Shown piece by piece: positions 1 to 62,660 of a stretch of DNA of 62,660 bases (the stretch's first letter is position 1; every line of letters starts with the position of its first letter). The DNA is from Bdellovibrionota bacterium. GTDB taxonomy: Bacteria; Bdellovibrionota_C; UBA2361; JBGSMV01. Under the pieces are notes generated by a model that ran no database searches, was not told the DNA's origin, and saw only the letters and a program-made list of their open reading frames with translations. The position numbers were made by a program, and so were the translations under genes. The stretch lies in the NCBI GenBank assembly GCA_044356455.1, contig JBIKWF010000011.1, positions 1-62,660 of the forward strand, read 5' to 3'.

Positions 1-2
1 GC

Positions 3-581
3 ATGTGTGATGTGGCTGTTATTACGAAGGACGATGCAATCGATCTTTCCCTCACGGGTCCTATCGCACGCGCTTCGGGTGTGAACTACGATGTGCGGAA
101 GATGTTTCCGTATTCCTCTTACCAAGATTTTGAGTTCGAAGTGCCCCTGGGAAGTAAGGGCGATAACTACGATCGCTTTCAAGTCCGCTTGCTTGAGCTA
201 GAGCAATCTATTCGCATTTGCGAGCAGGCACTGAAGAACCTTCCCGAAGGCCCGATAGGAGTTGACGATCCGAAGGTGATGCTTGCTCCGAAGGATGAGG
301 TGTATAACTCGATCGACGGGATGATTAATCATTTTGAAGTGGTAATTAAGGGTGTTCAGCCCCCTAAGGGTGATGTGTATCTACCCGTGGAAGGTGGCAA
401 CGGTGAGCTTGGCTTTTATACCGTTTCTGATGGCACAGGAAAGCCGTACCGAGTCCATGTGCGGGCACCATCTTTTATCAACATGGGCGCCATGAAAAAG
501 ATGCTGCTTGGGTATTCGATTGCGGATGTTGTTCCGACCTTCGGAATGATCAACATGATCGGTGGAGAGTGTGATCGATGA
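3..581 (+). CDS. nuoD: NADH-quinone oxidoreductase subunit D (C-terminal part; 5' end outside window)
   Basis: TGPIARASGVNYDVRK, EGGNGELG, RVHVRAPSF and terminal GGECDR motifs; first gene of the nuo run. Confidence 0.95.
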   Translation: MCDVAVITKDDAIDLSLTGPIARASGVNYDVRKMFPYSSYQDFEFEVPLGSKGDNYDRFQVRLLELEQSIRICEQALKNLPEGPIGVDDPKVMLAPKDEVYNSIDGMINHFEVVIKGVQPPKGDVYLPVEGGNGELGFYTVSDGTGKPYRVHVRAPSFINMGAMKKMLLGYSIADVVPTFGMINMIGGECDR

Positions 582-703
582 ATTTTTGCGTGCGCTGCAT
601 ACTACACAGCGAACGCGTCGGTTATTGAGTTTCGTAACGCTTAAGCCTCTGTCGGAAGTTCCTGTTTGGGCAGTTCTTGGTTGGGCGAGTGCAGGGAGGA
701 AGT

Positions 704-1396
704 GTGAGTAACGGGTCCGCAAAGTTAACAATTCATCCGGGAAGCAGTAATTCAGGTGGCAGTAATTCAGGTGGCAGTCATTCAGGTGGCAGTCATTCAG
801 GTGGCAGTCATTCAGGTAATGGCGATAATGCTGCCGCTCTAACAAAGGCAATTTCTGCAAAGGCAGCTGAGCGCCTTGCCGTGATTAAAAAGAGGTACCC
901 CGACCCAAAATCAGCGGTCATGGCGGCCCTCTATCTGGCTCAGGAAGAAGTGGGCTTTATTAATCAGACGGCACTTGAGTGGGTTTCTGCGCAGCTTGAT
1001 ATGCCTCTCATTCACGTGCAAGAGGTCGCCACCTTCTACACCATGTATTACAAGCGCCCCGTGGGGAAATACCACTTCCAGGTTTGCCGGACGCTTTCCT
1101 GTGCTCTTCGTGGTTCAAAGCAGCTCTCTGAGATGTTGCACAAGCGTTTCCATGTTGGTCCCCAAGAAGTAACTGCGGATGGCATGTGGAGCTTCGAGGA
1201 GGTTGAGTGTCTCGGCTCGTGTGGCACTGCTCCTATGTGCGAAGTGAACGATCACTACTTCGAGAATCTTACTCCCGAAAAACTCGAGGCCATTATTCAA
1301 CGGATTGAAAAAGAGAAACCTGACCTGCGCCTTTCAACAGTGAAGGATGAGTTGGGTGAGGGTCTTAAGGGCCATGCAAAGTCAGAAATAATCTAG
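704..1396 (+). CDS. nuoE: NADH-quinone oxidoreductase subunit E
   Basis: VATFYTMY, CRTLSC and CLGSC 2Fe-2S ligands. GTG at 704 follows GGAGGA (695-700); the ORF track starts at 677. Confidence 0.93.
   Translation: MSNGSAKLTIHPGSSNSGGSNSGGSHSGGSHSGGSHSGNGDNAAALTKAISAKAAERLAVIKKRYPDPKSAVMAALYLAQEEVGFINQTALEWVSAQLDMPLIHVQEVATFYTMYYKRPVGKYHFQVCRTLSCALRGSKQLSEMLHKRFHVGPQEVTADGMWSFEEVECLGSCGTAPMCEVNDHYFENLTPEKLEAIIQRIEKEKPDLRLSTVKDELGEGLKGHAKSEII
746..820 (+). repeat. 15-bp tandem repeat x5 inside the nuoE 5' end
   Basis: AGTAATTCAGGTGGC x2, AGTCATTCAGGTGGC x2, AGTCATTCAGGTAAT; encodes (SNSGG)2(SHSGG)2SHSGN. Confidence 0.95.
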
Positions 1397-1418
1397 GGAA
1401 GGGTGCTGGGAACGTCGT

Positions 1419-2735
1419 ATGGGTAAGCATCGTCAGGTACTACTAAAGAACATTCATCACGCAGATCAGTATACGCTTGCGGGCTATGAAAGCCGCGGCG
1501 GGTACTCGACCATTCGCAAGGTTTTGGGAATGGACCCGCTCAAAGTGGTCGATGAAGTAAAGAAATCTGGACTTCGAGGCCGTGGAGGCGCCGGCTTTTC
1601 CGCAGGACAAAAATGGAGCTTCATCCCGCGCAATTCTGGTAAGCCCATTTACGTGGTGCAGAATGCTGACGAATCAGAGCCAGGCACTTTTAAAGATAGA
1701 TTGCTTCTTGAGAAAGACCCGCATCTTGTTATCGAGGGGCAGCTCATTTGCTCTTGGGCGGTGCAGAGCAATTTCTCGGTAGTGTATATCCGCGGAGAAT
1801 ACGCCTACCCCTATATCAGAATTCAGCGCGCCATAGATGAGGCCTATGCCAAGGGATATCTGGGAGAAAACATCTTTGGAAGTGGCTTTACGCACCACAT
1901 GATTGTTCATCGTGGAGCGGGTGCCTATATCTGCGGAGAGGAAACAGCTCTTCTTAATTCTCTTGAAGGAAAGAAGGGGCAGCCGCGTTTGAAGCCGCCA
2001 TTTTATCCGGCAGCCATTGGACTCTACAACGCGCCCACCGTGGTAAATAACACCGAAACGCTTGCGGCCTGTGTGCCCATCCTTGAGCAGGGGGGTGAGT
2101 GGTACGCGTCTATTGGTACGCCAAAATCGACGGGAACCAAGCTTTTAAGTGCCTCGGGACACATTAACAAACCAGGCGTATACGAAGTAGAAATGGGCTA
2201 TCCAATTCTTCAGTTTATAGAGGAAGAATGTGGCGGGGTTTGGAAATCACGAGCGCTCAAGGGCGTGATTCCCGGCGGTTCGTCTATGCCAGTGCTGCGT
2301 GCCGATGAACTGGCAGGGGTGACTCTCGATTATGAATCACTGGTGAAGGCAGGGTCTCACATGGGCTCAGGCGGTTTCATGGTGATGGATGAAACCACGG
2401 ATATGGTTGAGGCGGCGCTTAATGTGGCGCACTTTTATGCGCATGAATCTTGTGGTCAGTGCACGCCATGCCGAGAAGGTGGTCACTGGGTCCAAAAGAT
2501 CTTTAACCGTATTTCTCGTGGGAAGGGGCTCCCGGGTGACGTGCAACTTGTTGAAAGCGTGTGCAGCCAGATTGCGGGGCACACTATCTGTGCCTTTGGT
2601 GAGGCGTTGTCGTGGCCTGCGCAAGCTTTTGTAAGAAAGTTTCCTGAAGAATTTAAGGGACGAATTCTTGAGGCAGTGGAGGGGAAAGTTATTCCACGCG
2701 AGACACTGAACTTCGTCCACGAGGGAGCGCACTGA
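1419..2735 (+). CDS. nuoF: NADH-quinone oxidoreductase subunit F
   Basis: SGLRGRGGAGF, NADESEPGTFKDR, GAGAYICGEETAL, ESCGQCTPCREG...C. Confidence 0.97.
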   Translation: MGKHRQVLLKNIHHADQYTLAGYESRGGYSTIRKVLGMDPLKVVDEVKKSGLRGRGGAGFSAGQKWSFIPRNSGKPIYVVQNADESEPGTFKDRLLLEKDPHLVIEGQLICSWAVQSNFSVVYIRGEYAYPYIRIQRAIDEAYAKGYLGENIFGSGFTHHMIVHRGAGAYICGEETALLNSLEGKKGQPRLKPPFYPAAIGLYNAPTVVNNTETLAACVPILEQGGEWYASIGTPKSTGTKLLSASGHINKPGVYEVEMGYPILQFIEEECGGVWKSRALKGVIPGGSSMPVLRADELAGVTLDYESLVKAGSHMGSGGFMVMDETTDMVEAALNVAHFYAHESCGQCTPCREGGHWVQKIFNRISRGKGLPGDVQLVESVCSQIAGHTICAFGEALSWPAQAFVRKFPEEFKGRILEAVEGKVIPRETLNFVHEGAH

Positions 2736-2738
2736 GTC

Positions 2739-4460
2739 ATGACTACTTCAACTACTTCAGATCCGAAGTCAGCGGCGATGAACACCGCAGCAGCTTCTCA
2801 AGAGATGGTGAGCCTTACGATTGATGGCAAGGCGGTGCGTGTTCCCAAAGGGACCAATCTTATTGAGGCGGCCAAAACAGCAGGGATAGATATTCCATTT
2901 TATTGCTACCATCCCCATCTCTCGGTAGCCGGCAATTGCCGCATGTGCCAAGTGAAGGTAAAGGGCGCTCCGAAACTTGATATCGCTTGTAATACGGCGG
3001 TGCGCGAAGGGATGGATGTTTCGACTCATCATACCTCAAAAGAAGTTGACGATGCACAAGCGGCAACTCTTGAGTTTATCCTTATCAACCATCCCCTTGA
3101 TTGCACGGTTTGTGATCAGGCGGGGCATTGTAAACTTCAGGATTATCACTTTGATTACAATGCGCGGCCGAGCCGGTTCCTTGAAGAAAAGGAACATAAG
3201 GTAAAGGCAACGCCTCTTGGGCCGACCGTAATGTTGGACGGAGAGCGCTGTATTATGTGCACGCGCTGCGTACGGTTCTGTGATGAGGTAACCAAGACCT
3301 CTGAGTTAGGGATGCTGAACCGAGGCGACCGTTCGGTAATTGCGGTGAATCCCGGGAAGGAACTCACCAATCCACTCTCTGGGACGGTGGTGGATCTTTG
3401 TCCCGTAGGGGCGCTTACGCATCGCGAGTGGAGATTTAACACGCGCATCTGGTTCACCAAGGAAACCGAGAGTATCTGCCCTGGTTGCTCAACTGGTTGC
3501 AATGTAAAAGTTGCGGTGCGCGACGAGCAGGTAGTGCAGGTTAAGGGGCGCCAGAACCAAGCGGTAAACAAGGAATGGCTCTGCGATGAGGGGCGTTATG
3601 GCTTCATGCGATTTTTGCCCTCTGAGCGGCTAACCTCCCCAGTAATCGATGGCAAAGCAGTTTCTTGGGAAGTGGCGCTTAAGGAGGCGAAGCGGGCTTT
3701 TGCTGAAGATACCCTGGTATTCCTTGATCCCGCTCTTCTCCTCGAAGAGTACACCTGGGCCAAAGTGCTTCTATCGAAGTCGATGCCAAAGCATAAGGCC
3801 GTGCTAGCCTACCGCGAGCGCAGCCTCACGCCCGTCGAATCCATCCTCGTGAGCCCCGACTACGCGGCGAATTTTCGTGGCGCTGAATTCTCGGGAGTCG
3901 TGGCAGGAAATCTGCAGGCTCAGTACGAAGAAGCACTTCAAACAGTGCGTAGCGGAAGCGCGAAAAGCGTGCTCCTGATAGGACAAGGAGCGGTGATGGC
4001 AAAAGATGTTGATGCCGCGTTCCTTGCTGGGCTTGGGCGTGCGACTTTCTCCGTAGGTATGCTCACCGATGCGAAGTCTCCGCTTGTAAGTGCGCTAAAG
4101 GTAGTGCTCCCTGGGCGCAGCATCCTAGAGAAGTCGGGACTGCTCGTTAATCGCAAGTCCCGTTTGCAATATGCAGACCGCGTGATTGATGCCCCAGTAG
4201 GAACCGAACCTGAGTGGCGGCTCATAGGTCGACTTGCAGGGGAGTTCGGATTTAAGCCGATGGGCTCACAGGTTCCGGCAACGGACAGAGACGCAACACT
4301 TGCCTTTCTCTCAGCCGAAGCGCGGCTTGCGGGTCTTAAGATTATGAACATTAAACAGGGCGGAATTGACCTTACTCAATTCTCTCCCGGGGCTGGTTCC
4401 GCAGTAGGTTCCGGAGTTCAGGGTGTGGGCGCTTCGGCTAGTGGTGGAGCGGTAGCGTAA
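2739..4460 (+). CDS. nuoG: NADH-quinone oxidoreductase subunit G (short form)
   Basis: FYCYHP..GNCRMC (N1b), NHPLDCTVCDQAGHC (N5), CIMCTRCVRFC..DLCPVGAL (N4), CPGCSTGC..C (N7). Confidence 0.93.
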   Translation: MTTSTTSDPKSAAMNTAAASQEMVSLTIDGKAVRVPKGTNLIEAAKTAGIDIPFYCYHPHLSVAGNCRMCQVKVKGAPKLDIACNTAVREGMDVSTHHTSKEVDDAQAATLEFILINHPLDCTVCDQAGHCKLQDYHFDYNARPSRFLEEKEHKVKATPLGPTVMLDGERCIMCTRCVRFCDEVTKTSELGMLNRGDRSVIAVNPGKELTNPLSGTVVDLCPVGALTHREWRFNTRIWFTKETESICPGCSTGCNVKVAVRDEQVVQVKGRQNQAVNKEWLCDEGRYGFMRFLPSERLTSPVIDGKAVSWEVALKEAKRAFAEDTLVFLDPALLLEEYTWAKVLLSKSMPKHKAVLAYRERSLTPVESILVSPDYAANFRGAEFSGVVAGNLQAQYEEALQTVRSGSAKSVLLIGQGAVMAKDVDAAFLAGLGRATFSVGMLTDAKSPLVSALKVVLPGRSILEKSGLLVNRKSRLQYADRVIDAPVGTEPEWRLIGRLAGEFGFKPMGSQVPATDRDATLAFLSAEARLAGLKIMNIKQGGIDLTQFSPGAGSAVGSGVQGVGASASGGAVA

Positions 4461-4470
4461 GAATGGCGAA

Positions 4471-4539
4471 CCCTTTGTGGTCTATGTGGCCTTAGTGGTT
4501 GTTCTCTTTAGCCACGAAGACCACAGAGACCACAAAGGG
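4471..4539. repeat. Imperfect palindrome of 9-bp units (REP-like, related to the MITE core) between nuoG and nuoH
   Basis: CCCTTTGTGGTCTATGTGGCCTTAGTGGTT...AGCCACGAAGACCACAGAGACCACAAAGGG. Confidence 0.8.
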
Positions 4540-4568
4540 GGTAAGCCAAATTTTGGGGCAGTGTACGT

Positions 4569-5852
4569 ATGGGAATTGAATTCCTGATTTTGTTCCTCCA
4601 AGTTTTTGTCGTCTTTAATGTGGCGATGGGGATGTCGGCTTTTTGTACCTGGGTGGAGCGAAAAGGATCTGCTCTGATACAAGATCGCATCGGTGCAAAT
4701 CGCGCGGGGGCCTTCTACCAAGTAGAGAATCCGTTGCTTGCCGGAGCCTTGCTTGGAAGCCGCGTCGGGGGAATTGTGCTCCTTCTCGTTGCGGTATCGT
4801 TACTTGTCATAGGGCAGGGAACTTCCGGATTTGCAAAAGCGCTCCCTGATGCGTCCTTCCTATTAGCAGGAGCAGTCGTTGGCTTTTTGATGTTTGCTCT
4901 TTCTATGGTCCCCGTTCTCATTAGAGGGCTTGGGATTTTGGGAGTGATTAACACGCTGGTATGTGATGCCGTCAAAGCCCTCACCAAGGAAGATTTTATT
5001 CCGACGGGGGTTTCACCTTTCCTGCACGCCCTTGCTCCAATTCTTGCCGCTCTTCCGATTTTCTTGGCTTTTTCTGTGGTTCCCTTGGCGCCCGATTTCG
5101 AAGTTTTCGGGTACGTGATTCGGCCTCAGGTTGCCCAGCTTAACGCCGGCATTCTCTTCTTCCTCGCCATGGGTTCTATGGCGGTGTACGGAGTCGCCCT
5201 GGCCGGGTGGACGAGTAACAATAAGTTTTCACTTCTTGGAAGTTTGCGGGCCTCGGCCCAGATGATTTCGTATGAGCTCGCCCTAGGAGTGGCGATTGTC
5301 ACGGCGATACTCATGTACGGGACTCTTGACCTCTATGAGATGGTGCAAGGTCAAAGCCAAACGTGGGGAGCTCTGCAGAATCCCTTCATGTTTATTGCCT
5401 GTATCATATTCTTTGTAGCGGGAATGGCAGAAACGAAGCGCGGCCCGTTCGATCTTCCTGAAAGTGAGTCCGAGCTTGTGGCAGGGTATTTCACTGAATA
5501 CTCAGGTATGAAGTTTCTGCTTTTCTGGATGGGTGAGTTCACTGAAATTGCCCTCTTTGCTCTCGTCCTTGCGCTTGTGTTCTTTGGTGGCTGGCATCCG
5601 CTCCCTTTCTTTGGGAACTTGTTCACTGACTTTATCGCCTTCCCCGAGAACTCTTGGGTAGGGGCGCTTGTGGGCCATGCCATTTTGATGGGCAAGGTTA
5701 TTTTCTTGTGCGTGCTGCAGATTGTCATTCGTTGGACCTTGCCGCGCTTTCGCTATGACCAGTTGATGGATCTCGGGTGGAAGTGGCTGCTTGAGATTGG
5801 CTTTCTTAATCTTATGCTTTTGGGCGCCTTTAAGCTGCTTGGGTACTGTTAA
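4569..5852 (+). CDS. nuoH: NADH-quinone oxidoreductase subunit H
   Basis: ERKGSALIQDRIGANR, SLRASAQMISYE, RGPFDLPESESELVAGYFTEYSG, IRWTLPRFRYDQLM. Confidence 0.96.
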   Translation: MGIEFLILFLQVFVVFNVAMGMSAFCTWVERKGSALIQDRIGANRAGAFYQVENPLLAGALLGSRVGGIVLLLVAVSLLVIGQGTSGFAKALPDASFLLAGAVVGFLMFALSMVPVLIRGLGILGVINTLVCDAVKALTKEDFIPTGVSPFLHALAPILAALPIFLAFSVVPLAPDFEVFGYVIRPQVAQLNAGILFFLAMGSMAVYGVALAGWTSNNKFSLLGSLRASAQMISYELALGVAIVTAILMYGTLDLYEMVQGQSQTWGALQNPFMFIACIIFFVAGMAETKRGPFDLPESESELVAGYFTEYSGMKFLLFWMGEFTEIALFALVLALVFFGGWHPLPFFGNLFTDFIAFPENSWVGALVGHAILMGKVIFLCVLQIVIRWTLPRFRYDQLMDLGWKWLLEIGFLNLMLLGAFKLLGYC

Positions 5853-5867
5853 GGAGTTATACCTCTT

Positions 5868-6419
5868 ATGTTGATTGTATTTACCTTGGCCGCGCTCCTG
5901 ACTGTCGCATCTGCGGTAGGGGTCATCGCCTTTAAGAACCCCATCCACAGCGCCTTAAGCCTGGTCGCTAACCTCCTTGGTGTGGCAGCGCTTTTTGCTG
6001 CACTTGAGGCACATTTCCTTGCCGCAGTTCAGATCATCGTATACGCGGGCGCTATCATGGTGCTTGTTCTCTTCATGCTTATGCTCCTTAACGTTAAGAC
6101 GGAGCGAAGAACCAAGAGAGAAAACTTTCTCACACTTATCGCAGTGCTTTCCGGACTAGGGTTTGTAGCGTTTGTTGTGCCTCTCGTACATGACGCGTTT
6201 CTTAGTCTCCCTTCACATGGATTGGCCTCCCAGGGGACTCCCCAAGGGGCGGGTCTTTCTGCCGTCCCCGAACTTCAGGGTACGGTCCAGGATATAGGAA
6301 TGAAGCTCTTCACTGAATACATGTTTCTCTTCCAGGCCTCGGGCGTGTTGCTCATGACCGCTATTGCGGGAGCAGTCATGCTGGCAAAGCGTTCTTATGG
6401 GGGCAGTGCCCAGAAATAG
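5868..6419 (+). CDS. nuoJ: NADH-quinone oxidoreductase subunit J
   Basis: NPIHSALSL, QIIVYAGAIMVLVLF; operon position. Confidence 0.94.
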   Translation: MLIVFTLAALLTVASAVGVIAFKNPIHSALSLVANLLGVAALFAALEAHFLAAVQIIVYAGAIMVLVLFMLMLLNVKTERRTKRENFLTLIAVLSGLGFVAFVVPLVHDAFLSLPSHGLASQGTPQGAGLSAVPELQGTVQDIGMKLFTEYMFLFQASGVLLMTAIAGAVMLAKRSYGGSAQK

Positions 6420-6474
6420 CGCATGAGGGATGACGCCGGTGGAGTGGCCGGTGGGGGCGTAACATTTTAGAGGG

Positions 6475-6789
6475 ATGGGTCTTCACATGATTCCAGTTAG
6501 TTTGTGTCTGACGCTAAGTGCGGTGCTTTTTACGCTTGGTGTGGTCGGCGTGATTGTACGTCGTAATGTGATAGTCGCCTTCATGTGTATTGAACTGATG
6601 CTCAACGCGGTCAACTTGAGCTTTGTGGCATTGTCTCGTTCGGTAGGAAATCTTGACGGCCAGCTCTCTGTTTTTTTTGTGATGGTGGTGGCTGCGGCTG
6701 AAGCTGCGGTTGGTTTAGCAATTATTATTTCAGTGTTTCGGTCCATGCAGTCGCTTGAGAACACTGAGATGGCGGATCTTAAGAACTAA
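6475..6789 (+). CDS. nuoK: NADH-quinone oxidoreductase subunit K
   Basis: [32 protein letters not shown]. Confidence 0.96.
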
Positions 6790-6792
6790 TTG

Positions 6793-6862
6793 TCCTCCTT
6801 AGAGGTCTTAGTGGTCTTAGTGGTTGTCATAATCCGAACCACTAAGACCACTAAGGTGAGGA
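6793..6862. repeat. REP-like palindrome of 9-bp units between nuoK and nuoL
   Basis: CTTAGAGGTCTTAGTGGTCTTAGTGGTT...AACCACTAAGACCACTAAGG. Confidence 0.8.
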
Positions 6863-6917
6863 GAAATTGCTGGGTATAGTGCGTCCCATCGGGCGCAGGT
6901 AATAGGGATTTGGATTT

Positions 6918-8918
6918 ATGCAGGCAACTCTTTGGCTTATTCCAGCGCTTCCGCTGTTAGGTGCGGCGCTCGCCTTTGTGATTGGCAAACAAATGAGGGA
7001 CGCAGCGGGTTGGATAGCAACGGCCGCTTCCGCCTTGGCTTTCTTATGGACGCTTAAGCTTTTCTTTGGTCTCTCAGCTTCTCCCGGGGGAGTTTTCGAG
7101 GATTTGGTTTTTCCCTGGATCCATATCGGAACTCTTAAGCTTGATTTCCTGCTGCGTTTCGATGCCCTTACCGCGGTGATGTGTTTAGTAGTAACTGGAG
7201 TAGGGAGCCTTATCCACCTTTACTCAATTGCCTATATGGCTGAGGAGGAGTTCAGGCACCGCTTTTTCTCTTACCTCAATCTTTTCATGTTCTCGATGCT
7301 CGTGCTTGTACTCGCAGGCAATCTTCCTGTGCTTTTTGTGGGCTGGGAAGGTGTAGGGCTTTGCTCATACCTGCTTATTGGATTCTGGTTCAAGAATACG
7401 AGCTACGCATCTGCAGGAAGAAAGGCATTTGTAGTGAACCGCATTGGTGATGCGGGGTTTTTGCTCGGTATGTTTCTCTTGTTCCAGGAATTTGGAACCC
7501 TCGACTTCGCAGAACTTCAGGCGGGGCTCGTTGCAGCTCCTCTTGCGGCAGGGCTCGCCACCATTATCGCCATGTGCTTTTTTGTCGGAGCTACAGGTAA
7601 GTCTGCGCAAATTCCGCTTTTTGTGTGGTTGCCTGATGCGATGGCCGGCCCCACGCCAGTCTCCGCACTTATCCACGCGGCTACCATGGTGACGGCGGGT
7701 GTGTACCTTTTTGCGCGCATGCACTTTCTGTTCGACTTGGCGCCGGATGCCATGCTGGTAGTGGCCTCAGTCGCGGTGCTCACCGCTTTTGTGGCGGCTA
7801 CGACGGCGGTAACTCAGAACGACATCAAAAAGGTTCTGGCCTATTCAACCGTGAGCCAGCTTGGGTTCATGTTTGTTGCTGCTGCAGTGGGAGCTTACTG
7901 GGTCGCTATCTTCCACGTAGTGACGCATGCGTTTTTTAAGGCCTGCCTGTTCCTTGGGGCAGGGTCCGTTATCCACGGCTGTCATCATGAGCAAGATATG
8001 CGCAAGATGGGTGGGCTTTGGAAGAAGATGCCTATTACGGCCTGGACTTACCTTATCTCAACGCTTGCGATTGCCGGGATTGCTCCGCTTTCTGGGTATT
8101 ACTCTAAACACGCCATTCTTGAGTCGCTGAACGGTAATTCCAATTCATTTCTAGCGCAGTCCTTTTTATTCGGTACGTATACGTCGGTTTTTGGATTGGT
8201 ACTGAATCTTACCGCTCTCTGCACCGCCTTTTACATGATGCGTTCCTTTGCCATGACCTTTATGGGCGAATATCGAGGCGGGCATTCGCATGCACATGCT
8301 TCACATGACGATTCCGCTCACAGTGCGGGGCATGATCATCATGACGGTCATGACCACGACGAGGGACATGCCCACGAGCCACATGAATCTCCTTGGAAGA
8401 TGACCCTTCCTCTCGTGGTGCTCGCGGCTCTTGCGGTGGTGGCAGGTCTCGCGCTGGGCGGACAAATCTCTCATGGCGCATATTCGCTGCAGGCGTATTT
8501 GCAGCCAGTGGTGCCAAGTCATGCACATGAGCATGGGGAGTCTCTCCTGGCGGCTCTGGCACATTCCTGGGTCGGTATTCTGGGCGTCGTGCTAGGAGTT
8601 CTGTTTTACACTTCTCTAAGCTCAGTCCCAGGAGTGCTTGCCCGCTCTCTGGCGCCGCTTACCAAGCTCTCTCAGGGGAAGTGGTTCTTTGATGAGGTTT
8701 ATTCGTTCCTCCTTATTCGGCCCCTCGAAGGCATGGCGCGCTTCCTGTGGCGCGGAGTCGATCAGGGCGTAATTGATGGAACAGTGAACGGCACTGCGGC
8801 AGTTATCGATATGAGCGGCGAGATTACGCGCCACACGCAGACAGGTCAGATTCGGCACTATGCGCTCTTTATGTTTATTGGCACGGTAGTTGTTATTACC
8901 TTCTACATGGTGATGTAG
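6918..8918 (+). CDS. nuoL: NADH-quinone oxidoreductase subunit L
   Basis: GWEGVGLCSYLLIGFW, KSAQIPLFVWLPDAMAGPTPVSALIHAATMV, DIKKVLAYSTVSQLG. Confidence 0.97.
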   Translation: MQATLWLIPALPLLGAALAFVIGKQMRDAAGWIATAASALAFLWTLKLFFGLSASPGGVFEDLVFPWIHIGTLKLDFLLRFDALTAVMCLVVTGVGSLIHLYSIAYMAEEEFRHRFFSYLNLFMFSMLVLVLAGNLPVLFVGWEGVGLCSYLLIGFWFKNTSYASAGRKAFVVNRIGDAGFLLGMFLLFQEFGTLDFAELQAGLVAAPLAAGLATIIAMCFFVGATGKSAQIPLFVWLPDAMAGPTPVSALIHAATMVTAGVYLFARMHFLFDLAPDAMLVVASVAVLTAFVAATTAVTQNDIKKVLAYSTVSQLGFMFVAAAVGAYWVAIFHVVTHAFFKACLFLGAGSVIHGCHHEQDMRKMGGLWKKMPITAWTYLISTLAIAGIAPLSGYYSKHAILESLNGNSNSFLAQSFLFGTYTSVFGLVLNLTALCTAFYMMRSFAMTFMGEYRGGHSHAHASHDDSAHSAGHDHHDGHDHDEGHAHEPHESPWKMTLPLVVLAALAVVAGLALGGQISHGAYSLQAYLQPVVPSHAHEHGESLLAALAHSWVGILGVVLGVLFYTSLSSVPGVLARSLAPLTKLSQGKWFFDEVYSFLLIRPLEGMARFLWRGVDQGVIDGTVNGTAAVIDMSGEITRHTQTGQIRHYALFMFIGTVVVITFYMVM

Positions 8919-8920
8919 TC

Positions 8921-10633
8921 ATGGATGGAGTTCCTTTGCTTTCCCTTATAATTTTCCTGCCTCTTCTCGGGGCGCTTGCCCTCTACCTTGTGCCAGGTTT
9001 CGGAGCTTCAGGTTCCGACTCTGGAGGCTCTAAGCATGGAGGCTCTGCGAATAGCGCGCATCATGGTCATGACGAAGCAGCGCGCGAGCCTCGCTCTGCG
9101 AAAGCGGCGCGTATGTTCACGCTCCTCGTGACGCTTGTGACCTTTGCTGCGTCTCTCTTTATCCTAAGGGGATTCGACGCATCTTCGCCAAACTATCAGT
9201 TTGTCGAGAAGGCCTCTTGGATTCCTATGTATGGGGTTTGGTACAACCTCGGGGTTGATGGCATCAGCCTTTGGCTTGTGATGCTCACCACCTTCTTGAT
9301 GCCCATCATTGTCATTGCCTCTCGTTCCGTGCATCACCAGCTCAGAGGCTATCTTGCTTCGATGTTGGTTCTTGAAACGGCCATGCTCGGCACGCTGCTT
9401 TCGCTCGACCTTCTTCTTTTCTACGTCTTCTGGGAGCTCATGCTCGCTCCCATGTACTTCATCATTGGAATTTGGGGTGGCAAGCGCCGCATCTATGCCA
9501 CGCTTAAATTTGTGCTCTATACCGTCATAGGAAGTGTCTTGATGCTCGTCGCCTTAGTCTATGTGGTTTGGCAGCACGCGCAGCAGAATGATGGTCAAAT
9601 AACCTTTTTGCTCAGTGAGGTGCTCTCCGGGACTCGTCTTTCCTTCAATGAGGAATTCTGGCTCTTTGCGGCGTTTGCACTCGCTTTTGGGATAAAGGTT
9701 CCAATTTTTCCCTTCCATACGTGGCTTCCAGATGCGCACGTCGAGGCACCAACGGGTGGGTCAGTTGTCCTTGCGGGCATCCTTCTTAAGATGGGCCTGT
9801 ATGGGTTCATTCGCTTTGCTTATCCGCTCTTCCCAAATGCCGCCGCTTGGTTTGCTCCTTACCTTGCCGTACTTGCGGTTATAGGAATCATCTACGGGTC
9901 TCTTGTGGCATGGGCTCAGAGCGATATTAAAAAGCTGGTTGCGTATTCCTCGGTTGCCCATCTTGGCTTCTGCGTATTGGGCTTGGTCGCCTTTAATATG
10001 CTTGCAACCTCAGGTGCGGTCTTGCAGATGATTAATCACGGCATCTCAACTGGGGCTCTGTTCCTCTTGGTGGGAGTACTCTACGACAGGCGCCACACCC
10101 GGGAGATTTCGGAGTACGGCGGATTGGCGGCAAAGATTCCAGTTTTTGCATTCCTGTTTCTGGTCTTTACCTTAAGCTCAATAGCTCTCCCTCTTACCAA
10201 TGGCTTTATCGGCGAGTTCTTGATTCTCCTCGGGAGCTTTAAGACGTTCCCGGTCCTCACTGCCTTTGCAACCTTGGGGGTGATTCTTGGAGCGGTCTAT
10301 ATGCTCACGCTCTATCTCCGAACCATGTTCGGAGAAATTGATGAGAAAAAGAATGGGCAGCTCTCTGATGTGAATCGCATGGAGCTTGCGGCCTTGCTAC
10401 CGCTCTTTGTACTGGTGTTTGTGCTTGGGCTCTATCCCCAGCCCTTCTTAAGCCGAATTGAGCCTTCGATTGCGGCCTGGATGACCCAAGTGGAGTCTCG
10501 GGCACAGCAGTTAGCGCTCTCGCGGGATAGTCACTCTAGTTTTGCCAGAGTTCTAGGACAGCCTGCCTCCTCATCGGGGCAGCACGAAGTGAGCGTACAA
10601 GAGAGTGTGGCGTTAGTGGATAGTGCTTCATAG
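8921..10633 (+). CDS. nuoM: NADH-quinone oxidoreductase subunit M
   Basis: FYVFWE, IKVPIFPFHTWLPDAHVEAPT, DIKKLVAYSSVAH. Confidence 0.97.
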   Translation: MDGVPLLSLIIFLPLLGALALYLVPGFGASGSDSGGSKHGGSANSAHHGHDEAAREPRSAKAARMFTLLVTLVTFAASLFILRGFDASSPNYQFVEKASWIPMYGVWYNLGVDGISLWLVMLTTFLMPIIVIASRSVHHQLRGYLASMLVLETAMLGTLLSLDLLLFYVFWELMLAPMYFIIGIWGGKRRIYATLKFVLYTVIGSVLMLVALVYVVWQHAQQNDGQITFLLSEVLSGTRLSFNEEFWLFAAFALAFGIKVPIFPFHTWLPDAHVEAPTGGSVVLAGILLKMGLYGFIRFAYPLFPNAAAWFAPYLAVLAVIGIIYGSLVAWAQSDIKKLVAYSSVAHLGFCVLGLVAFNMLATSGAVLQMINHGISTGALFLLVGVLYDRRHTREISEYGGLAAKIPVFAFLFLVFTLSSIALPLTNGFIGEFLILLGSFKTFPVLTAFATLGVILGAVYMLTLYLRTMFGEIDEKKNGQLSDVNRMELAALLPLFVLVFVLGLYPQPFLSRIEPSIAAWMTQVESRAQQLALSRDSHSSFARVLGQPASSSGQHEVSVQESVALVDSAS

Positions 10634-10693
10634 CCATGCCTTGGGGACGGAAACGGCTCCCGTGAGCAAAGTTAGTTAGCAAAGGCCTGTTTT

Positions 10694-12175
10694 ATGCAAC
10701 AAAGTATCGCGTATCAGATGTTTCTTGTCGCACCACTGCTCATTCTCACTCTGGGGGCTTTGGTGGTTTTGCTGCTCGACGGATTTCGAGTTTCAACGAA
10801 CGTCAAAGGTGGAGTCACGATAGCGACTCTTCTCCTTGCGGCACTCGGTGCAGCCGCCGCGGGCGGCCTTTCGTCTCCGGGACAGACGGCGTTTAATGGC
10901 TTTATTTATGTTGACCCGTTTTCGGTCTACATGAATGTGATTTTGCTGTTCGGGTCTTTGCTGGCGCTGCTTCTTGGTTTCGACCGTCTTTCCGAGCAAG
11001 GGGTAGAAGCGGGAACTGAGTATTATGCGCTGCTTCTTTTCTCTACTGCGGGCGCGATGGTGTTTGTTGGCGCAGCTGAACTTATTACGCTCTTTGTCGG
11101 ACTAGAAATCATGTCGATGGCGCTCTATGCGCTTTGTGGCTCGGCGCTGAAGCTCAGGCGCTCGGCAGAATCTGCTCTCAAGTACTTCCTTTTGGGCTCT
11201 TTTAGCTCTGCCTTCCTGCTTTACGGTATTGCCTTGCTCTACGGTCTTACGGGCACCCTTTTTATCTCGAAGATAGCGGTAGTCATTGGTGGAGTGCATT
11301 CTCCCTTACTCATGGTTGCCATGGGGCTTATGTTGGTGGGCCTGGTATTCAAGATTGGCGCAGTTCCTTTTCATTTCTGGGCGCCGGATGTGTACGAAGG
11401 TGCGCCTACCAGTATTACCGCTTATATGGCCTGCGTTATTAAGGCTGCTGCCTTTGCGGCTTCACTTCGCATCCTTTGGGTTGCCTTTGAGCAGGTTCAG
11501 ACTTTCTGGGTGGGGGCGGTTTGGACGATAGCCGTTCTTACCATGACCCTTGGTAACCTCGTCGCTCTTCGCCAGCGCAGCCTCAAGCGTATGCTGGCCT
11601 ATTCGAGCATCTCTCATGCCGGGTACATGATGGTGGCCTTTCTTGCGCCAGGAGATGCAGCAGGGGGTGGGGCAGCCATTCTTTACTATCTTGTCGCCTA
11701 TACCTTAATGACGATGGGCGCATTTGGTGTCGTGCTCGCGGTGACATCATCCGGCGGACCAAGCGAAGCGCGTAACCATGACGACATTACCCGTTTTAAT
11801 GGGTTAGGCACGACTAAGCCGCTGCTTGCTGCGGCCATGGCACTCTTTATGCTCTCTTTGGCAGGGATTCCTCCTGGGCTCTCAGGTCTTCTTGGGAAGT
11901 TCTATATATTTGGGGCCGCTATCCGCGCCGACTACGTTGGGATTGTTATCATTGGCGTCGTGAATTCGGCGATCTCCTGCTACTACTATCTGCGCGTCAT
12001 TGTGGCGATGTATTTCGTTGAGGCAGACGCCGAGAATGCGAAGATGCAGTATTCCATCACTCCCTCAATGGCCAGTGTTCTTTGCATGTGTGCCCTTGGT
12101 GTGGTCCTCTTCGGAGTCTTCCCTTCGCTGCTGCATGATAGTGCAGCGTTTGTGATGATGGGATTTAGTCGCTAG
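10694..12175 (+). CDS. nuoN: NADH-quinone oxidoreductase subunit N
   Basis: ESALKYFLLG, FKIGAVPFHFWAPDVYEGAP, KRMLAYSSISHAGY. Confidence 0.97.
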   Translation: MQQSIAYQMFLVAPLLILTLGALVVLLLDGFRVSTNVKGGVTIATLLLAALGAAAAGGLSSPGQTAFNGFIYVDPFSVYMNVILLFGSLLALLLGFDRLSEQGVEAGTEYYALLLFSTAGAMVFVGAAELITLFVGLEIMSMALYALCGSALKLRRSAESALKYFLLGSFSSAFLLYGIALLYGLTGTLFISKIAVVIGGVHSPLLMVAMGLMLVGLVFKIGAVPFHFWAPDVYEGAPTSITAYMACVIKAAAFAASLRILWVAFEQVQTFWVGAVWTIAVLTMTLGNLVALRQRSLKRMLAYSSISHAGYMMVAFLAPGDAAGGGAAILYYLVAYTLMTMGAFGVVLAVTSSGGPSEARNHDDITRFNGLGTTKPLLAAAMALFMLSLAGIPPGLSGLLGKFYIFGAAIRADYVGIVIIGVVNSAISCYYYLRVIVAMYFVEADAENAKMQYSITPSMASVLCMCALGVVLFGVFPSLLHDSAAFVMMGFSR

Positions 12176-12399
12176 GACTTTGTCCGGTAAAAATTCCCCA
12201 CACTCTATGTGGTAGGGGCCGCCTAACTTGCCCCCTGGTAGTACGCATGGGCAGTGCGTCTGGGCAGTGCGCCTGGTCAGGGGGGCCCGAACAGACTGGA
12301 ACTTCGCTCCGTCTGGTCAGTCCTCTGCTGTTACTAAAAAAAGTCTAATTTCGGTTGGACGGAGGCCGTCATCCTTCGGGCTCTGTTAGGCGAGAAATT

Positions 12400-13104
12400 A
12401 TGTCAAAGAGGCGTCTAGAAAAGCTCGTGGTACTTAGCGGCGCAGGAGTGAGCGCAGAGAGTGGGCTTAAGACCTTTCGCGACGGTGGTGGTCTGTGGGA
12501 AGGACATCGCGTAGAGGACGTGGCGACTCCCGAAGCTTTTGAGCGTAATCCCGGACTGGTTCTAGAATTCTACAATCAAAGACGACGTGCGCTTGCATCT
12601 GCGGCTCCGAATCCGGCTCATCTGGCCATTGCGGAGCTCGAGCACAAATTTGAGGTCTCCGTCATTACCCAAAACGTAGATAACCTTCATGAGCGAGCGG
12701 GGTCATCTTCCGTCCTTCATCTGCACGGTGAATTGACCAAGGCGCGTAGCTCGGTGGACCCGTCTTATGTGGTGGAAATAGAAGGAACCGAACTGGTTCT
12801 TGGAGATCGTTGCCCTCTTGGAAGTCAGCTTCGACCTCATATCGTGTGGTTTGGAGAAGCCGTGCCACTCATGGAAGAGGCCATGCAGCTTATGCGCCGC
12901 GCTGAAGTGGTCATTGTGGTGGGCACCTCTTTGGTGGTTTACCCGGCAGCAGGCCTGGTGGAGTACGCTCCTCGTTCAGCCAAGAAGTATGTCGTGGATG
13001 TGGTTTGCCCAAGAGTCCCTGGTATCGAGGGCTTTCAGCCACTTGAGCTTCCGGCATCAAAGGGGTTGCCGCTTTTGGTGAAACAGCTTCTTTGTGATTC
13101 TTAA
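12400..13104 (+). CDS. cobB: NAD-dependent protein deacylase (sirtuin, class III-like)
   Basis: SGAGVSAESG, TQNVDNLHERAG, HLHG, RPHIVWFGE, GTSLVVYPAA; FYNQRR has the Y..R acyl-pocket pattern. ATG 12400 preferred to TTG 12355. Confidence 0.93.
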   Translation: MSKRRLEKLVVLSGAGVSAESGLKTFRDGGGLWEGHRVEDVATPEAFERNPGLVLEFYNQRRRALASAAPNPAHLAIAELEHKFEVSVITQNVDNLHERAGSSSVLHLHGELTKARSSVDPSYVVEIEGTELVLGDRCPLGSQLRPHIVWFGEAVPLMEEAMQLMRRAEVVIVVGTSLVVYPAAGLVEYAPRSAKKYVVDVVCPRVPGIEGFQPLELPASKGLPLLVKQLLCDS

Positions 13105-13868
13105 GGCGCCTCTTTTCTTAGTCTTCTTTTTAGGACTAAGGCTCCCGCAATAAGGATTATTCCCGCGGTAATTACCTCAATCACGCGCGGAAAAGAGAAG
13201 ACTTCGCCAGCATCAGTAGAGCTCGTCATATTCGCAGGCAGCTTTTCAGAGTGAGTCGGGTTTATCTCTTTCAGCATAGCGTTTGAAAGCGCCAAAAGCT
13301 CAGTTTCTCTCTCTCTAGGGGCCGTCCAGGTGAGAATGAGGTGTTTGTCCAAGAGCCCTAAAATCGCCACTCGTGAACTCATTGGCTGCGATCCCTTGCC
13401 GTAGGAAAGGTGTGCTCGCAGAAGCGGGAAACCCTTGATTTCATCTGAGCTGGCATCAAGGAGCTCGGTGTCTGCAAGCCCCACAAGCCGGTAGCTCGCG
13501 GCGACGGCTTCTCCCTGTTCCTGGGCTGATTTTCCGAATCCAGGGAACGTACCGGCAATGAGCAGGGCGTTAAAGGTGGGGAAACCTGAAGAAGAGCCTC
13601 TTGTTCTTGCTGAGACTAGGAGTTGACCTTGCTCAACTTGAGACAAGGGAAGCTCCTCAAGGGAGGAGGGCAGGCGAAAGTTTTCGCCAAGCACTTCAAT
13701 CGCTGCGCCTGGTTTCACGCTGTCTGCCTGTGCGCAGGGCGTGGCGAGGAGGAGGGAAAGTATAGTGCCGCAAAGCAGCAGCGAAGTGCAGCAGAAATCT
13801 CTCAAGCGGGCGAGCGTAGTGAGCAGATGGCCGCGAGAGGGTTTGCGCATGAGGGCATGGCTGTTCAT
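13101..13868 (-). CDS. Hypothetical exported protein with C-terminal membrane anchor
   Basis: Signal-like segment (LLLATPCAQA), C-terminal TM followed by KRRLRK. Start uncertain (13868 or 13946); its stop shares TTAA with cobB. Confidence 0.65.
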   Translation of the reverse strand: MNSHALMRKPSRGHLLTTLARLRDFCCTSLLLCGTILSLLLATPCAQADSVKPGAAIEVLGENFRLPSSLEELPLSQVEQGQLLVSARTRGSSSGFPTFNALLIAGTFPGFGKSAQEQGEAVAASYRLVGLADTELLDASSDEIKGFPLLRAHLSYGKGSQPMSSRVAILGLLDKHLILTWTAPRERETELLALSNAMLKEINPTHSEKLPANMTSSTDAGEVFSFPRVIEVITAGIILIAGALVLKRRLRKEAP

Positions 13869-14146
13869 GTAACGCTTAGAATCGCTTAGAGAAAGGGACT
13901 TTTGTGCGTAAATAATTGCCACGAGGGGAGCCTTATCGAGTGCCATTTTTGCAAGAACTCACGTGAGCGCGGCTCGGAAGATCGGGCGGGCTGCTTGGTC
14001 CACACACTTCTGAGTGCTCGAAAAGTGCAAAAATAGCGAGTTTTTGAGGCCTTCTAAGCCATTTACCAACAGAGCGCAAGAAGTGGCGTTGGGGAGTGCT
14101 GTCTCCGCTACCTCAAAAAAATCGCTATTTACATGCATTTTTCTTG

Positions 14147-14176
14147 TTGATTGAAGCTTCGAGTTGCTCTTATAGT
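14147..14176 (+). promoter_or_regulatory. Putative sigma70 promoter of the HU gene
   Basis: TTGATT (14147-52), 18-nt spacer, TATAGT (14171-76). Confidence 0.4.
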
Positions 14177-14266
14177 CCGTCTTGAGGGCGGTCCTCGCCT
14201 TCCAAAAAGCGCCGGTTTATAGGCCTTTTTTGAGTTTTTGGTCTATCCATTTTGGAGATGTCACGT

Positions 14267-14710
14267 ATGGCTAAGAAGCCGATGAAGAAAGCCGCCAAGA
14301 AGACGATGAAGAAAGCTGCCCCTGCCAAGAAGGCTGTTGCTAAGACTGCAGCTCCTGCTGGAAAGACGTCTGGTATCGTTCTTCAGCCTAAGGCTCGCCA
14401 GGCTGCTAAGCCCCGCAACACGGGAACCTACAGCTACACGCAGTCAGAGTTCCTTGAGAACATCCGTGCATTCACGGGTCTTCCGAAGCGTTCACAGGCT
14501 AAGGAGATTGTAGAGGATATTGCTGCGTTCATCACCGAGTCCTTGCGCCGTGGTTACAAGCTCCCGCTCATGGGTCTTGGTAAGCTCTATGTTCGTCAGA
14601 GCAAGGCTCGCCTTGGACGTAACCCACAGACTGGTGAGACCGTTCAGATCCCAGCTCGTAAGCGTGTACGTTTCACCGCTTCGAAGGCTCTTAAGACAAC
14701 GGTCCTATAG
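14267..14710 (+). CDS. HU-family DNA-binding protein with Lys/Ala-rich N-terminal tail
   Basis: C-terminal LMGLGKLYVRQSKARLGRNPQTGETVQIPARKRVRFTASKALK; N-terminal AKKPMKKAAKK; GGAG upstream of ATG 14267. Confidence 0.92.
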   Translation: MAKKPMKKAAKKTMKKAAPAKKAVAKTAAPAGKTSGIVLQPKARQAAKPRNTGTYSYTQSEFLENIRAFTGLPKRSQAKEIVEDIAAFITESLRRGYKLPLMGLGKLYVRQSKARLGRNPQTGETVQIPARKRVRFTASKALKTTVL

Positions 14711-14758
14711 TAAGTCTGTTCTATAGTGCGTTTGGCCTATAGTGCACCTGCTCTATAG
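14705..14758. repeat. Four CTATAG palindromes at exact 16-bp spacing
   Basis: CTATAG at 14705, 14721, 14737 and 14753 within degenerate 16-bp units. Confidence 0.8.
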
Positions 14759-14834
14759 CAGCGAACTTTGTTCTTAAGTGGCGATTTGCCAAGAGCGCTT
14801 CGTAGTAATTGCTCTAAGCATTTCGTCAGAATGT

Positions 14835-14875
14835 AACGGGAGGGTAGTGAAAAGCTATCCTCCCGTTTTTTATTT
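14835..14875 (+). terminator. Intrinsic terminator after the HU gene
   Basis: Stem CGGGAGGGTAG/CTATCCTCCCG, 7-nt loop, then TTTTTTATTT. Confidence 0.85.
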
Positions 14876-14886
14876 ACCTTTGCTCA

Positions 14887-16632
14887 ATGCTTGCCCTCAA
14901 ACCAGCTTGTCCATGGCTGCTCGCGCTCTTGCTCCACTGTATCGGGGGTCTTTTCCTCTTCCCCTATCCCGAAGAAGTGCGAAGGGCTGCTGAGGGGCTT
15001 GCGCCTCAGGAGGCGACTCTTCCTTACTGGTATTCTGGTGAAACAAAAATCCCGGAAAGGCTTACCTTTAGCCTTGTCCTGCCCCCACTGCATGCCACTC
15101 GCTACAAAATGTGGGGGGATGATTGCATTGAATCGGTGCGCGTAAACGGAACTCTTTTGACGGGGCTGCCCTATTGCGACTGGGGCAAGAGTCTTGAGCT
15201 AGACCTCGCATCTCAGTTGCAAGCCGGATTGAATAAGATCGAAGTAACTACCTCGAACAAAGGTGGGCCGGGTGGTCTCTCTTTTGTCGTTCACCCCGAG
15301 GATTCTTTGCTTCTCGGCTATCGACTGATGTTGCTCCTTCTTGTGGGGGGCGTAGTGGTGGTGTGGTGCAGGGAGCTGCGGCTTGCGTCTTTCTCCACTT
15401 CTGCGCTTCTTGGCTCGGTATGGATACGCATAATCTATTTCTGGCTTACGCCTGCGAGGGTGCGGGCCTATGATCTGGACGGTCATATCGAGTATTTAAA
15501 ATATGTGGGGGAACATTATGCACTTCCCCGGAGTGCCTTGGGGTGGGAGTTCCATCAGCCTCCGCTCTATTATGCAGTCGGCGCTGCTGTTGCCCAAGTA
15601 GTGCGCTGGTTCTCCCCACTTTTCCAAGCTGAACTTGATGCACTGCAGCTCCTATCTTTACTCTTGTCACTTGGGACCTTGGTATGTGGGGCCGCCTCGA
15701 TATGGAGGCTCGTAAAAGGTGAGGGGGAGAGGATTGGTGCGCTACTTCTCTTAGGCTTTCTGCCAGGTCTTATCTTCTCCGCTGCCAGAATTTCTAATGA
15801 TACCTTCTACCACTTCTGCGCTTTTCTTTGGTTTCTTCTGGCCTTGGTGTGGTGGCAGAAGCCCTCTCATGCAAAGGCATTTGCCTCCTGCGTCCCTCTC
15901 GCGTGTGCCGTACTTGCGAAACTTTCGGCTCTGCCTCTTGTAGTGGCCGCGCTACTGCTCTTTGTTCTGAAACGTGGTCTTTCTATTGTCTCTCGCGTTC
16001 GGCTTGTGTTGGGGAGCGCTCTTCTGATTGCGCTCGGAGTAAGTTGGTATTTCTATCTGAGACTCAGCGCGGGCGATAGTTTTGCTGGCTCCGAAAAGCT
16101 GGCCTCCTTGCATGGAGGTCTTCGCCTCGAGACTGCGTGGAGTTCTTTCCTGGTGTTTAGTCCACAAGACATTTTTCTTACACCATTCAATCGTCCCTTT
16201 GAGGAGGTCTCGCGCCGAGGATACTTCTTTGAATACCTCTTTAAATCGGCCTTTTTTGGAGAGTTCTCATTCCTTGAAATTCAGACATGGGTAGTGAAAC
16301 TTTTGCTGGTGAGCGGGGGGCTGTTTCTTGTTATTTCTGCCTTAGGCCTTTTGCGCATACTCTTGCTTCGCGCTTACGACTACATCCCAGTTGTGCTTGT
16401 GGGGGGAGCGCTCCTTGCGTCGCTGATTCTTCTGCGGCTTCAGTTTCCATTCTCTCCTCATCAAGATTTCCGTTTTATCCACCTTATCGCTGTTCCCCTA
16501 TGTGCCTGTGCTTCTTATGCCGCGTCCTCATCGAGAGGGGCTTTGCGCGTTTATCTTTGCGTGAGTGTGGTGCTTGCGCTCTCAAGCATTGCGTTGGTGC
16601 TTAGTCTTTCTGGCGTGCCAGGGCCTGTGTGA
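14887..16632 (+). CDS. GT-C (ArnT/PMT-like) membrane glycosyltransferase with an N-terminal beta-sandwich domain
   Basis: Multiple TM segments; YDLDGHIEY, HQPPLYY and SARISND motifs typical of GT39/83-like proteins. Confidence 0.7.
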   Translation: MLALKPACPWLLALLLHCIGGLFLFPYPEEVRRAAEGLAPQEATLPYWYSGETKIPERLTFSLVLPPLHATRYKMWGDDCIESVRVNGTLLTGLPYCDWGKSLELDLASQLQAGLNKIEVTTSNKGGPGGLSFVVHPEDSLLLGYRLMLLLLVGGVVVVWCRELRLASFSTSALLGSVWIRIIYFWLTPARVRAYDLDGHIEYLKYVGEHYALPRSALGWEFHQPPLYYAVGAAVAQVVRWFSPLFQAELDALQLLSLLLSLGTLVCGAASIWRLVKGEGERIGALLLLGFLPGLIFSAARISNDTFYHFCAFLWFLLALVWWQKPSHAKAFASCVPLACAVLAKLSALPLVVAALLLFVLKRGLSIVSRVRLVLGSALLIALGVSWYFYLRLSAGDSFAGSEKLASLHGGLRLETAWSSFLVFSPQDIFLTPFNRPFEEVSRRGYFFEYLFKSAFFGEFSFLEIQTWVVKLLLVSGGLFLVISALGLLRILLLRAYDYIPVVLVGGALLASLILLRLQFPFSPHQDFRFIHLIAVPLCACASYAASSSRGALRVYLCVSVVLALSSIALVLSLSGVPGPV

Positions 16633-16642
16633 TAAAAGAGCG

Positions 16643-17488
16643 CTATGGATCGGGCCAGACTTTAAGAAATGCAATCTGGGCCAGCTGATCGGGAATTGGT
16701 TTTTCCAAAGTAGCTGAAGCGAGCAGGCTCTTCATCGGATACCCGCAGGTTATCCGAGAAACTGATACGTTCTGGCCTGAGACAGTGTAAAACACTCGCC
16801 ACGCGCCGCAGCTCATGCGGCTCTCTCCCGAGGGCATAAGCACAATACGCCGCGTGCGATGCGGGCTCGGATCGCGCTCAAGAATAGTACGCGCACGTTC
16901 AAAGAATCGTACTTCGTGCTCTGCGGCAAGCCATAAGAGTTGTTTCTCGGCATGCTTCGAAAGTTGAACCTCAAAGCGCGGCGACTCACGCAGCGCATGC
17001 TCAACCGAGGCCAGCCAGCCAATTTTAGCCTCAGGAAAAGCATCGACGAGGGGCAAGTAGGGCTTAATATCGAGAATCGGAGTTCCATCTACCAAGTCAC
17101 AGGGGCCTATCATGAGGCGTCTGCCCTTAATGCCTTTGAGCGCCACTGCAGTAATTCCAATAGGGTTGGGCCTATGCGGGGAGCGAGTTGCGAATACCCC
17201 GCGCTTCTGTTTCGCTCCGCGCGGCGGAAGCACCTTTGGATTCCAGGTTTTGTTTTTATCAAACCACCAGATGAGCCAGATCCTATTGAATCCTAAGAGG
17301 TCATCGAGCGCAGCCTCGAAATTGTTCCCCCCTATGAGCTCAATGACGCCCTCCTGAGCGTCTGGATCGCTCGGTTGATGCGGGGCGTCAAATTTTAGCC
17401 TCATTTTGGTCTTTATAAACCCAATAGGCGAAAGCGTGAGGGAGGGGAGGTTTTTTCGATTCACTCTCGCTTGGATACCAGGTATCAC
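16643..17488 (-). CDS. trmO: tRNA (t6A37-N6)-methyltransferase TrmO
   Basis: PIGFI, GVFATRSPHRPNPIG, DLVDGTPILDIKPY. Confidence 0.92.
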   Translation of the reverse strand: MIPGIQARVNRKNLPSLTLSPIGFIKTKMRLKFDAPHQPSDPDAQEGVIELIGGNNFEAALDDLLGFNRIWLIWWFDKNKTWNPKVLPPRGAKQKRGVFATRSPHRPNPIGITAVALKGIKGRRLMIGPCDLVDGTPILDIKPYLPLVDAFPEAKIGWLASVEHALRESPRFEVQLSKHAEKQLLWLAAEHEVRFFERARTILERDPSPHRTRRIVLMPSGESRMSCGAWRVFYTVSGQNVSVSRITCGYPMKSLLASATLEKPIPDQLAQIAFLKVWPDP

Positions 17489-17526
17489 TTACCTTACTCA
17501 AGACAATCTAAGGGGATAGAGCGCAT

Positions 17527-18024
17527 ATGAAAAATGCTAAGCTCGGTCGGGGAGAGGGGAAGCAAAAGATTGGGTGGCGGCTTACCGGTGCCTGGCCGGT
17601 GACCTGTAAGGGGGCCTGGCAGGCGCTTGTTTTAGGCTTGCTCGTCGTAGGCTGCGCAACCCAATCAAACTACATTCGATACCTTGACGAGTGGCGCGGC
17701 GAAACAGTCATGCGGCTCTATAAGGTTATGGGCTATCCCACAAGCGAAGAGACCTTTAGCGATGGAATTCGCCGCCTTCGCTATAGCCAAGATCGCTCCT
17801 ATTTTAACCCTCCTTCTAGTAATACGTATTATGTGGATGGGCGCCCTTACACGGACTATTCCCCGGGGTATTGGGTCACCTTGGTGTGTACGACAGACTT
17901 TTTCGCGGATAAGGCGGGAAGGATTCTGCGCTGGGAGATTCAAGGGAACGACTGCACCATGACGGAAGCTAGGCTCAAAGAGCAATTGCAAGCCATGGGG
18001 AAGCCTTTCCCTCCCAAAGAGTAG
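17527..18024 (+). CDS. Hypothetical lipoprotein
   Basis: Lipobox-like LVVGC; MGYP..CTTDF..GNDC pattern. Confidence 0.65.
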   Translation: MKNAKLGRGEGKQKIGWRLTGAWPVTCKGAWQALVLGLLVVGCATQSNYIRYLDEWRGETVMRLYKVMGYPTSEETFSDGIRRLRYSQDRSYFNPPSSNTYYVDGRPYTDYSPGYWVTLVCTTDFFADKAGRILRWEIQGNDCTMTEARLKEQLQAMGKPFPPKE

Positions 18025-18066
18025 CTCTCCTGCTTGGCCCAATGGATGTGCTAGACTTTTTTACCT

Positions 18067-18951
18067 ATGAAAGAAGCTCAACTTAATCCCCTAAGAATCT
18101 ACAAAAAAACCGGATTCCTCATCGATATGGATGGGGTGATATATCGCGGCGCCCAGGTAATTCCCGGAGCTCAGAAGTTTATTGCCTCTCTCAAGGAGCG
18201 TAATATTCCGTTTCTTTTTCTCACCAACAATAGCCGATTTACGCAGCGGGAGATGGTGCTCAAGCTGCGGCGTATTGGAATTAAAGTAGAAGAGCATCAC
18301 ATTTTTACCAGCGCCATGGCGACCGCGGAGTTTCTCGCAAGTCAAAAACAAAACGGAACTGCCTATGTGCTTGGCGAGGGTGGGCTCGTATTTAGTCTTC
18401 ACGAACAAGGCTACGCGATAGTGGAGCAAGACCCTGACTATGTCGTGGTAGGTGAGGGTCGTTCTCTTACGCTTGAAATGGTAGAGCGCGCCATTGATTT
18501 TGTGCTTGAGGGCGCAAAGCTGATTGCGACGAATCTTGACCCAGCACCTAAGATAAAAGGCTGGATGAAGCCAGGCACTGGCGCAATTATCGCCATGCTT
18601 GAGGAGGCGACTGGGAAAAAGGCTTTTTGTGTCGGTAAACCAAGTCCCGTGATGATGCGCGCAGCTCGTAAATACCTCCAGCTTGAGACATCGGAAACGG
18701 TCATGATCGGCGACACCATGGAGACGGATATTCTTGGTGGAGTTCAGATGGGGTACCGGACCATCCTTGTGCTGAGCGGCTCGGCAACACGCGCGACTTT
18801 GCAGAACTTCGCATTTCGCCCGGACCTGATGGTGAACTCGGTCTCTGACATTCCTCTCGAGGCTTTAATGAAGGGCGATCACCCGTTTGATGGACCAAAA
18901 ACTCGGAGGGCAGAGGCGAAGCGAAAGAGCGTGGCCAAGCGGCGGAAGTGA
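18067..18951 (+). CDS. HAD-IIA family hydrolase (NagD-like)
   Basis: DMDGVIY, FLTNNS, GKPSP, MIGDTMETDI. Confidence 0.92.
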   Translation: MKEAQLNPLRIYKKTGFLIDMDGVIYRGAQVIPGAQKFIASLKERNIPFLFLTNNSRFTQREMVLKLRRIGIKVEEHHIFTSAMATAEFLASQKQNGTAYVLGEGGLVFSLHEQGYAIVEQDPDYVVVGEGRSLTLEMVERAIDFVLEGAKLIATNLDPAPKIKGWMKPGTGAIIAMLEEATGKKAFCVGKPSPVMMRAARKYLQLETSETVMIGDTMETDILGGVQMGYRTILVLSGSATRATLQNFAFRPDLMVNSVSDIPLEALMKGDHPFDGPKTRRAEAKRKSVAKRRK

Positions 18952-18952
18952 A

Positions 18953-19008
18953 TGTGGTTTTAGTTGTTAAGGATTGAACAACCACTGAGACCACAGAGAG
19001 CACTAAGG
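18953..19008. repeat. Degenerate copy of the 9-bp-unit palindrome
   Basis: TGTGGTTTTAGTTGTT...AACAACCACTGAGACCACAGAGAGCACTAAGG. Confidence 0.6.
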
Positions 19009-19046
19009 TTTAGTACTTATCGTTTGCGCATGTAGCAGAGGCCATT

Positions 19047-19487
19047 ATGACTACTCCCATGGGTCAAAATCTTTCAAATCATTCCAGGCTCGATCCGATT
19101 TTTCATTTTGTAGTTTCCCCAATCTTACTTCTCAACCTTTTGCGCTCTGTTTGGTACGCAGTAGCCGCGGTTTCCTTTGATTCAGTTCTGCAGGTGATGG
19201 TTGCGGCGGCGCTTGTTGTTTTAATGTTTAAGGTCCGTCTCTATAGCCTGCGAGTGCAAGACCGACTCATTCGCTTGGAAGAGCGTCTTCGCATCGCGCC
19301 GCTTCTCGCGGTAGATGAGCGCGAGCAAGTACTCGGTAGCCTTACGGAGTCTCAGCTTGTGGGGCTTCGATTTGCCAGCGATGGAGAAGTCGCGAATTTA
19401 GCAAGACGAGCAGCTCGCGAAGGCCTTTCGAAATCTGAGATTAAGAAAGCAATTGGTACGTGGAGAGGGGACTATTTTCGCGTTTAG
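19047..19487 (+). CDS. DUF6526-like membrane protein
   Basis: QN..NH.R..P.FHF, QDRLIRLEERLR, QLVGLRFASD, IKKAI..WRGD..RV. Confidence 0.8.
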   Translation: MTTPMGQNLSNHSRLDPIFHFVVSPILLLNLLRSVWYAVAAVSFDSVLQVMVAAALVVLMFKVRLYSLRVQDRLIRLEERLRIAPLLAVDEREQVLGSLTESQLVGLRFASDGEVANLARRAAREGLSKSEIKKAIGTWRGDYFRV

Positions 19488-19528
19488 ACTTGCCACAGGC
19501 GAGATCGTCTTTTGAGTTAATTCCCCGC

Positions 19529-20398
19529 ATGAACCCACGAGACTTTATTCAACTGCTCATCCTCGCTTCTATTTGGGGGAGTTCTTTTTTGTTCATGCGC
19601 CGCGCCGCCCCGGAGCTTGGGGGCGTGGCGACTGCCGAGATTCGGGTCGCTCTTGCTGCAATAGTCTTGCTTGTGATTGCGCTCGCAAAATACCAAACGC
19701 TGCGCCTAGAGTATTGGCGCAGCTATTTCTTTATTGGAATGCTCAATTGCGCGGTTCCCTTTTCGCTCTTTGCCGTGGCCGCTCAAAGGCTTCCGGCAGG
19801 GTATCTTAGTGTACTGAATGCAACTGCTCCGGCCTTTGGCGCTCTCGCCGCGGCAGTCCTCCTACGAGAAACTCTAGGAGTAAGAAGAGCCGCGGGCCTT
19901 GCCCTTGGTCTTTTAGGTGTCTGTACCCTGGTAGCTTTCGGTCCGGTTCCTCTGAGTGAGGGTACGATCTTGGGGATCGGCGCGGGGCTTTTTGCTTCTG
20001 CCTGTTACGGTATCGCAGTGGTATATCTCACGCGTCTTATACGTGAAGTGCCCGGTATCACGGTAGCTGCGTGCACTCTTTCCGCGGCAGCTTTTCAGCT
20101 TCTTCCGCTGCTCGTTATGTCCCCCACAAAACCAGCAACTCTTGAAGCACTCTCCGCGGTTGCCATGCTAGGAGTGTTTTGCACCGCGGTAGCTTATCTC
20201 ATTTATTTTGATCTCGTGCAGCGCATCTCTCCCTCGCGAGCCTTGGTGGTCACTTTCCTCATCCCGGTGTTTGCCTCGCTCTGGGGGTGGCTCTTTCTTG
20301 GTGAGCCCGTGACCGTTCGCATGATGCTTGGAGCTTTAGTCTGTCTTCTCGGAACGTGGCTTGCCTCAGCACGGCAAGGACAGGGAGTGCGAAGGTAA
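19529..20398 (+). CDS. DMT/EamA family transporter
   Basis: IWGSSFLFMR, two EamA repeats, about 10 TM segments. Confidence 0.9.
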   Translation: MNPRDFIQLLILASIWGSSFLFMRRAAPELGGVATAEIRVALAAIVLLVIALAKYQTLRLEYWRSYFFIGMLNCAVPFSLFAVAAQRLPAGYLSVLNATAPAFGALAAAVLLRETLGVRRAAGLALGLLGVCTLVAFGPVPLSEGTILGIGAGLFASACYGIAVVYLTRLIREVPGITVAACTLSAAAFQLLPLLVMSPTKPATLEALSAVAMLGVFCTAVAYLIYFDLVQRISPSRALVVTFLIPVFASLWGWLFLGEPVTVRMMLGALVCLLGTWLASARQGQGVRR

Positions 20399-20402
20399 GC
20401 GA

Positions 20403-20455
20403 GATCTCTGTGGTGTGAGTGGATTAGGAAAACAACCACTAAGACCCCAGAGATC
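20403..20455. repeat. Degenerate 9-bp-unit palindrome next to MITE copy 1
   Basis: GATCTCTGTGGTGTGAGTGG...CCACTAAGACCCCAGAGATC. Confidence 0.6.
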
Positions 20456-20482
20456 ACGAAGAGAGGGGAAATCTGCCGATTT

Positions 20483-20617
20483 CTAAGGAACCTCTGCAGA
20501 GCGTTGATACTTTATTTTTCCTCTGTGTTCTCTGTGCCCTCTGTGGTTTTTCAATAATTTAAATCAACCACAGAGGGCACAGAGTTCACAGAGCAGACTT
20601 TTTCAGAGCTTTCCTAG
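20483..20617. mobile_element. MITE-like element, family A, copy 1
   Basis: Ends CTAAGGAACCTCTG...TTTTTCAGAGCTTTCCTAG; internal (CTCTGTG)3GTT / AAC(CACAGAG)3 palindrome. Confidence 0.85.
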
Positions 20618-20631
20618 CTAATCGCTGGGGC

Positions 20632-21081
20632 TTACCTATTCCGAATCGACAAGCTACCCGAGTAAATCTTCTGGTAGCTCAGAGGTTCCGTCGTTAAAGG
20701 TAGAGTACAGGAGGTGAAGCTCAGCCTTTGGTGCATTTCAATAGATCCGTTTCCCTTGGGTACTAAGCGAATAGAGGGAGTGCCTAAGCAGCCGGTGAGC
20801 GGGCTAAGGACTTGGGCTTTTGATGTTCCGAGGTACTCCCCGGCTTTCAATCGGTTGGGAACAACGCGGTACGTGAACCCGCGCGTATTCTTCACTACAA
20901 ACTCATTTTTGTTCTTCGTTACCACGGCATTCCATAGGGCGGTGGAGGCCAGGCCATCTTTAACATTATCTCCGCTTCGAAAGTGTAGAACGCCGCGGTA
21001 GGTTCCGGGAGTAAGTTCGAGGGCATGAGCAGAGGAAGTGAGCAGGCACAATCCGAGGAGGAGAGAGAGGGCATGTTTCAT
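20632..21081 (-). CDS. Hypothetical secreted protein
   Basis: MKHALSLLLGLCLLTSSAHA signal peptide; start chosen within ORF 20632..21168. Confidence 0.65.
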   Translation of the reverse strand: MKHALSLLLGLCLLTSSAHALELTPGTYRGVLHFRSGDNVKDGLASTALWNAVVTKNKNEFVVKNTRGFTYRVVPNRLKAGEYLGTSKAQVLSPLTGCLGTPSIRLVPKGNGSIEMHQRLSFTSCTLPLTTEPLSYQKIYSGSLSIRNR

Positions 21082-21273
21082 AAAAATATCCATGGTTGGT
21101 TTTTCATAATCACAAAGCAAGGCGCCTCGCATGGTGTGTAATATGCACACCACTTGGGCGGTTGTCAAATAGTGTGGGCAGGCAGCGCCTACCCTCTTGA
21201 GGACACTCGCTTTTTCGAATTGTGGACCTCGCTTCTCAGTGCTTGAGCGGCTCTGGTTCTCTATGCGTATGCG

Positions 21274-23472
21274 TTACGCCAAGCGCTCCGCGATCACCTC
21301 AGCAATATCCCGCACGTCCAGAGTCTCTTCTCGGCCCGTAAGCTTCGTCCCATCTTCCATCATTTGCATGCAGAAGGGGCAGCCTGTCGCAATTCGGGAG
21401 GCGCCGGTTGCAGCCGCCTGATTGGTGCGGAGCACGTTCACTCGTTCTCCTACCTTAAGATCCATCCAGAAGTGTCCGCCTCCAGCCCCGCAGCACATCC
21501 CGTTTTCTCTGCTCTTCTCCATTTCGAGAATTTTAAGACCTTTGACGGCACGTAACGTCTCTCGTGGAGCGTCGTATTCATCATTGTAGCGTCCGAGGTA
21601 ACATGGATCGTGGAAGGTGATTTCCTGGGAATCTGCAAGTGCGTCGTTAAGCGTGATTTTCCCTTGTTTGAGCAAGCGCTTCAGTAGCTGCGAATGGTGG
21701 ATAATTTCCGGTGTCTTGCCTTCGCCAAGGTTGCCGAACTGAGGGTATTCGTTTTTGATGGTGTTGAAGCAATGGGGGCAGTTCGCCACGAGCGTTTTAA
21801 ACTGCACGCTCTTTAGGGTTTCGATATTGCTCTTTGCCAACGTCTGAAACAAATTCTCTTCCCCGAGCCTTCGAGCAGGGTCCCCCGAACAGCCCTCTGC
21901 CGTTCCGAGAATGCCAAAAGAGAGGCCAGCCTTTTTCATGACGTAGGTAAGAGCCTTGGCGATTTTTTGCTTGCGAGGATCGAACGCTGAAACGCAGCCG
22001 ACCCAATAGAGATAGTCAACGCTATCTCCAGGTGAAAGCACCGGGATATCCAGGCCCTGTGTCCACTTGGTGCGATCTTTGGGGTCTCCATAGGGATTCG
22101 CGCGGTTCTCTAATGCCCGCAGCGTGCCTTGCGCTTCTGACGGTATCTCGCCGTGCATAAGAGCCATATTGCGGCGATTGCCCATAATTTGATCTACGTG
22201 ATTGATGCCCACGGGGCAGGCTTGTACGCAGGCCATGCAGGTAGTGCAGGACCAAAATACGTTGGGATCCATCACCTCGCCGGCGATGCGATGCTCTGGG
22301 TCTATGCCAATAGAAAGTGCTGAGCTTTGCACGAGAGGGTTCGCGCTTCTAAACGCACCGCCGTTCGTATAAGTGCTCTCGGTGAGGGGGATGCCGTGAG
22401 CGGGGAAGAATAAGGCTTCATTGAGAGCGCGATCCAGGTCTTGCGCTGCCTCTGGCATGTGGGATGGGGCAAGTTTGCCGTTATGCTGGAGTTTTAAGGC
22501 GTGATTGCGGGTGTCAAGAATTACCCATTTCGGCGAGAGCGGTTTCCCGGAGTTGTACGCAGGGCAGGCATCCTGGCAGCGTCCACAACTCGTACAGGCA
22601 TCGAGGTCGAGGAGCTGCTTCCACGAGTAATCCTTGATGGTGCCGAGTCCCAGAGAAAACTCCTCGCCCGATTCCATGAGCTTCTCTAGATCTCCGGGAT
22701 ATTCGAGGGCGCCCTTAGGTTTTGAAAAATTCCTCAGCGCAAGATTTAGAGAGCTCGCGATGATGTGAAAAAATTTGCTGTAGGGTGCGAGCGCGATGCA
22801 GGCAAACACCGTGAGGGTGTGAAACCACCATACAAAATAGTGCAGGACTGCCCCTGTCTCGGGGCTGAGATTCCAGAAGAACTTTGAGAGCAGAAGGCCA
22901 ACGGGAGAATAGATAGACCATGCGTCGCCTTTGACGTGAATGCGCAGGGCTTCAAGGAGAAAGCCTTGTACGCAGAGAAGGATGAGAACCCCAAGCAGAA
23001 GCGCATCTCCGCTTCTCGAGTGCAGGAGGTCCGGGCGCTTTACATAGCGCCGATGAGCAAAAACAAGGCACCCTGCGATGAGGCCGAGACCAAAGAGATC
23101 GCTCGCCACGGTGAGCGCAAGGTAGAGATCTCCCACATAAATGTGAAAGCCAAGATCGTGATGAATCGCGACGACCGTGGTCGTAAGGAGAAGTACGAGA
23201 AAGCCTATATAGACGAGCGTATGGGCGAAGCCGGCGCTTGGTGATTTGATGACGCGGCGCTGCAGCACCACATAGGTAAGAAAATTCCAGGCGCGCACGT
23301 AGGCAGGAAGATCTTGATCCGAGGCCCTTTTACCGGAGTACCAGAGTTCGGCGTGCCGAAAAACACCAATAGCTCCGATCCCAAGCGAGACTGCGAGCAG
23401 AGCGTACATGGCTACGATATTGGGAGTAGTTCCAATATTCCAAAGAATTTCGCGGGTAGGGGTAACTTCCAT
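21274..23472 (-). CDS. FadF-like membrane Fe-S oxidoreductase (cytochrome b-like TMs, 4Fe-4S dicluster, two CCG domains)
   Basis: CTSCGRCQDACP, CTTCMACVQACP, YWVGC, CPHC, HDPCYLGR, CCGAGGG, GCPFC. Confidence 0.9.
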   Translation of the reverse strand: MEVTPTREILWNIGTTPNIVAMYALLAVSLGIGAIGVFRHAELWYSGKRASDQDLPAYVRAWNFLTYVVLQRRVIKSPSAGFAHTLVYIGFLVLLLTTTVVAIHHDLGFHIYVGDLYLALTVASDLFGLGLIAGCLVFAHRRYVKRPDLLHSRSGDALLLGVLILLCVQGFLLEALRIHVKGDAWSIYSPVGLLLSKFFWNLSPETGAVLHYFVWWFHTLTVFACIALAPYSKFFHIIASSLNLALRNFSKPKGALEYPGDLEKLMESGEEFSLGLGTIKDYSWKQLLDLDACTSCGRCQDACPAYNSGKPLSPKWVILDTRNHALKLQHNGKLAPSHMPEAAQDLDRALNEALFFPAHGIPLTESTYTNGGAFRSANPLVQSSALSIGIDPEHRIAGEVMDPNVFWSCTTCMACVQACPVGINHVDQIMGNRRNMALMHGEIPSEAQGTLRALENRANPYGDPKDRTKWTQGLDIPVLSPGDSVDYLYWVGCVSAFDPRKQKIAKALTYVMKKAGLSFGILGTAEGCSGDPARRLGEENLFQTLAKSNIETLKSVQFKTLVANCPHCFNTIKNEYPQFGNLGEGKTPEIIHHSQLLKRLLKQGKITLNDALADSQEITFHDPCYLGRYNDEYDAPRETLRAVKGLKILEMEKSRENGMCCGAGGGHFWMDLKVGERVNVLRTNQAAATGASRIATGCPFCMQMMEDGTKLTGREETLDVRDIAEVIAERLA

Positions 23473-23515
23473 AGCGAGTAATCTAGAGTGATAAAGGCTA
23501 AGAATTCCTAACTGT

Positions 23516-23732
23516 TTAGCCGGTATTGCTCACAGCCCCAACGGGCTGTGAGCAATACCGGCTAACTAACGCCCGGATGGCGTTAGCAAATCGCGACCAT
23601 CGGGAGCGATTTGGAGCCCCCTTGCAGTTCGACACTCTGTCGTGGCGAACGGAGAGGGGGCGAGGTTGAAAATCGGCCCGGATGGCCGATTTTCAACGGT
23701 AATCTCACGGACCCGAAGGGATCCCGTGAGAT
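23516..23732. repeat. Cluster of six abutting hairpins (structured repeat or ncRNA candidate)
   Basis: Stems 23516-23565 (23 bp perfect), 23566-23586, 23587-23613, 23616-23661, 23665-23697 (14 bp), 23702-23732; two share the loop CGGAT. Confidence 0.8.
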
Positions 23733-24150
23733 ATAAAGGTTAGCATAGAGGGTTCTGCCTGGCGTGGGAGAATTACGATGCTTCCGGCTTCTTGCTCCAT
23801 TCATTCTTTTCCGCCATCCGAGCGCCTTGCGCAGTGGTTGGGTTTCCCATCGGAGATAGGTCAATGCCTTCCGGCGCGGCGACTGGCAAATCGTGTTTTA
23901 TTGGAATAGGCGATGCTCAAAGGGCTGCTATATCGTCTCTATGGCTATGTTCAGTAATATTAATATGTTAGCTTTGAAGGCTCGTAAGTAATCAGGCGCT
24001 AGTTGAAAATCTCGACGCGTGAAGTCGTAATCCTACAGACGGAGGCTCTCATCGTAGTGAGGGCTTGATGGGTGATCGAAGATGAGCTGACGGGCGCATG
24101 TAGACGTCGTTAGCGCTACGAGGAAACGGTACGAAGGCAAAGGAAGCGAG

Positions 24151-25545
24151 ATGTTCGGATGGGGTCCTGAAATACTTGTGGCGGTAATTCTTGCGGCCAT
24201 ATTCTCCTATTCGTTTTTTGCTTTAGGTTCGACAGCGATTGCAAGAAGTCGCACAGCTCGTCTTCGCGAGCTCGCTAAGGAGAACTACTTCGGCGCAAAA
24301 TATGCACGCACTATCCTCACGCGGGCTGATGCGCATCTTTTGTCGTGTCAAACAGGAGCCTTTCTATCGGCACTGTGTATCGGATTCTCTGCGAATGAGC
24401 TTTTGAGTGGGGTTCGTGGGGCGTGGATCGGAGAGCTCCTGCCGGTAAGTCCGGAAACGGAGCATCTTCTTGTTTCATTTATTGTCCTTGCGGCGGTGGT
24501 GCTCGCGGGTCTGGCCTTGCTGCAAGCAGCAAAAGCCATCGCGTTTATGCGGCCGAATCGTGGCCTTTGCTGGGTTGCTCTGCCCATTCTTCTGAGCTCA
24601 AGGATTCTTTGGCCCATCGTTTGGCTCCTGCGGGCCACTGTGGGGCGCGCGTTGTCCGGACTCGGGCTTGGTATCCCGGTTGAACGTGAGCTTGCGGTGT
24701 CCTCGGAGGAAATCGCAGAGATCGTTGAAATGAGCAATAAAGCCGGTCAAATCGAAGATGATGAAAGCGAGATGATTCGGCACGTATTCACGTTCTCCGA
24801 TACTATTGCACGTGAGGTCATGACGCCTCGCAAAGATATCATTGCGGTTGAGGAGTCTGCTTCCCTTGAGGAAGTTATTGCTCTTTTTATTCGTGAGCGC
24901 ATATCGCGAATTCTGGTGACTGGGACAGATCTTGATGACGTAAAGGGAGTGCTGCTTGGCAAGGACTTCCTCAATCTGATTGGGAAGCCTTCCGCTGATT
25001 TTCACCTAAGGAAATACCTTCGACCAGTATTCTTTGTTCCGAATTCAAAAAAAGTGGACGAGTTGCTCCAGGAGCTTCGCCAGGAAGCGATTCATTTCGC
25101 AGTAGTTCTAGACGAGCATGGCGGAGTCGATGGCGTGGTGACTCTTGAAGACCTGATTGAGGAAATCGTAGGCGAAATTTTTGATGAATACGATAGTCCA
25201 ATAGAAGAACTCGACGTGAGGAGCTTAACGACAGGGGACCTTGTCGTTGAAGGGAGCACGATGATTGATGACCTCAATGCATCGCGAGGGCTTTCTATTC
25301 CGCGTGGGCACTACGATACGATTGCTGGGTTTGTTATCCACTTACTGGGGCGTATTCCTAAAACCGGCGAGCAGGTTAAATGGGAGAATTTTCTCTTCAA
25401 GGTAGAGAACACGTTTCAGAACCGAATCACCAGCGTGAGAATTGTCGCCTCTTCTCGGGGCAGTTCTGTTCATGCCGGGGTGAGCGGCACTGCTCCAGTT
25501 GCAGAGGGAGAGGGCGGCGTTGCCCCTGAGGAGCCTTCTCGCTAG
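24151..25545 (+). CDS. HlyC/CorC (CNNM + CBS pair + CorC_HlyC) family protein
   Basis: REVMTPRKDI, VLDEHGGVDGVVTLEDLIEEIVGEIFDEYD, YDTIAGFV. Confidence 0.92.
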   Translation: MFGWGPEILVAVILAAIFSYSFFALGSTAIARSRTARLRELAKENYFGAKYARTILTRADAHLLSCQTGAFLSALCIGFSANELLSGVRGAWIGELLPVSPETEHLLVSFIVLAAVVLAGLALLQAAKAIAFMRPNRGLCWVALPILLSSRILWPIVWLLRATVGRALSGLGLGIPVERELAVSSEEIAEIVEMSNKAGQIEDDESEMIRHVFTFSDTIAREVMTPRKDIIAVEESASLEEVIALFIRERISRILVTGTDLDDVKGVLLGKDFLNLIGKPSADFHLRKYLRPVFFVPNSKKVDELLQELRQEAIHFAVVLDEHGGVDGVVTLEDLIEEIVGEIFDEYDSPIEELDVRSLTTGDLVVEGSTMIDDLNASRGLSIPRGHYDTIAGFVIHLLGRIPKTGEQVKWENFLFKVENTFQNRITSVRIVASSRGSSVHAGVSGTAPVAEGEGGVAPEEPSR

Positions 25546-25681
25546 CCTTCCATACCTGAACCCAATCCAACCATCCGCTCATCTACTTCATGAGGGCATC
25601 TTCTCGCGTAAAGCTCGAGATTGCCCCAGGGCGCTCATGAAGCGCTGTGATATCAACGTGTTAGGATTTGAGCAAGAATCT

Positions 25682-26107
25682 ATGACCACGCCTCCTGATG
25701 CAAATACGAGTGCCCCGGCGGCTGAGGCCGCTCCTAAAAAAACTGAGGTTGTGAGTTTCGACGGCCCAGGCGCCAAACCGTCTGGTGCGGGAGAGGCTCC
25801 AAGGACAGAAATGCCAGTATCTGCGGTCGCCAGACTTCTAGGAGTTGCGACTGCGACGGACCTAAACCTTCTCGATGGCAAGCTTGACCTGATGGTGAGC
25901 AAAGTGAATGCGCTTCAGACGCGCATGGAGAAAGTGCTGACCGTGGTGAATGGTATGCCAAGTGGAGCCGACCTAGAGCGTATCGACGTTCAAATCGGCG
26001 CGCTGCGAAATCTCATAAAGGAAACGCTTACGGGCGTAGCGGCAGCGGCGAGTTCCCCTGCAAAAAAATCTGAGTCAACTGCCCCCAAAGCAGAACCAAC
26101 TAAGTAA
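25682..26107 (+). CDS. Hypothetical coiled-coil protein
   Basis: Helical core (LGVATATDL...LERIDVQIGAL) with Ala/Pro-rich ends; ATG 25682 avoids overlap with the upstream gene. Confidence 0.65.
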   Translation: MTTPPDANTSAPAAEAAPKKTEVVSFDGPGAKPSGAGEAPRTEMPVSAVARLLGVATATDLNLLDGKLDLMVSKVNALQTRMEKVLTVVNGMPSGADLERIDVQIGALRNLIKETLTGVAAAASSPAKKSESTAPKAEPTK

Positions 26108-26135
26108 CGCCTCATTCGGGGCACGTGGAGCATAT

Positions 26136-26972
26136 ATGGCATCAAAGAAACCAGGCCTTGTAGGTCTTGTAGAAACTGAGATCGAAAGTTCGGTTGAGAA
26201 TTCCTCCGCAGTTATCCCGGGGGGGGGTGTCCCAGGAGATATTGCAGCAGGGGCTCCCGATAAGGCTAAGGCGCGCCAGAAAAGCTATATTATGGATCTT
26301 CGCATCCATAGCCCAGCTTCCTTGGGATATTTGGGAGTGGAGGGACTCGATACCGCTCCTGCGCTTGTGCGTCTTGCGAAAGTGAAAGGTCTCGACGTGA
26401 TTGCGGTGACAGATTTCTATAGCGGCAGCTTCATAGACCGCGTTGCAGAAGCTGCTCGTGGAAGTTCTTTGACTGTAGTGCCAGGAGTGGTCATTCGCTG
26501 TGCGATTCCAACATGCCAGGACGTTATCTTGACGTGCCTGTTTCCGGAATCTTTCACGGGGTCGAAGATAGAGGAGTTTTTAAAGGCCATAGATGTTCCT
26601 ACCTCGGCCTTTGGCTCGCGCTCGTTTGTGGTGAGTAAGTCCCTTCGCGAAACGCTCGCGGTAGTTGAGAAATTCCAGGGCGTGGCACTCCCAAGCCGTA
26701 TGGACAAGACGCCTCACCGCCTAGCAGCCATCCCTACGCTTGTTGAGGAATACGGTTTCAGAGCTTTTGATCTTGCCTATGGGGATAGTACCAGGTTCTT
26801 TAAAACAAAATGGCCTAAAATTAAGTTTCATCTTTTCAGCTTCTCAAATGCAAATGCCTTAGCTCAGATTGGAAGCCGCATCGCAAAAGTTAAAATGCCG
26901 ATCCCGGGATTTGAAGGCATTCGGCAGATTGTGAGTAGGCAGCATGGTCCTTCCACGGGCGTTTCGGCCTAA
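26136..26972 (+). CDS. PHP-domain-like protein with degenerate metal ligands
   Basis: DLRIHSPAS, GLDVIAVTDF, VVPGVVI and SNAN align with PHP motifs. Confidence 0.75.
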   Translation: MASKKPGLVGLVETEIESSVENSSAVIPGGGVPGDIAAGAPDKAKARQKSYIMDLRIHSPASLGYLGVEGLDTAPALVRLAKVKGLDVIAVTDFYSGSFIDRVAEAARGSSLTVVPGVVIRCAIPTCQDVILTCLFPESFTGSKIEEFLKAIDVPTSAFGSRSFVVSKSLRETLAVVEKFQGVALPSRMDKTPHRLAAIPTLVEEYGFRAFDLAYGDSTRFFKTKWPKIKFHLFSFSNANALAQIGSRIAKVKMPIPGFEGIRQIVSRQHGPSTGVSA

Positions 26973-27072
26973 AGGTCTTTGGACCTGGGTCCCGCAAGCT
27001 CAGCTTGTGATTGACCGATGGGGTGAACCGTCGCATTCTCATCTCCTAGGTTAGTGTTTGGGAGGCTCCTCT

Positions 27073-28722
27073 GTGTCAGCTAGATCGAGATCGTCTCGTC
27101 CTCGTGGGGCTCGCGCGAAGATTCCGCGAAGCGCGCCAGTCATGCGTAGCGGCAAGTTAGGTCAAAGTGCAGAAAAACTCATTCGCCAAGCCCTGCGTGC
27201 AGTTGAGTCGCGCGGCTCAGTAAATAAGGGGACGCCGCTCATGGAGCGTGCGCACTTTGGCACCACCATCTTCATTGCAAGCTGCGAATTGAAGATGCGC
27301 ATGGGGCGATTCACCGTTTATGTATTTCAAGATTTAATTCATAAAGGCTATATCCTCGCGATTGCTTACGGGGAAATCCACAAGGCCAAAGAGCTCTATA
27401 CTCGATTGCACTCGTCATGCGTCACGAGTGAGACACTCCGTGGCTGTGACTGTGACTGTTCAAAGCAACTTGAGGGGGCGCTCAAACGGATCGCTGAGCG
27501 TAAAGCGGGAATTCTTTTCTACCTCATTCAGGAGGGACGTGGCGTCGGGTATGTAGCAAAAGCGCGAGACCGCATGCTTGTTCAAGCGTCGCTTGACGAG
27601 CTTTCAACCTTTGAGGCTTACGCCTGCATGGGGCTCAAGAAAGATTACCGCAACTATGAAGGCATCGCCTCAATTGTTCATCTGCTTGGAGTTAAGGCGC
27701 CCTTTGTGGTGCTGACCAATAATCCTGACAAAGTTGACGCCCTCAAGGAGCTGGGCGTTAAAGTGAAGGGGACTGAGAGTATCGAGTTCGACGCAGGTCC
27801 CTATAACCTCGCGTATCTCAAGTCGAAGGCTCAAAGCGGGCATGCCTTAAAGAGACCTGCGTTGGCACAGCTTCGCCGTGCGATTCCCCCTGAGAAGGTG
27901 GTGCCTTTTAATCCGTATGCTCTTAAAGGAGCTGCTCGTTTCATCTACTGCGCGAGTTATTTCTTGCCCATGAAGCCGGTGGATGGAGAAACGATTATCT
28001 CTCGAGCGCAGTTCGAGGAGGTTTTTAAGCATAACGACTTGGCCCAATATCGACAGGGCCCTGGCGCACTTATTCGTGAGGTAAGCGAGCTCGATAGGGA
28101 GCGCGTACTCGTGTGCATGGATCGCAGGAATTTCGCTCGCTATCGAAGCGACCCGGCGCATGCTGAAGTGGTCGCATTAGTCACCACGCCCTATTGGTTC
28201 AGGGTGCACGTCTACTATGACGTGGTTTCGGGCCAGGACTTTGTAGTCCTTACTCATGGTGAGTCGAGAGGCTTTGGAGGCAAAGGCAGAAGCGCTCCTC
28301 TAGTGAGAGTTCATAGTGAATCAATTTTTGACCGTTTCCCCATGACTGACGTGGAAAATCGGGACAAGCTTAAGCAAAGCGCGAAGATGATAGTGCGAAA
28401 TGGAGCAGGTCTGATGGTGCTGCTCTATAACGATGGGCGAGGAGCAGGCTTTGGCGCGCACGCGACAGATAGAATGTTTCGTGAGCGCCGCGTCACGAAC
28501 TCCTCAGACGAGACCTATACGCAGCTTGGGGTGCCCTACGACTCTCGCGATTACGAAGCGACGATGCTTCTGATAGCACATCACGTGCGCACTAAGCGCA
28601 TACAGATGATTATGAATAATCCTCATAGTCTCGTGCTCAAGCAGGAGTATGCGATGGCGCTGCATCGGCAGGGGCTTCAGATTGACCGTTGGATATTCTT
28701 GGAGGACGAATTTCGGTCATGA
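27073..28722 (+). CDS. Protein with two GTP cyclohydrolase II (RibA)-like domains
   Basis: Domain 1: RLHSSC..CDC, QEGRG, LTNNPDK, YLKSK..GH. Domain 2: VRVHSES, NDGRG, DSRDY, MNNP. GTG 27073 follows GGAGG. Confidence 0.85.
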   Translation: MSARSRSSRPRGARAKIPRSAPVMRSGKLGQSAEKLIRQALRAVESRGSVNKGTPLMERAHFGTTIFIASCELKMRMGRFTVYVFQDLIHKGYILAIAYGEIHKAKELYTRLHSSCVTSETLRGCDCDCSKQLEGALKRIAERKAGILFYLIQEGRGVGYVAKARDRMLVQASLDELSTFEAYACMGLKKDYRNYEGIASIVHLLGVKAPFVVLTNNPDKVDALKELGVKVKGTESIEFDAGPYNLAYLKSKAQSGHALKRPALAQLRRAIPPEKVVPFNPYALKGAARFIYCASYFLPMKPVDGETIISRAQFEEVFKHNDLAQYRQGPGALIREVSELDRERVLVCMDRRNFARYRSDPAHAEVVALVTTPYWFRVHVYYDVVSGQDFVVLTHGESRGFGGKGRSAPLVRVHSESIFDRFPMTDVENRDKLKQSAKMIVRNGAGLMVLLYNDGRGAGFGAHATDRMFRERRVTNSSDETYTQLGVPYDSRDYEATMLLIAHHVRTKRIQMIMNNPHSLVLKQEYAMALHRQGLQIDRWIFLEDEFRS

Positions 28723-29822
28723 CGTCACCAGATGGTCACGACCCATTGGGGCATGAGATTCTTGCCCAAAGGCTTGCCTCGATTCCAGGCGTGGCGGAAG
28801 AATATCTTAACGCGCTCCTTGCTCAAAACGCGTGGGAAGAGAAGGGTGACCTTGCGGGAGTTCGGGAGATTACCATCTCAGGCACGGGAAGCTCGCTCGC
28901 GCATGCACAGTATCTTGCATGGCTCCTTGCAACGGTGCCGCAACTTAAGGTGCGGGTAGAGTCATTTGACGCCTTCTACTCTGGCACTTTTGTTGTTCCT
29001 AATAGCAAGAGAGAAAGTCTGCTTGTCGTCATTAGCCAAGGCTTATCTCCGAACGCGCAAATAGTGCTTCAGAATCGCGGCAATTTTGGCAGGACTGCGC
29101 TCTTAACTTCAGTCACGCCAGCGGGCGCGCGCAGAACTGGGAAGGCTGAGCGAGCTCAGCTTGTTGAAGCCATTTCATCCGAAGGTGGATTGGTAGAGCG
29201 GTTCCCGCTGGAGGATGAATATGAGGTGCTTGTTCGGATCGTAGGGCCACTGCTGGGGTATCTTGCTGCGGCCCAATTTGCGAAACGCCTAGGAGCGTCG
29301 GTATCAACACCTGACCCAGCCACCATTCGGAAGGCACTTGAGAGTGCACTTGACGTAAGCTCGTGTGAGAAGGGCGATTGGACCTATGCAAGCCTTTCGC
29401 GTGGCTCGGTAGTGCTGGCGCCTGCCCCCCTGTGCTCATTTAGCTCTAATCTAACAACCAAATTTGTAGAGGGGCTCTTTGTTCCCGCTCCCTTGTTATG
29501 CGAAGGCCTCGCGTTTGCTCACGGTGGATTCCAGTTTGCCGTAAGTGCTCAAGCTCCAGTGATTATGCTAGGGGTAAAAAAGAGCGAATTCCCAGCGCAG
29601 TATGCGCTTCTAAAATATGCGTCGGAAATGTGCCTTTCGGCAGGTGTCCGCTCATTGCTTCTGCCGAGTTCGCTTCCTATCCCTTTTGCCATTCTTGAAT
29701 ACGAAATGAGGCTGAATGCAATCATTGTGCAACTGATGAGAGAGCAGGGTATTCCCCAACGCAACTGGCCAGGTAAAGGCCTAGATAGGGCGCTCTACGC
29801 AATCAGTAAGCCCCTAGCTTAA
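28719..29822 (+). CDS. SIS-domain (GlmS/FrlB/AgaS-like) protein
   Basis: ISGTGSS, ISQGLSPN, KFVE..FAHG; ATGA overlap with the upstream stop. Confidence 0.75.
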   Translation: MTSPDGHDPLGHEILAQRLASIPGVAEEYLNALLAQNAWEEKGDLAGVREITISGTGSSLAHAQYLAWLLATVPQLKVRVESFDAFYSGTFVVPNSKRESLLVVISQGLSPNAQIVLQNRGNFGRTALLTSVTPAGARRTGKAERAQLVEAISSEGGLVERFPLEDEYEVLVRIVGPLLGYLAAAQFAKRLGASVSTPDPATIRKALESALDVSSCEKGDWTYASLSRGSVVLAPAPLCSFSSNLTTKFVEGLFVPAPLLCEGLAFAHGGFQFAVSAQAPVIMLGVKKSEFPAQYALLKYASEMCLSAGVRSLLLPSSLPIPFAILEYEMRLNAIIVQLMREQGIPQRNWPGKGLDRALYAISKPLA

Positions 29823-30072
29823 AGCATCTTCCGCCCCCGGGCTTCTTGGGCCTTGGTGCCACCCACCATGTCCAGACCATCAACGTGACAAGCCATCTCA
29901 TACGAAGACATCATCTCATGTCGCTCCGTAGTGACCGATAGATTAGGTCACCTAGCCACCTGGGACTCGAAATTTTAAGAAGATCGTGCAGAAAGTTGTC
30001 CTATCTGCTGGGAAACTAGCCTGACGCACGCGAGGGCACCGAAGCTCTCAAAGAAGCTAAAATGCAAGAGCT

Positions 30073-31068
30073 CTATTGAAGTGGGACTGTATTTGCAGTG
30101 GGAGGCATGGGTGGCCTAAAAGTCCCGGGGGGCCACTGGGCAGAGTAATCCCCCCGCTTCCAGCGCTGGTAGCACTGCTCGCAGAGGTCCTCTATCTCTC
30201 GCTTAGCCTTAATGATTACCAAGCGCAGCTCTTTATCCCCGCAGATGACAAAGACCTTTCGTGAGCGGGTTTTCGGAATATGCGGCTGCATGAGGGGCTG
30301 CAAGAGCAGCTTCTCTTGCCCCATCACCCTACCGCCCTTCTCTAGCCTCTCTGCCCTCATGAATTTCTCGACGCTTTCCACCTCCTGCATGATCTCAGCA
30401 TTGAGAGCTGCAATTTCCTCAGGCTCGGTGACTCCAAAGACGGCTGCCCATAGGTTGGGAAAGAAGTTTACCCTGTGGTGCCTCTGGCTCCTCTTGAGCA
30501 TCTTGGTAAGAAGCGCACGCTCCTGCCTAATCGTGAGGTCATTCACGGGAGACTTTGGGACCGCAGATTGACGGATGAAGGGAACTCTTTCAGAGACGCG
30601 AAGCAGGGGCGAGTTCTTCTTGGAGCAGAACCCCTTAAAGGAAGAGTAGCCAGGGTACTTACTGACCGAATCCACCAGGTTAGCCCTCACGGGGTTAAGG
30701 TAGAAGTACACCTTTCGCGCCATGGCACTCTTGAGGTCTGGGACGAGAGCTACGTTAGGCCTCCCTTCCCAAAGTGAGAGCCGGTCAAGCCCATGAAGAC
30801 GCTTGAGGTACTCTGAAAGGTTCTTTTGTACCTCTGCGTAAAAGTCAGACGCCTGCTTGGCATCCCAGGCTATCACCAAAAGATGGGCATGGTTACCCAT
30901 CCACACGAAATCAACGAGGGTAACCTTTTGATCTCGCTGAGAGCGGGCGAGCGCGCTTTTGATGAGGGTCTCAATGATGGGGCGAGGAGGCAGAGGAAGC
31001 CCTTCGGTGGCCCTAAACGTTACCTCATAGAGGTTCCCTGACTCGAAATAGCGGCGACCTCGCGGCAT
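30073..31068 (-). CDS. REP-associated tyrosine transposase-like (Y1_Tnp/HUH) protein
   Basis: MPR start, YEVTFR, FVWMGNHAHLL (HUH), YFYLNPVRANLV..Y..YSS. Confidence 0.85.
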   Translation of the reverse strand: MPRGRRYFESGNLYEVTFRATEGLPLPPRPIIETLIKSALARSQRDQKVTLVDFVWMGNHAHLLVIAWDAKQASDFYAEVQKNLSEYLKRLHGLDRLSLWEGRPNVALVPDLKSAMARKVYFYLNPVRANLVDSVSKYPGYSSFKGFCSKKNSPLLRVSERVPFIRQSAVPKSPVNDLTIRQERALLTKMLKRSQRHHRVNFFPNLWAAVFGVTEPEEIAALNAEIMQEVESVEKFMRAERLEKGGRVMGQEKLLLQPLMQPHIPKTRSRKVFVICGDKELRLVIIKAKREIEDLCEQCYQRWKRGDYSAQWPPGTFRPPMPPTANTVPLQ

Positions 31069-31185
31069 GTAGCACCAGCAGCCTAGATAAAAAGACTGCT
31101 GGAGTAATCGAAATTTCGGGAGGAAAGTTTCCTGTGCGAGCAAAAAAGTGGGTGGCACCAGGGCCAGGGGCCAGGTTAGGGGGGA

Positions 31186-33111
31186 TTAGGAGGTTACTGA
31201 TTTTCTTACTCGCTCGGTAAGATTCTGGGTCTGCGCCAGCAAAAGGACATCTCTCGTATCCACGCCTATCGAATCGTAGATGGACTTTTGGCCTTCCTCT
31301 GACAGGAGTTCTTTCAGAAGCGCTTCGAGCGGACTTGCTCGCATAAGTGTAAGACAGCCCAGGTAACGCTTTGAGCTATCTAACACTTGGGCCTCTTCGG
31401 GAAAGTCCTTGGGCTTTTGATTTACGCCTTCGATTAAATCAATCTTTTTTTCGATACCCGCAGCCTCGTATGGCTGGGTACCCTCGGCGGCTTCCTCTCT
31501 GAACCAGCGCTTAAGTTCGAGATACGCGGTGAATAAAAGATGGGCCGAGCAGAGCATCCTTGCCGCTTCCTGAGGGGGTAATTTCTCCAAGATGAATGCA
31601 AGAATCCTTGGGTCAAGCTCGGCAAGAATTTTAATCATGGGGCTGGCGTAGAGCGCGTGAGTAAGAGAGGAGTCAACTAGTAAGAATCCAAGAAGTTGCT
31701 GCGTCGTGTCTTTGCTCGCGGTCAGTAGGAATGGGCGCGACATTTCGACTGGCATTAAAGTGAAAAACCTAGCGCAGTTTCGATTTGTGGCAAAGTCGTG
31801 GGTGAGAGCCACGAAATGCTCCAAGACTTCACTGGTATGTTCAGCGGTCGCTTCATCCTCTCTCTCTGCCGCACTATCAGAAATTTCAGAGAGTCGCGAA
31901 GCAACTTGAGCGAGTAGTTGGGGAGCTTCTCGCGCTGATAAAAGTGCATCAAAATAGCGTCTGCGATCGTCCTCTGAGCTTCTCAAAGGTTGTAGTACTG
32001 CTTCCACCTGGGAGACAAAAACTAGGTCGTCGCTTGACGCAAAAGCGCGGCTGAGCTCTCCCAAGGCAGGGGATGTGCTGGCTTCTGCTCGAGCAATCTT
32101 AAGTTCTTCGTCTTTGTTTCTAAGGCTTAAGGCAAGTCTTTCAGTTGCAGCCTTTTGCCGCTCTAGTTCCTCAAGGGCGCCTTTAGCTTTAAGGTGCAAG
32201 AGACGGTTAGCGGCGCTCGCAGACGCTTCTCCCTGGAGCGCGAGATCAAGATCTTGGAGAGCAGCCTCAAGGCGCTTCTCTATTTGAGCCTTATCTTGCT
32301 GCCGCGCCTGTGTATCTCTCTGCGCTGCGTTTAGCAATCCAGTGATTCTTAGGATCTCACGAGCTTGCGCCTCATTCAGTGAGCGGGCCTTTCCTAATTC
32401 AGTTTCGCTCTCCTTTATCTTTTCAGCTAAGGCTTTGGCTTCTTCGACTCGAGCGCTGAGACTAGTTCTAAGCTCGTCTTTTTCGTTATCTCTTTGTCCC
32501 TTCTTGCTCGTTTGCTCCCTCTGATATTCTAATAGACGCGCGCGAATCTGAGAGAGTTTTTCGAAGCATTCTTTGGCGCTAAGAACCGAGAAATCAGGGC
32601 GCTTACCACCAACTCCAAGATCAGCAGCAAGAGTGAAAATAACTTTCGTGTGATCCCGAAGGGCGGAAAGAATGCGCGTCGCCTCTTGTTCGGCTCTCAG
32701 CGGTAGTGCTCGATGTTCCTCTGCAAGTCGCTGAGCTGCCGAAATTAATTCTGCGCCGCTAAGCCCACTGGAAAGACCTACGAGCCCGAGCGCGATGCCG
32801 CGATCCCGGTTTTGATTCGCCTTCTCGGTAACTGCGGCATACGCGTCCGCACGCTGAGCCTCAAGAGTGGATGAGAGAGCACTTATGGTTGCTGTGAGAG
32901 AGTCAATTTTGCTTCCTTGGCCTGAGATAATGCTGCGTGCGTGCTCCAAGTCGCGCGTGAGCTGCTCGACTTTTGCGTAGAGCGCTTCAGGCGCCTGTGG
33001 AAAACGAATCGCTGAACCTGAAGGTGAGCTACCCGCTGGACTGGGTGCCCCTGAGTTTTCTCCTGGGAGGTTGGCTGAGTGAGGCGATTGGGGTAGAGGT
33101 TCGGTTCCCAT
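31186..33111 (-). CDS. Hypothetical large coiled-coil protein
   Basis: 641-aa ORF with long heptad-rich region; MgtE-N/FliG-like helical repeats (ILAELDP..ILEKLPPQEAARML). Confidence 0.7.
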   Translation of the reverse strand: MGTEPLPQSPHSANLPGENSGAPSPAGSSPSGSAIRFPQAPEALYAKVEQLTRDLEHARSIISGQGSKIDSLTATISALSSTLEAQRADAYAAVTEKANQNRDRGIALGLVGLSSGLSGAELISAAQRLAEEHRALPLRAEQEATRILSALRDHTKVIFTLAADLGVGGKRPDFSVLSAKECFEKLSQIRARLLEYQREQTSKKGQRDNEKDELRTSLSARVEEAKALAEKIKESETELGKARSLNEAQAREILRITGLLNAAQRDTQARQQDKAQIEKRLEAALQDLDLALQGEASASAANRLLHLKAKGALEELERQKAATERLALSLRNKDEELKIARAEASTSPALGELSRAFASSDDLVFVSQVEAVLQPLRSSEDDRRRYFDALLSAREAPQLLAQVASRLSEISDSAAEREDEATAEHTSEVLEHFVALTHDFATNRNCARFFTLMPVEMSRPFLLTASKDTTQQLLGFLLVDSSLTHALYASPMIKILAELDPRILAFILEKLPPQEAARMLCSAHLLFTAYLELKRWFREEAAEGTQPYEAAGIEKKIDLIEGVNQKPKDFPEEAQVLDSSKRYLGCLTLMRASPLEALLKELLSEEGQKSIYDSIGVDTRDVLLLAQTQNLTERVRKSVTS

Positions 33112-33238
33112 GGAGGTGTGACTATACAGGATTCTCTGGCGCTAACATAATCCTAACATTGCAGTATTCACTCAGTTTGGGACTTCTAGGGCGCTCTTTG
33201 GGTCCATCTACCCGATTGGCAGTGATCCCATAGGGACC

Positions 33239-35563
33239 TCAAAAAAGAGTGTGAATCTTTGAAATTTTGCTCTTTGGCAACTGTGCGGGGTTACCATCGT
33301 CTGGGTGGAACCCGCCATCAATCTCATATACGAGGTTTGGATTGCCCGGATTTCTGACCCAACTCGTTATAATCCGCAGCTTTGCATCAACACGCTGCAC
33401 GGTCATTACGGCATCCGGGTCTATGCCGCCAATCGCGACGATCTCTTGCTGCCTGCCAAATTTATACGAAAAGGTAGGGTCGATAAATTTAAAGCGTCGT
33501 ACGTCTAAGTCTTTCTTGGCCTGGTAGGCGCCAACTATCAGCCTATCCCCGAGTCTATCCTGCGCAGCGAGGACCTCTTTCTTGTCGTACCCAAGGAGGC
33601 CTAGGCCGCGGGCAAATGATGCCGCGATGCTCCACCTTCTTGAAGTTGAAAGTCCATAACTTGTGTCATAGCCCGGGCCAGACCCGACGTGGTCTGCAGC
33701 CGCTTGTCCAAGCTTCCCGCCGATTAAATCATTATTGTAGCGCAGAAATTCTCTCTGAACTGCCGTGGTCAGCCGAGAATGAGATTGCCGAGCCTGAGAG
33801 GCAAGATTATTACACAAAGTAAGCCAGCCCAGCCGAGTAAAAGTGCTTAGTACCTCAGAGGGCTTAAGCGGGCCATCCTCAGAGCTCAGCCCACGCCAGA
33901 TCAGATTGCTTCGGTAGAAGCGGCCCATTTTGTACTTCCAGCGCTCCGCATCTTGGGACGTAATAAGCCCAAACATGCGGGTAGCATCGTGATCAATCAG
34001 TGCGATTTCTACGAGCTCCAGGCCACGTCCGGGAATATGGCAGTAAGCTTTGTTTGCCTTTACTAAAAGCTTGAAATCGTCCCGAAGGGCCTCGAGACTA
34101 GGGAGCGGCTCTTTTTTGAATTTTCGGTAGAGCTCATCATCTCGGCTGAATCTGATATCGAGATAGGCGCCAAATTCCGCTCCGTCAATGCGGTACATGG
34201 AGACATTTTTGGTGGTCTTTTTCTTGCCGCGATAACGCAGTTCAAGCATCACCTCGCGACTCATACTGGGAAATAGAAATTCGGGGGAGTCCTCGAGCCT
34301 AAGTCCTAATTGCAGGCGAGTGGTGATGTCGCGATAGAGCGCGTCGGTGCTCAATATTCCGCGCTCCACGTCTCTCACCCAATCACTTGGAGCCTTGAGG
34401 ATGTCTGCGTCGGGGTCGGTTAGTCTGGGCCGTGAGATGCCTACTTCATCAAGAGGGGCATAGAGGCTCTCATAGCGAACCGTCCGGCCATTTCCGTCGC
34501 CGAGGGGATGAATCGAGATTACATCCCTGTAATGCAGAGCAACCGCCTTGATGTAGCCAAGGACTTCCTCGGGAGTTTTTAGCTCTTTTAAACTGCCGCG
34601 CACCAACGCGAATGCGGCATAGCGTTCATTTAGTAGGGCCTCGATAATCGCTTTCGTCAGAGTCTGAAATTCTGCGGTCTGCCAGTCTCGTGCGTTGAGT
34701 CTCTCCTCAGGATTTTTTTCGCAGAATGCAAGGTAATCGGCATAAACCTTAGGCGAATGTGCCTCAAGTCGGCTTGCTGCCTCCGGCTTTAGATAAGCCG
34801 CGTCAGGATAAAGAATGTTTCCCCTAACACGTTCGTCCTTTGAGGTGGGAAGAGCATGCGGGTCAAGGGGCTCAAATCCTAGGTAGGGATTTTTGGCCAG
34901 GCGTCTTATTTGATTTCTATCGAGGCCTCGCTCCGTTTCAGACCCCACCACCGCATGACAGCGGATTTGGCCGATTGCGCGGCGCTTAATCCCATCAATG
35001 CTTCCTCTCATGGCAATCCGGTGCACCTCAAGGAGGCGCTCAAGGCATGGGGGAGAGACCGTGGCTTTTAAAAAGCCATTAACCCTATCCATATTCTTGA
35101 AAGCCGCAGCGTTGCCGCCCTCAGAGTCGTATAGGGTATGAAGGCGCTTATCTAGCAGAGATACTCTGCCGTTGCTCCTAAAAGCAGACATGACTTGCGG
35201 AGCTACATGGGCGAAGTCGATGAAGCGAGAGGAAGCGAGGAGGTGTTTTAAGTCCTCGCGTTTTTCTGGGGTAAGCGTTTTCAGCGCCAGTTCAAAGGCC
35301 GCTTTATCCTCGGCATATTTCGCGATTCGTTCTTCTCCGTTTTCCGCCTTAGATTTGGCGTATTCAATTATCGCACGGTCAGCAGAAGGTATGGCCTCGG
35401 TGAGTTCGCCTAGGCTGTCAGTAGTGCTATCTGCCTTGGCAGTGCTCTCGGCAATAGGCGCTCTTTTTGCGGGGAGGCGGGGTTTTGAGGGGCTTGGCAT
35501 ATCGCGTTCCGGTACAACTACTATCGGATCAAAAAAAAGCGTGTCCGCCGATACCTCCCTCAT
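33239..35563 (-). CDS. Fic-domain protein with a C-terminal ADP-ribosyltransferase-like domain
   Basis: HPLGDGNGRTVR Fic motif; C-terminal IWRG...LSTS...QQEIVAIGGI (R-S-E pattern). Start at 35563 or 35500. Confidence 0.8.
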   Translation of the reverse strand: MREVSADTLFFDPIVVVPERDMPSPSKPRLPAKRAPIAESTAKADSTTDSLGELTEAIPSADRAIIEYAKSKAENGEERIAKYAEDKAAFELALKTLTPEKREDLKHLLASSRFIDFAHVAPQVMSAFRSNGRVSLLDKRLHTLYDSEGGNAAAFKNMDRVNGFLKATVSPPCLERLLEVHRIAMRGSIDGIKRRAIGQIRCHAVVGSETERGLDRNQIRRLAKNPYLGFEPLDPHALPTSKDERVRGNILYPDAAYLKPEAASRLEAHSPKVYADYLAFCEKNPEERLNARDWQTAEFQTLTKAIIEALLNERYAAFALVRGSLKELKTPEEVLGYIKAVALHYRDVISIHPLGDGNGRTVRYESLYAPLDEVGISRPRLTDPDADILKAPSDWVRDVERGILSTDALYRDITTRLQLGLRLEDSPEFLFPSMSREVMLELRYRGKKKTTKNVSMYRIDGAEFGAYLDIRFSRDDELYRKFKKEPLPSLEALRDDFKLLVKANKAYCHIPGRGLELVEIALIDHDATRMFGLITSQDAERWKYKMGRFYRSNLIWRGLSSEDGPLKPSEVLSTFTRLGWLTLCNNLASQARQSHSRLTTAVQREFLRYNNDLIGGKLGQAAADHVGSGPGYDTSYGLSTSRRWSIAASFARGLGLLGYDKKEVLAAQDRLGDRLIVGAYQAKKDLDVRRFKFIDPTFSYKFGRQQEIVAIGGIDPDAVMTVQRVDAKLRIITSWVRNPGNPNLVYEIDGGFHPDDGNPAQLPKSKISKIHTLF

Positions 35564-35911
35564 AATAAGGGTAGACTCTCGGGCAAAAACTAACCCCCCT
35601 GCGGCCTCTGTCAGAGGCGCACGATAGTACCCAACGTTGAGGGGCTAAGCCAAGGGCCGCTGGCCTTAATTAACCTTGGCCTGAGCCCAAAGGATCTCAG
35701 ATGGGCAGGGGAGGATTTGAGACTGTTTGGCGGCAGCAGACCTATCTGCTTGATAGAAATGATAATCGGGCGTTGCTCCTAGGTTCTCTGACATGGAATG
35801 GATACGGCGCCAGAATCCTGATATAGCAGCGTGCACTCAGAGAATCTCTTAAAATGTCCCCTTGGTGGACCGCCTGGCTTACAACAGTAGTAACTAGAAA
35901 ACTCTCGCCAC

Positions 35912-37054
35912 ATGCATTCCATTCATACGGCCAGTACCTCCTCTCTTCGCCTCTCGTCTTTAGGAAGTGATTCCCTTGTTGGAGAGCCGCACCCGCATCA
36001 TGACTTCTTCTGTGAGGGAAGTTTCTCGCATGTAGGCAGGGTGGGCGTGCAGCTCTCTCTTGGTGCGCTCTCAGTACCTGGTAGTGCTGAGCGTGCCAAT
36101 GAGGATAGTTTTGCTATTTCTCAGGGTGGGTCTCTAGTAAGGCTCTCCGTTCAAGATGGCACAACCTATCTTGGCCCTAAGATTCCGAACCTTAGACAGA
36201 CTCCCGGATACGAAGCCGCACAATTTCTTCGTCAATCCGTGCTCTCGGAGACGACCGCGCTAGCCCCACGCGAACTGATGCTACGGTACAATGCTGGATT
36301 GCTCGCGCACGCGCGAAAGCTTTTAGGGACTTTGGAGCCCATGACCTCTTCAAGCCTGGCTTCCACCATGTCGCTCGTGGAATTAGATCTCGCAGAGGAG
36401 CAATTTCGCTTTGCGCATGTCTCAGATACCTTCATCGTGGTGAGAATGAGAGATGGTTCGACATCCTTAATTACCACCGACACAAATGCCCCCTTTGACG
36501 AAGAAGTTTTCGCTCTTATGAGGAGTTTAAGTGATTCCACGGGTCAATCCCCTCGTGAGCTGCGTCATCACCCTGTAGTGGTAGAAAGGCTTTCCCAGAT
36601 ATCTCGCACCAAGAATAATCGCCCCGACGGACGTGGTACGGGGCTGCTCAATGGAGACTCGCAACTAGAGTCTTATATCCAGTGGGGAGCTCTCCCTCTC
36701 CATGATATAGAGGAAATAGTCATAGGTACCGATGGAAGTCTTCCGCTTGGCTGGTCGCTTGCGGAATCACGATATCGTGAGCTTGTATTTGAGGAGTTAT
36801 CCGGCAGGGCCGGAGAGCTTGCGGGGAAACTTCAAGCGCTAGTAGCAAAGAAGCGAGAGTCAGAGGCGGCAGACCCAGATTGGCGTCGCTGCATTCGCTG
36901 GAAGCCCTCCGATGATGGGACCCTTGTGTATTGTAAGATTTCTAGAACGAGAAATGTTTCCAATTTGAATGCGGGCACTCTTGGTACTAAAGGTCCTTGG
37001 CCAACGCTTCCTGATGCTGGTCTTTCGGGGGAGTCTTTGAGTGGAGAGAGGTAA
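35912..37054 (+). CDS. PP2C-like (PP2C_2-type) phosphatase
   Basis: NEDS, QDG, HVSDT, IGTDG and SDDGT motifs in PP2C order. Confidence 0.7.
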   Translation: MHSIHTASTSSLRLSSLGSDSLVGEPHPHHDFFCEGSFSHVGRVGVQLSLGALSVPGSAERANEDSFAISQGGSLVRLSVQDGTTYLGPKIPNLRQTPGYEAAQFLRQSVLSETTALAPRELMLRYNAGLLAHARKLLGTLEPMTSSSLASTMSLVELDLAEEQFRFAHVSDTFIVVRMRDGSTSLITTDTNAPFDEEVFALMRSLSDSTGQSPRELRHHPVVVERLSQISRTKNNRPDGRGTGLLNGDSQLESYIQWGALPLHDIEEIVIGTDGSLPLGWSLAESRYRELVFEELSGRAGELAGKLQALVAKKRESEAADPDWRRCIRWKPSDDGTLVYCKISRTRNVSNLNAGTLGTKGPWPTLPDAGLSGESLSGER

Positions 37055-39638
37055 TTTGGTGCGAGCTTCTATTCTTGCCGATTATCCCTATGAAGTGCAG
37101 GGCAGAGTGTCCGAAGGCCGCGCAGCAGCTGCTGCCCTAAAGGAAGGCGCGTACTGTTCGGGGAGCACAGACCTCGCGCGCCAAAGGATCTCGCGAGTGA
37201 GGGCGCTTGCTACTCGTTTTCTTGCGGAATTTGGGGACCAGGAAGTCGAGCTGTTAAGGGCGCCAGGGAGAATTAATATTCTTGGCGAGCACGTTGATTA
37301 CGTTTCTTATCTTCCCACTGCCTCTATTCCCTGTGTAAGCGAAGAGTACGACATGCTGATGCTTGTTGCCGCTTCACTTAAGGGGCGAGTATGTGGGCAT
37401 TCACTGCTCTCTGGGATGAGCCCCTTTACGTTTAGTCTTACGGATCTCCCCACGCGAGGCTCCCCTGGAGAAGATACTGAGCATGCGTGGGAGAGGATTC
37501 TTGCTAAGGAGGGTCCCCCTCCGCATCACTGGTCAAATTATGTGAGGGGCGCTGCCGCTCATGCGCGAGTTATTTATCAAGAGCGTCTTAGGTGCGGCAT
37601 AGATTTTGTAGTTGATTCAGTTATTCCCGCAGGGGGCGGAGCCTCCTCATCCTCGGCGCTCACATGCTTAGCGGGATATGCGATTCGAATGGTAAATGGG
37701 CTTTCCCTTGAGAGAACCGAGCTTGCCATGGCTTCGTCTAAGGCGGAGTGGTTCGTGGGCACACGGGGAGGGGCTCTCGATCATCTCAGCATATGCCTTG
37801 CTGAGAGAGGCAAAGCCTTGCATCTCTCTTATGACACGGAGCCTTTGAATCCTGCGCAGCGCGTATCGCAGGTGCGCCTTCCAGCCCTGCCTCATCGCTG
37901 GGTCACCTTTTTCACTCACCCGGCAGAGAAGGGGAGTGCCGTATTGCTTGAATATAACGAGCGGGCAGTGGTTTCTAGGATTGTTATTCCGGCCCTGATT
38001 GAGGGATGGCGCAAGGACAACCCAAAGGCTTTTGGCGAATGGCAACAAGCAGTTCTGGCACTTAAAGAAGACAAGAGCGGCGCTGAGCGGCGTATTCTCC
38101 CGCTCTTAGAGCTCCTTCCTGAGGGGATTTCGCTTAAGGAATTGAGTAGTAGCTTCCCCTCAGCATTTAAGGAAGCGGCGAAGGTCTTTCCCGCGCTGGT
38201 CAAAGAGCGCCTTGAAGACATGCTCAAAGTGAGGGCAAGAGCGCTTCATCATGTTGGTGAGGTTCTTCGGATACAGCGCGCGCGAAAAATTCTTCAAGGG
38301 GGGACGGCCGGCGCCCAGCATGATTCGCGGCCCCATTTGGGTGAGCTATTAAATCTGACGCATGAAAGCCTTCGTGATAACTACGACGTTTCAACGCCAG
38401 AAGTAGAGGAACTTCGAACCCTGCTTGCCTCTCTTCCCTCGGTGCACGGAGCGCGCATCATGGGCGGCGGGTTCGGGGGCAATATTCTGGCATTAGTAAG
38501 TGAGGAGAATGTGGCTACGGTAGTACAAGCGGCTGAAGACGGCTTTTACAGGCCTCGTGGTAGAGACGGAGTAGGGGATGGAGACATACGGGTGTCGTCG
38601 CCTGGTTCGGGAATTGGTGTAGTTTCCCCGCTTCCTCAAGGCGATTTTCTTAGGTTGGAGGTGAATGCCTCCATTGTTAGAATTGCGCAGCTAGGATCTC
38701 CTTCCAGTGGAGTGGCTTGTTCCGAGCTTGGTTCTTCTCTCTCTCAGCAGGGCACGGAGCTGCTGCTATCTGCGCGCCGCGAAAAGGAGCGCCTCTGTGA
38801 ACTTCTTGATGGCGTCACTGAGCTAAGTTCAATTTCTGATATTCAGCCTATTATCGTAGCAGCGGGAAAGGGCACGCGCGCTTGTGCGAGCGGGCTTACC
38901 GTTCCTAAGTCAGTCGCTCCCATCCAAGGCGTGCCCGCGATTACTCATGTCTTTGACGCAGTCCTTAAGGCGTGTCCTCGGGCAAAAGCTCCCCTAGTAA
39001 TTGTTTCTGATGAGGTGCGTGAAGCGGTCGTTCAGGCGCTTGGCCCACGAGAGTTTCGTGTAGTCGTGCAGGAAGTGGCCCGTGGAACAGGCGACGCCGT
39101 GCTGTGCGCAAGGGAGATGCTTCTTGGGCACCAGGGACATTCCCTGGTTGTTTGGGGTACGCAGCCAGTTATTCGGCCTGAAACGTTTCGCCGGACTTTG
39201 GCACTTGCCGCACTCTTTTCTGATTTCCCAATGGTGGTACCGACTGCCTTTGGTGAGAATCCCTACGCGCCGCTTCTCAGGAGTCAGACCGGGGAGGTGA
39301 GGGCTGCTGTTGAAACTCACCTGCAAAAAGCGCCTTCGGTGCCCTACGGAGAGACAAATCTTGGGCTCTTTCTGCTCAAGACAGAGAGTATGCTTCGGGT
39401 GCTTGGCGGATTGAAGGAACAGTTTTTCGATCCTGTGGCCGGCACTTACCGCAGGACGGGGGGAGAGCTTGGTTTCCCCAATGAACTTATCTCAGCCTTC
39501 GCTGAGCCAGTGCCAGAAGTGCTTGCGTGCCCGCTCGCTGACCTAAGAGAGACGCAGGGCATTAAATGCAAAGAGGATGTACTGCGCTGCGAGGAATTCC
39601 GAGTTCAGCTTGAGAAGTCCTTATGCCCAGAGTGTTAG
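37041..39638 (+). CDS. Galactokinase-family sugar kinase fused to a GlmU-like nucleotidyltransferase
   Basis: APGRINILGEHVDY, PAGGGASSSSA, GARIMGGGFGG; then IIVAAGKGTR..PK, Q..RGTGDAV, ETNLG. Confidence 0.85.
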   Translation: MERGNLVRASILADYPYEVQGRVSEGRAAAAALKEGAYCSGSTDLARQRISRVRALATRFLAEFGDQEVELLRAPGRINILGEHVDYVSYLPTASIPCVSEEYDMLMLVAASLKGRVCGHSLLSGMSPFTFSLTDLPTRGSPGEDTEHAWERILAKEGPPPHHWSNYVRGAAAHARVIYQERLRCGIDFVVDSVIPAGGGASSSSALTCLAGYAIRMVNGLSLERTELAMASSKAEWFVGTRGGALDHLSICLAERGKALHLSYDTEPLNPAQRVSQVRLPALPHRWVTFFTHPAEKGSAVLLEYNERAVVSRIVIPALIEGWRKDNPKAFGEWQQAVLALKEDKSGAERRILPLLELLPEGISLKELSSSFPSAFKEAAKVFPALVKERLEDMLKVRARALHHVGEVLRIQRARKILQGGTAGAQHDSRPHLGELLNLTHESLRDNYDVSTPEVEELRTLLASLPSVHGARIMGGGFGGNILALVSEENVATVVQAAEDGFYRPRGRDGVGDGDIRVSSPGSGIGVVSPLPQGDFLRLEVNASIVRIAQLGSPSSGVACSELGSSLSQQGTELLLSARREKERLCELLDGVTELSSISDIQPIIVAAGKGTRACASGLTVPKSVAPIQGVPAITHVFDAVLKACPRAKAPLVIVSDEVREAVVQALGPREFRVVVQEVARGTGDAVLCAREMLLGHQGHSLVVWGTQPVIRPETFRRTLALAALFSDFPMVVPTAFGENPYAPLLRSQTGEVRAAVETHLQKAPSVPYGETNLGLFLLKTESMLRVLGGLKEQFFDPVAGTYRRTGGELGFPNELISAFAEPVPEVLACPLADLRETQGIKCKEDVLRCEEFRVQLEKSLCPEC

Positions 39639-39850
39639 CGCCAGAAATGCTAATGAGAGTCGTCGCCCCGAGCAGCCTCGCGCGATCCAAATTGGGACTG
39701 GTATCTTTGCGCTGATTCTTCGTCGCCTTGGGCTTCCGCGACTTCTGCTAAAAGAAGAGCCACTTTACAATAGGCACTCGATCGCGTTTTGCCTGTCAGC
39801 CACATTATCTTGTTGGCGTTAGCTTTTAATCTTCAGCATTGCGCCCTAAT

Positions 39851-41623
39851 CTATTGGAGAACCTGCTGCCAGGTGATTCTTGAAGAGGCCGTGGCAGCTT
39901 TAACGAACTTGGAATTTTCAAGAAGACGAGGGAGCCCACTCTCCTGAGGAAATACCACTGAACACGGTACCGATGGGCGCGCGGCAGCCAAAAAGAAACT
40001 CCACCAGACGCCAAGAGCTTCATTCCCTGGACCGCACTGAATCAAGAATCTATCTGTTTCCGCACCAGCAATGCGCTCTCTGAAATCTAAGGAGAGATAA
40101 GAGTCTGCCCCTCCGCGCACGATGCGTGAACTTGGTCCAAGAGCACTGAGTGACCGGGTACTTGATTCGTCTCCCTGTAAATCGAGTGCAAGAATGGAAA
40201 GCTTCCCTGAAAGTTGCTGCTCATCACACAAACATTCAAGGGCGCTTTGCTCGATGCCATGTTGAATTTCGGGCTTAAACCGAGCTACGTCGGGAATTGA
40301 ATCAACCACGCTGCTAAGCGCAGCGGTAAAGGGGGTCTCTTCTATTTGCAGAGATTGGCGCGTGCTTTTTGAATTGCCCGAGGAAAAATCTAGACTAAGG
40401 AGGTCTTGGAGACGTGAGCCGCTGAACCTCCTTATCAGATCCTCAAGGTCTTTTCTCAACCTTTGCTGCGCTGCGGCGGGAAGAGGAGTTCTCGCCAGGG
40501 CTCCCAAGACTCGTGCTGCAGCAAATAACTTCACATCCTGGGCTCGGGCTGCTGGAAGCTTCTCCGCAAGAAGTTCAGTCATACGCAGTGGTGACTGAAA
40601 GAGCATCAGAAGACTTGGATAAGTAAGAACTAGGTCGCCAGTGGAATTGAGCTCTTCAATTTCCTTAAGATCGTGCCTTAGATTAGTACCCAGCGCGCCT
40701 CCAAAGTTCGTTCCTGAATCCTGGAAGCCAAGGCTAAGGAGGTGGGGGAGGCGCCACTGAAAACAAGTGGCAACTACTTGGTTCGGGGAATCTTTGCGTT
40801 GATGTCGGCAAAGAGCTTCTGGATGGTAGCGGCTTTGGTGTCCTGCCTTAAGGAGCCTATTCGACAAGTCGATATCTTCGTAACTGCGCGTATAGCTCTC
40901 ATGATAACCATTCAGTGCTCTGAGGGTCTCTGTCCTGAAGACGCCATTGCAGCCAAAGATGGGCTGCTGCGAAACGGGAAACCTTCCGTAGTGCTGCGCC
41001 ATCATTCTCGCTCGCCAGCGATCCGCTACGGTAAGGGTGTGTTGCTCTATCAACCTTCCGCCGACACCGGCGACTTGAGGGTCGCTAAAAAGAGGCATCA
41101 AGCGCTCAAGCCAGTAACGGTCGGGACAGGCGTCTGCGTCAAGGCAGGCAAGAAACGGACTCTTGGCTGCCTCTATGGCGGTGTTTCGCGCTGCTGCAAG
41201 TCCTTTGTTTCCGGCATGACGGATTACTTTGGCCCCAAGGCTTTCAGCCAAGCGGGCAGAATCGTCGCTTGAGCCATCATCGATAACAAGAACTTCAGAA
41301 AGTGGGTAACTTTGGTCCAAAACCGCGGGAAGGACATTTCTCAAGTAATGGGCGCCGTTATAGCAAGGGATGTAGAGCGAGACCTCTTCGGGCTGCTGCT
41401 TTTGCGAAGTTGAACCAGCCGAGTAAGCGAGGCCGTATTCGCGGTACATGGTGCTCGTTTCAGACGGTGACTCCAGAATAACTTTTCGAGCGAGGTCAGC
41501 GAGTCCGCAAGAGGCGAGTAGTTTCGAAATCGTTGGGCGATCGTCGGTCTCTAGGCTCTCAAGCAGACTCCATGGCTTGTTTGTTGCCGCCTCATAGGGC
41601 GAAAGCGTAGCGCGTAAATCCAC
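39851..41623 (-). CDS. GT2 family glycosyltransferase with a C-terminal extension
   Basis: YIPCYN, VIDDGSSD, NKGLAAARN, LDAD, YEDIDLS. Confidence 0.88.
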   Translation of the reverse strand: MDLRATLSPYEAATNKPWSLLESLETDDRPTISKLLASCGLADLARKVILESPSETSTMYREYGLAYSAGSTSQKQQPEEVSLYIPCYNGAHYLRNVLPAVLDQSYPLSEVLVIDDGSSDDSARLAESLGAKVIRHAGNKGLAAARNTAIEAAKSPFLACLDADACPDRYWLERLMPLFSDPQVAGVGGRLIEQHTLTVADRWRARMMAQHYGRFPVSQQPIFGCNGVFRTETLRALNGYHESYTRSYEDIDLSNRLLKAGHQSRYHPEALCRHQRKDSPNQVVATCFQWRLPHLLSLGFQDSGTNFGGALGTNLRHDLKEIEELNSTGDLVLTYPSLLMLFQSPLRMTELLAEKLPAARAQDVKLFAAARVLGALARTPLPAAAQQRLRKDLEDLIRRFSGSRLQDLLSLDFSSGNSKSTRQSLQIEETPFTAALSSVVDSIPDVARFKPEIQHGIEQSALECLCDEQQLSGKLSILALDLQGDESSTRSLSALGPSSRIVRGGADSYLSLDFRERIAGAETDRFLIQCGPGNEALGVWWSFFLAAARPSVPCSVVFPQESGLPRLLENSKFVKAATASSRITWQQVLQ

Positions 41624-41719
41624 CGAGACTCACCAACGATTGGCTTAGGGTTTAGATCGCTGCATCGCACTGCCGTTCATGAGCCGCCTGGTGCTCTGGA
41701 AAAAGGAGGGCTCAGGCTT

Positions 41720-42067
41720 TTACGGACAAACAGGAGCGTAGTATTGCCCGCCGTACTGCATAAATGGTCCAAGGCCAATTTGGTTTGAGAGCACTTCGAA
41801 GCCAATGCCTGGGAAACAACGTAAGCAGCTTGCCGCTAAATTCTGATCTACTCGTTGATTTCGTCCAGAAGCAGAGGCGCAGCGCTGGTAGAGAGATTGG
41901 TCACACGCTCCGATTCCCTCGAGCTCTTTGGTGTCCGTCGCAATTGCTCCATACGCTCCAACTGCGGTTCCTGAGCGAAAGGTCGCCCCAGCGGGAGTAA
42001 CGTAAGAAGCCATCGCAAACATGCCGGAGGCCACAATCAGAGCGGAACAAACAAGTCGTAGTGACAT
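41720..42067 (-). CDS. Small hypothetical secreted Cys-containing protein
   Basis: Signal-like N-terminus, several Cys, GGAG upstream. Confidence 0.55.
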   Translation of the reverse strand: MSLRLVCSALIVASGMFAMASYVTPAGATFRSGTAVGAYGAIATDTKELEGIGACDQSLYQRCASASGRNQRVDQNLAASCLRCFPGIGFEVLSNQIGLGPFMQYGGQYYAPVCP

Positions 42068-42179
42068 ACCTTATACTCCCCGAATCCTTTTATTATATCC
42101 TGGATTTCAGTGGCCCCGCACTTAGTAATTTTACCCTCCTGTTATCTTCTTTCGCCTGCCTGTAAGCTTAGGGGCGAAG

Positions 42180-44651
42180 ATGAAAAAACAGAGTCGTCTC
42201 ACTAAGATAGCCCTTTTTGCCGCGCTTTCTCTTGGCCTGTGTCGCCTAATATCCTTCTTTCTTATGAGGGGCTCTGACTTTGCGGGGTACGAACTTCTGG
42301 GTCTTGCCGCGGGTGCCACAGAGACTTTCTCCCGCGGGCCCTTTGAGGCGGCGCTCGTGCTTTGGGAGCGTTCGCGGGATTTCCAGTGGTGGAACGTAAG
42401 CCATAGTTTTCTCTTTACGTTTTTCCCGGGCATCCTCCAGAATTTCTTTCCCTCCCCGCTTTGGGCTCCACTGTGGGTTTGTTTCGTTTCTGTTGTGGCC
42501 TTGGCTCTGCTCTCAAGGGCCCTCTCACTCTCTTTGGTAGTTATCGGTGCAGCGCTCGCCGCAAGCCTCGCGTTCCCTAGTTACTTTGCGCTCGGATATC
42601 CCTATATCTCTGGCTTTCTGCCCTATGCCGCGGCTCTTTGCGCACTTAGCCGTTTCCGTGCGGCGCCTCCCAGGCTTGCGCTCTTAGGAGTTGAAGTTCT
42701 CGCTGCGCTGTCCATCCATGAGCTCTCTTTCCATTGCTATGAGATGGGGAAAACTTTTGGGGTAGTTTACCTCGCCGGCGCAGTTTTATTTGACCACGTT
42801 GCACCGAAGCGCAGATTCCTATGGGGGCTGCTTGGAGTTCTATCGCTTGCTCATGTAGGAGCGGTGGGCGGGAATAATTTTGGCTTTGTGGTCGCATTTG
42901 GAGCCCTCGATTTTTCTCGTATCCCAGCAGCCTTCCTCTCACTTCTAAGTTCGCTTTTTGTTTCCTACGACGCGGACTGGCCAGTGCTGCTTGTTGCGGC
43001 AGGCCTTGCGGCGTTTGCGCTGCGCAAAGACAAAATGTTCTGGATTCTCCTGCTTGCGTTCCAATATGGGCTTCTTGTCCTTGGCGCCATGCAAGCGGGG
43101 ACTTCGCTTTTTCCTCAAGGGTATCTTGTCCCGCGGCGCATGCTACTTCTTACCTTTCTTTCTGCCCTCGTGATTGCAGAGTGGTGGCGTCAAAGTGAAG
43201 ATCTTCCCCGCAAGCGCCTCGTAGCTGGGCTCTTGTTGATTTTGAATGTGGGAGCTGCGCTGCACTCGTGGTGGTGGAGTTATCAGCCCCGAGTTCTTAC
43301 GACGCTGCCTTATGTGTCCCCCCGCCTCGATTTTAGATTGGACCGAACCCTTATCGCAGATGCGATGACGATCTCATCTGAGATACGAAGAGAACCCGAG
43401 CTCGAAAGAGTTTTTCTTTATGACTTCAATCAGCATTCGGAGAATATGGGGGACCCTCAGGCGTTCCCCGAGCGCCTACTGCTAAGTCTTGGAGCTCAGC
43501 GTTTTCATGACAGCGTACGTTTTCTTATGGCGCGGCGCTGCCGGTTCTGGTGCCTCCCCGAGAGCGTCGCTCTTGTTCCTGCGGTCTGGGCTACTCGCGT
43601 GCTAGCCACAGGTAAAGACTTTATCTTGTATGTCCACAGTAGCCAGCTTGAGGCGCCCACACTTTCTGTTCTTAAGCTTAGAGGAGCGCTTTCCCCTTGG
43701 CCGAGTCAGCTAACTAATTTTTTTGCGTATCGGGTCCACGTGCTCCCGCATGCGGGAGAAAGAACCTTGCATCTTCAGCCGCAAAGTTCCTCTGCTCCTA
43801 AAGTGCAGCACCTATCAGGGGCTCCTTTTTGTCTTAAGGCGGCGCCAAGGCTTGAGTACGAGGATTTCTATAGGCGTGCGTCGAGAAACGAAATCTTTGG
43901 AACAACTTTCCAAAGCAGAGGAGGGGGGCTTAGGGGGAGTGCTCTTTCTCAGTGGCTTTGGACGTGGCTTCGGATAGAAGGGGAGAGAGAGCAGACGGTG
44001 CATATCGAATTTGAAGGGGGTGCGGAGGTCCAGCTTTTGCTAGACGGAGCGCCGCTCTCTTTTTCTACTCCTGGGCCTAAAAGCAATACTGAAGTTGATG
44101 GTGGGGAGAAATCCCTCGAAGTTGTTCTTAGTCCCGGAAGTTATCGCCTAGACTTTCTTACCACCGCCTATGAGGAGCTTACGCCGCGAATTAAGGTGCA
44201 AAGTTCTGGGGGGCTTAAGGTTTCTTGTGAAGAAGGATCGGTAGACGCAGAGAAAGTTACTGGCGCCCTTAATTCTTCTCAGTACCCCACGCTTTGTATT
44301 GAGCCAAGCCCAAGTACGGGAGCTGTGGTGACTTCGAGAGTTCCGGTGCTCCTCGCAAGCCAAAAACCTGAGAGCTACCGAGTCTATGGCGCCCTCGAAC
44401 ATCAAGGTGAACCTGCGCTGCTTCTTTTTGACGCGCTGGCGGAAGATGATAGCGAGTTTGCTATTGGCGGGAACTCTATCTGGAAGCTTAGCAAGAGCGT
44501 CTTACAGCAGCGCGCGCTTGGCGGCGTACTCATAGAGCAGGGCGTTACCCCTCTTGAGTTTCTATTTGGGAATACGCGGGGCATGGGGCTCCTTAGGCTT
44601 GATTTGCTAACTCCGTCAGGAGCAGCGGCAGCTTTTATGTGTAGCAACTAG
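42180..44651 (+). CDS. Polytopic membrane protein (GT-C-like) with C-terminal PA14-like beta domains
   Basis: About 11 hydrophobic segments, then beta-rich domains (VQLLLDG..LSPGSYRL; EDDSEFAIGG..IEQGVTPL). Confidence 0.6.
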   Translation: MKKQSRLTKIALFAALSLGLCRLISFFLMRGSDFAGYELLGLAAGATETFSRGPFEAALVLWERSRDFQWWNVSHSFLFTFFPGILQNFFPSPLWAPLWVCFVSVVALALLSRALSLSLVVIGAALAASLAFPSYFALGYPYISGFLPYAAALCALSRFRAAPPRLALLGVEVLAALSIHELSFHCYEMGKTFGVVYLAGAVLFDHVAPKRRFLWGLLGVLSLAHVGAVGGNNFGFVVAFGALDFSRIPAAFLSLLSSLFVSYDADWPVLLVAAGLAAFALRKDKMFWILLLAFQYGLLVLGAMQAGTSLFPQGYLVPRRMLLLTFLSALVIAEWWRQSEDLPRKRLVAGLLLILNVGAALHSWWWSYQPRVLTTLPYVSPRLDFRLDRTLIADAMTISSEIRREPELERVFLYDFNQHSENMGDPQAFPERLLLSLGAQRFHDSVRFLMARRCRFWCLPESVALVPAVWATRVLATGKDFILYVHSSQLEAPTLSVLKLRGALSPWPSQLTNFFAYRVHVLPHAGERTLHLQPQSSSAPKVQHLSGAPFCLKAAPRLEYEDFYRRASRNEIFGTTFQSRGGGLRGSALSQWLWTWLRIEGEREQTVHIEFEGGAEVQLLLDGAPLSFSTPGPKSNTEVDGGEKSLEVVLSPGSYRLDFLTTAYEELTPRIKVQSSGGLKVSCEEGSVDAEKVTGALNSSQYPTLCIEPSPSTGAVVTSRVPVLLASQKPESYRVYGALEHQGEPALLLFDALAEDDSEFAIGGNSIWKLSKSVLQQRALGGVLIEQGVTPLEFLFGNTRGMGLLRLDLLTPSGAAAAFMCSN

Positions 44652-44761
44652 CCTTATCGCCAAAAGTCATTGCTCTAGCGGGGGAAACTGTTGGAATTAC
44701 TATGGCTTAGAGCGCCCATTCGTATGGCACTCGCCGGCCGCTGCGGCACATAACAGCTGGG

Positions 44762-47431
44762 ATGCATTCATTTTCTCACCATGGCCAAGTCCCGCGCTCG
44801 GCCGGCTCAACGGCCGTAACTTTGCCTCGTCCTGAGTCCTGGTGCTCTGATTCTTATTGCCCACTTATCTCAAAAGATCCCAGCCGCATTCTTGATCCTA
44901 GCTACATGGCTTCGGGCATGGCGGAAAAAGTCCAATCTCCTTCAAGTCTCCTCGCCGACATCAGGGAGCCAATCGCAAAGTATGACGCAGCGTATTTGAT
45001 TTCGCCGGCAAGGGCATTCTCCGCTTCCTTCTTTGTCGAGGTCCAAAACCGGCTCATGGAACAGCGAGACTGGTGGAACGGGAGTCCCGCTCGACTTGAA
45101 CTTACTGCTCCAGAAAAGACTTTCTGGTTGCGCTTTGCTCCTGAAGCTATCGACCTAGTGCGACTTTTCGGTAGGCCGATGACGGCGCTACTCTACAGCT
45201 CAGGCAGAGCCATGCGCGAGCATGGCATTCAGGCCTTACATGCAGATCCAGACCAGATTCAGCAAAGGGGCGTTGAGCTTGGAGGGGGCCGCACGCTTAG
45301 GATTCCTCCCGAGATAGTTGCGTTTCTTGCCCCCGAGCTCGAGCGCGCAGCTCAGGGGTGTGCTGACTTAAATAAAATGCTTCCGGATGCGGCACTGGGG
45401 ATCAACCTTCGCTCCTGCGGTGATGCGAGCCTTGCCCCAGGCAACGGCGCGCTGCTTGTCTACCGACTGTCGCTGGCTTTGGCTGCGCTTCCGGAAGAGC
45501 AGTTTCGTCATCTGCAAGAAGTCACGCCTTCCGCTCCCACAGGACTGGCGCCCCTATTCTCTGAGCTGTCTGTCGCTCAGCTTCGTGTATTCTCTATTCG
45601 TCAGCTCAAGGGCTGGGTAAAGAGTAAAGTTGTCGAGCCCGATGGGGAACTGCACGCGAGCCATGACTACTACGCCCGGCACGGAATTCTAAAGGAGTTT
45701 GACCAAGCGTTTATTCCTTGGCTGATCACCGGCCTTGTACGTGAGCTCCGCGTAAGAGGGCCCTTACTTGAAAGCCTGCTTTCGGCGGGCAGGACCATCA
45801 ATGACCGAGGTGTGCTTCCACTTTCGGAAGAGGAAGCGCGCAGCTCTGTGTGCGGAGTTCGTCTTGGAGATGGAAGTTTGCTGCAAGTACCCCAGCGCGT
45901 GCTCGATGTTACTGCCGCGGGTATGCATGCGAATTGGGTTCTCACTCGAGGATTGATGGCGCACCTTCCGAATCAAGCGCTGCATCCTCTGCCGCACGTG
46001 GGAGATGGAAGCTGGTCGCCCTATGAGGAGCCAGATGGCCGCTATGCCCCAGACCAGAACAAGGCGCTCACCGTGGTGGGCTCTACTCTGAGCGTCATGC
46101 GCGGCGATGATGCGCTCTACCAAGATGCCCATAATAAGGCCATCGTTGAAAGTATTATTCGCCTTGGAACTCCTGAGAGTAACTCGCGGTTCTCGCGGGA
46201 GCGGGTGAGTGCTCTTCTCGCGCCCTACTCGGCTCTCGAAGGAGCAACTACGCTTACGCCAACTCGAGAGCAGCAGGCGCTTACCGTGAACCGCTTCGCG
46301 CTCGCTGCGCCGCATTCAGAAAAGAAGCCATCCACTTCCGGCCGCGCGTGGGACGACGTTTCTCCTGCGCGGAAGTTGTTTGAGAGACTTCAAACTCTTG
46401 CGCTTGTTGCCACTTGGTCAAGATTTGGGACCTCCGACAATGATAAGCATGCCGCGGCAGGGAGTGGGGCGGCCTCGCTCGATACCCCAATGAGCCAACC
46501 GCATGAAAGTGATGGCGCACGACTTCAGGTCAAGATAGGTCCGCGACTCGCGGTGGCAATCGAGCATATGAGAAACTACGCTGAGCGTCTTGCTACTGAG
46601 CTTTCGGTAAACATGGAGATGAAGCATCTTCGGCAAGCGGGCCAAGTAGAGAATCACCTTAGTCGCCTCGCGAATCTGGATCTTTCGGCTCCCATGTTAG
46701 AGCGCCAGCTAGCGCGGGCAAAGGGTCTTGCCTTCTGGCTTGCCGCTGACGCCGAGTCGCGCGGAACTCTCGACCACAGTCTTCGGATCTCGCGCGGGAG
46801 TCCAGGCTCTCAAGCAACGTATCCCGCGCACCGGGCGCTTTCGCCGGCACTCATGGAAAACTTTGTCGTGCTCTTGCATGAAGCGCGGGAGCAGCTGGTC
46901 AAGGGCCCACGGGCTAAGTCATGGGGGGAGGCGCTTCCTCATCAGGTTCTTTCGTCAACACTCTACGCCCACGCAGCGCTTGAGTTTGGAGTCCTTGTCG
47001 GGCGTGAGGCGCTTCTTTTCCTCCGAAAAACGGGATCCTCTCTGCCTAAAACTTTGCGCGAAGATAACGAGCGTACCGGAACATTAGGCCGCGCCATAGA
47101 TATGGACGCCCTGAGGACCGCGGCCCAGCCTTTTGCCGAGGCTTTCCAAATTCTTGGCATTGGTAACCAGCAACTCATCGGGATTATCGCGCAGGATCTA
47201 AAAGATCCTCGGCTAACCCCGGAAGGATTTAAGCCTCCTTCGAAAGAGAGCATAGACGCCCTCATTGCTCGGCGTGCTGCACGGGAACAAGTTGCTATTC
47301 GCGAAAGAGATATTCTTGACGTACTTGCGTATGCCGCTGCACTTGCGCGAATGACTGAGACTGATTTTAGTTCACTAATCTCTGCAAGCTACGAATCGGG
47401 CGAGTTGCCGGATCTCAGCTCCCGTGATTAG
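44762..47431 (+). CDS. Hypothetical 889-aa protein with an internal duplication
   Basis: Long uninterrupted ORF; no family recognised. Confidence 0.7.
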   Translation: MHSFSHHGQVPRSAGSTAVTLPRPESWCSDSYCPLISKDPSRILDPSYMASGMAEKVQSPSSLLADIREPIAKYDAAYLISPARAFSASFFVEVQNRLMEQRDWWNGSPARLELTAPEKTFWLRFAPEAIDLVRLFGRPMTALLYSSGRAMREHGIQALHADPDQIQQRGVELGGGRTLRIPPEIVAFLAPELERAAQGCADLNKMLPDAALGINLRSCGDASLAPGNGALLVYRLSLALAALPEEQFRHLQEVTPSAPTGLAPLFSELSVAQLRVFSIRQLKGWVKSKVVEPDGELHASHDYYARHGILKEFDQAFIPWLITGLVRELRVRGPLLESLLSAGRTINDRGVLPLSEEEARSSVCGVRLGDGSLLQVPQRVLDVTAAGMHANWVLTRGLMAHLPNQALHPLPHVGDGSWSPYEEPDGRYAPDQNKALTVVGSTLSVMRGDDALYQDAHNKAIVESIIRLGTPESNSRFSRERVSALLAPYSALEGATTLTPTREQQALTVNRFALAAPHSEKKPSTSGRAWDDVSPARKLFERLQTLALVATWSRFGTSDNDKHAAAGSGAASLDTPMSQPHESDGARLQVKIGPRLAVAIEHMRNYAERLATELSVNMEMKHLRQAGQVENHLSRLANLDLSAPMLERQLARAKGLAFWLAADAESRGTLDHSLRISRGSPGSQATYPAHRALSPALMENFVVLLHEAREQLVKGPRAKSWGEALPHQVLSSTLYAHAALEFGVLVGREALLFLRKTGSSLPKTLREDNERTGTLGRAIDMDALRTAAQPFAEAFQILGIGNQQLIGIIAQDLKDPRLTPEGFKPPSKESIDALIARRAAREQVAIRERDILDVLAYAAALARMTETDFSSLISASYESGELPDLSSRD

Positions 47432-47797
47432 GGGCGCCCTTCGAAATCTCATGTTGCGCACCCTTTGTTCCAAGATAACACCCGGGATCGAATGATCTTT
47501 TGCTGGCCTGAGACACGTTGCCTTGAGACGCCCATCCTCATTTGATTAGTCATTGACCGCGCGCTAGCCTCATCAATTCTAAAGATTTGTTCTTTATTAG
47601 TAATACCTTATCGGTAGTTGTGTTCAGGTACTGGTTTCTGTTTTGCCGCCCCTAAGGTTTCTTCTCCATGCGAAGATCTTGGGGACGGTAAAACAAAGTG
47701 TTTTGTTTCCGATCCAGCTGGATTTTGGCAAAAAGCCAGGATTCAGATTCAAGTGCCCAGTCGAAGAATCTCTTCGACAAAGAAGAAAGGAGCTCGC

Positions 47798-48520
47798 ATG
47801 AGCTCGTTTGAAGTTTGGAAGGCGTCCGCTCTTGATCGTTCTCGGGCCTTTGAGGCCTTCTTCGCACGCACGGGGATTGTCCCCATCGCGGCGACGAATC
47901 AGTGGGTCAAGCTGGGACTCCCCCCGGCGGCTCAGGGTCTTCCCACGGAAGTCCTGCGCTGGAACCCCAAGGCCGTGGACGGGGTCATGGTGCCCCAGTT
48001 CTACGTCCAGCTCGTCGGCCCCTTTGGCGCCGAGCTCCGGCTCGAGGAACCGGCCCTCGCGATTCGCATCCCTTCTGTTCCAGAGTACCGGGATGTGGAT
48101 GAGCAGGCCATCGATCCCACGAAGTTCGGTTACCCCGACTTCGCCAAGTGGGAAGGGGTCTGGGACAAGCAGGCTCCCGAGTTCTACCCGGAACAGATGA
48201 TCAAGGGGCTCGTCATCCGGAGAAGGCCGGGGCGTGCCACCGCAGACATCGTGCTCCGCACCTCGCTCGCGCCGCTCTTTAATCGCGGCATCGGGGTGGC
48301 CATCTCGGAGGATGGCGGAGTGGAGATCTCAGGGGAGAAGATCCCCGAGCTGCTTCAGGGTGCCTTCAAGACCTCCATGGCGGGAATCTCGGCGCTTTCG
48401 GCTCGATTCTGCCGGCTCACGTTCGAGAACAGGAACCGCGCGGGCAACTGTGACCTCGTGGCGGTGCTCGAAGACGCGCCAGACTTTGTGCAGGTGGACG
48501 AAGGCATCACGGCGGCCTAA
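47798..48520 (+). CDS. Hypothetical protein on a GC-rich segment
   Basis: AAGGAG upstream of ATG 47798; strong G/C third-position bias in this frame. Confidence 0.7.
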   Translation: MSSFEVWKASALDRSRAFEAFFARTGIVPIAATNQWVKLGLPPAAQGLPTEVLRWNPKAVDGVMVPQFYVQLVGPFGAELRLEEPALAIRIPSVPEYRDVDEQAIDPTKFGYPDFAKWEGVWDKQAPEFYPEQMIKGLVIRRRPGRATADIVLRTSLAPLFNRGIGVAISEDGGVEISGEKIPELLQGAFKTSMAGISALSARFCRLTFENRNRAGNCDLVAVLEDAPDFVQVDEGITAA

Positions 48521-48866
48521 GTGAGGCAGTGAACGGCAAGAAGATTCGTTTGAGCACGAGACAGATTGAGTCGTAATCCTGCGGTAATGCTTATGGCATG
48601 ACTGCATCACAAGGGATTCCGGCGGCGACTGCTCGATCTGGGTGCACCTAGGCGCTCGGAGTTTTGCTCTGCAATCTTTTGAATAGTGCTACTTCCATTT
48701 GGAAGAGCCTGTAAGATAGTTGGCCCCACGATGAAAGTTGTGAGTGGTTGATTTTCGTTTAAACGTAATAGAGGGATCGGCACAGGGCGTTGTAACGTGA
48801 GCACATTCTCACCACAGGTTTCCCACCTGAACACAACACCGACTCACATTTCTCCTTGGTCCACTC

Positions 48867-49241
48867 CTAAGGGAGAAAATGCATCGTCAACACCGCGCTC
48901 ATTAGCAACATAGCAGCCGCAGGAAGACTTTTCTTAATTGGGTCTTTTACTTTTGCATGCATGGATACGGCCCCGAGCATGAGAGCAACAATCGTAAGAG
49001 AAGCAGGGAGCCCGAGCTCAGGCATCCAAAGGGCTGCAAGAAGCAAAAGCGCAGAGGTAATTTTTAGGAACCCAATAAGCGTACAGAACCAGCCAGGCAG
49101 TCCATAAACAGCAAATTCCTCGCGAATCGTTTTGGCGTCTCCTCCGCGATAGGCGGTGCTAAGGTTTGCGCGCACGAGCCATACATTGAGCAGGCCGAGT
49201 CCGACGATCACCTGAAAGAGTACTGTTATCGCTTGTGACAT
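48867..49241 (-). CDS. DoxX-family membrane protein
   Basis: NVWLVR..YRGGDA..EEFAVYGLP..MHAKVKDP; AGGAG upstream of ATG 49241. Confidence 0.85.
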   Translation of the reverse strand: MSQAITVLFQVIVGLGLLNVWLVRANLSTAYRGGDAKTIREEFAVYGLPGWFCTLIGFLKITSALLLLAALWMPELGLPASLTIVALMLGAVSMHAKVKDPIKKSLPAAAMLLMSAVLTMHFLP

Positions 49242-49378
49242 GTAGCTCCTAAAAGGTTGTCTGGGGTGAATGAGGAGAATCGTGCTACCCTTCTTTAAGG
49301 AACGCAATAACTACTTTTCTTGGAGCCGCTATCCCACAACTAAATGAACCTATCGGACTACTCCTTCAATGCCGCTAC

Positions 49379-49696
49379 GTGGCCCAGTGCCTCTCTATTG
49401 TGGCCTTTGGGCTCTATGGAGCGGCCTGTTTTATGTCCCCCCATATAACCCGAGAATTTGAGCGCTATAAGCTCCCGCAGCTACAACGCCTCACGGGAGC
49501 ACTTGAAATTGCGGGTGCAGCCGGGCTCTTGGTCGGATTTTGGATCGATCCGTTAAGGATTCTTGCCGCGGGGTGCTTGGCAATGTTGATGGTCTTTGCC
49601 GTTCTTGCAAGATTGCGAATTCAAGATTCGCTGTTAGCTATGTCGCCGGCGATTTTTCTCTTTGGGCTGAATGTTTTTATTTCAGCGGTTCCCTAG
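49379..49696 (+). CDS. DoxX-family membrane protein
   Basis: YGAAC..EFERYKL..TGALEIAGAAGLL..RLRIQD. Confidence 0.8.
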   Translation: MAQCLSIVAFGLYGAACFMSPHITREFERYKLPQLQRLTGALEIAGAAGLLVGFWIDPLRILAAGCLAMLMVFAVLARLRIQDSLLAMSPAIFLFGLNVFISAVP

Positions 49697-49848
49697 AGTG
49701 GTGATTTGCAAATTCTCTTCAGAATTGTAAGGCTATTTTAACGCGAAGGACACGAAGATCGCGAAGGTAACCATTCGAATTTCTTCGCGATCTTCGTGTT
49801 CTTCGCGTTAATTAGGTTTTTCACAGAACTTCTAAATCACGACACTAG
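49693..49848. mobile_element. MITE-like element, family B
   Basis: TIR CTAGAGTGGTGATTT / AAATCACGACACTAG (13/15); internal palindrome TTAACGCGAAGGACACGAAGATCGCGAAG / CTTCGCGATCTTCGTGTTCTTCGCGTTAA. Confidence 0.8.
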
Positions 49849-49890
49849 GGGGCCGCTGAAAAACCTCCATACTCTTCAGAGGCTCCCTTG
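49845..49890. mobile_element. Internally deleted family-A element (ends only)
   Basis: CTAGGGGGCCGCTGAAAAACCTC...TCTTCAGAGGCTCCCTTG resembles both family-A ends. Confidence 0.65.
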
Positions 49891-49891
49891 C

Positions 49892-50545
49892 TTACTCAAG
49901 GGATTTTTTCCCCTTCGGCTTGATCCGCTTTACTCGCGGAAGCTCCGACGGAGAAACGCGTGGCGCTACCGATAGGGTGGGGGCGCGCACGGAAAGAGTA
50001 GACTTTAGATGCCCCGAAAGTGGGTCCAGGGCGGAGACGGCTGCCAGCGCACTTGCTGCCAGCGCCTCCGGCTCTAAAGATTCATAGCCCGCGGCGAGAG
50101 CACCAAGTGCAAATGCCTCGCCAGTTCCTAGGGCTGCATATTTTGGACATTCAATCACGCCTCGGGCGGAGTCGATGCGATACAGTCCAGAGCGGTTAGC
50201 AAGGAGCGCCGTCATAGGCGTCCACTCAAAGTCTTGTCCCTGCTGAAATGAGACAAACATGAAGCCATGGTTTCTTAGCGTGACGTGCATTTTAGAAAAG
50301 AAGGCGTGGATTTCTGTTCGGGAATCAAGAGCGGGGGGCTCTTTTCCTGCTACGGCCTCGAGTGCCGCTTCAAAGGCTGTCTGATAGCCCAGGGTCGAAT
50401 TTAGGGCGATAACCGAATCGCCAAGGCGAAAGAGGCAGCTAAGTCCCTTTGAAGTCTCGCCCGTAAGTGCGGGATCGCGCACGTTTACGCAATCTGCGCC
50501 AAGAATCACGCTATGTTCTTTTCGAATGCCAATTACTGTACCCAT
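49892..50545 (-). CDS. Proteasome-beta/HslV-like Ntn-fold protein (BPH-like), probably inactive
   Basis: MGTVIGIRK..VILGAD, LLANRSGLYRI, YAALGTGEAFALGAL. Confidence 0.7.
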   Translation of the reverse strand: MGTVIGIRKEHSVILGADCVNVRDPALTGETSKGLSCLFRLGDSVIALNSTLGYQTAFEAALEAVAGKEPPALDSRTEIHAFFSKMHVTLRNHGFMFVSFQQGQDFEWTPMTALLANRSGLYRIDSARGVIECPKYAALGTGEAFALGALAAGYESLEPEALAASALAAVSALDPLSGHLKSTLSVRAPTLSVAPRVSPSELPRVKRIKPKGKKSLE

Positions 50546-50588
50546 AGCCAAAGCTTAGCCTGCGTCTCGGCGCCTAGTCTAGAAGCTC

Positions 50589-50724
50589 TTAGGGGAACTC
50601 TGAAAAAGTCCACTCTGTGAACTCTGTGCCCTCTGTGGTTATTTTAAATTGCTGAAAACCACAGAGGACACAGAGATCACAGAGGGAAAAAATAAAATAC
50701 CGACGTTTTTGAGAGGTTCCTTAG
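50589..50724. mobile_element. MITE-like element, family A, copy 2
   Basis: TTAGGGGAACTCTGAAAAAGTCCAC(TCTGTG..)3...TTTTGAGAGGTTCCTTAG; opposite orientation to copy 1. Confidence 0.88.
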
Positions 50725-50818
50725 GTGACCTCTCGCAGACCCATCTTTTTAGCTTCGTAGTCTTAGGGTTGCCGGAAAATGATGCCCAGCATTCCCTTAG
50801 GCCCCATTCAGCGCTACC

Positions 50819-51835
50819 TTGCCCCCTGTGCTTATACTCCATCCTCATGGCCTCTATTGTCCCGCGGGTGACTTCTATATCGACCCCTCAGGCCCTGTGC
50901 GGCGTGCGGTAATTACGCATGCCCATGGCGATCATGCGCGGGCAGGGAGCCAGGCCTATCTGGCGCACCGCGCCTCGGTACCTGTTCTTCGCCACCGCCT
51001 AGGTCAAGGCATTCAAATTCAGAGCGTGGAATATGGCGAGACGCTTTATGAAAAGGGAGTAAAGATCTCTTTGCATTCTGCCGGGCACATTCCTGGCTCC
51101 GCCCAGGTGCGTATTGAGCATGAGGGGGAGGTTTGGGTTGTCTCAGGTGATTATAAGACAGAGGCTGACAAACTCTGTGAGCCATTTGAGCCCGTGCGCT
51201 GCGCTACCTTTATTTCTGAAGCAACCTTTGGACTTCCAATTTATAGATGGGCGCCTCCCGAGACTGTCTTTGCCGAGATTAACGAATGGTGGCGCGAGAA
51301 TGCTGCGCTTGGACGAGCAAGTGTCATGCAAGTGTACTCTCTAGGAAAGGCGCAGCGAATCTTGGCCTATGTGGATCGCACCATTGGACCTGTGGTGGCG
51401 CATCCTATCATACATGCCACCACGCGTGCCGTTGAGGCTGGTGGTACGCAGCTTCCGCCTTTGGTCCTTGCCTCCAAAGAAATGCCGCGAGAGGCCTTAA
51501 GGCGCGCACTTGTCCTTGCGCCGCCCTCGGCACGTGCAAGTGGCTGGCTTAAATCTCTGCCAAATCCAGCAGTCGCGAACGCCTCTGGGTGGATGATGGT
51601 GAAGAAGCTTCGAGATAGAGCGGCGGTAGATAGAACCTTTGTGCTCTCTGATCATGCTGATTGGGATGGCCTGCACTCAGCAATTCGCGCAACGGGAGCA
51701 GAGCGAGTGCTGCTGACTCACGGCTATAGCGCTCAGCTTGCGCGCGTTTTATGCGAGCAAGGGCTACGTGCGGAGGTTCTCGAGCAGTCACTCGGGCAGG
51801 GGAGCTCGCTTGAACGCAGCGAGGAGTCTGAATGA
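50819..51835 (+). CDS. Ligase-associated DNA damage response exonuclease (MBL/beta-CASP)
   Basis: GLYCPAGDFYIDP, THAHGDHAR, AGHIPGSAQ, SGDYK, YSLGKAQR, LSDHADW, THG. Confidence 0.92.
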   Translation: MPPVLILHPHGLYCPAGDFYIDPSGPVRRAVITHAHGDHARAGSQAYLAHRASVPVLRHRLGQGIQIQSVEYGETLYEKGVKISLHSAGHIPGSAQVRIEHEGEVWVVSGDYKTEADKLCEPFEPVRCATFISEATFGLPIYRWAPPETVFAEINEWWRENAALGRASVMQVYSLGKAQRILAYVDRTIGPVVAHPIIHATTRAVEAGGTQLPPLVLASKEMPREALRRALVLAPPSARASGWLKSLPNPAVANASGWMMVKKLRDRAAVDRTFVLSDHADWDGLHSAIRATGAERVLLTHGYSAQLARVLCEQGLRAEVLEQSLGQGSSLERSEESE

Positions 51836-53499
51836 AAGTTTTCTCAGCCCTCATCGAAAAGCTAGAAGTGAATACGGAGCGCTTGGCTCAAGAGCTCTTG
51901 CTTTCCTCTTACTTCCGGAACGCCAAAGCCGAGGATGCAATTTGGGCGATAGGACTACTCACGGGCAAAACGCCTAAGCGAAGCGCAACTTCGGGAGTTC
52001 TTCTCTCCCTTGCGGCTGAGGCCACGGGAGTTCCCACATGGCTTGCCGAGGAATGTTCGCGCGCCACTGAGGATATCGCCGAGGCCGCGGCGCTCATGTT
52101 CCACTCTCCTCGGCAATTAAGAGAGAATTCTCTCGCTCATTGGATGCAAGAGCTTCTTCGGATCGCGCAGCTTTCTTTAGAAAATGACAGGCCATCCGAA
52201 GAGACTTCCGTCGGAGGGGAAGTATCCCTGATTTCGCAGAATGCTCGGCAATCGGCAATTCTTGCGGTATGGGAGGCGCTTTCGAGCTCTGAACGAGTAG
52301 TCTTTAATCGATTACTTTGCGGCACCTTTCGGTCTCCCGTGACGGCTGCCTCGTGTATAGGGCCCTTGTCTGAAAAGTACGGAGCGCAGAGATCCGTTGT
52401 CGCTCGGCGTCTTGCGGGATTGTGGAGTCCAGAGAGTATCTCAATTAAGGATCTCTTCGATGCAGAATCTCTCGCAGTTACGGATCCCTCGTCCCCAAAG
52501 CCATTTCGCCAGTATCCAGTGCTGCGAGAAGAACCCGAGACCCTGGGAGATGCGGATCTATGGTTTGCAACACGCTTTTGGGGCGGCGTTCCTGCGCAGC
52601 TCGTTCGGCGCGTGGGGGAGTCTTTTCTTTGGGGCACTTCGGATGAACTTCTCACGGCAAAAGTCCCTGATATTTTGGACGAAGCCCGGCTACTTCCGGA
52701 AGGCACCGTGCTGTCCGGAGAGCTCGTGGCATTCTCCGAGGGAGTTCCGCAGCCGCGGCATGTACTTGATCAGAGGCTCAAACTTAAAAGAGTTTCAAAG
52801 GAGGTTCTAAGGAGAACCCCAGTGCGATTTATTATTTCTGATATCCTTGAATATCAAGGAGAGGATTTGTCGGGAGGGTGTCTGCAAGTTCGGCTCTCCG
52901 CGCTGAACGATCTGAGAGCGAAAACCGAAATTGGCCAAAGCATGCGCGTTGAAGAATCATGTGCGCTTGGCAGCTGGGACGAGTTTTCAACTAAGCTGGC
53001 GCAGGCGCGGGACTTGGGAGCGCGCGGTCTTGTCCTTCGTCATAGAGACTCTGTCTATCTTGACTCGGTTTCGAAGAACCTTTCTTTTCTGGCTGCACCC
53101 AATCCACGCTTTTTGAATGCGATTCTTCTTTACGCAGAGAAGGGTAAATACTCTCAAGATGGGCTTTTTGACGAGTTTACTTTTGCCGTTCAAGAGGGCG
53201 ACTCCTTGGTTCCGGTGGCGAAGATATCTGAGGGGATTTCTGAGGCCGAGCTTCTCTTTCTTCAAGGGTGGATCAAGTCGAATACAAAAGAGCGCTTTGG
53301 GCCGGTGAGAAGTCTTGAGCCTAAGCTTGTCTTTCGCCTTGGTTTTGAGTCCGTGGTTTCGTCCAGTCGCCACCGTAGCAAAATCGCGTTAATTGGGGCG
53401 CATGTGGTCGAAAGACTATCCGAGGCGGGGGAGGTGAGTGGCATTGAAGAGCTGCGAGAGGCATCTGGGAAGAACCCTGTTTCTGCGGACTTTTCCTAG
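51832..53499 (+). CDS. ATP-dependent DNA ligase homologue with catalytic motifs substituted
   Basis: Ligase architecture (DBD, NTase, OB: TKERFGPVRSLEPKLVF, SSRHRS); motif I reads WFATRFWGGVPAQ; ATGA-coupled to the exonuclease. Confidence 0.8.
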   Translation: MKVFSALIEKLEVNTERLAQELLLSSYFRNAKAEDAIWAIGLLTGKTPKRSATSGVLLSLAAEATGVPTWLAEECSRATEDIAEAAALMFHSPRQLRENSLAHWMQELLRIAQLSLENDRPSEETSVGGEVSLISQNARQSAILAVWEALSSSERVVFNRLLCGTFRSPVTAASCIGPLSEKYGAQRSVVARRLAGLWSPESISIKDLFDAESLAVTDPSSPKPFRQYPVLREEPETLGDADLWFATRFWGGVPAQLVRRVGESFLWGTSDELLTAKVPDILDEARLLPEGTVLSGELVAFSEGVPQPRHVLDQRLKLKRVSKEVLRRTPVRFIISDILEYQGEDLSGGCLQVRLSALNDLRAKTEIGQSMRVEESCALGSWDEFSTKLAQARDLGARGLVLRHRDSVYLDSVSKNLSFLAAPNPRFLNAILLYAEKGKYSQDGLFDEFTFAVQEGDSLVPVAKISEGISEAELLFLQGWIKSNTKERFGPVRSLEPKLVFRLGFESVVSSSRHRSKIALIGAHVVERLSEAGEVSGIEELREASGKNPVSADFS

Positions 53500-53632
53500 G
53501 GAACTTCTGAAAGAGTCCACTCTGTGAACTCTGTGCCCTCTGTGGTTGATTTAAATTGTAGAAAAACCACAGAGGACACAGAGATCACAGAGAGAAAAAA
53601 TAAGATATCGAGGTTATTCAGGGGTTCACTAG
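53496..53632. mobile_element. MITE-like element, family A, copy 3
   Basis: CTAGGGAACTTCTGAAAGAGTCCAC...TTCAGGGGTTCACTAG. Confidence 0.88.
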
Positions 53633-53778
53633 GTAAAAAGTGCCCATCAATTCATGGCGCGGCCGAACTTAAAATCCTGTTAAAGCTTTTAACTCGTGGT
53701 GCCGCTCTTCTTCTATAGGAGCCGCTGCTGTTTCACGCGCTCAAGGTGCCAATCAGCAGTGTAAAAAGGGGAAAGGAA

Positions 53779-54099
53779 ATGCTCCTTGCTTCGCGCCCAA
53801 ATGAATTCACCGTAAAACTCGAGCGCTACCTCGATGATTATCGAAAGGGGCGGGCGAGGCCCTCTGATCCGGTCCCTTCAGAATTAAAGCAGATTGCGGC
53901 AACTTCCTCCGAGACGCTCTCTCGCTCCAATCCCAAACTATCTTCACTCGCTGCCACCTATAGCTCTGGGCTTAGTTACGATCGCTACGCGCGATTTACC
54001 AATAGCATCGGAACTGCCTCGGAGACATTTAAGACGCTTCAGGATTTAGCTGATAAACTAGACGCCGCGAAGAAAAATCGCGTGAGTGTGAAGGTATAG
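53779..54099 (+). CDS. Hypothetical protein between two family-A MITEs
   Basis: AAGGA upstream of ATG 53779; helical 106-aa ORF. Confidence 0.55.
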   Translation: MLLASRPNEFTVKLERYLDDYRKGRARPSDPVPSELKQIAATSSETLSRSNPKLSSLAATYSSGLSYDRYARFTNSIGTASETFKTLQDLADKLDAAKKNRVSVKV

Positions 54100-54232
54100 G
54101 CACCCTCTGAAAAACCTCGATATTTTATTTTTTTCTCTGTGAACTCTGTGTGCTCTGTGGTTTTTCAAAAAACTTAAATCAACCACAGAGGGCACAGAGT
54201 TCACAGAGCAGACTTTTTCAGAGGTTCCCTAG
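54097..54232. mobile_element. MITE-like element, family A, copy 4
   Basis: TAGGCACCCTCTGAAAAACCTC...TTTTTCAGAGGTTCCCTAG, followed by a second CTAG. Confidence 0.88.
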
Positions 54233-54670
54233 CTAGCGCCTCACATTTGAACTAGGCACCGCAACTCGTTTCACCGCCGAATTAAGCTGTGCCACCTCAT
54301 CGGTAAGGCATACCACTTCAGCATTAATGTAAAGATTGCGTTTGCTGCAATAGTATCTTCGAGCAGTGCGAATCGTGGCTCGTCCGGCAGCTGCCTCTCG
54401 AGCGGTGATTTGCCTTCCAACGATTGCAGTATCCTGGGAGTCGCTTGTAAGACCACCATTGATGGTCACATAGCAGCCTTCGTATGCCCCTGGGTGGCGC
54501 ACCTTCACCATGAGCTTGCCATTGCCTTCAAAGACACCAGCCGTGATACGCGGCGTGCCGACTTCTGCGTAGGCCGCCGAGGTCATGCAGAAGGCCAAAA
54601 GTGATGCGCTTACGAGTAACTTAGCGGCACGAAGAACTGTGAACATGGTTGGGCCCTTATCTTTCATCAT
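54233..54670 (-). CDS. Hypothetical secreted protein
   Basis: Signal peptide ..MTSAAYA; small beta-rich domain with Cys. Confidence 0.65.
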   Translation of the reverse strand: MMKDKGPTMFTVLRAAKLLVSASLLAFCMTSAAYAEVGTPRITAGVFEGNGKLMVKVRHPGAYEGCYVTINGGLTSDSQDTAIVGRQITAREAAAGRATIRTARRYYCSKRNLYINAEVVCLTDEVAQLNSAVKRVAVPSSNVRR

Positions 54671-54827
54671 CAGGAGAGGTAATCGGCTCAGTAGGCACTA
54701 AGCTGAAGATTTGGAGGCGCGAGCTGAAGTCAGAAAAAATATGAGATTTGTATTAAACACTCGATTACGCAGTGGCATGCTTGGGAACCTCTGCCTGTGG
54801 CACGAGGCACGGTGGTAAGTTCTTGGT

Positions 54828-55014
54828 TAGGTAGGGCGCGCCGTTCCGCCTCTGCCAGTAGGCGACGGCGCGACGCGCGCCCTGGCGTGCCGAAACTTAT
54901 GCTGCGAGGCATCCACGGACCGGTTCTCTTGCACAACCAGCTCGGTGGACAAAAACATATTACGTGCCGAGACGTGAGATCTTGCGGCACCGCGGGGACG
55001 CGGCGCCCTACCTA
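54828..55014. repeat. GTAG-type REP doublet (REPIN-like)
   Basis: TAGGTAGGGCGC (54828-39) inverted to GCGCCCTACCTA (55003-14); GC-rich arms GGCGTGCCG / CGGCACC. Confidence 0.7.
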
Positions 55015-55070
55015 GATGCCGTTAATTACTTCTATGTAGCTCCTTGCCCTCAGAGGTGAGGCCCCGGACG

Positions 55071-56978
55071 CTAGCGAACTTTTGCGTTGACGGTGGACGA
55101 AGTACTGCCCGCAGAATTCGTGGCGGTAACTGTTATGCTGAGACGATTGCCACGCTTTGCTTTAACCAGGCCCGTTCCCTGATATCGTGATCCAGACACC
55201 CTGAGGCGAATATTCTTTAAGGTCTTGGTGCCTTTTTTAACCTCGGCCAACACGGAGGTGAGAGGGACGCTGCTTGAAATGGGAGCTTTTACGAGGATGC
55301 TCGCTTTCGCGCCAGAAACCTTGGCGGTTACCCTAATCCTGCCTAGTGATGGGACTGACGCCGCTGGCGGATCTGAGGGGGTAGTGGAGTCGTCAATCGC
55401 TGGGGGAGTGAGCGCGGATTGAGAGGAATCAAAAGCCCCGATTACTCGAGCCCCGCTACTCGCCCTTCCTGAAAAATCGCGAGCCAAGCTGTTACTTAAG
55501 TTTCCTTCAGCAGCCAGAGGACTTGCTTCCCGGTCGCCCCCGCTAAAGTTAGATAGTGCAGCGGGAGTGACGGATAAAACATTGCTGCTCGAGCTCGGAC
55601 GAAAATCGTCGGAGCTTGGCGCGCTAAGGCCAGGCTCCAAAGAATTAATAGTATTGTCCGCCGCAAGCCGAGCTGCGTTACACGTGCTATTTGAGTCCTG
55701 ACATCCCTGTTCTGAGTCCTCGATTCCTAGGGGAGTAGAACCAGTCCCGTTCCAGATAATATTGCCAGAGATTCTCACGTTAGTATCACTGCGCTGTGGA
55801 GAGGAGAGATTCGCGCCAGAAACCGGAGTTCGAGGCCCATAGATTGCAAAATGCTGCGGAGCCGTTACCCCAGAAGGGTTATAGATGATGTTGTTAAGTA
55901 TCATTACATTGCGGTTTCCAACGGGGTCTGGCGAAAGCCGCACTTGTCCCGGGCCCCAACCGCCAAGTGCGTTAAGCGCTGCACAGGTAGCATCACTTGC
56001 GCCATTGGTAGTGCCGTCGCAGGTGCGCTCACCAAACACTACTTCGACTAAGTGGGAGCGTGTTCCCACACGGTACGCAGTGTTGTGGGCAATGAGAGCG
56101 TTATAACCCCCATTAACCCCAAAAGCGGCGCCTTCAGTGTCGTGCACCACGTTGTTTATGAACTTCACATCGTACGCTTCATAATGGATCCAGGGAGAAG
56201 TCATGAACTGAAATCCACTCCCTTGGCCAATGGTAAATCCGCCCGTTCCGCAGTTGGAGAATTCATTTGATTCAATTCTAAGGTACGCCGAGCCGCCTTT
56301 TACGTAGGCGCACCAATCCTGTGCGTTGGAGACTTTGTTGCCGATGATATGCCCATATTGGACAGCGACAAAATCGATGTTGTTGTCGTCGGCGTTGGAG
56401 ATATTGTTGTTTTCCAAATACACGTACTGAGACTGGTTAATTTTGACCGTTTCGTGCGCCCCCCCTGAGGTAGAGCCGCCGTTAAGTGTGCAGCCTCGTA
56501 AGAGAATATGGTCGCAGCTCTCGCAGTGAAATGCGTCTCCAGCCGGAGCGGGGGTAATGTCAATATTTACCAGGTAAAAGTAAGAGACATTTGCCATGTT
56601 AATATCGCGCACGAACTTTACTGCCGTTTGTCCGGTTGCAGCTCGTAGAATTATTGGATGTGCGAAGGTTCCGCGTTTTAGTTCCCAATAATTGGGAAGC
56701 TCATCGCTGCCATAGTTCCCGTTCATTAAGTTAAAGCGGTAGCCTTGACTGAGGGTGGTCGAGTTTGGAATCTCACCCCAGGCTTTTTGGACTGTGCGCC
56801 ACGGGGAAGAGGTTGATAAGCCGCTATTGTCATCAGAACCGTTTGCCGGATCGATGTAGTAGTCGACGACACTTGGGGAGCCTATATTGTAAGCGTAAGG
56901 CGTGAGACTTTGAGCTGAGGCGGAGGCTGCAAAGGTAAGAAAAATGCTGAGAACGAGAGTCAAGGTAACGCTGGGCAT
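55071..56978 (-). CDS. Secreted right-handed parallel beta-helix (pectin-lyase-like) protein
   Basis: Signal peptide; YYIDPANGSDDNSG..PWRTVQKA; repeated I.NN/I.GN turns; C-terminal Ig-like domain. Confidence 0.85.
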   Translation of the reverse strand: MPSVTLTLVLSIFLTFAASASAQSLTPYAYNIGSPSVVDYYIDPANGSDDNSGLSTSSPWRTVQKAWGEIPNSTTLSQGYRFNLMNGNYGSDELPNYWELKRGTFAHPIILRAATGQTAVKFVRDINMANVSYFYLVNIDITPAPAGDAFHCESCDHILLRGCTLNGGSTSGGAHETVKINQSQYVYLENNNISNADDNNIDFVAVQYGHIIGNKVSNAQDWCAYVKGGSAYLRIESNEFSNCGTGGFTIGQGSGFQFMTSPWIHYEAYDVKFINNVVHDTEGAAFGVNGGYNALIAHNTAYRVGTRSHLVEVVFGERTCDGTTNGASDATCAALNALGGWGPGQVRLSPDPVGNRNVMILNNIIYNPSGVTAPQHFAIYGPRTPVSGANLSSPQRSDTNVRISGNIIWNGTGSTPLGIEDSEQGCQDSNSTCNAARLAADNTINSLEPGLSAPSSDDFRPSSSSNVLSVTPAALSNFSGGDREASPLAAEGNLSNSLARDFSGRASSGARVIGAFDSSQSALTPPAIDDSTTPSDPPAASVPSLGRIRVTAKVSGAKASILVKAPISSSVPLTSVLAEVKKGTKTLKNIRLRVSGSRYQGTGLVKAKRGNRLSITVTATNSAGSTSSTVNAKVR

Positions 56979-57138
56979 GCGAACTTCGTCGGCACTCAGG
57001 GGGAGGGTCTTGAGGCTCTGCCGAGTAGTCTTTGTGATGAGCCCCTATTACAGGGACTTATGGAGGCCTTTGACGCTTATCCACGCTTGAGAAAGGGCAG
57101 AAAAAAGAGGTAGGTTAGGCGGCGTTTAAGGCTCACTT

Positions 57139-57990
57139 ATGACAGCAGCGCTTGGCACCCCTCCCGTAATGGACCTCAGCATAAGCCTTCGAGGCAAAGT
57201 AGCATTTGTTACAGGAGGATTCCGTGGAATTGGTCGTGAATGCGTCAGGTCTTTATTGGCGCATGGAAGCCGCGTGGCATTTACCTTCGCTGAGGGCCAT
57301 GAATCGCAAGAGGAGGCCGCGGCCTTAGTAGCTGAAAGCCCTGACTGTCTTTCAGCTCACCCCCTCGATCTTAAGTCGCTCTCCTCAATTCAAAGCAGTA
57401 TGGAAGCTGCCATGAAAAAGTGGGGGAGGATTGATATTCTTGTAAATAACGCTGCCGTTGGCTCAGCAACCGTTAAGGCCTTTGCTCCTGATGCGAGTAC
57501 TCAAGATTCGGCTCTGCTTGCGATAAATGCAGACGGTGCGCTGAAGGTCTGCCAGACGTTCTTAGCTCTCATGGGTAATGATGCCTCAGAGTCTCCCCTG
57601 AAAATCATAAATGTGAGTTCTGTGGGCGGAGGAGTGCAGGTGTTCCCTGGCTTTCGGCTCGCTGATGGTATGAGCAAGGCAGCCGTTGCTTTTCTTACCA
57701 AGCAGCTTGCGGCCGAGCTTACTCATTCCAAGATAGACGTGTTCGCGATTTGCCCCGGAGCAACTCAGACTAAAATGTTCCAGGCCAGCACTCTTGATTC
57801 GATGAATGACGGGGAGCGAGAAGCTTTTGTGCATTCTCTTCCCAAGCATCGGCTTATCGAGCCCTCGGAAATTGCCTCTTTAATGGTATTTTTGGCTTCG
57901 GGATATTCTACTCCTCTGCACGGAGCCGTCATTGATGCCTCCATGGGGCTCGGAGTGCGGCCGGGGATGGTGACGGAGAAGGCGCACTGA
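57139..57990 (+). CDS. SDR family oxidoreductase (DxxSK variant), paralogue 1
   Basis: VTGGFRGIG, IDILVNNAA, INVSS, DGMSK, ICPG. Confidence 0.9.
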   Translation: MTAALGTPPVMDLSISLRGKVAFVTGGFRGIGRECVRSLLAHGSRVAFTFAEGHESQEEAAALVAESPDCLSAHPLDLKSLSSIQSSMEAAMKKWGRIDILVNNAAVGSATVKAFAPDASTQDSALLAINADGALKVCQTFLALMGNDASESPLKIINVSSVGGGVQVFPGFRLADGMSKAAVAFLTKQLAAELTHSKIDVFAICPGATQTKMFQASTLDSMNDGEREAFVHSLPKHRLIEPSEIASLMVFLASGYSTPLHGAVIDASMGLGVRPGMVTEKAH

Positions 57991-58038
57991 TTATAGATTG
58001 GATTGCATGTTGTTTGTGTAGTGAAGGATGTTGTTGTT

Positions 58039-58941
58039 ATGAATGCAGGTCCTAGTTCCGCAGTTGGTTCCTCAAAAGATCCTCTTCAAAAGCCTCCTAG
58101 TTTAGGTTCTCGGTATCTCCCCACGCTAGATTGCCGCGCGAGCATAGAAGGCAAAGTCGCACTTGTGACAGGTGGAGCCAAGGGCATTGGTCTTGAAGCA
58201 GTAAAGAGCCTGCTTCGAAATGGGGCTCACGTTGCTTTCACTTATAACCGCTCGGCGGATAGAGCAAGAAGATTTGCCGCGTGCGCGCCAGAGCGTTCCT
58301 CCATTCACCAGTTAGACCTAAGTAGCGCAGATTCGATCGCTGCAGCGGTAAGTGAGGTGCGTGAGCGATGGGGCCGGATAGATATTCTTGTACACAATGC
58401 AGCCGCAGGTTCGGCTACAATTAGGCACTATGAGAAGGACCCCGCAAAGCTCGATGAGTCGATGATTGTGATTAACCTGCTTGGGACTTTAAGAGTCTGC
58501 GAGGCAGCCATGCCACTCTTACAAGAAGGAGCGCGTGACTATGCGCGCAAAATTATCCTTCTTAGCTCAGTGGGTGGAGGAATTCAGGTGTTTCCTGGGT
58601 TTAGGCACTCAGATGGTGCAAGCAAAGCTGGAGTAGCGGCCTACGCCAAGCAGCTTGCCGCGGACAATGTACATACGAAAATTGATGTGTTCGCAATCTG
58701 CCCTGGAGCTACCGACACTCCGATGCTTCAGGAAAGTACACTTAACCACTTAACTGCTCCAGACAGAGAGAAGCTGCTTAGCCATCTTCCCAAACGCAGG
58801 CTTATACATCCGGCGGAAGTTGCGCAGACTATCGTGTTTCTCGCTTCTCAGCATTCTACTTGCCTTAATGGAGCGGTTCTGGATTGCTCGATGGGGCTGG
58901 GCGTTCGTCCAGGGCTAATAACTGAGGCTGGTGGGCATTAG
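58039..58941 (+). CDS. SDR family oxidoreductase (DxxSK variant), paralogue 2
   Basis: VTGGAKGIG, IDILVHNAA, LLSS, DGASK, ICPG; ATG 58039 follows AAGGA. Confidence 0.9.
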   Translation: MNAGPSSAVGSSKDPLQKPPSLGSRYLPTLDCRASIEGKVALVTGGAKGIGLEAVKSLLRNGAHVAFTYNRSADRARRFAACAPERSSIHQLDLSSADSIAAAVSEVRERWGRIDILVHNAAAGSATIRHYEKDPAKLDESMIVINLLGTLRVCEAAMPLLQEGARDYARKIILLSSVGGGIQVFPGFRHSDGASKAGVAAYAKQLAADNVHTKIDVFAICPGATDTPMLQESTLNHLTAPDREKLLSHLPKRRLIHPAEVAQTIVFLASQHSTCLNGAVLDCSMGLGVRPGLITEAGGH

Positions 58942-59055
58942 GAGTTAACTGCCGCAGTGGGGAGTTAGTTCTGTATGCTCTCGTAGTGCCTTACGGAGTT
59001 TATTGAAGACTGCCTGCATTCGAATCCTGCCGGGCACTCGTGCGATATACTATAC

Positions 59056-59075
59056 AAAAAACCCACTTGGGGGCT
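59056..59075 (-). terminator. Possible weak terminator of the URC1-URC4-upp operon
   Basis: Minus strand AGCCC-CCAAGT-GGGTT followed by a T run. Confidence 0.35.
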
Positions 59076-59200
59076 GCAAGAGACCTGCCCTGCCTAAATC
59101 CGTGGTTGTCCAGCCCATCTTTTTTCGCCGGCTACCTCGGGAGTGAAGCCGGACTATCAAGGGTAGGATAGCCGCAAAAGGATATGCTTGGGACTCCCCT

Positions 59201-59833
59201 TTACTTCGTTCCGAATAGTCTGTCCCCAGCATCGCCAAGCCCAGGAAGAATGTATCCCTTTTCGTTCAGGCACCTATCGAGCGCGGCGCTAAAAATTGGC
59301 ACATCGGGATGCTCATCGTGAAAGTTTTTCACGCCTTCAGGCGCGGCGAGAAGGCACACAAAACGGATTGACCTTGGGGTGGCTTCTTTAATGCGGTGGA
59401 TGGCAGCGACGGCAGAATTCCCCGTCGCGAGCATGGGGTCAAGAACAATGACCTCGCGATCGGCAATGTCCTCTGGGAACTTGCAATAGTACTCAACGCT
59501 TTGGAGGGTTTTTGGTTCGCGGTAGAGTCCGATATGCCCCACTCGCGCGGAAGGAATGACTTCGAGCATGCCTTCAAGCAAGCCGAGACCCGCGCGTAGG
59601 ATTGGAACAAAAACAATTTTCTTTCCTTCGAGCTTCCAGGCTGAGGTTGTTTCCAGAGGTGTTTCAATACTTATTTCGCGTAGCGGGAGGTCGCGTGTGA
59701 TTTCATACACCAAAAGAAGGCTTATCTCCTTAAGGAGTGTTCGAAAGAGCCACGACGGCGTGTCTTTCTTGCGCAGGATAGAGAGCTTGTGCCGAATGAG
59801 TGGGTGATCAAATACGTGTAATGAACGATTCAT
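59201..59833 (-). CDS. upp: Uracil phosphoribosyltransferase
   Basis: [41 protein letters not shown]. Confidence 0.97.
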
Positions 59834-59841
59834 GACTTCTC

Positions 59842-61089
59842 CTAAAATACAGTTCCGTCGCTGATAACTTTAATTGGTGGTCCTGAGTCGCTGCGGCGCT
59901 CGGCCGCGAGCCTTCTTCCTGCTGCCCACGTGCCACCTTGAAGAATCTTGGCGAGGGGCATGGTGGTGGGTGTGAACGCAGCGTTTTGGTTTGACCCCAG
60001 TGCGCTTCGCACAAGTGGCGCAATCTCGTCCAGCAAACTTACCGTAAGGGCGCGCCACTCTACTATGGGAATGTCCCCCACGTTCCAAGCTTTGGTGAGG
60101 ATCTCTTGCGACCGCGGAACTATTGCTCCTCCGTCAAGAAAGAGTCCGCCGTTTCGGTATTCCGCAAGTCCGGTGAGCTCATCAAGACCCGTTACTTCTA
60201 TCCCATGCCACTCAAGCGGCTCTATAAGAGAGTAGCTGAGCCACTGGGAAAGTTTATGAAAGGGCACAAGCTGCGTGGTCTCATCATTGGTGACCACGCC
60301 CGGGTGGCGCCAGACGTCTCCAAGGTTATGACCATGCAGCTCTAGTCTGCCAGGCCAGATGGGGCTTAGAGTTTCAAGGATCTGAGAGAGTATGGCAGTA
60401 GCGGGGAGGCGCTGAGAGGTGACTTGTGTAAGCAGCTTTTCAAAGAGGCCTCCCGGTCTCCCGCCTATGCTATGCAAGGCTGAGCCAAGGCTCTTAAGTA
60501 GCTGTACTCTACCCTCTAGTCCTGTCATGGGGTTGTGCGCATCAACTTGGAACAGTGCTTCAAGATCGTGTGTGGTGAGTTTTTTGAGCCTTTCAGCGTC
60601 CACCCGCAGAGGATCCTCGGCATGGGATGAGAACACGCCACGCATGAAGGCATCAAAACTCGCAAGAGCAAGCCCCTCGCTTCTTCCGATACAAAATCCT
60701 TTTTCGTCTCGGTATTTCCAGGCCATGCCAGCGCCGGCATCAAGGAGCACGCTGACCACGATTAAATCGTAGAGCGACTTGCCTCTTTCAACAGGAGTTC
60801 GTTTCGCGAGCAGATCTTTTAGACCTGCGGTGCGTCTTCCTCCTTCACCAGGCGGCGAGAAATGTCCGAAGCGACTGTGATAAGGGATTTCTAGTGTGGG
60901 GTAGCTGGCGCGAGTTACTTCAGCAACTAATGCTGCAAGTTTTGGCAGCGCCGAGACATCCAAGGTAAAGTAGCTACTTTTCCCCGAAGCGACAAAGTCA
61001 TAGACCAGCCGGCAACGCTTTCTCACCGCTTGAGAACTTCGCAGGCTTTTTACAGCAGGGGAGACGGGCGGGAGAGTAGGGGCACTCAC
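59842..61089 (-). CDS. URC4/urg3 (DUF1688) family protein
   Basis: [55 protein letters not shown]. Confidence 0.92.
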
Positions 61090-62357
61090 AGATCTCTTCC
61101 CTTCTTCTTCTTTAATTCAGCGGCATCGGGAGCGCCTTCAGGAGTAAAGTAACCCGCGGCCTTTTTTGCATCCATTTCTACCTGGGCATCTTTAGGGATG
61201 TAGTGGTCAGGAATCGGGACGCGTTCCTTGATCACTATCCCCGCCTTGGTCATGGCGTCATACTTCATGTTGCTCATGGAGACGAGGCGATCGATGCGAG
61301 TGATCCCGAGCCATACCAAAACGTCTGGCATGAGTTCCTGAAAGCGCATGTCCTGAACTCCTGCCACACATTCTGTGCGTAGGAAGTAGGACTCAGCCCG
61401 GTCTCCGCCCTCTTGGCGCTTACGTGCATTGTACACCAAGAACTTGGTTACTTCGCCAAGCGCGCGGCCCTCTTTGCGGTTGTAGACAATAACTCCGCCG
61501 CCGCCCTGCTGCGCTGTTCTGATGCACTCTTCAATCCCATGCACGAGATACGGGCGGCAGGTGCAAATGTCTGACCCAAACACATCAGAGCCATTGCATT
61601 CGTCGTGAACTCTCACGGCGAGAGGTTTTGAATGGTCGGTGAGAGCTTTGAGGTCTCCAAAAAAGTATAGAGTTTGACCGCCGATGGGGGGCAAGAAGAC
61701 GTGCAAATCAGGGCGCGTGATGAGCTCAGGAAACATTCCGCCCGTATGCTCAAAAAGCCCGCGGCGCAAATCTGTTTCAGAGATCTCAAAACGCTCCGCA
61801 ATGCCCGGCAAATACCAGACAGGCTCAATGGCTGCCTTCATTACACGGCAGTCTCCTGCTTTGGTGAAAATTTCCCCGTCCGGCGTGATGCGTCCCGCTT
61901 GGCTCGCCTGCAGTAACTCGGGCATGTTCATGTGGGCATGGGTAATCGCGATGGTGGGGCGAATGTCATAGCCCTTATCGTAGTAGGGCTTAAAAACACG
62001 CTGCACGCTGGCGCCCCAAGGGTCAAGTGAGACGATGCGTTTGGGGTCGTACCAACTTTCAAAGGGCCCAATCTCATCTGCCGGCGCGGTGTTTGTGAGA
62101 TCGGGCTTGTGCATGGCGTCAAGAGCTCCCGCACTGATGGCGAGAGCGCGGTATACAGAATAGGAGCCAGAGTGCGTGCCTATGCAATTGCGGTGCGCCG
62201 GATTAGTGAGCGAACCTACAATGGGGCCGCGTTGCATGGGGTCTTTGGCGCCCCAATTGATATCAGGAGTATCTGCTCCGCTGGCACGTGGGTGGGACGT
62301 GAGGACGATGTGTTTCTTTTTTGAGGACTTCGGGGCGTTAGAACTTTCTGTTGTCAT
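61086..62357 (-). CDS. URC1-type GTP cyclohydrolase II family protein
   Basis: IVLTSHP, RGPIV, IGTHSGSYSVYRAL N-domain; RVHDECNGSDVFGSDICTC, KEGRALGEVTK; GTGA overlap with URC4. Confidence 0.92.
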   Translation of the reverse strand: MTTESSNAPKSSKKKHIVLTSHPRASGADTPDINWGAKDPMQRGPIVGSLTNPAHRNCIGTHSGSYSVYRALAISAGALDAMHKPDLTNTAPADEIGPFESWYDPKRIVSLDPWGASVQRVFKPYYDKGYDIRPTIAITHAHMNMPELLQASQAGRITPDGEIFTKAGDCRVMKAAIEPVWYLPGIAERFEISETDLRRGLFEHTGGMFPELITRPDLHVFLPPIGGQTLYFFGDLKALTDHSKPLAVRVHDECNGSDVFGSDICTCRPYLVHGIEECIRTAQQGGGGVIVYNRKEGRALGEVTKFLVYNARKRQEGGDRAESYFLRTECVAGVQDMRFQELMPDVLVWLGITRIDRLVSMSNMKYDAMTKAGIVIKERVPIPDHYIPKDAQVEMDAKKAAGYFTPEGAPDAAELKKKKGRDL

Positions 62358-62396
62358 ACGTTATTTCTTTTCTATTCAGGACTGGCTTGAGTTTAC

Positions 62397-62533
62397 CTAG
62401 GGAGCCTCTGAAAAAGTCCACTCTGTGATCTCTGTGCCCTCTGTGGTTGATTTAAATTGTTAAAAAACCACAGAGGGCACAGAGATCACAGAGAGAAAAG
62501 ATAAAATATCGAGGTTTTTCAGAGTTTCTCTAG
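62397..62533. mobile_element. MITE-like element, family A, copy 5
   Basis: CTAGGGAGCCTCTGAAAAAGTCCAC...TTTTTCAGAGTTTCTCTAG. Confidence 0.88.
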
Positions 62534-62658
62534 CTCATCCAGTTTGCCGCGCTAGTGGCGTTTACGTGGGTTTCCTCCCATTTAGTCGTAACTTTCTTCA
62601 AGGAAGACCAAAATTCAACCGCGCTCATGCCGGTAATATCTCCTGATCCGAACTTCGA
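62530..62658 (-). CDS. 3' end of a gene that extends beyond the window
   Basis: Only open minus frame from the edge (SKFGSG...ANWMS); its TAG lies in the MITE terminal CTAG. Confidence 0.45.
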   Translation of the reverse strand, partial: SKFGSGDITGMSAVEFWSSLKKVTTKWEETHVNATSAANWMS

Positions 62659-62660
62659 TT

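Follow-up and report, generated by a model that had tools for sequence, protein, structure and literature searches.

A tandem GTP cyclohydrolase II-family protein and its double-SIS partner: a likely undescribed route of guanine-nucleotide breakdown

Two overlapping genes

The window, that is, the whole stretch of 62,660 nucleotides analyzed here, encodes at positions 27073 to 28722 of the + strand a tandem GTP cyclohydrolase II (GCH II)-family protein of 549 amino acids, a length matched by protein-collection entry P0004. A Shine-Dalgarno-like GGGAGG (27060-27065, + strand) lies 7 nt upstream of its GTG start at 27073. The family assignment draws on two Pfam matches to PF00925 (181.8 bits against a cut-off of 23.3), on homologues, which when full-length are 56-100% identical, and on a fold comparison with RibA (2BZ0; Z 16.4, rmsd 2.3 over 165 residues); it bears out an earlier note on this DNA, which had read the gene as a two-domain GCH II. 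The tandem scores below the cut-off of the TIGR00505 equivalog (150.4 against 205.85 bits) and passes that of the looser NF001591 subfamily (189.3 against 148, both domains counted). Residues are numbered below as in entry P0001, which starts at 27142; adding 23 gives the numbering of the 549-residue form from GTG 27073. A Pfam search of P0001 found no GTP_CH_N domain (PF12471).

Domain 1 (27259-27852, + strand) is likely the catalytic one, judging from its alignment to 2BZ0 and its conservation across 195 family members. The three Zn cysteines, QEGRG and TNNP described earlier were located, with HSSC starting at 27409, CDCDC at 27445, QEGRG at 27529, AKARDRMLVQ at 27556 and TNNP at 27715. The Zn ligands are C93, C104 and C106, spaced C93-X2-S-X7-C104-X-C106, with Ser in place of the Gly of CX2GX7CXC. 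Other retained residues are Q109, E131-G-R133, K140, T156, D168, R170, T192-N193 and K197; the GTP-site residues of RibA are kept, the Thr114 equivalent in 194 of the 195 sequences, and R170 and D168 (equivalent to RibA Arg128 and Asp126) in all of them. In a tree, the domain 1 sequences cluster apart from RibA on long branches, which are silent on the order of events.

The active-site Tyr of RibA is tied to ring opening, and the earlier note had reported it absent here. Indeed, RibA Tyr105 aligns with Arg144 or, given a one-residue insertion, with Met145 (Arg144-Met145, 27571-27576, + strand), and none of the 195 sequences has a Tyr at either place. Tyr160 (27619-27621, + strand), where RibA has Asn, is invariant (195/195) and might be a second-site stand-in for Tyr105. 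The substitution of TSE for TGD was also recovered, as Ser-Glu in place of RibA Gly56-Asp57, and Ser occupies the position of RibA Glu53, as it does in 190 of 195 sequences.

The loss of Tyr105 would also suit a clean-up of the nucleotide pool, in which the substrates are damaged guanine nucleotides (formamidopyrimidine (FAPy)- or oxidised GTP), domain 1 is mainly a pyrophosphatase and the SIS protein encoded downstream recovers the sugar phosphate. In the relevant excerpts of PMC10366380, Zn is required for ring opening and not for pyrophosphate release. Three genomes, all of one genus, retain a tandem lacking two Zn cysteines. However, these Cys-less copies have no SIS neighbor, the great majority of tandems, viral ones included, keep the cysteines, and the transporter neighbors described below point to external purines, so that we consider this reading decidedly unlikely.

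Domain 2 (28192-28635, + strand) is a GCH II repeat (Pfam E 4.4e-16) that is 27% identical to domain 1 (E 1e-12) and likely structural. It carries VRVHSES from 28303 and NDGRG from 28429 and retains an Asp-x-Arg motif, while its catalytic part holds zero Cys, in keeping with the loss of Zn ligands claimed beforehand. In distant fusions this domain is degenerate.

The two genes share an ATGA start/stop overlap (28719-28722, + strand), as had been noticed; the same -4 spacing is found at 4 of the 52 related loci measured. Promoter and terminator predictions were at chance level (3 vs 1.9 expected; 5 vs 3.4 expected). The second gene (28719-29822, + strand) encodes a predicted double-SIS sugar-phosphate enzyme of 367 amino acids, belonging to an unnamed family. 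By sequence its relationship to SIS proteins is weak: the Pfam SIS score is 13.8 bits, below the cut-off of 25, a PDB sequence search found no relative, and a profile of the protein retrieved only creatininases, via the fused part. What these searches did not settle was settled by a fold search, in which the model (pLDDT 93) matched the GlmS isomerase domain (Foldseek E 2.5e-12, TM 0.70) as well as NagB-II and FraB. The modelled fold is clearly of the GlmS/FrlB double-SIS type, as the earlier note's naming of a SIS protein had anticipated.

Conserved features of this protein are an S106-Q-G loop, an E251/H268 pair and the family-specific E167, R173 and Q272. Among 241 family sequences, E251 is present in 237 and H268 in 240. 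By motif context, the pair corresponds to the base/acid pair of GlmS and FrlB, in which Glu and His serve as general base and acid according to excerpts of PMC10285752. The family comprises 549 clusters at E<=1e-10, ranging over Verrucomicrobia, Myxococcota and giant viruses. A complex prediction for the tandem and the SIS protein scored 0.00, which is evidence in neither direction.

Conserved linkage and gene neighbors

A SIS linkage that is not conserved had been named beforehand as one of the ways to refute the earlier reading, which came through this test. We surveyed 80 tandem loci, 11 of which were too short to judge; a SIS gene lies at most about 2 kb downstream of the tandem at 53 of the 69 informative loci, and none does at the remaining 16. 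At the level of genomes, SIS is present anywhere in 44 of 58 tandem carriers and has no match in 14; a genome of the same genus (G001, 91% complete) also gave no match. Moreover, the partners occur as fused proteins. A GCH II domain is part of every one of the nine long SIS homologues, two of which bear a creatininase as well, creatininase is fused to SIS in 10 of 33 SIS matches, and some metagenome proteins are triple fusions of tandem, SIS and creatininase-type deformylase. The metagenome scan was pulled to creatininase motifs (SIS domain at 6 of 80 loci, cyclohydrolase at 1), and Myxococcota-type contexts were therefore barely sampled. The tandem and the SIS protein are one conserved module, of which a literature search found no description. 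An upstream PHP-like gene, CorC and an Fe-S oxidoreductase were rejected as parts of it, their presence being lineage synteny.

In giant viruses, tandem and SIS are fused at 6 of 8 loci; the fusion directly adjoins IMP dehydrogenase at one locus (L235) and lies three genes from GMP reductase at another (L240), and a 2OG-Fe(II) oxygenase adjoins the viral stand-alone tandem at 2 loci. Plasmids gave no SIS match, phages no tandem, and a viral scan with a single protein no match. Viruses have poor reason to keep nitrogen scavenging, a point against purine breakdown.

Neighboring ORFs of the 80 loci were clustered with a codon model. The recurring families include an NCS2 xanthine/uracil-family permease (32 loci), RidA-like (31), amidohydrolase_2 (26), amidase and DUF3891 (16 each), HPRT-like (13), adenosine deaminase-like and NUP (12 each) and, more rarely, MTA nucleosidase-like and SAM hydrolase-like (8 each) and AMP nucleosidase (5). 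Purine-related families occur at 27 of 44 long loci and at 0 of 20 control windows, in a comparison whose profiles were built from the test loci, whose loci come mostly from related Verrucomicrobia and whose controls come from 7 genomes. No rib, fol or pterin gene was found among the recurring families or the 89 other immediate neighbors at these 80 GTDB loci, and DUF1688 and UPRT are absent from the recurring neighbors.

The adenosine-/adenine-deaminase-like and HPRT-like neighbors lead to hypoxanthine and IMP. Together with the Ser at the Glu53 position and the viral oxygenase, they could suggest that the substrate of the pair is a different purine triphosphate (ITP, XTP, ATP), or that its product is a free aminopyrimidine destined for a modification or a secondary metabolite; this seems very unlikely to us, as Glu131, Arg133 and Thr156 match RibA positions and no tailoring genes recur among the neighbors.

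Host genomes and the proposed route

Rib genes are not near the pair, as the earlier note had stated: in the host genome they are ordinary and located on other contigs, with ribBA and ribE on C116, ribD on C32 and ribH on C154. FolE2 is encoded as well as RibBA. A true URC operon is present, separately, at 59201-62357 of the window, 30 kb from the pair, and its UrcA has GTP_CH_N (PF12471). Among the partners that the earlier note proposed, creatininase stood, through the fusions described above; SDR genes are non-recurring, and URC is distant. Its suggestion of a ring-opening plus deglycation pathway is partly supported, by the SIS linkage, the fusions and the creatininase partner, but not by SDR recurrence.

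The genome survey bears on a substitute entry into riboflavin synthesis, in which the tandem would make a ribosylaminopyrimidine, with or without its formyl group, a formamidase of the BrbF type would complete the RibA reaction and the SIS protein would remove excess. Indeed, 41 of the 58 tandem genomes have no RibA above the TIGR00505 cut-off, five near-closed ones among these 41 have RibD and RibH and otherwise only a Cys-less RibB fusion, 49 of 58 carry a creatininase-family gene, and the enzyme feeding BrbF is called undiscovered in excerpts of PMC9478397. Yet canonical RibA accompanies the tandem in 17 of 58 genomes and in the host genome, the tandem is never among rib genes, and it is found in viruses. 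Across the order of G097 (151 genomes), canonical RibA occurs in 6 and the tandem in about 14; the RibA gap therefore extends through the whole order, and the tandem cannot fill it in general. As an explanation of the Opitutaceae RibA gap, it was largely rejected by this control. We regard such a role in riboflavin synthesis as quite improbable.

With FolE or FolE2 encoded in 54 of the 58 tandem genomes and in the host, FolE-independent pterin synthesis also appears unlikely. Here the cyclohydrolase would open GTP, a creatininase-type partner would deformylate the product and the SIS enzyme would perform an Amadori rearrangement to 7,8-dihydroneopterin monophosphate. The chemistry of GTP cyclohydrolase I has three steps, and the three fused activities match them. 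Enaminol chemistry fits the Glu/His pair of the SIS protein, and the Glu favors this reading, since isomerisation requires a Glu base and simple hydrolysis does not. A 5-formyl-THF cyclo-ligase-like gene is a recurring neighbor in the window's order (adjacent at 5 of 9 loci, and also found at L118), and a weak PTPS match (E 1e-4) lies downstream at one locus (L118/L273). Neither FolE nor FolE2 is found in 4 of the 58 genomes, all outside Verrucomicrobia, but three of these four have no SIS match; moreover, the host genome has no creatininase, and fol and pterin genes are missing from the neighborhoods surveyed. RibA and TrpF of Chlamydia offer a precedent, as described in excerpts of PMC4161248.

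We give about an even chance to the reading that the pair dismantles guanine nucleotides as the purine counterpart of URC, GTP being ring-opened and ribose 5-phosphate freed by the SIS enzyme. Overall, ring opening at the imidazole of GTP and loss of pyrophosphate would be the work of the tandem, and the SIS protein would act afterwards. The neighboring permeases, deaminases and phosphoribosyltransferase would import purines and convert them to nucleotides by salvage. Domain 1 with its Zn would then form the FAPy ribonucleotide, probably without release of formate, domain 2 being a built-in inactive dimer partner; in a Streptomyces GCH II paralogue, substitution of the Tyr reportedly halts the reaction at the formylated FAPy product. 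The SIS enzyme would open the sugar ring and hydrolyse the imine, in a FrlB-like manner. Deformylation and deamination of the product, to yield nitrogen, would fall to enzymes of the creatininase, formamidase and amidohydrolase types in genomes that have them. The salvage and deamination steps have no local support, because the host genome lacks a creatininase as well as any match to the profiles for NCS2, ADA, NUP, DUF3891, RidA-like or amidohydrolase_2; it holds the two-gene core only.

A broader scheme, possible though somewhat doubtful, is that purines are destroyed at the triphosphate level without xanthine oxidation, through salvage to GTP, a pseudo-dimeric cyclohydrolase that opens the ring, a new SIS family that recovers the sugar, and removal of the formyl group. 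In this scheme, giant viruses would have captured both core enzymes as one protein that reshapes the guanine-nucleotide pool of the host, and Opitutaceae without RibA may additionally use the enzyme to feed riboflavin synthesis.

The SIS family and the tandem likely constitute an undescribed guanine-nucleotide breakdown route, and the current annotation of the family as riboflavin synthesis or creatininase is probably wrong. If the breakdown reading is true, it would provide a purine breakdown route bypassing xanthine and urate, and would assign a function, for the first time, to this unnamed SIS family with its hundreds of clusters. Each of the rival outcomes would also be new chemistry for the GCH II and SIS folds, either GTP cyclohydrolase I rebuilt from three enzymes or the feeder enzyme missing from BrbF-type riboflavin synthesis.

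Comparison with known systems

The tandem shares with RibA (EC 3.5.4.25; 2BZ0) its fold, Zn-Cys spacing and equivalents of Arg128, Asp126, Gln70, Glu92-Gly-Arg94, Thr114, Thr149-Asn150 and Lys154. Unlike RibA, it is duplicated, has Tyr105 replaced by Arg/Met, Glu53 by Ser, Gly56-Asp57 by Ser-Glu and Asn118 by Tyr, falls below the TIGR00505 cut-off and lies outside rib operons. Streptomyces coelicolor SCO6655, a FAPy-forming GCH II paralogue, is said to resemble the tandem in having lost the active-site Tyr, with Met in its place, and in being associated with a creatininase-family protein, while reportedly having one domain and no SIS partner. The excerpted part of a review ascribes a new function to the third Streptomyces GCH II paralogue.

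The SIS protein resembles the GlmS isomerase domain, NagB-II deaminase and FrlB/FraB in its double-SIS fold (TM up to 0.70), Ser-rich phosphate loop and Glu/His pair. It differs from them in being 11-18% identical and below the Pfam SIS cut-off, in having no glutaminase domain and in its invariant E167, R173 and Q272. Its Glu and His are 17 residues apart, whereas those of FrlB/FraB are exactly 16 apart in the source excerpts.

Nitrogen release in the URC pathway is the joint work of three enzymes, according to excerpts of PMC7530994: one of GCH II fold, a phosphoribosyltransferase and one that removes the ribosyl group. Like URC (URC1/UrcA UTP cyclohydrolase, URC4/DUF1688, URC6/UPRT; PDB 7EEV, 7EJ3), the pair has a phosphoribosyltransferase at hand, an HPRT-like gene adjoining it at 13 of 80 loci. 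Unlike URC, the tandem has a C-terminal Zn-less repeat and no GTP_CH_N, its partner has a SIS fold instead of DUF1688, and the neighbors are purine genes.

Finally, in the excerpted descriptions, Chlamydia RibA and TrpF (dihydroneopterin monophosphate) resemble the pterin reading in that an Amadori isomerase uses a GCH II product, and in archaeal ArfA/ArfB and rhizobial BrbF a formylated product is used by a creatininase-family deformylase. These routes fill folate or flavin gaps, whereas tandem hosts mostly have FolE or FolE2, and the tandem and SIS genes sit among purine-scavenging genes.

Anatomy of the cyclohydrolase-SIS pair

The tandem gene (27073-28722, plus strand) encodes a protein matched twice by the Pfam GTP_cyclohydro2 profile, and its two halves share 27% identity. 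Translation from the GTG at 27073, which follows a Shine-Dalgarno-like GGGAGG by 7 nt, gives 549 aa, the length of the entry in the protein collection; residue numbers used here are those of P0001, the version starting at ATG 27142, and 23 must be added for the longer form. The best fold match of its model, which is of moderate confidence (pLDDT 71), is E. coli RibA (Z 16.4, rmsd 2.3 over 165 residues). All motifs listed in the earlier note were found in the sequence, and the conserved RibA Tyr is indeed absent: in the alignment with structure 2BZ0, Tyr105 falls on Arg144 or, owing to a one-residue insertion, alternatively on Met145.

The SIS gene (28719-29822, plus strand) starts on an ATGA overlap at 28719, as had been noticed, and the GC content of both genes is similar to that of adjoining genes. 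By sequence the SIS ORF lies under the Pfam SIS cut-off; its model (pLDDT 93) resembles the GlmS isomerase domain, NagB-II and FraB in a fold search (best E 2.5e-12, TM 0.70). Among 241 SIS sequences, E167, G269 and Q272 are invariant, while E251 is present in 237 and H268 in 240.

Active sites were compared in an alignment of 195 distinct tandem-family members. Nine more entries (six from three genomes, minus two Zn cysteines, and three truncated) were left out because they are without the Cys pattern used in trimming, a selection that by itself accounts for part of the invariance of R88, H90, C104 and C106. Independently of this filter, Q109, R133, K140, D168, R170, N193 and K197 are present in all members, and E131 and T156 in 194. 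Tyr occurs at position 144 or 145 in none of the 195, and the place of RibA Glu53 is taken by Ser in 190, with Glu kept in a basal group of five. Loss of the active-site Tyr reportedly stops the reaction of a Streptomyces GCH II paralogue at the formylated product. For the third S. coelicolor paralogue, a 2026 review mentions a new function and says no more (PMC13151069).

Tyr160, where RibA has Asn, is kept in 195/195 members and could replace Tyr105; its equivalent is also retained in the Zn-less domain 2 (173/195), which suggests a structural role. The Asp-x-Arg of domain 2 persists in most members and is degenerate in distant fusions, so that we read this domain as a putative inactive, built-in dimer partner; RibA is described as a homodimer (PMC10366380). 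Tandem copies at L097, L098 and L099 (genomes G009, G038 and G027) lack two Zn cysteines in domain 1 as well and have no SIS neighbour.

Linkage, fusions and distribution

The earlier note had staked its proposal on the SIS linkage, which proved to be conserved: among the best 80 of 223 GTDB loci, SIS lies within about 2 kb downstream of the tandem gene in 53, 11 loci end too soon, and 16 are without it. A SIS gene is present anywhere in the genome in 44 of 58 tandem carriers (50 from these 80 loci and 8 relatives). Creatininase, an anticipated partner, is fused to SIS in 10 of 33 SIS matches; the cyclohydrolase is present in all nine long SIS homologues, two of which also include creatininase; and six of eight giant-virus loci have a two-part cyclohydrolase-SIS fusion. 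These fused forms tie tandem, SIS and creatininase together. Four giant-virus contigs with a GCH-GCH'-SIS fusion (among L234-L241) bear a second, stand-alone tandem close by, and the same fusion occurs in a choanoflagellate protein set (P0159). A metagenomic protein, P0229, joins a canonical Tyr-bearing RibA to a SIS domain, a single case that may be a gene-calling artefact.

Within the best 80 loci, the nearest named relative is a Bdellovibrionota MAG (L006, 70% identity) and the others are mostly from Verrucomicrobia (53-60%); the ESM Atlas contains clusters dominated by Verrucomicrobiota, Myxococcota and Nucleocytoviricota. Within the phylum to which the window belongs the module is patchy: the tandem is present in 10 of 61 relatives and SIS in 6 of 124 genomes. 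The pair is a real and conserved enzyme module, made up of known folds and apparently undescribed; our literature search found no paper on it, most subscription journals, home of much such enzymology, being outside its coverage.

Neighbourhoods and candidate pathways

Gene families that recur near the tandem in the 80 loci are NCS2 permease (32), RidA-like (31), amidohydrolase_2 (26), amidase, DUF3891 and TonB receptor (16 each), HPRT-like (13), adenosine deaminase-like and NUP (12 each), MTA nucleosidase-like and SAM hydrolase-like (8 each), AMP nucleosidase (5), and adenine deaminase and formamidase-like (3 each). Of eight purine-related families, one or more occur in 27 of 44 loci of at least 19 kb, against none of 20 control windows (arbitrary 20-kb stretches from seven of the same genomes), a strong contrast rather than a statistical test, because the test loci themselves supplied the profiles and the genomes are related to one another. 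The viral fusion adjoins IMP dehydrogenase in L235 and lies near GMP reductase in L240; a 2OG-Fe(II) oxygenase is also among the neighbours in L234-L241. In L120, DUF3891, cyclohydrolase, SIS and an amidohydrolase share a strand; the opposite strand carries formamidase, RidA-like and amidase genes together with two of the creatininase family.

Our preferred reading, which we consider about as likely as not, is that the pair does for purines what the URC pathway does for uracil; there, URC1 and URC6 are described as leading to ribosylurea, whose ribose is taken off by URC4 (PMC7530994). Purines would be salvaged to GTP, domain 1 would open the GTP ring, the SIS enzyme would strip ribose 5-phosphate off the product, and variable partners would carry out deformylation and deamination; we infer all these chemical steps. 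Against this, the accessory genes are nearly absent from the window's genome (unlinked HPRT-, nucleosidase- and amidase-like matches, no match to creatininase), and a 5-formyl-THF cyclo-ligase-like gene is the recurring neighbour in the window's order. A second such gene, of 255 aa, is divergent from the tandem at six loci of this order (L100-L104, L118); at L118 there are two, together with a 736-aa cyclohydrolase whose gene overlaps SIS and, after these, a weak PTPS match.

Rib, fol and pterin genes are absent from the recurring families and from the 89 other immediate neighbours. It is unlikely, in our estimate, that cyclohydrolase, SIS and creatininase rebuild the GTP cyclohydrolase I reaction for pterin synthesis: the three fused activities do equal its three steps, and Chlamydia is described as employing RibA plus TrpF for the same route (PMC4161248), but FolE or FolE2 is present in 54 of 58 tandem genomes and in the window's.

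We rate lower a substitute entry into riboflavin synthesis, even though canonical RibA is missing from 41 of the 58 genomes, creatininase is present in 49, and the enzyme feeding BrbF is stated to be unknown in the source describing it (PMC9478397). In 151 sampled genomes of the order of G097, canonical RibA is present in only 6 and the tandem in about 14 (counts derived from scores and frame lengths), so the tandem cannot be the general filler of the RibA gap; throughout this order the first riboflavin step seems to remain an unfilled gap. Five near-closed members (L129-L133) possess RibD and RibH together with a Cys-less RibB fusion. The pair does stand outside any riboflavin operon, as first proposed, the genome's riboflavin genes being on other contigs (ribBA and ribE on C116, ribD on C32, ribH on C154). 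A PRK07213 amidohydrolase, presumably of the MJ0699 family, is joined to SIS or comes after it (L127:6742-8934, L120:5480-6697). That family is listed among the predicted enzymes of riboflavin synthesis in archaea, probably as the pyrimidine deaminase (PMC8305020, PMC5397151). Clean-up of damaged nucleotides ranks lower again, and other products or substrates appear very improbable.

The window itself holds a complete URC operon on the minus strand (57139-62357 region: urcA 62357-61086, DUF1688, upp), on which two short-chain dehydrogenases converge; in G001 (L096), a genome with no SIS match, about 5 kb separates the URC genes from the tandem gene. A short PHP-like protein (26136-26972) with weak TrlF and Ppl model matches shares conserved synteny, throughout the window's order, with CorC and a membrane Fe-S oxidoreductase. 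Just downstream of the pair is a divergent IS200/REP-associated transposase-like ORF (30073-31158, weak Y1_Tnp match), and 33239-35563 encodes a 774-aa protein with a weak Fic-domain match.

Comparison with known enzymes

In GlmS and FrlB, a Glu is described as the base and a His, 16 residues away, as the acid (PMC10285752); the Glu and His of the SIS partner are 17 apart. The partner probably works like FrlB or NagB-II, yet it lies outside those families by sequence. Domain 1 has the GCH II fold, but it lacks the RibA Tyr and falls outside the RibA equivalog, and it differs from UrcA in both domain and operon.
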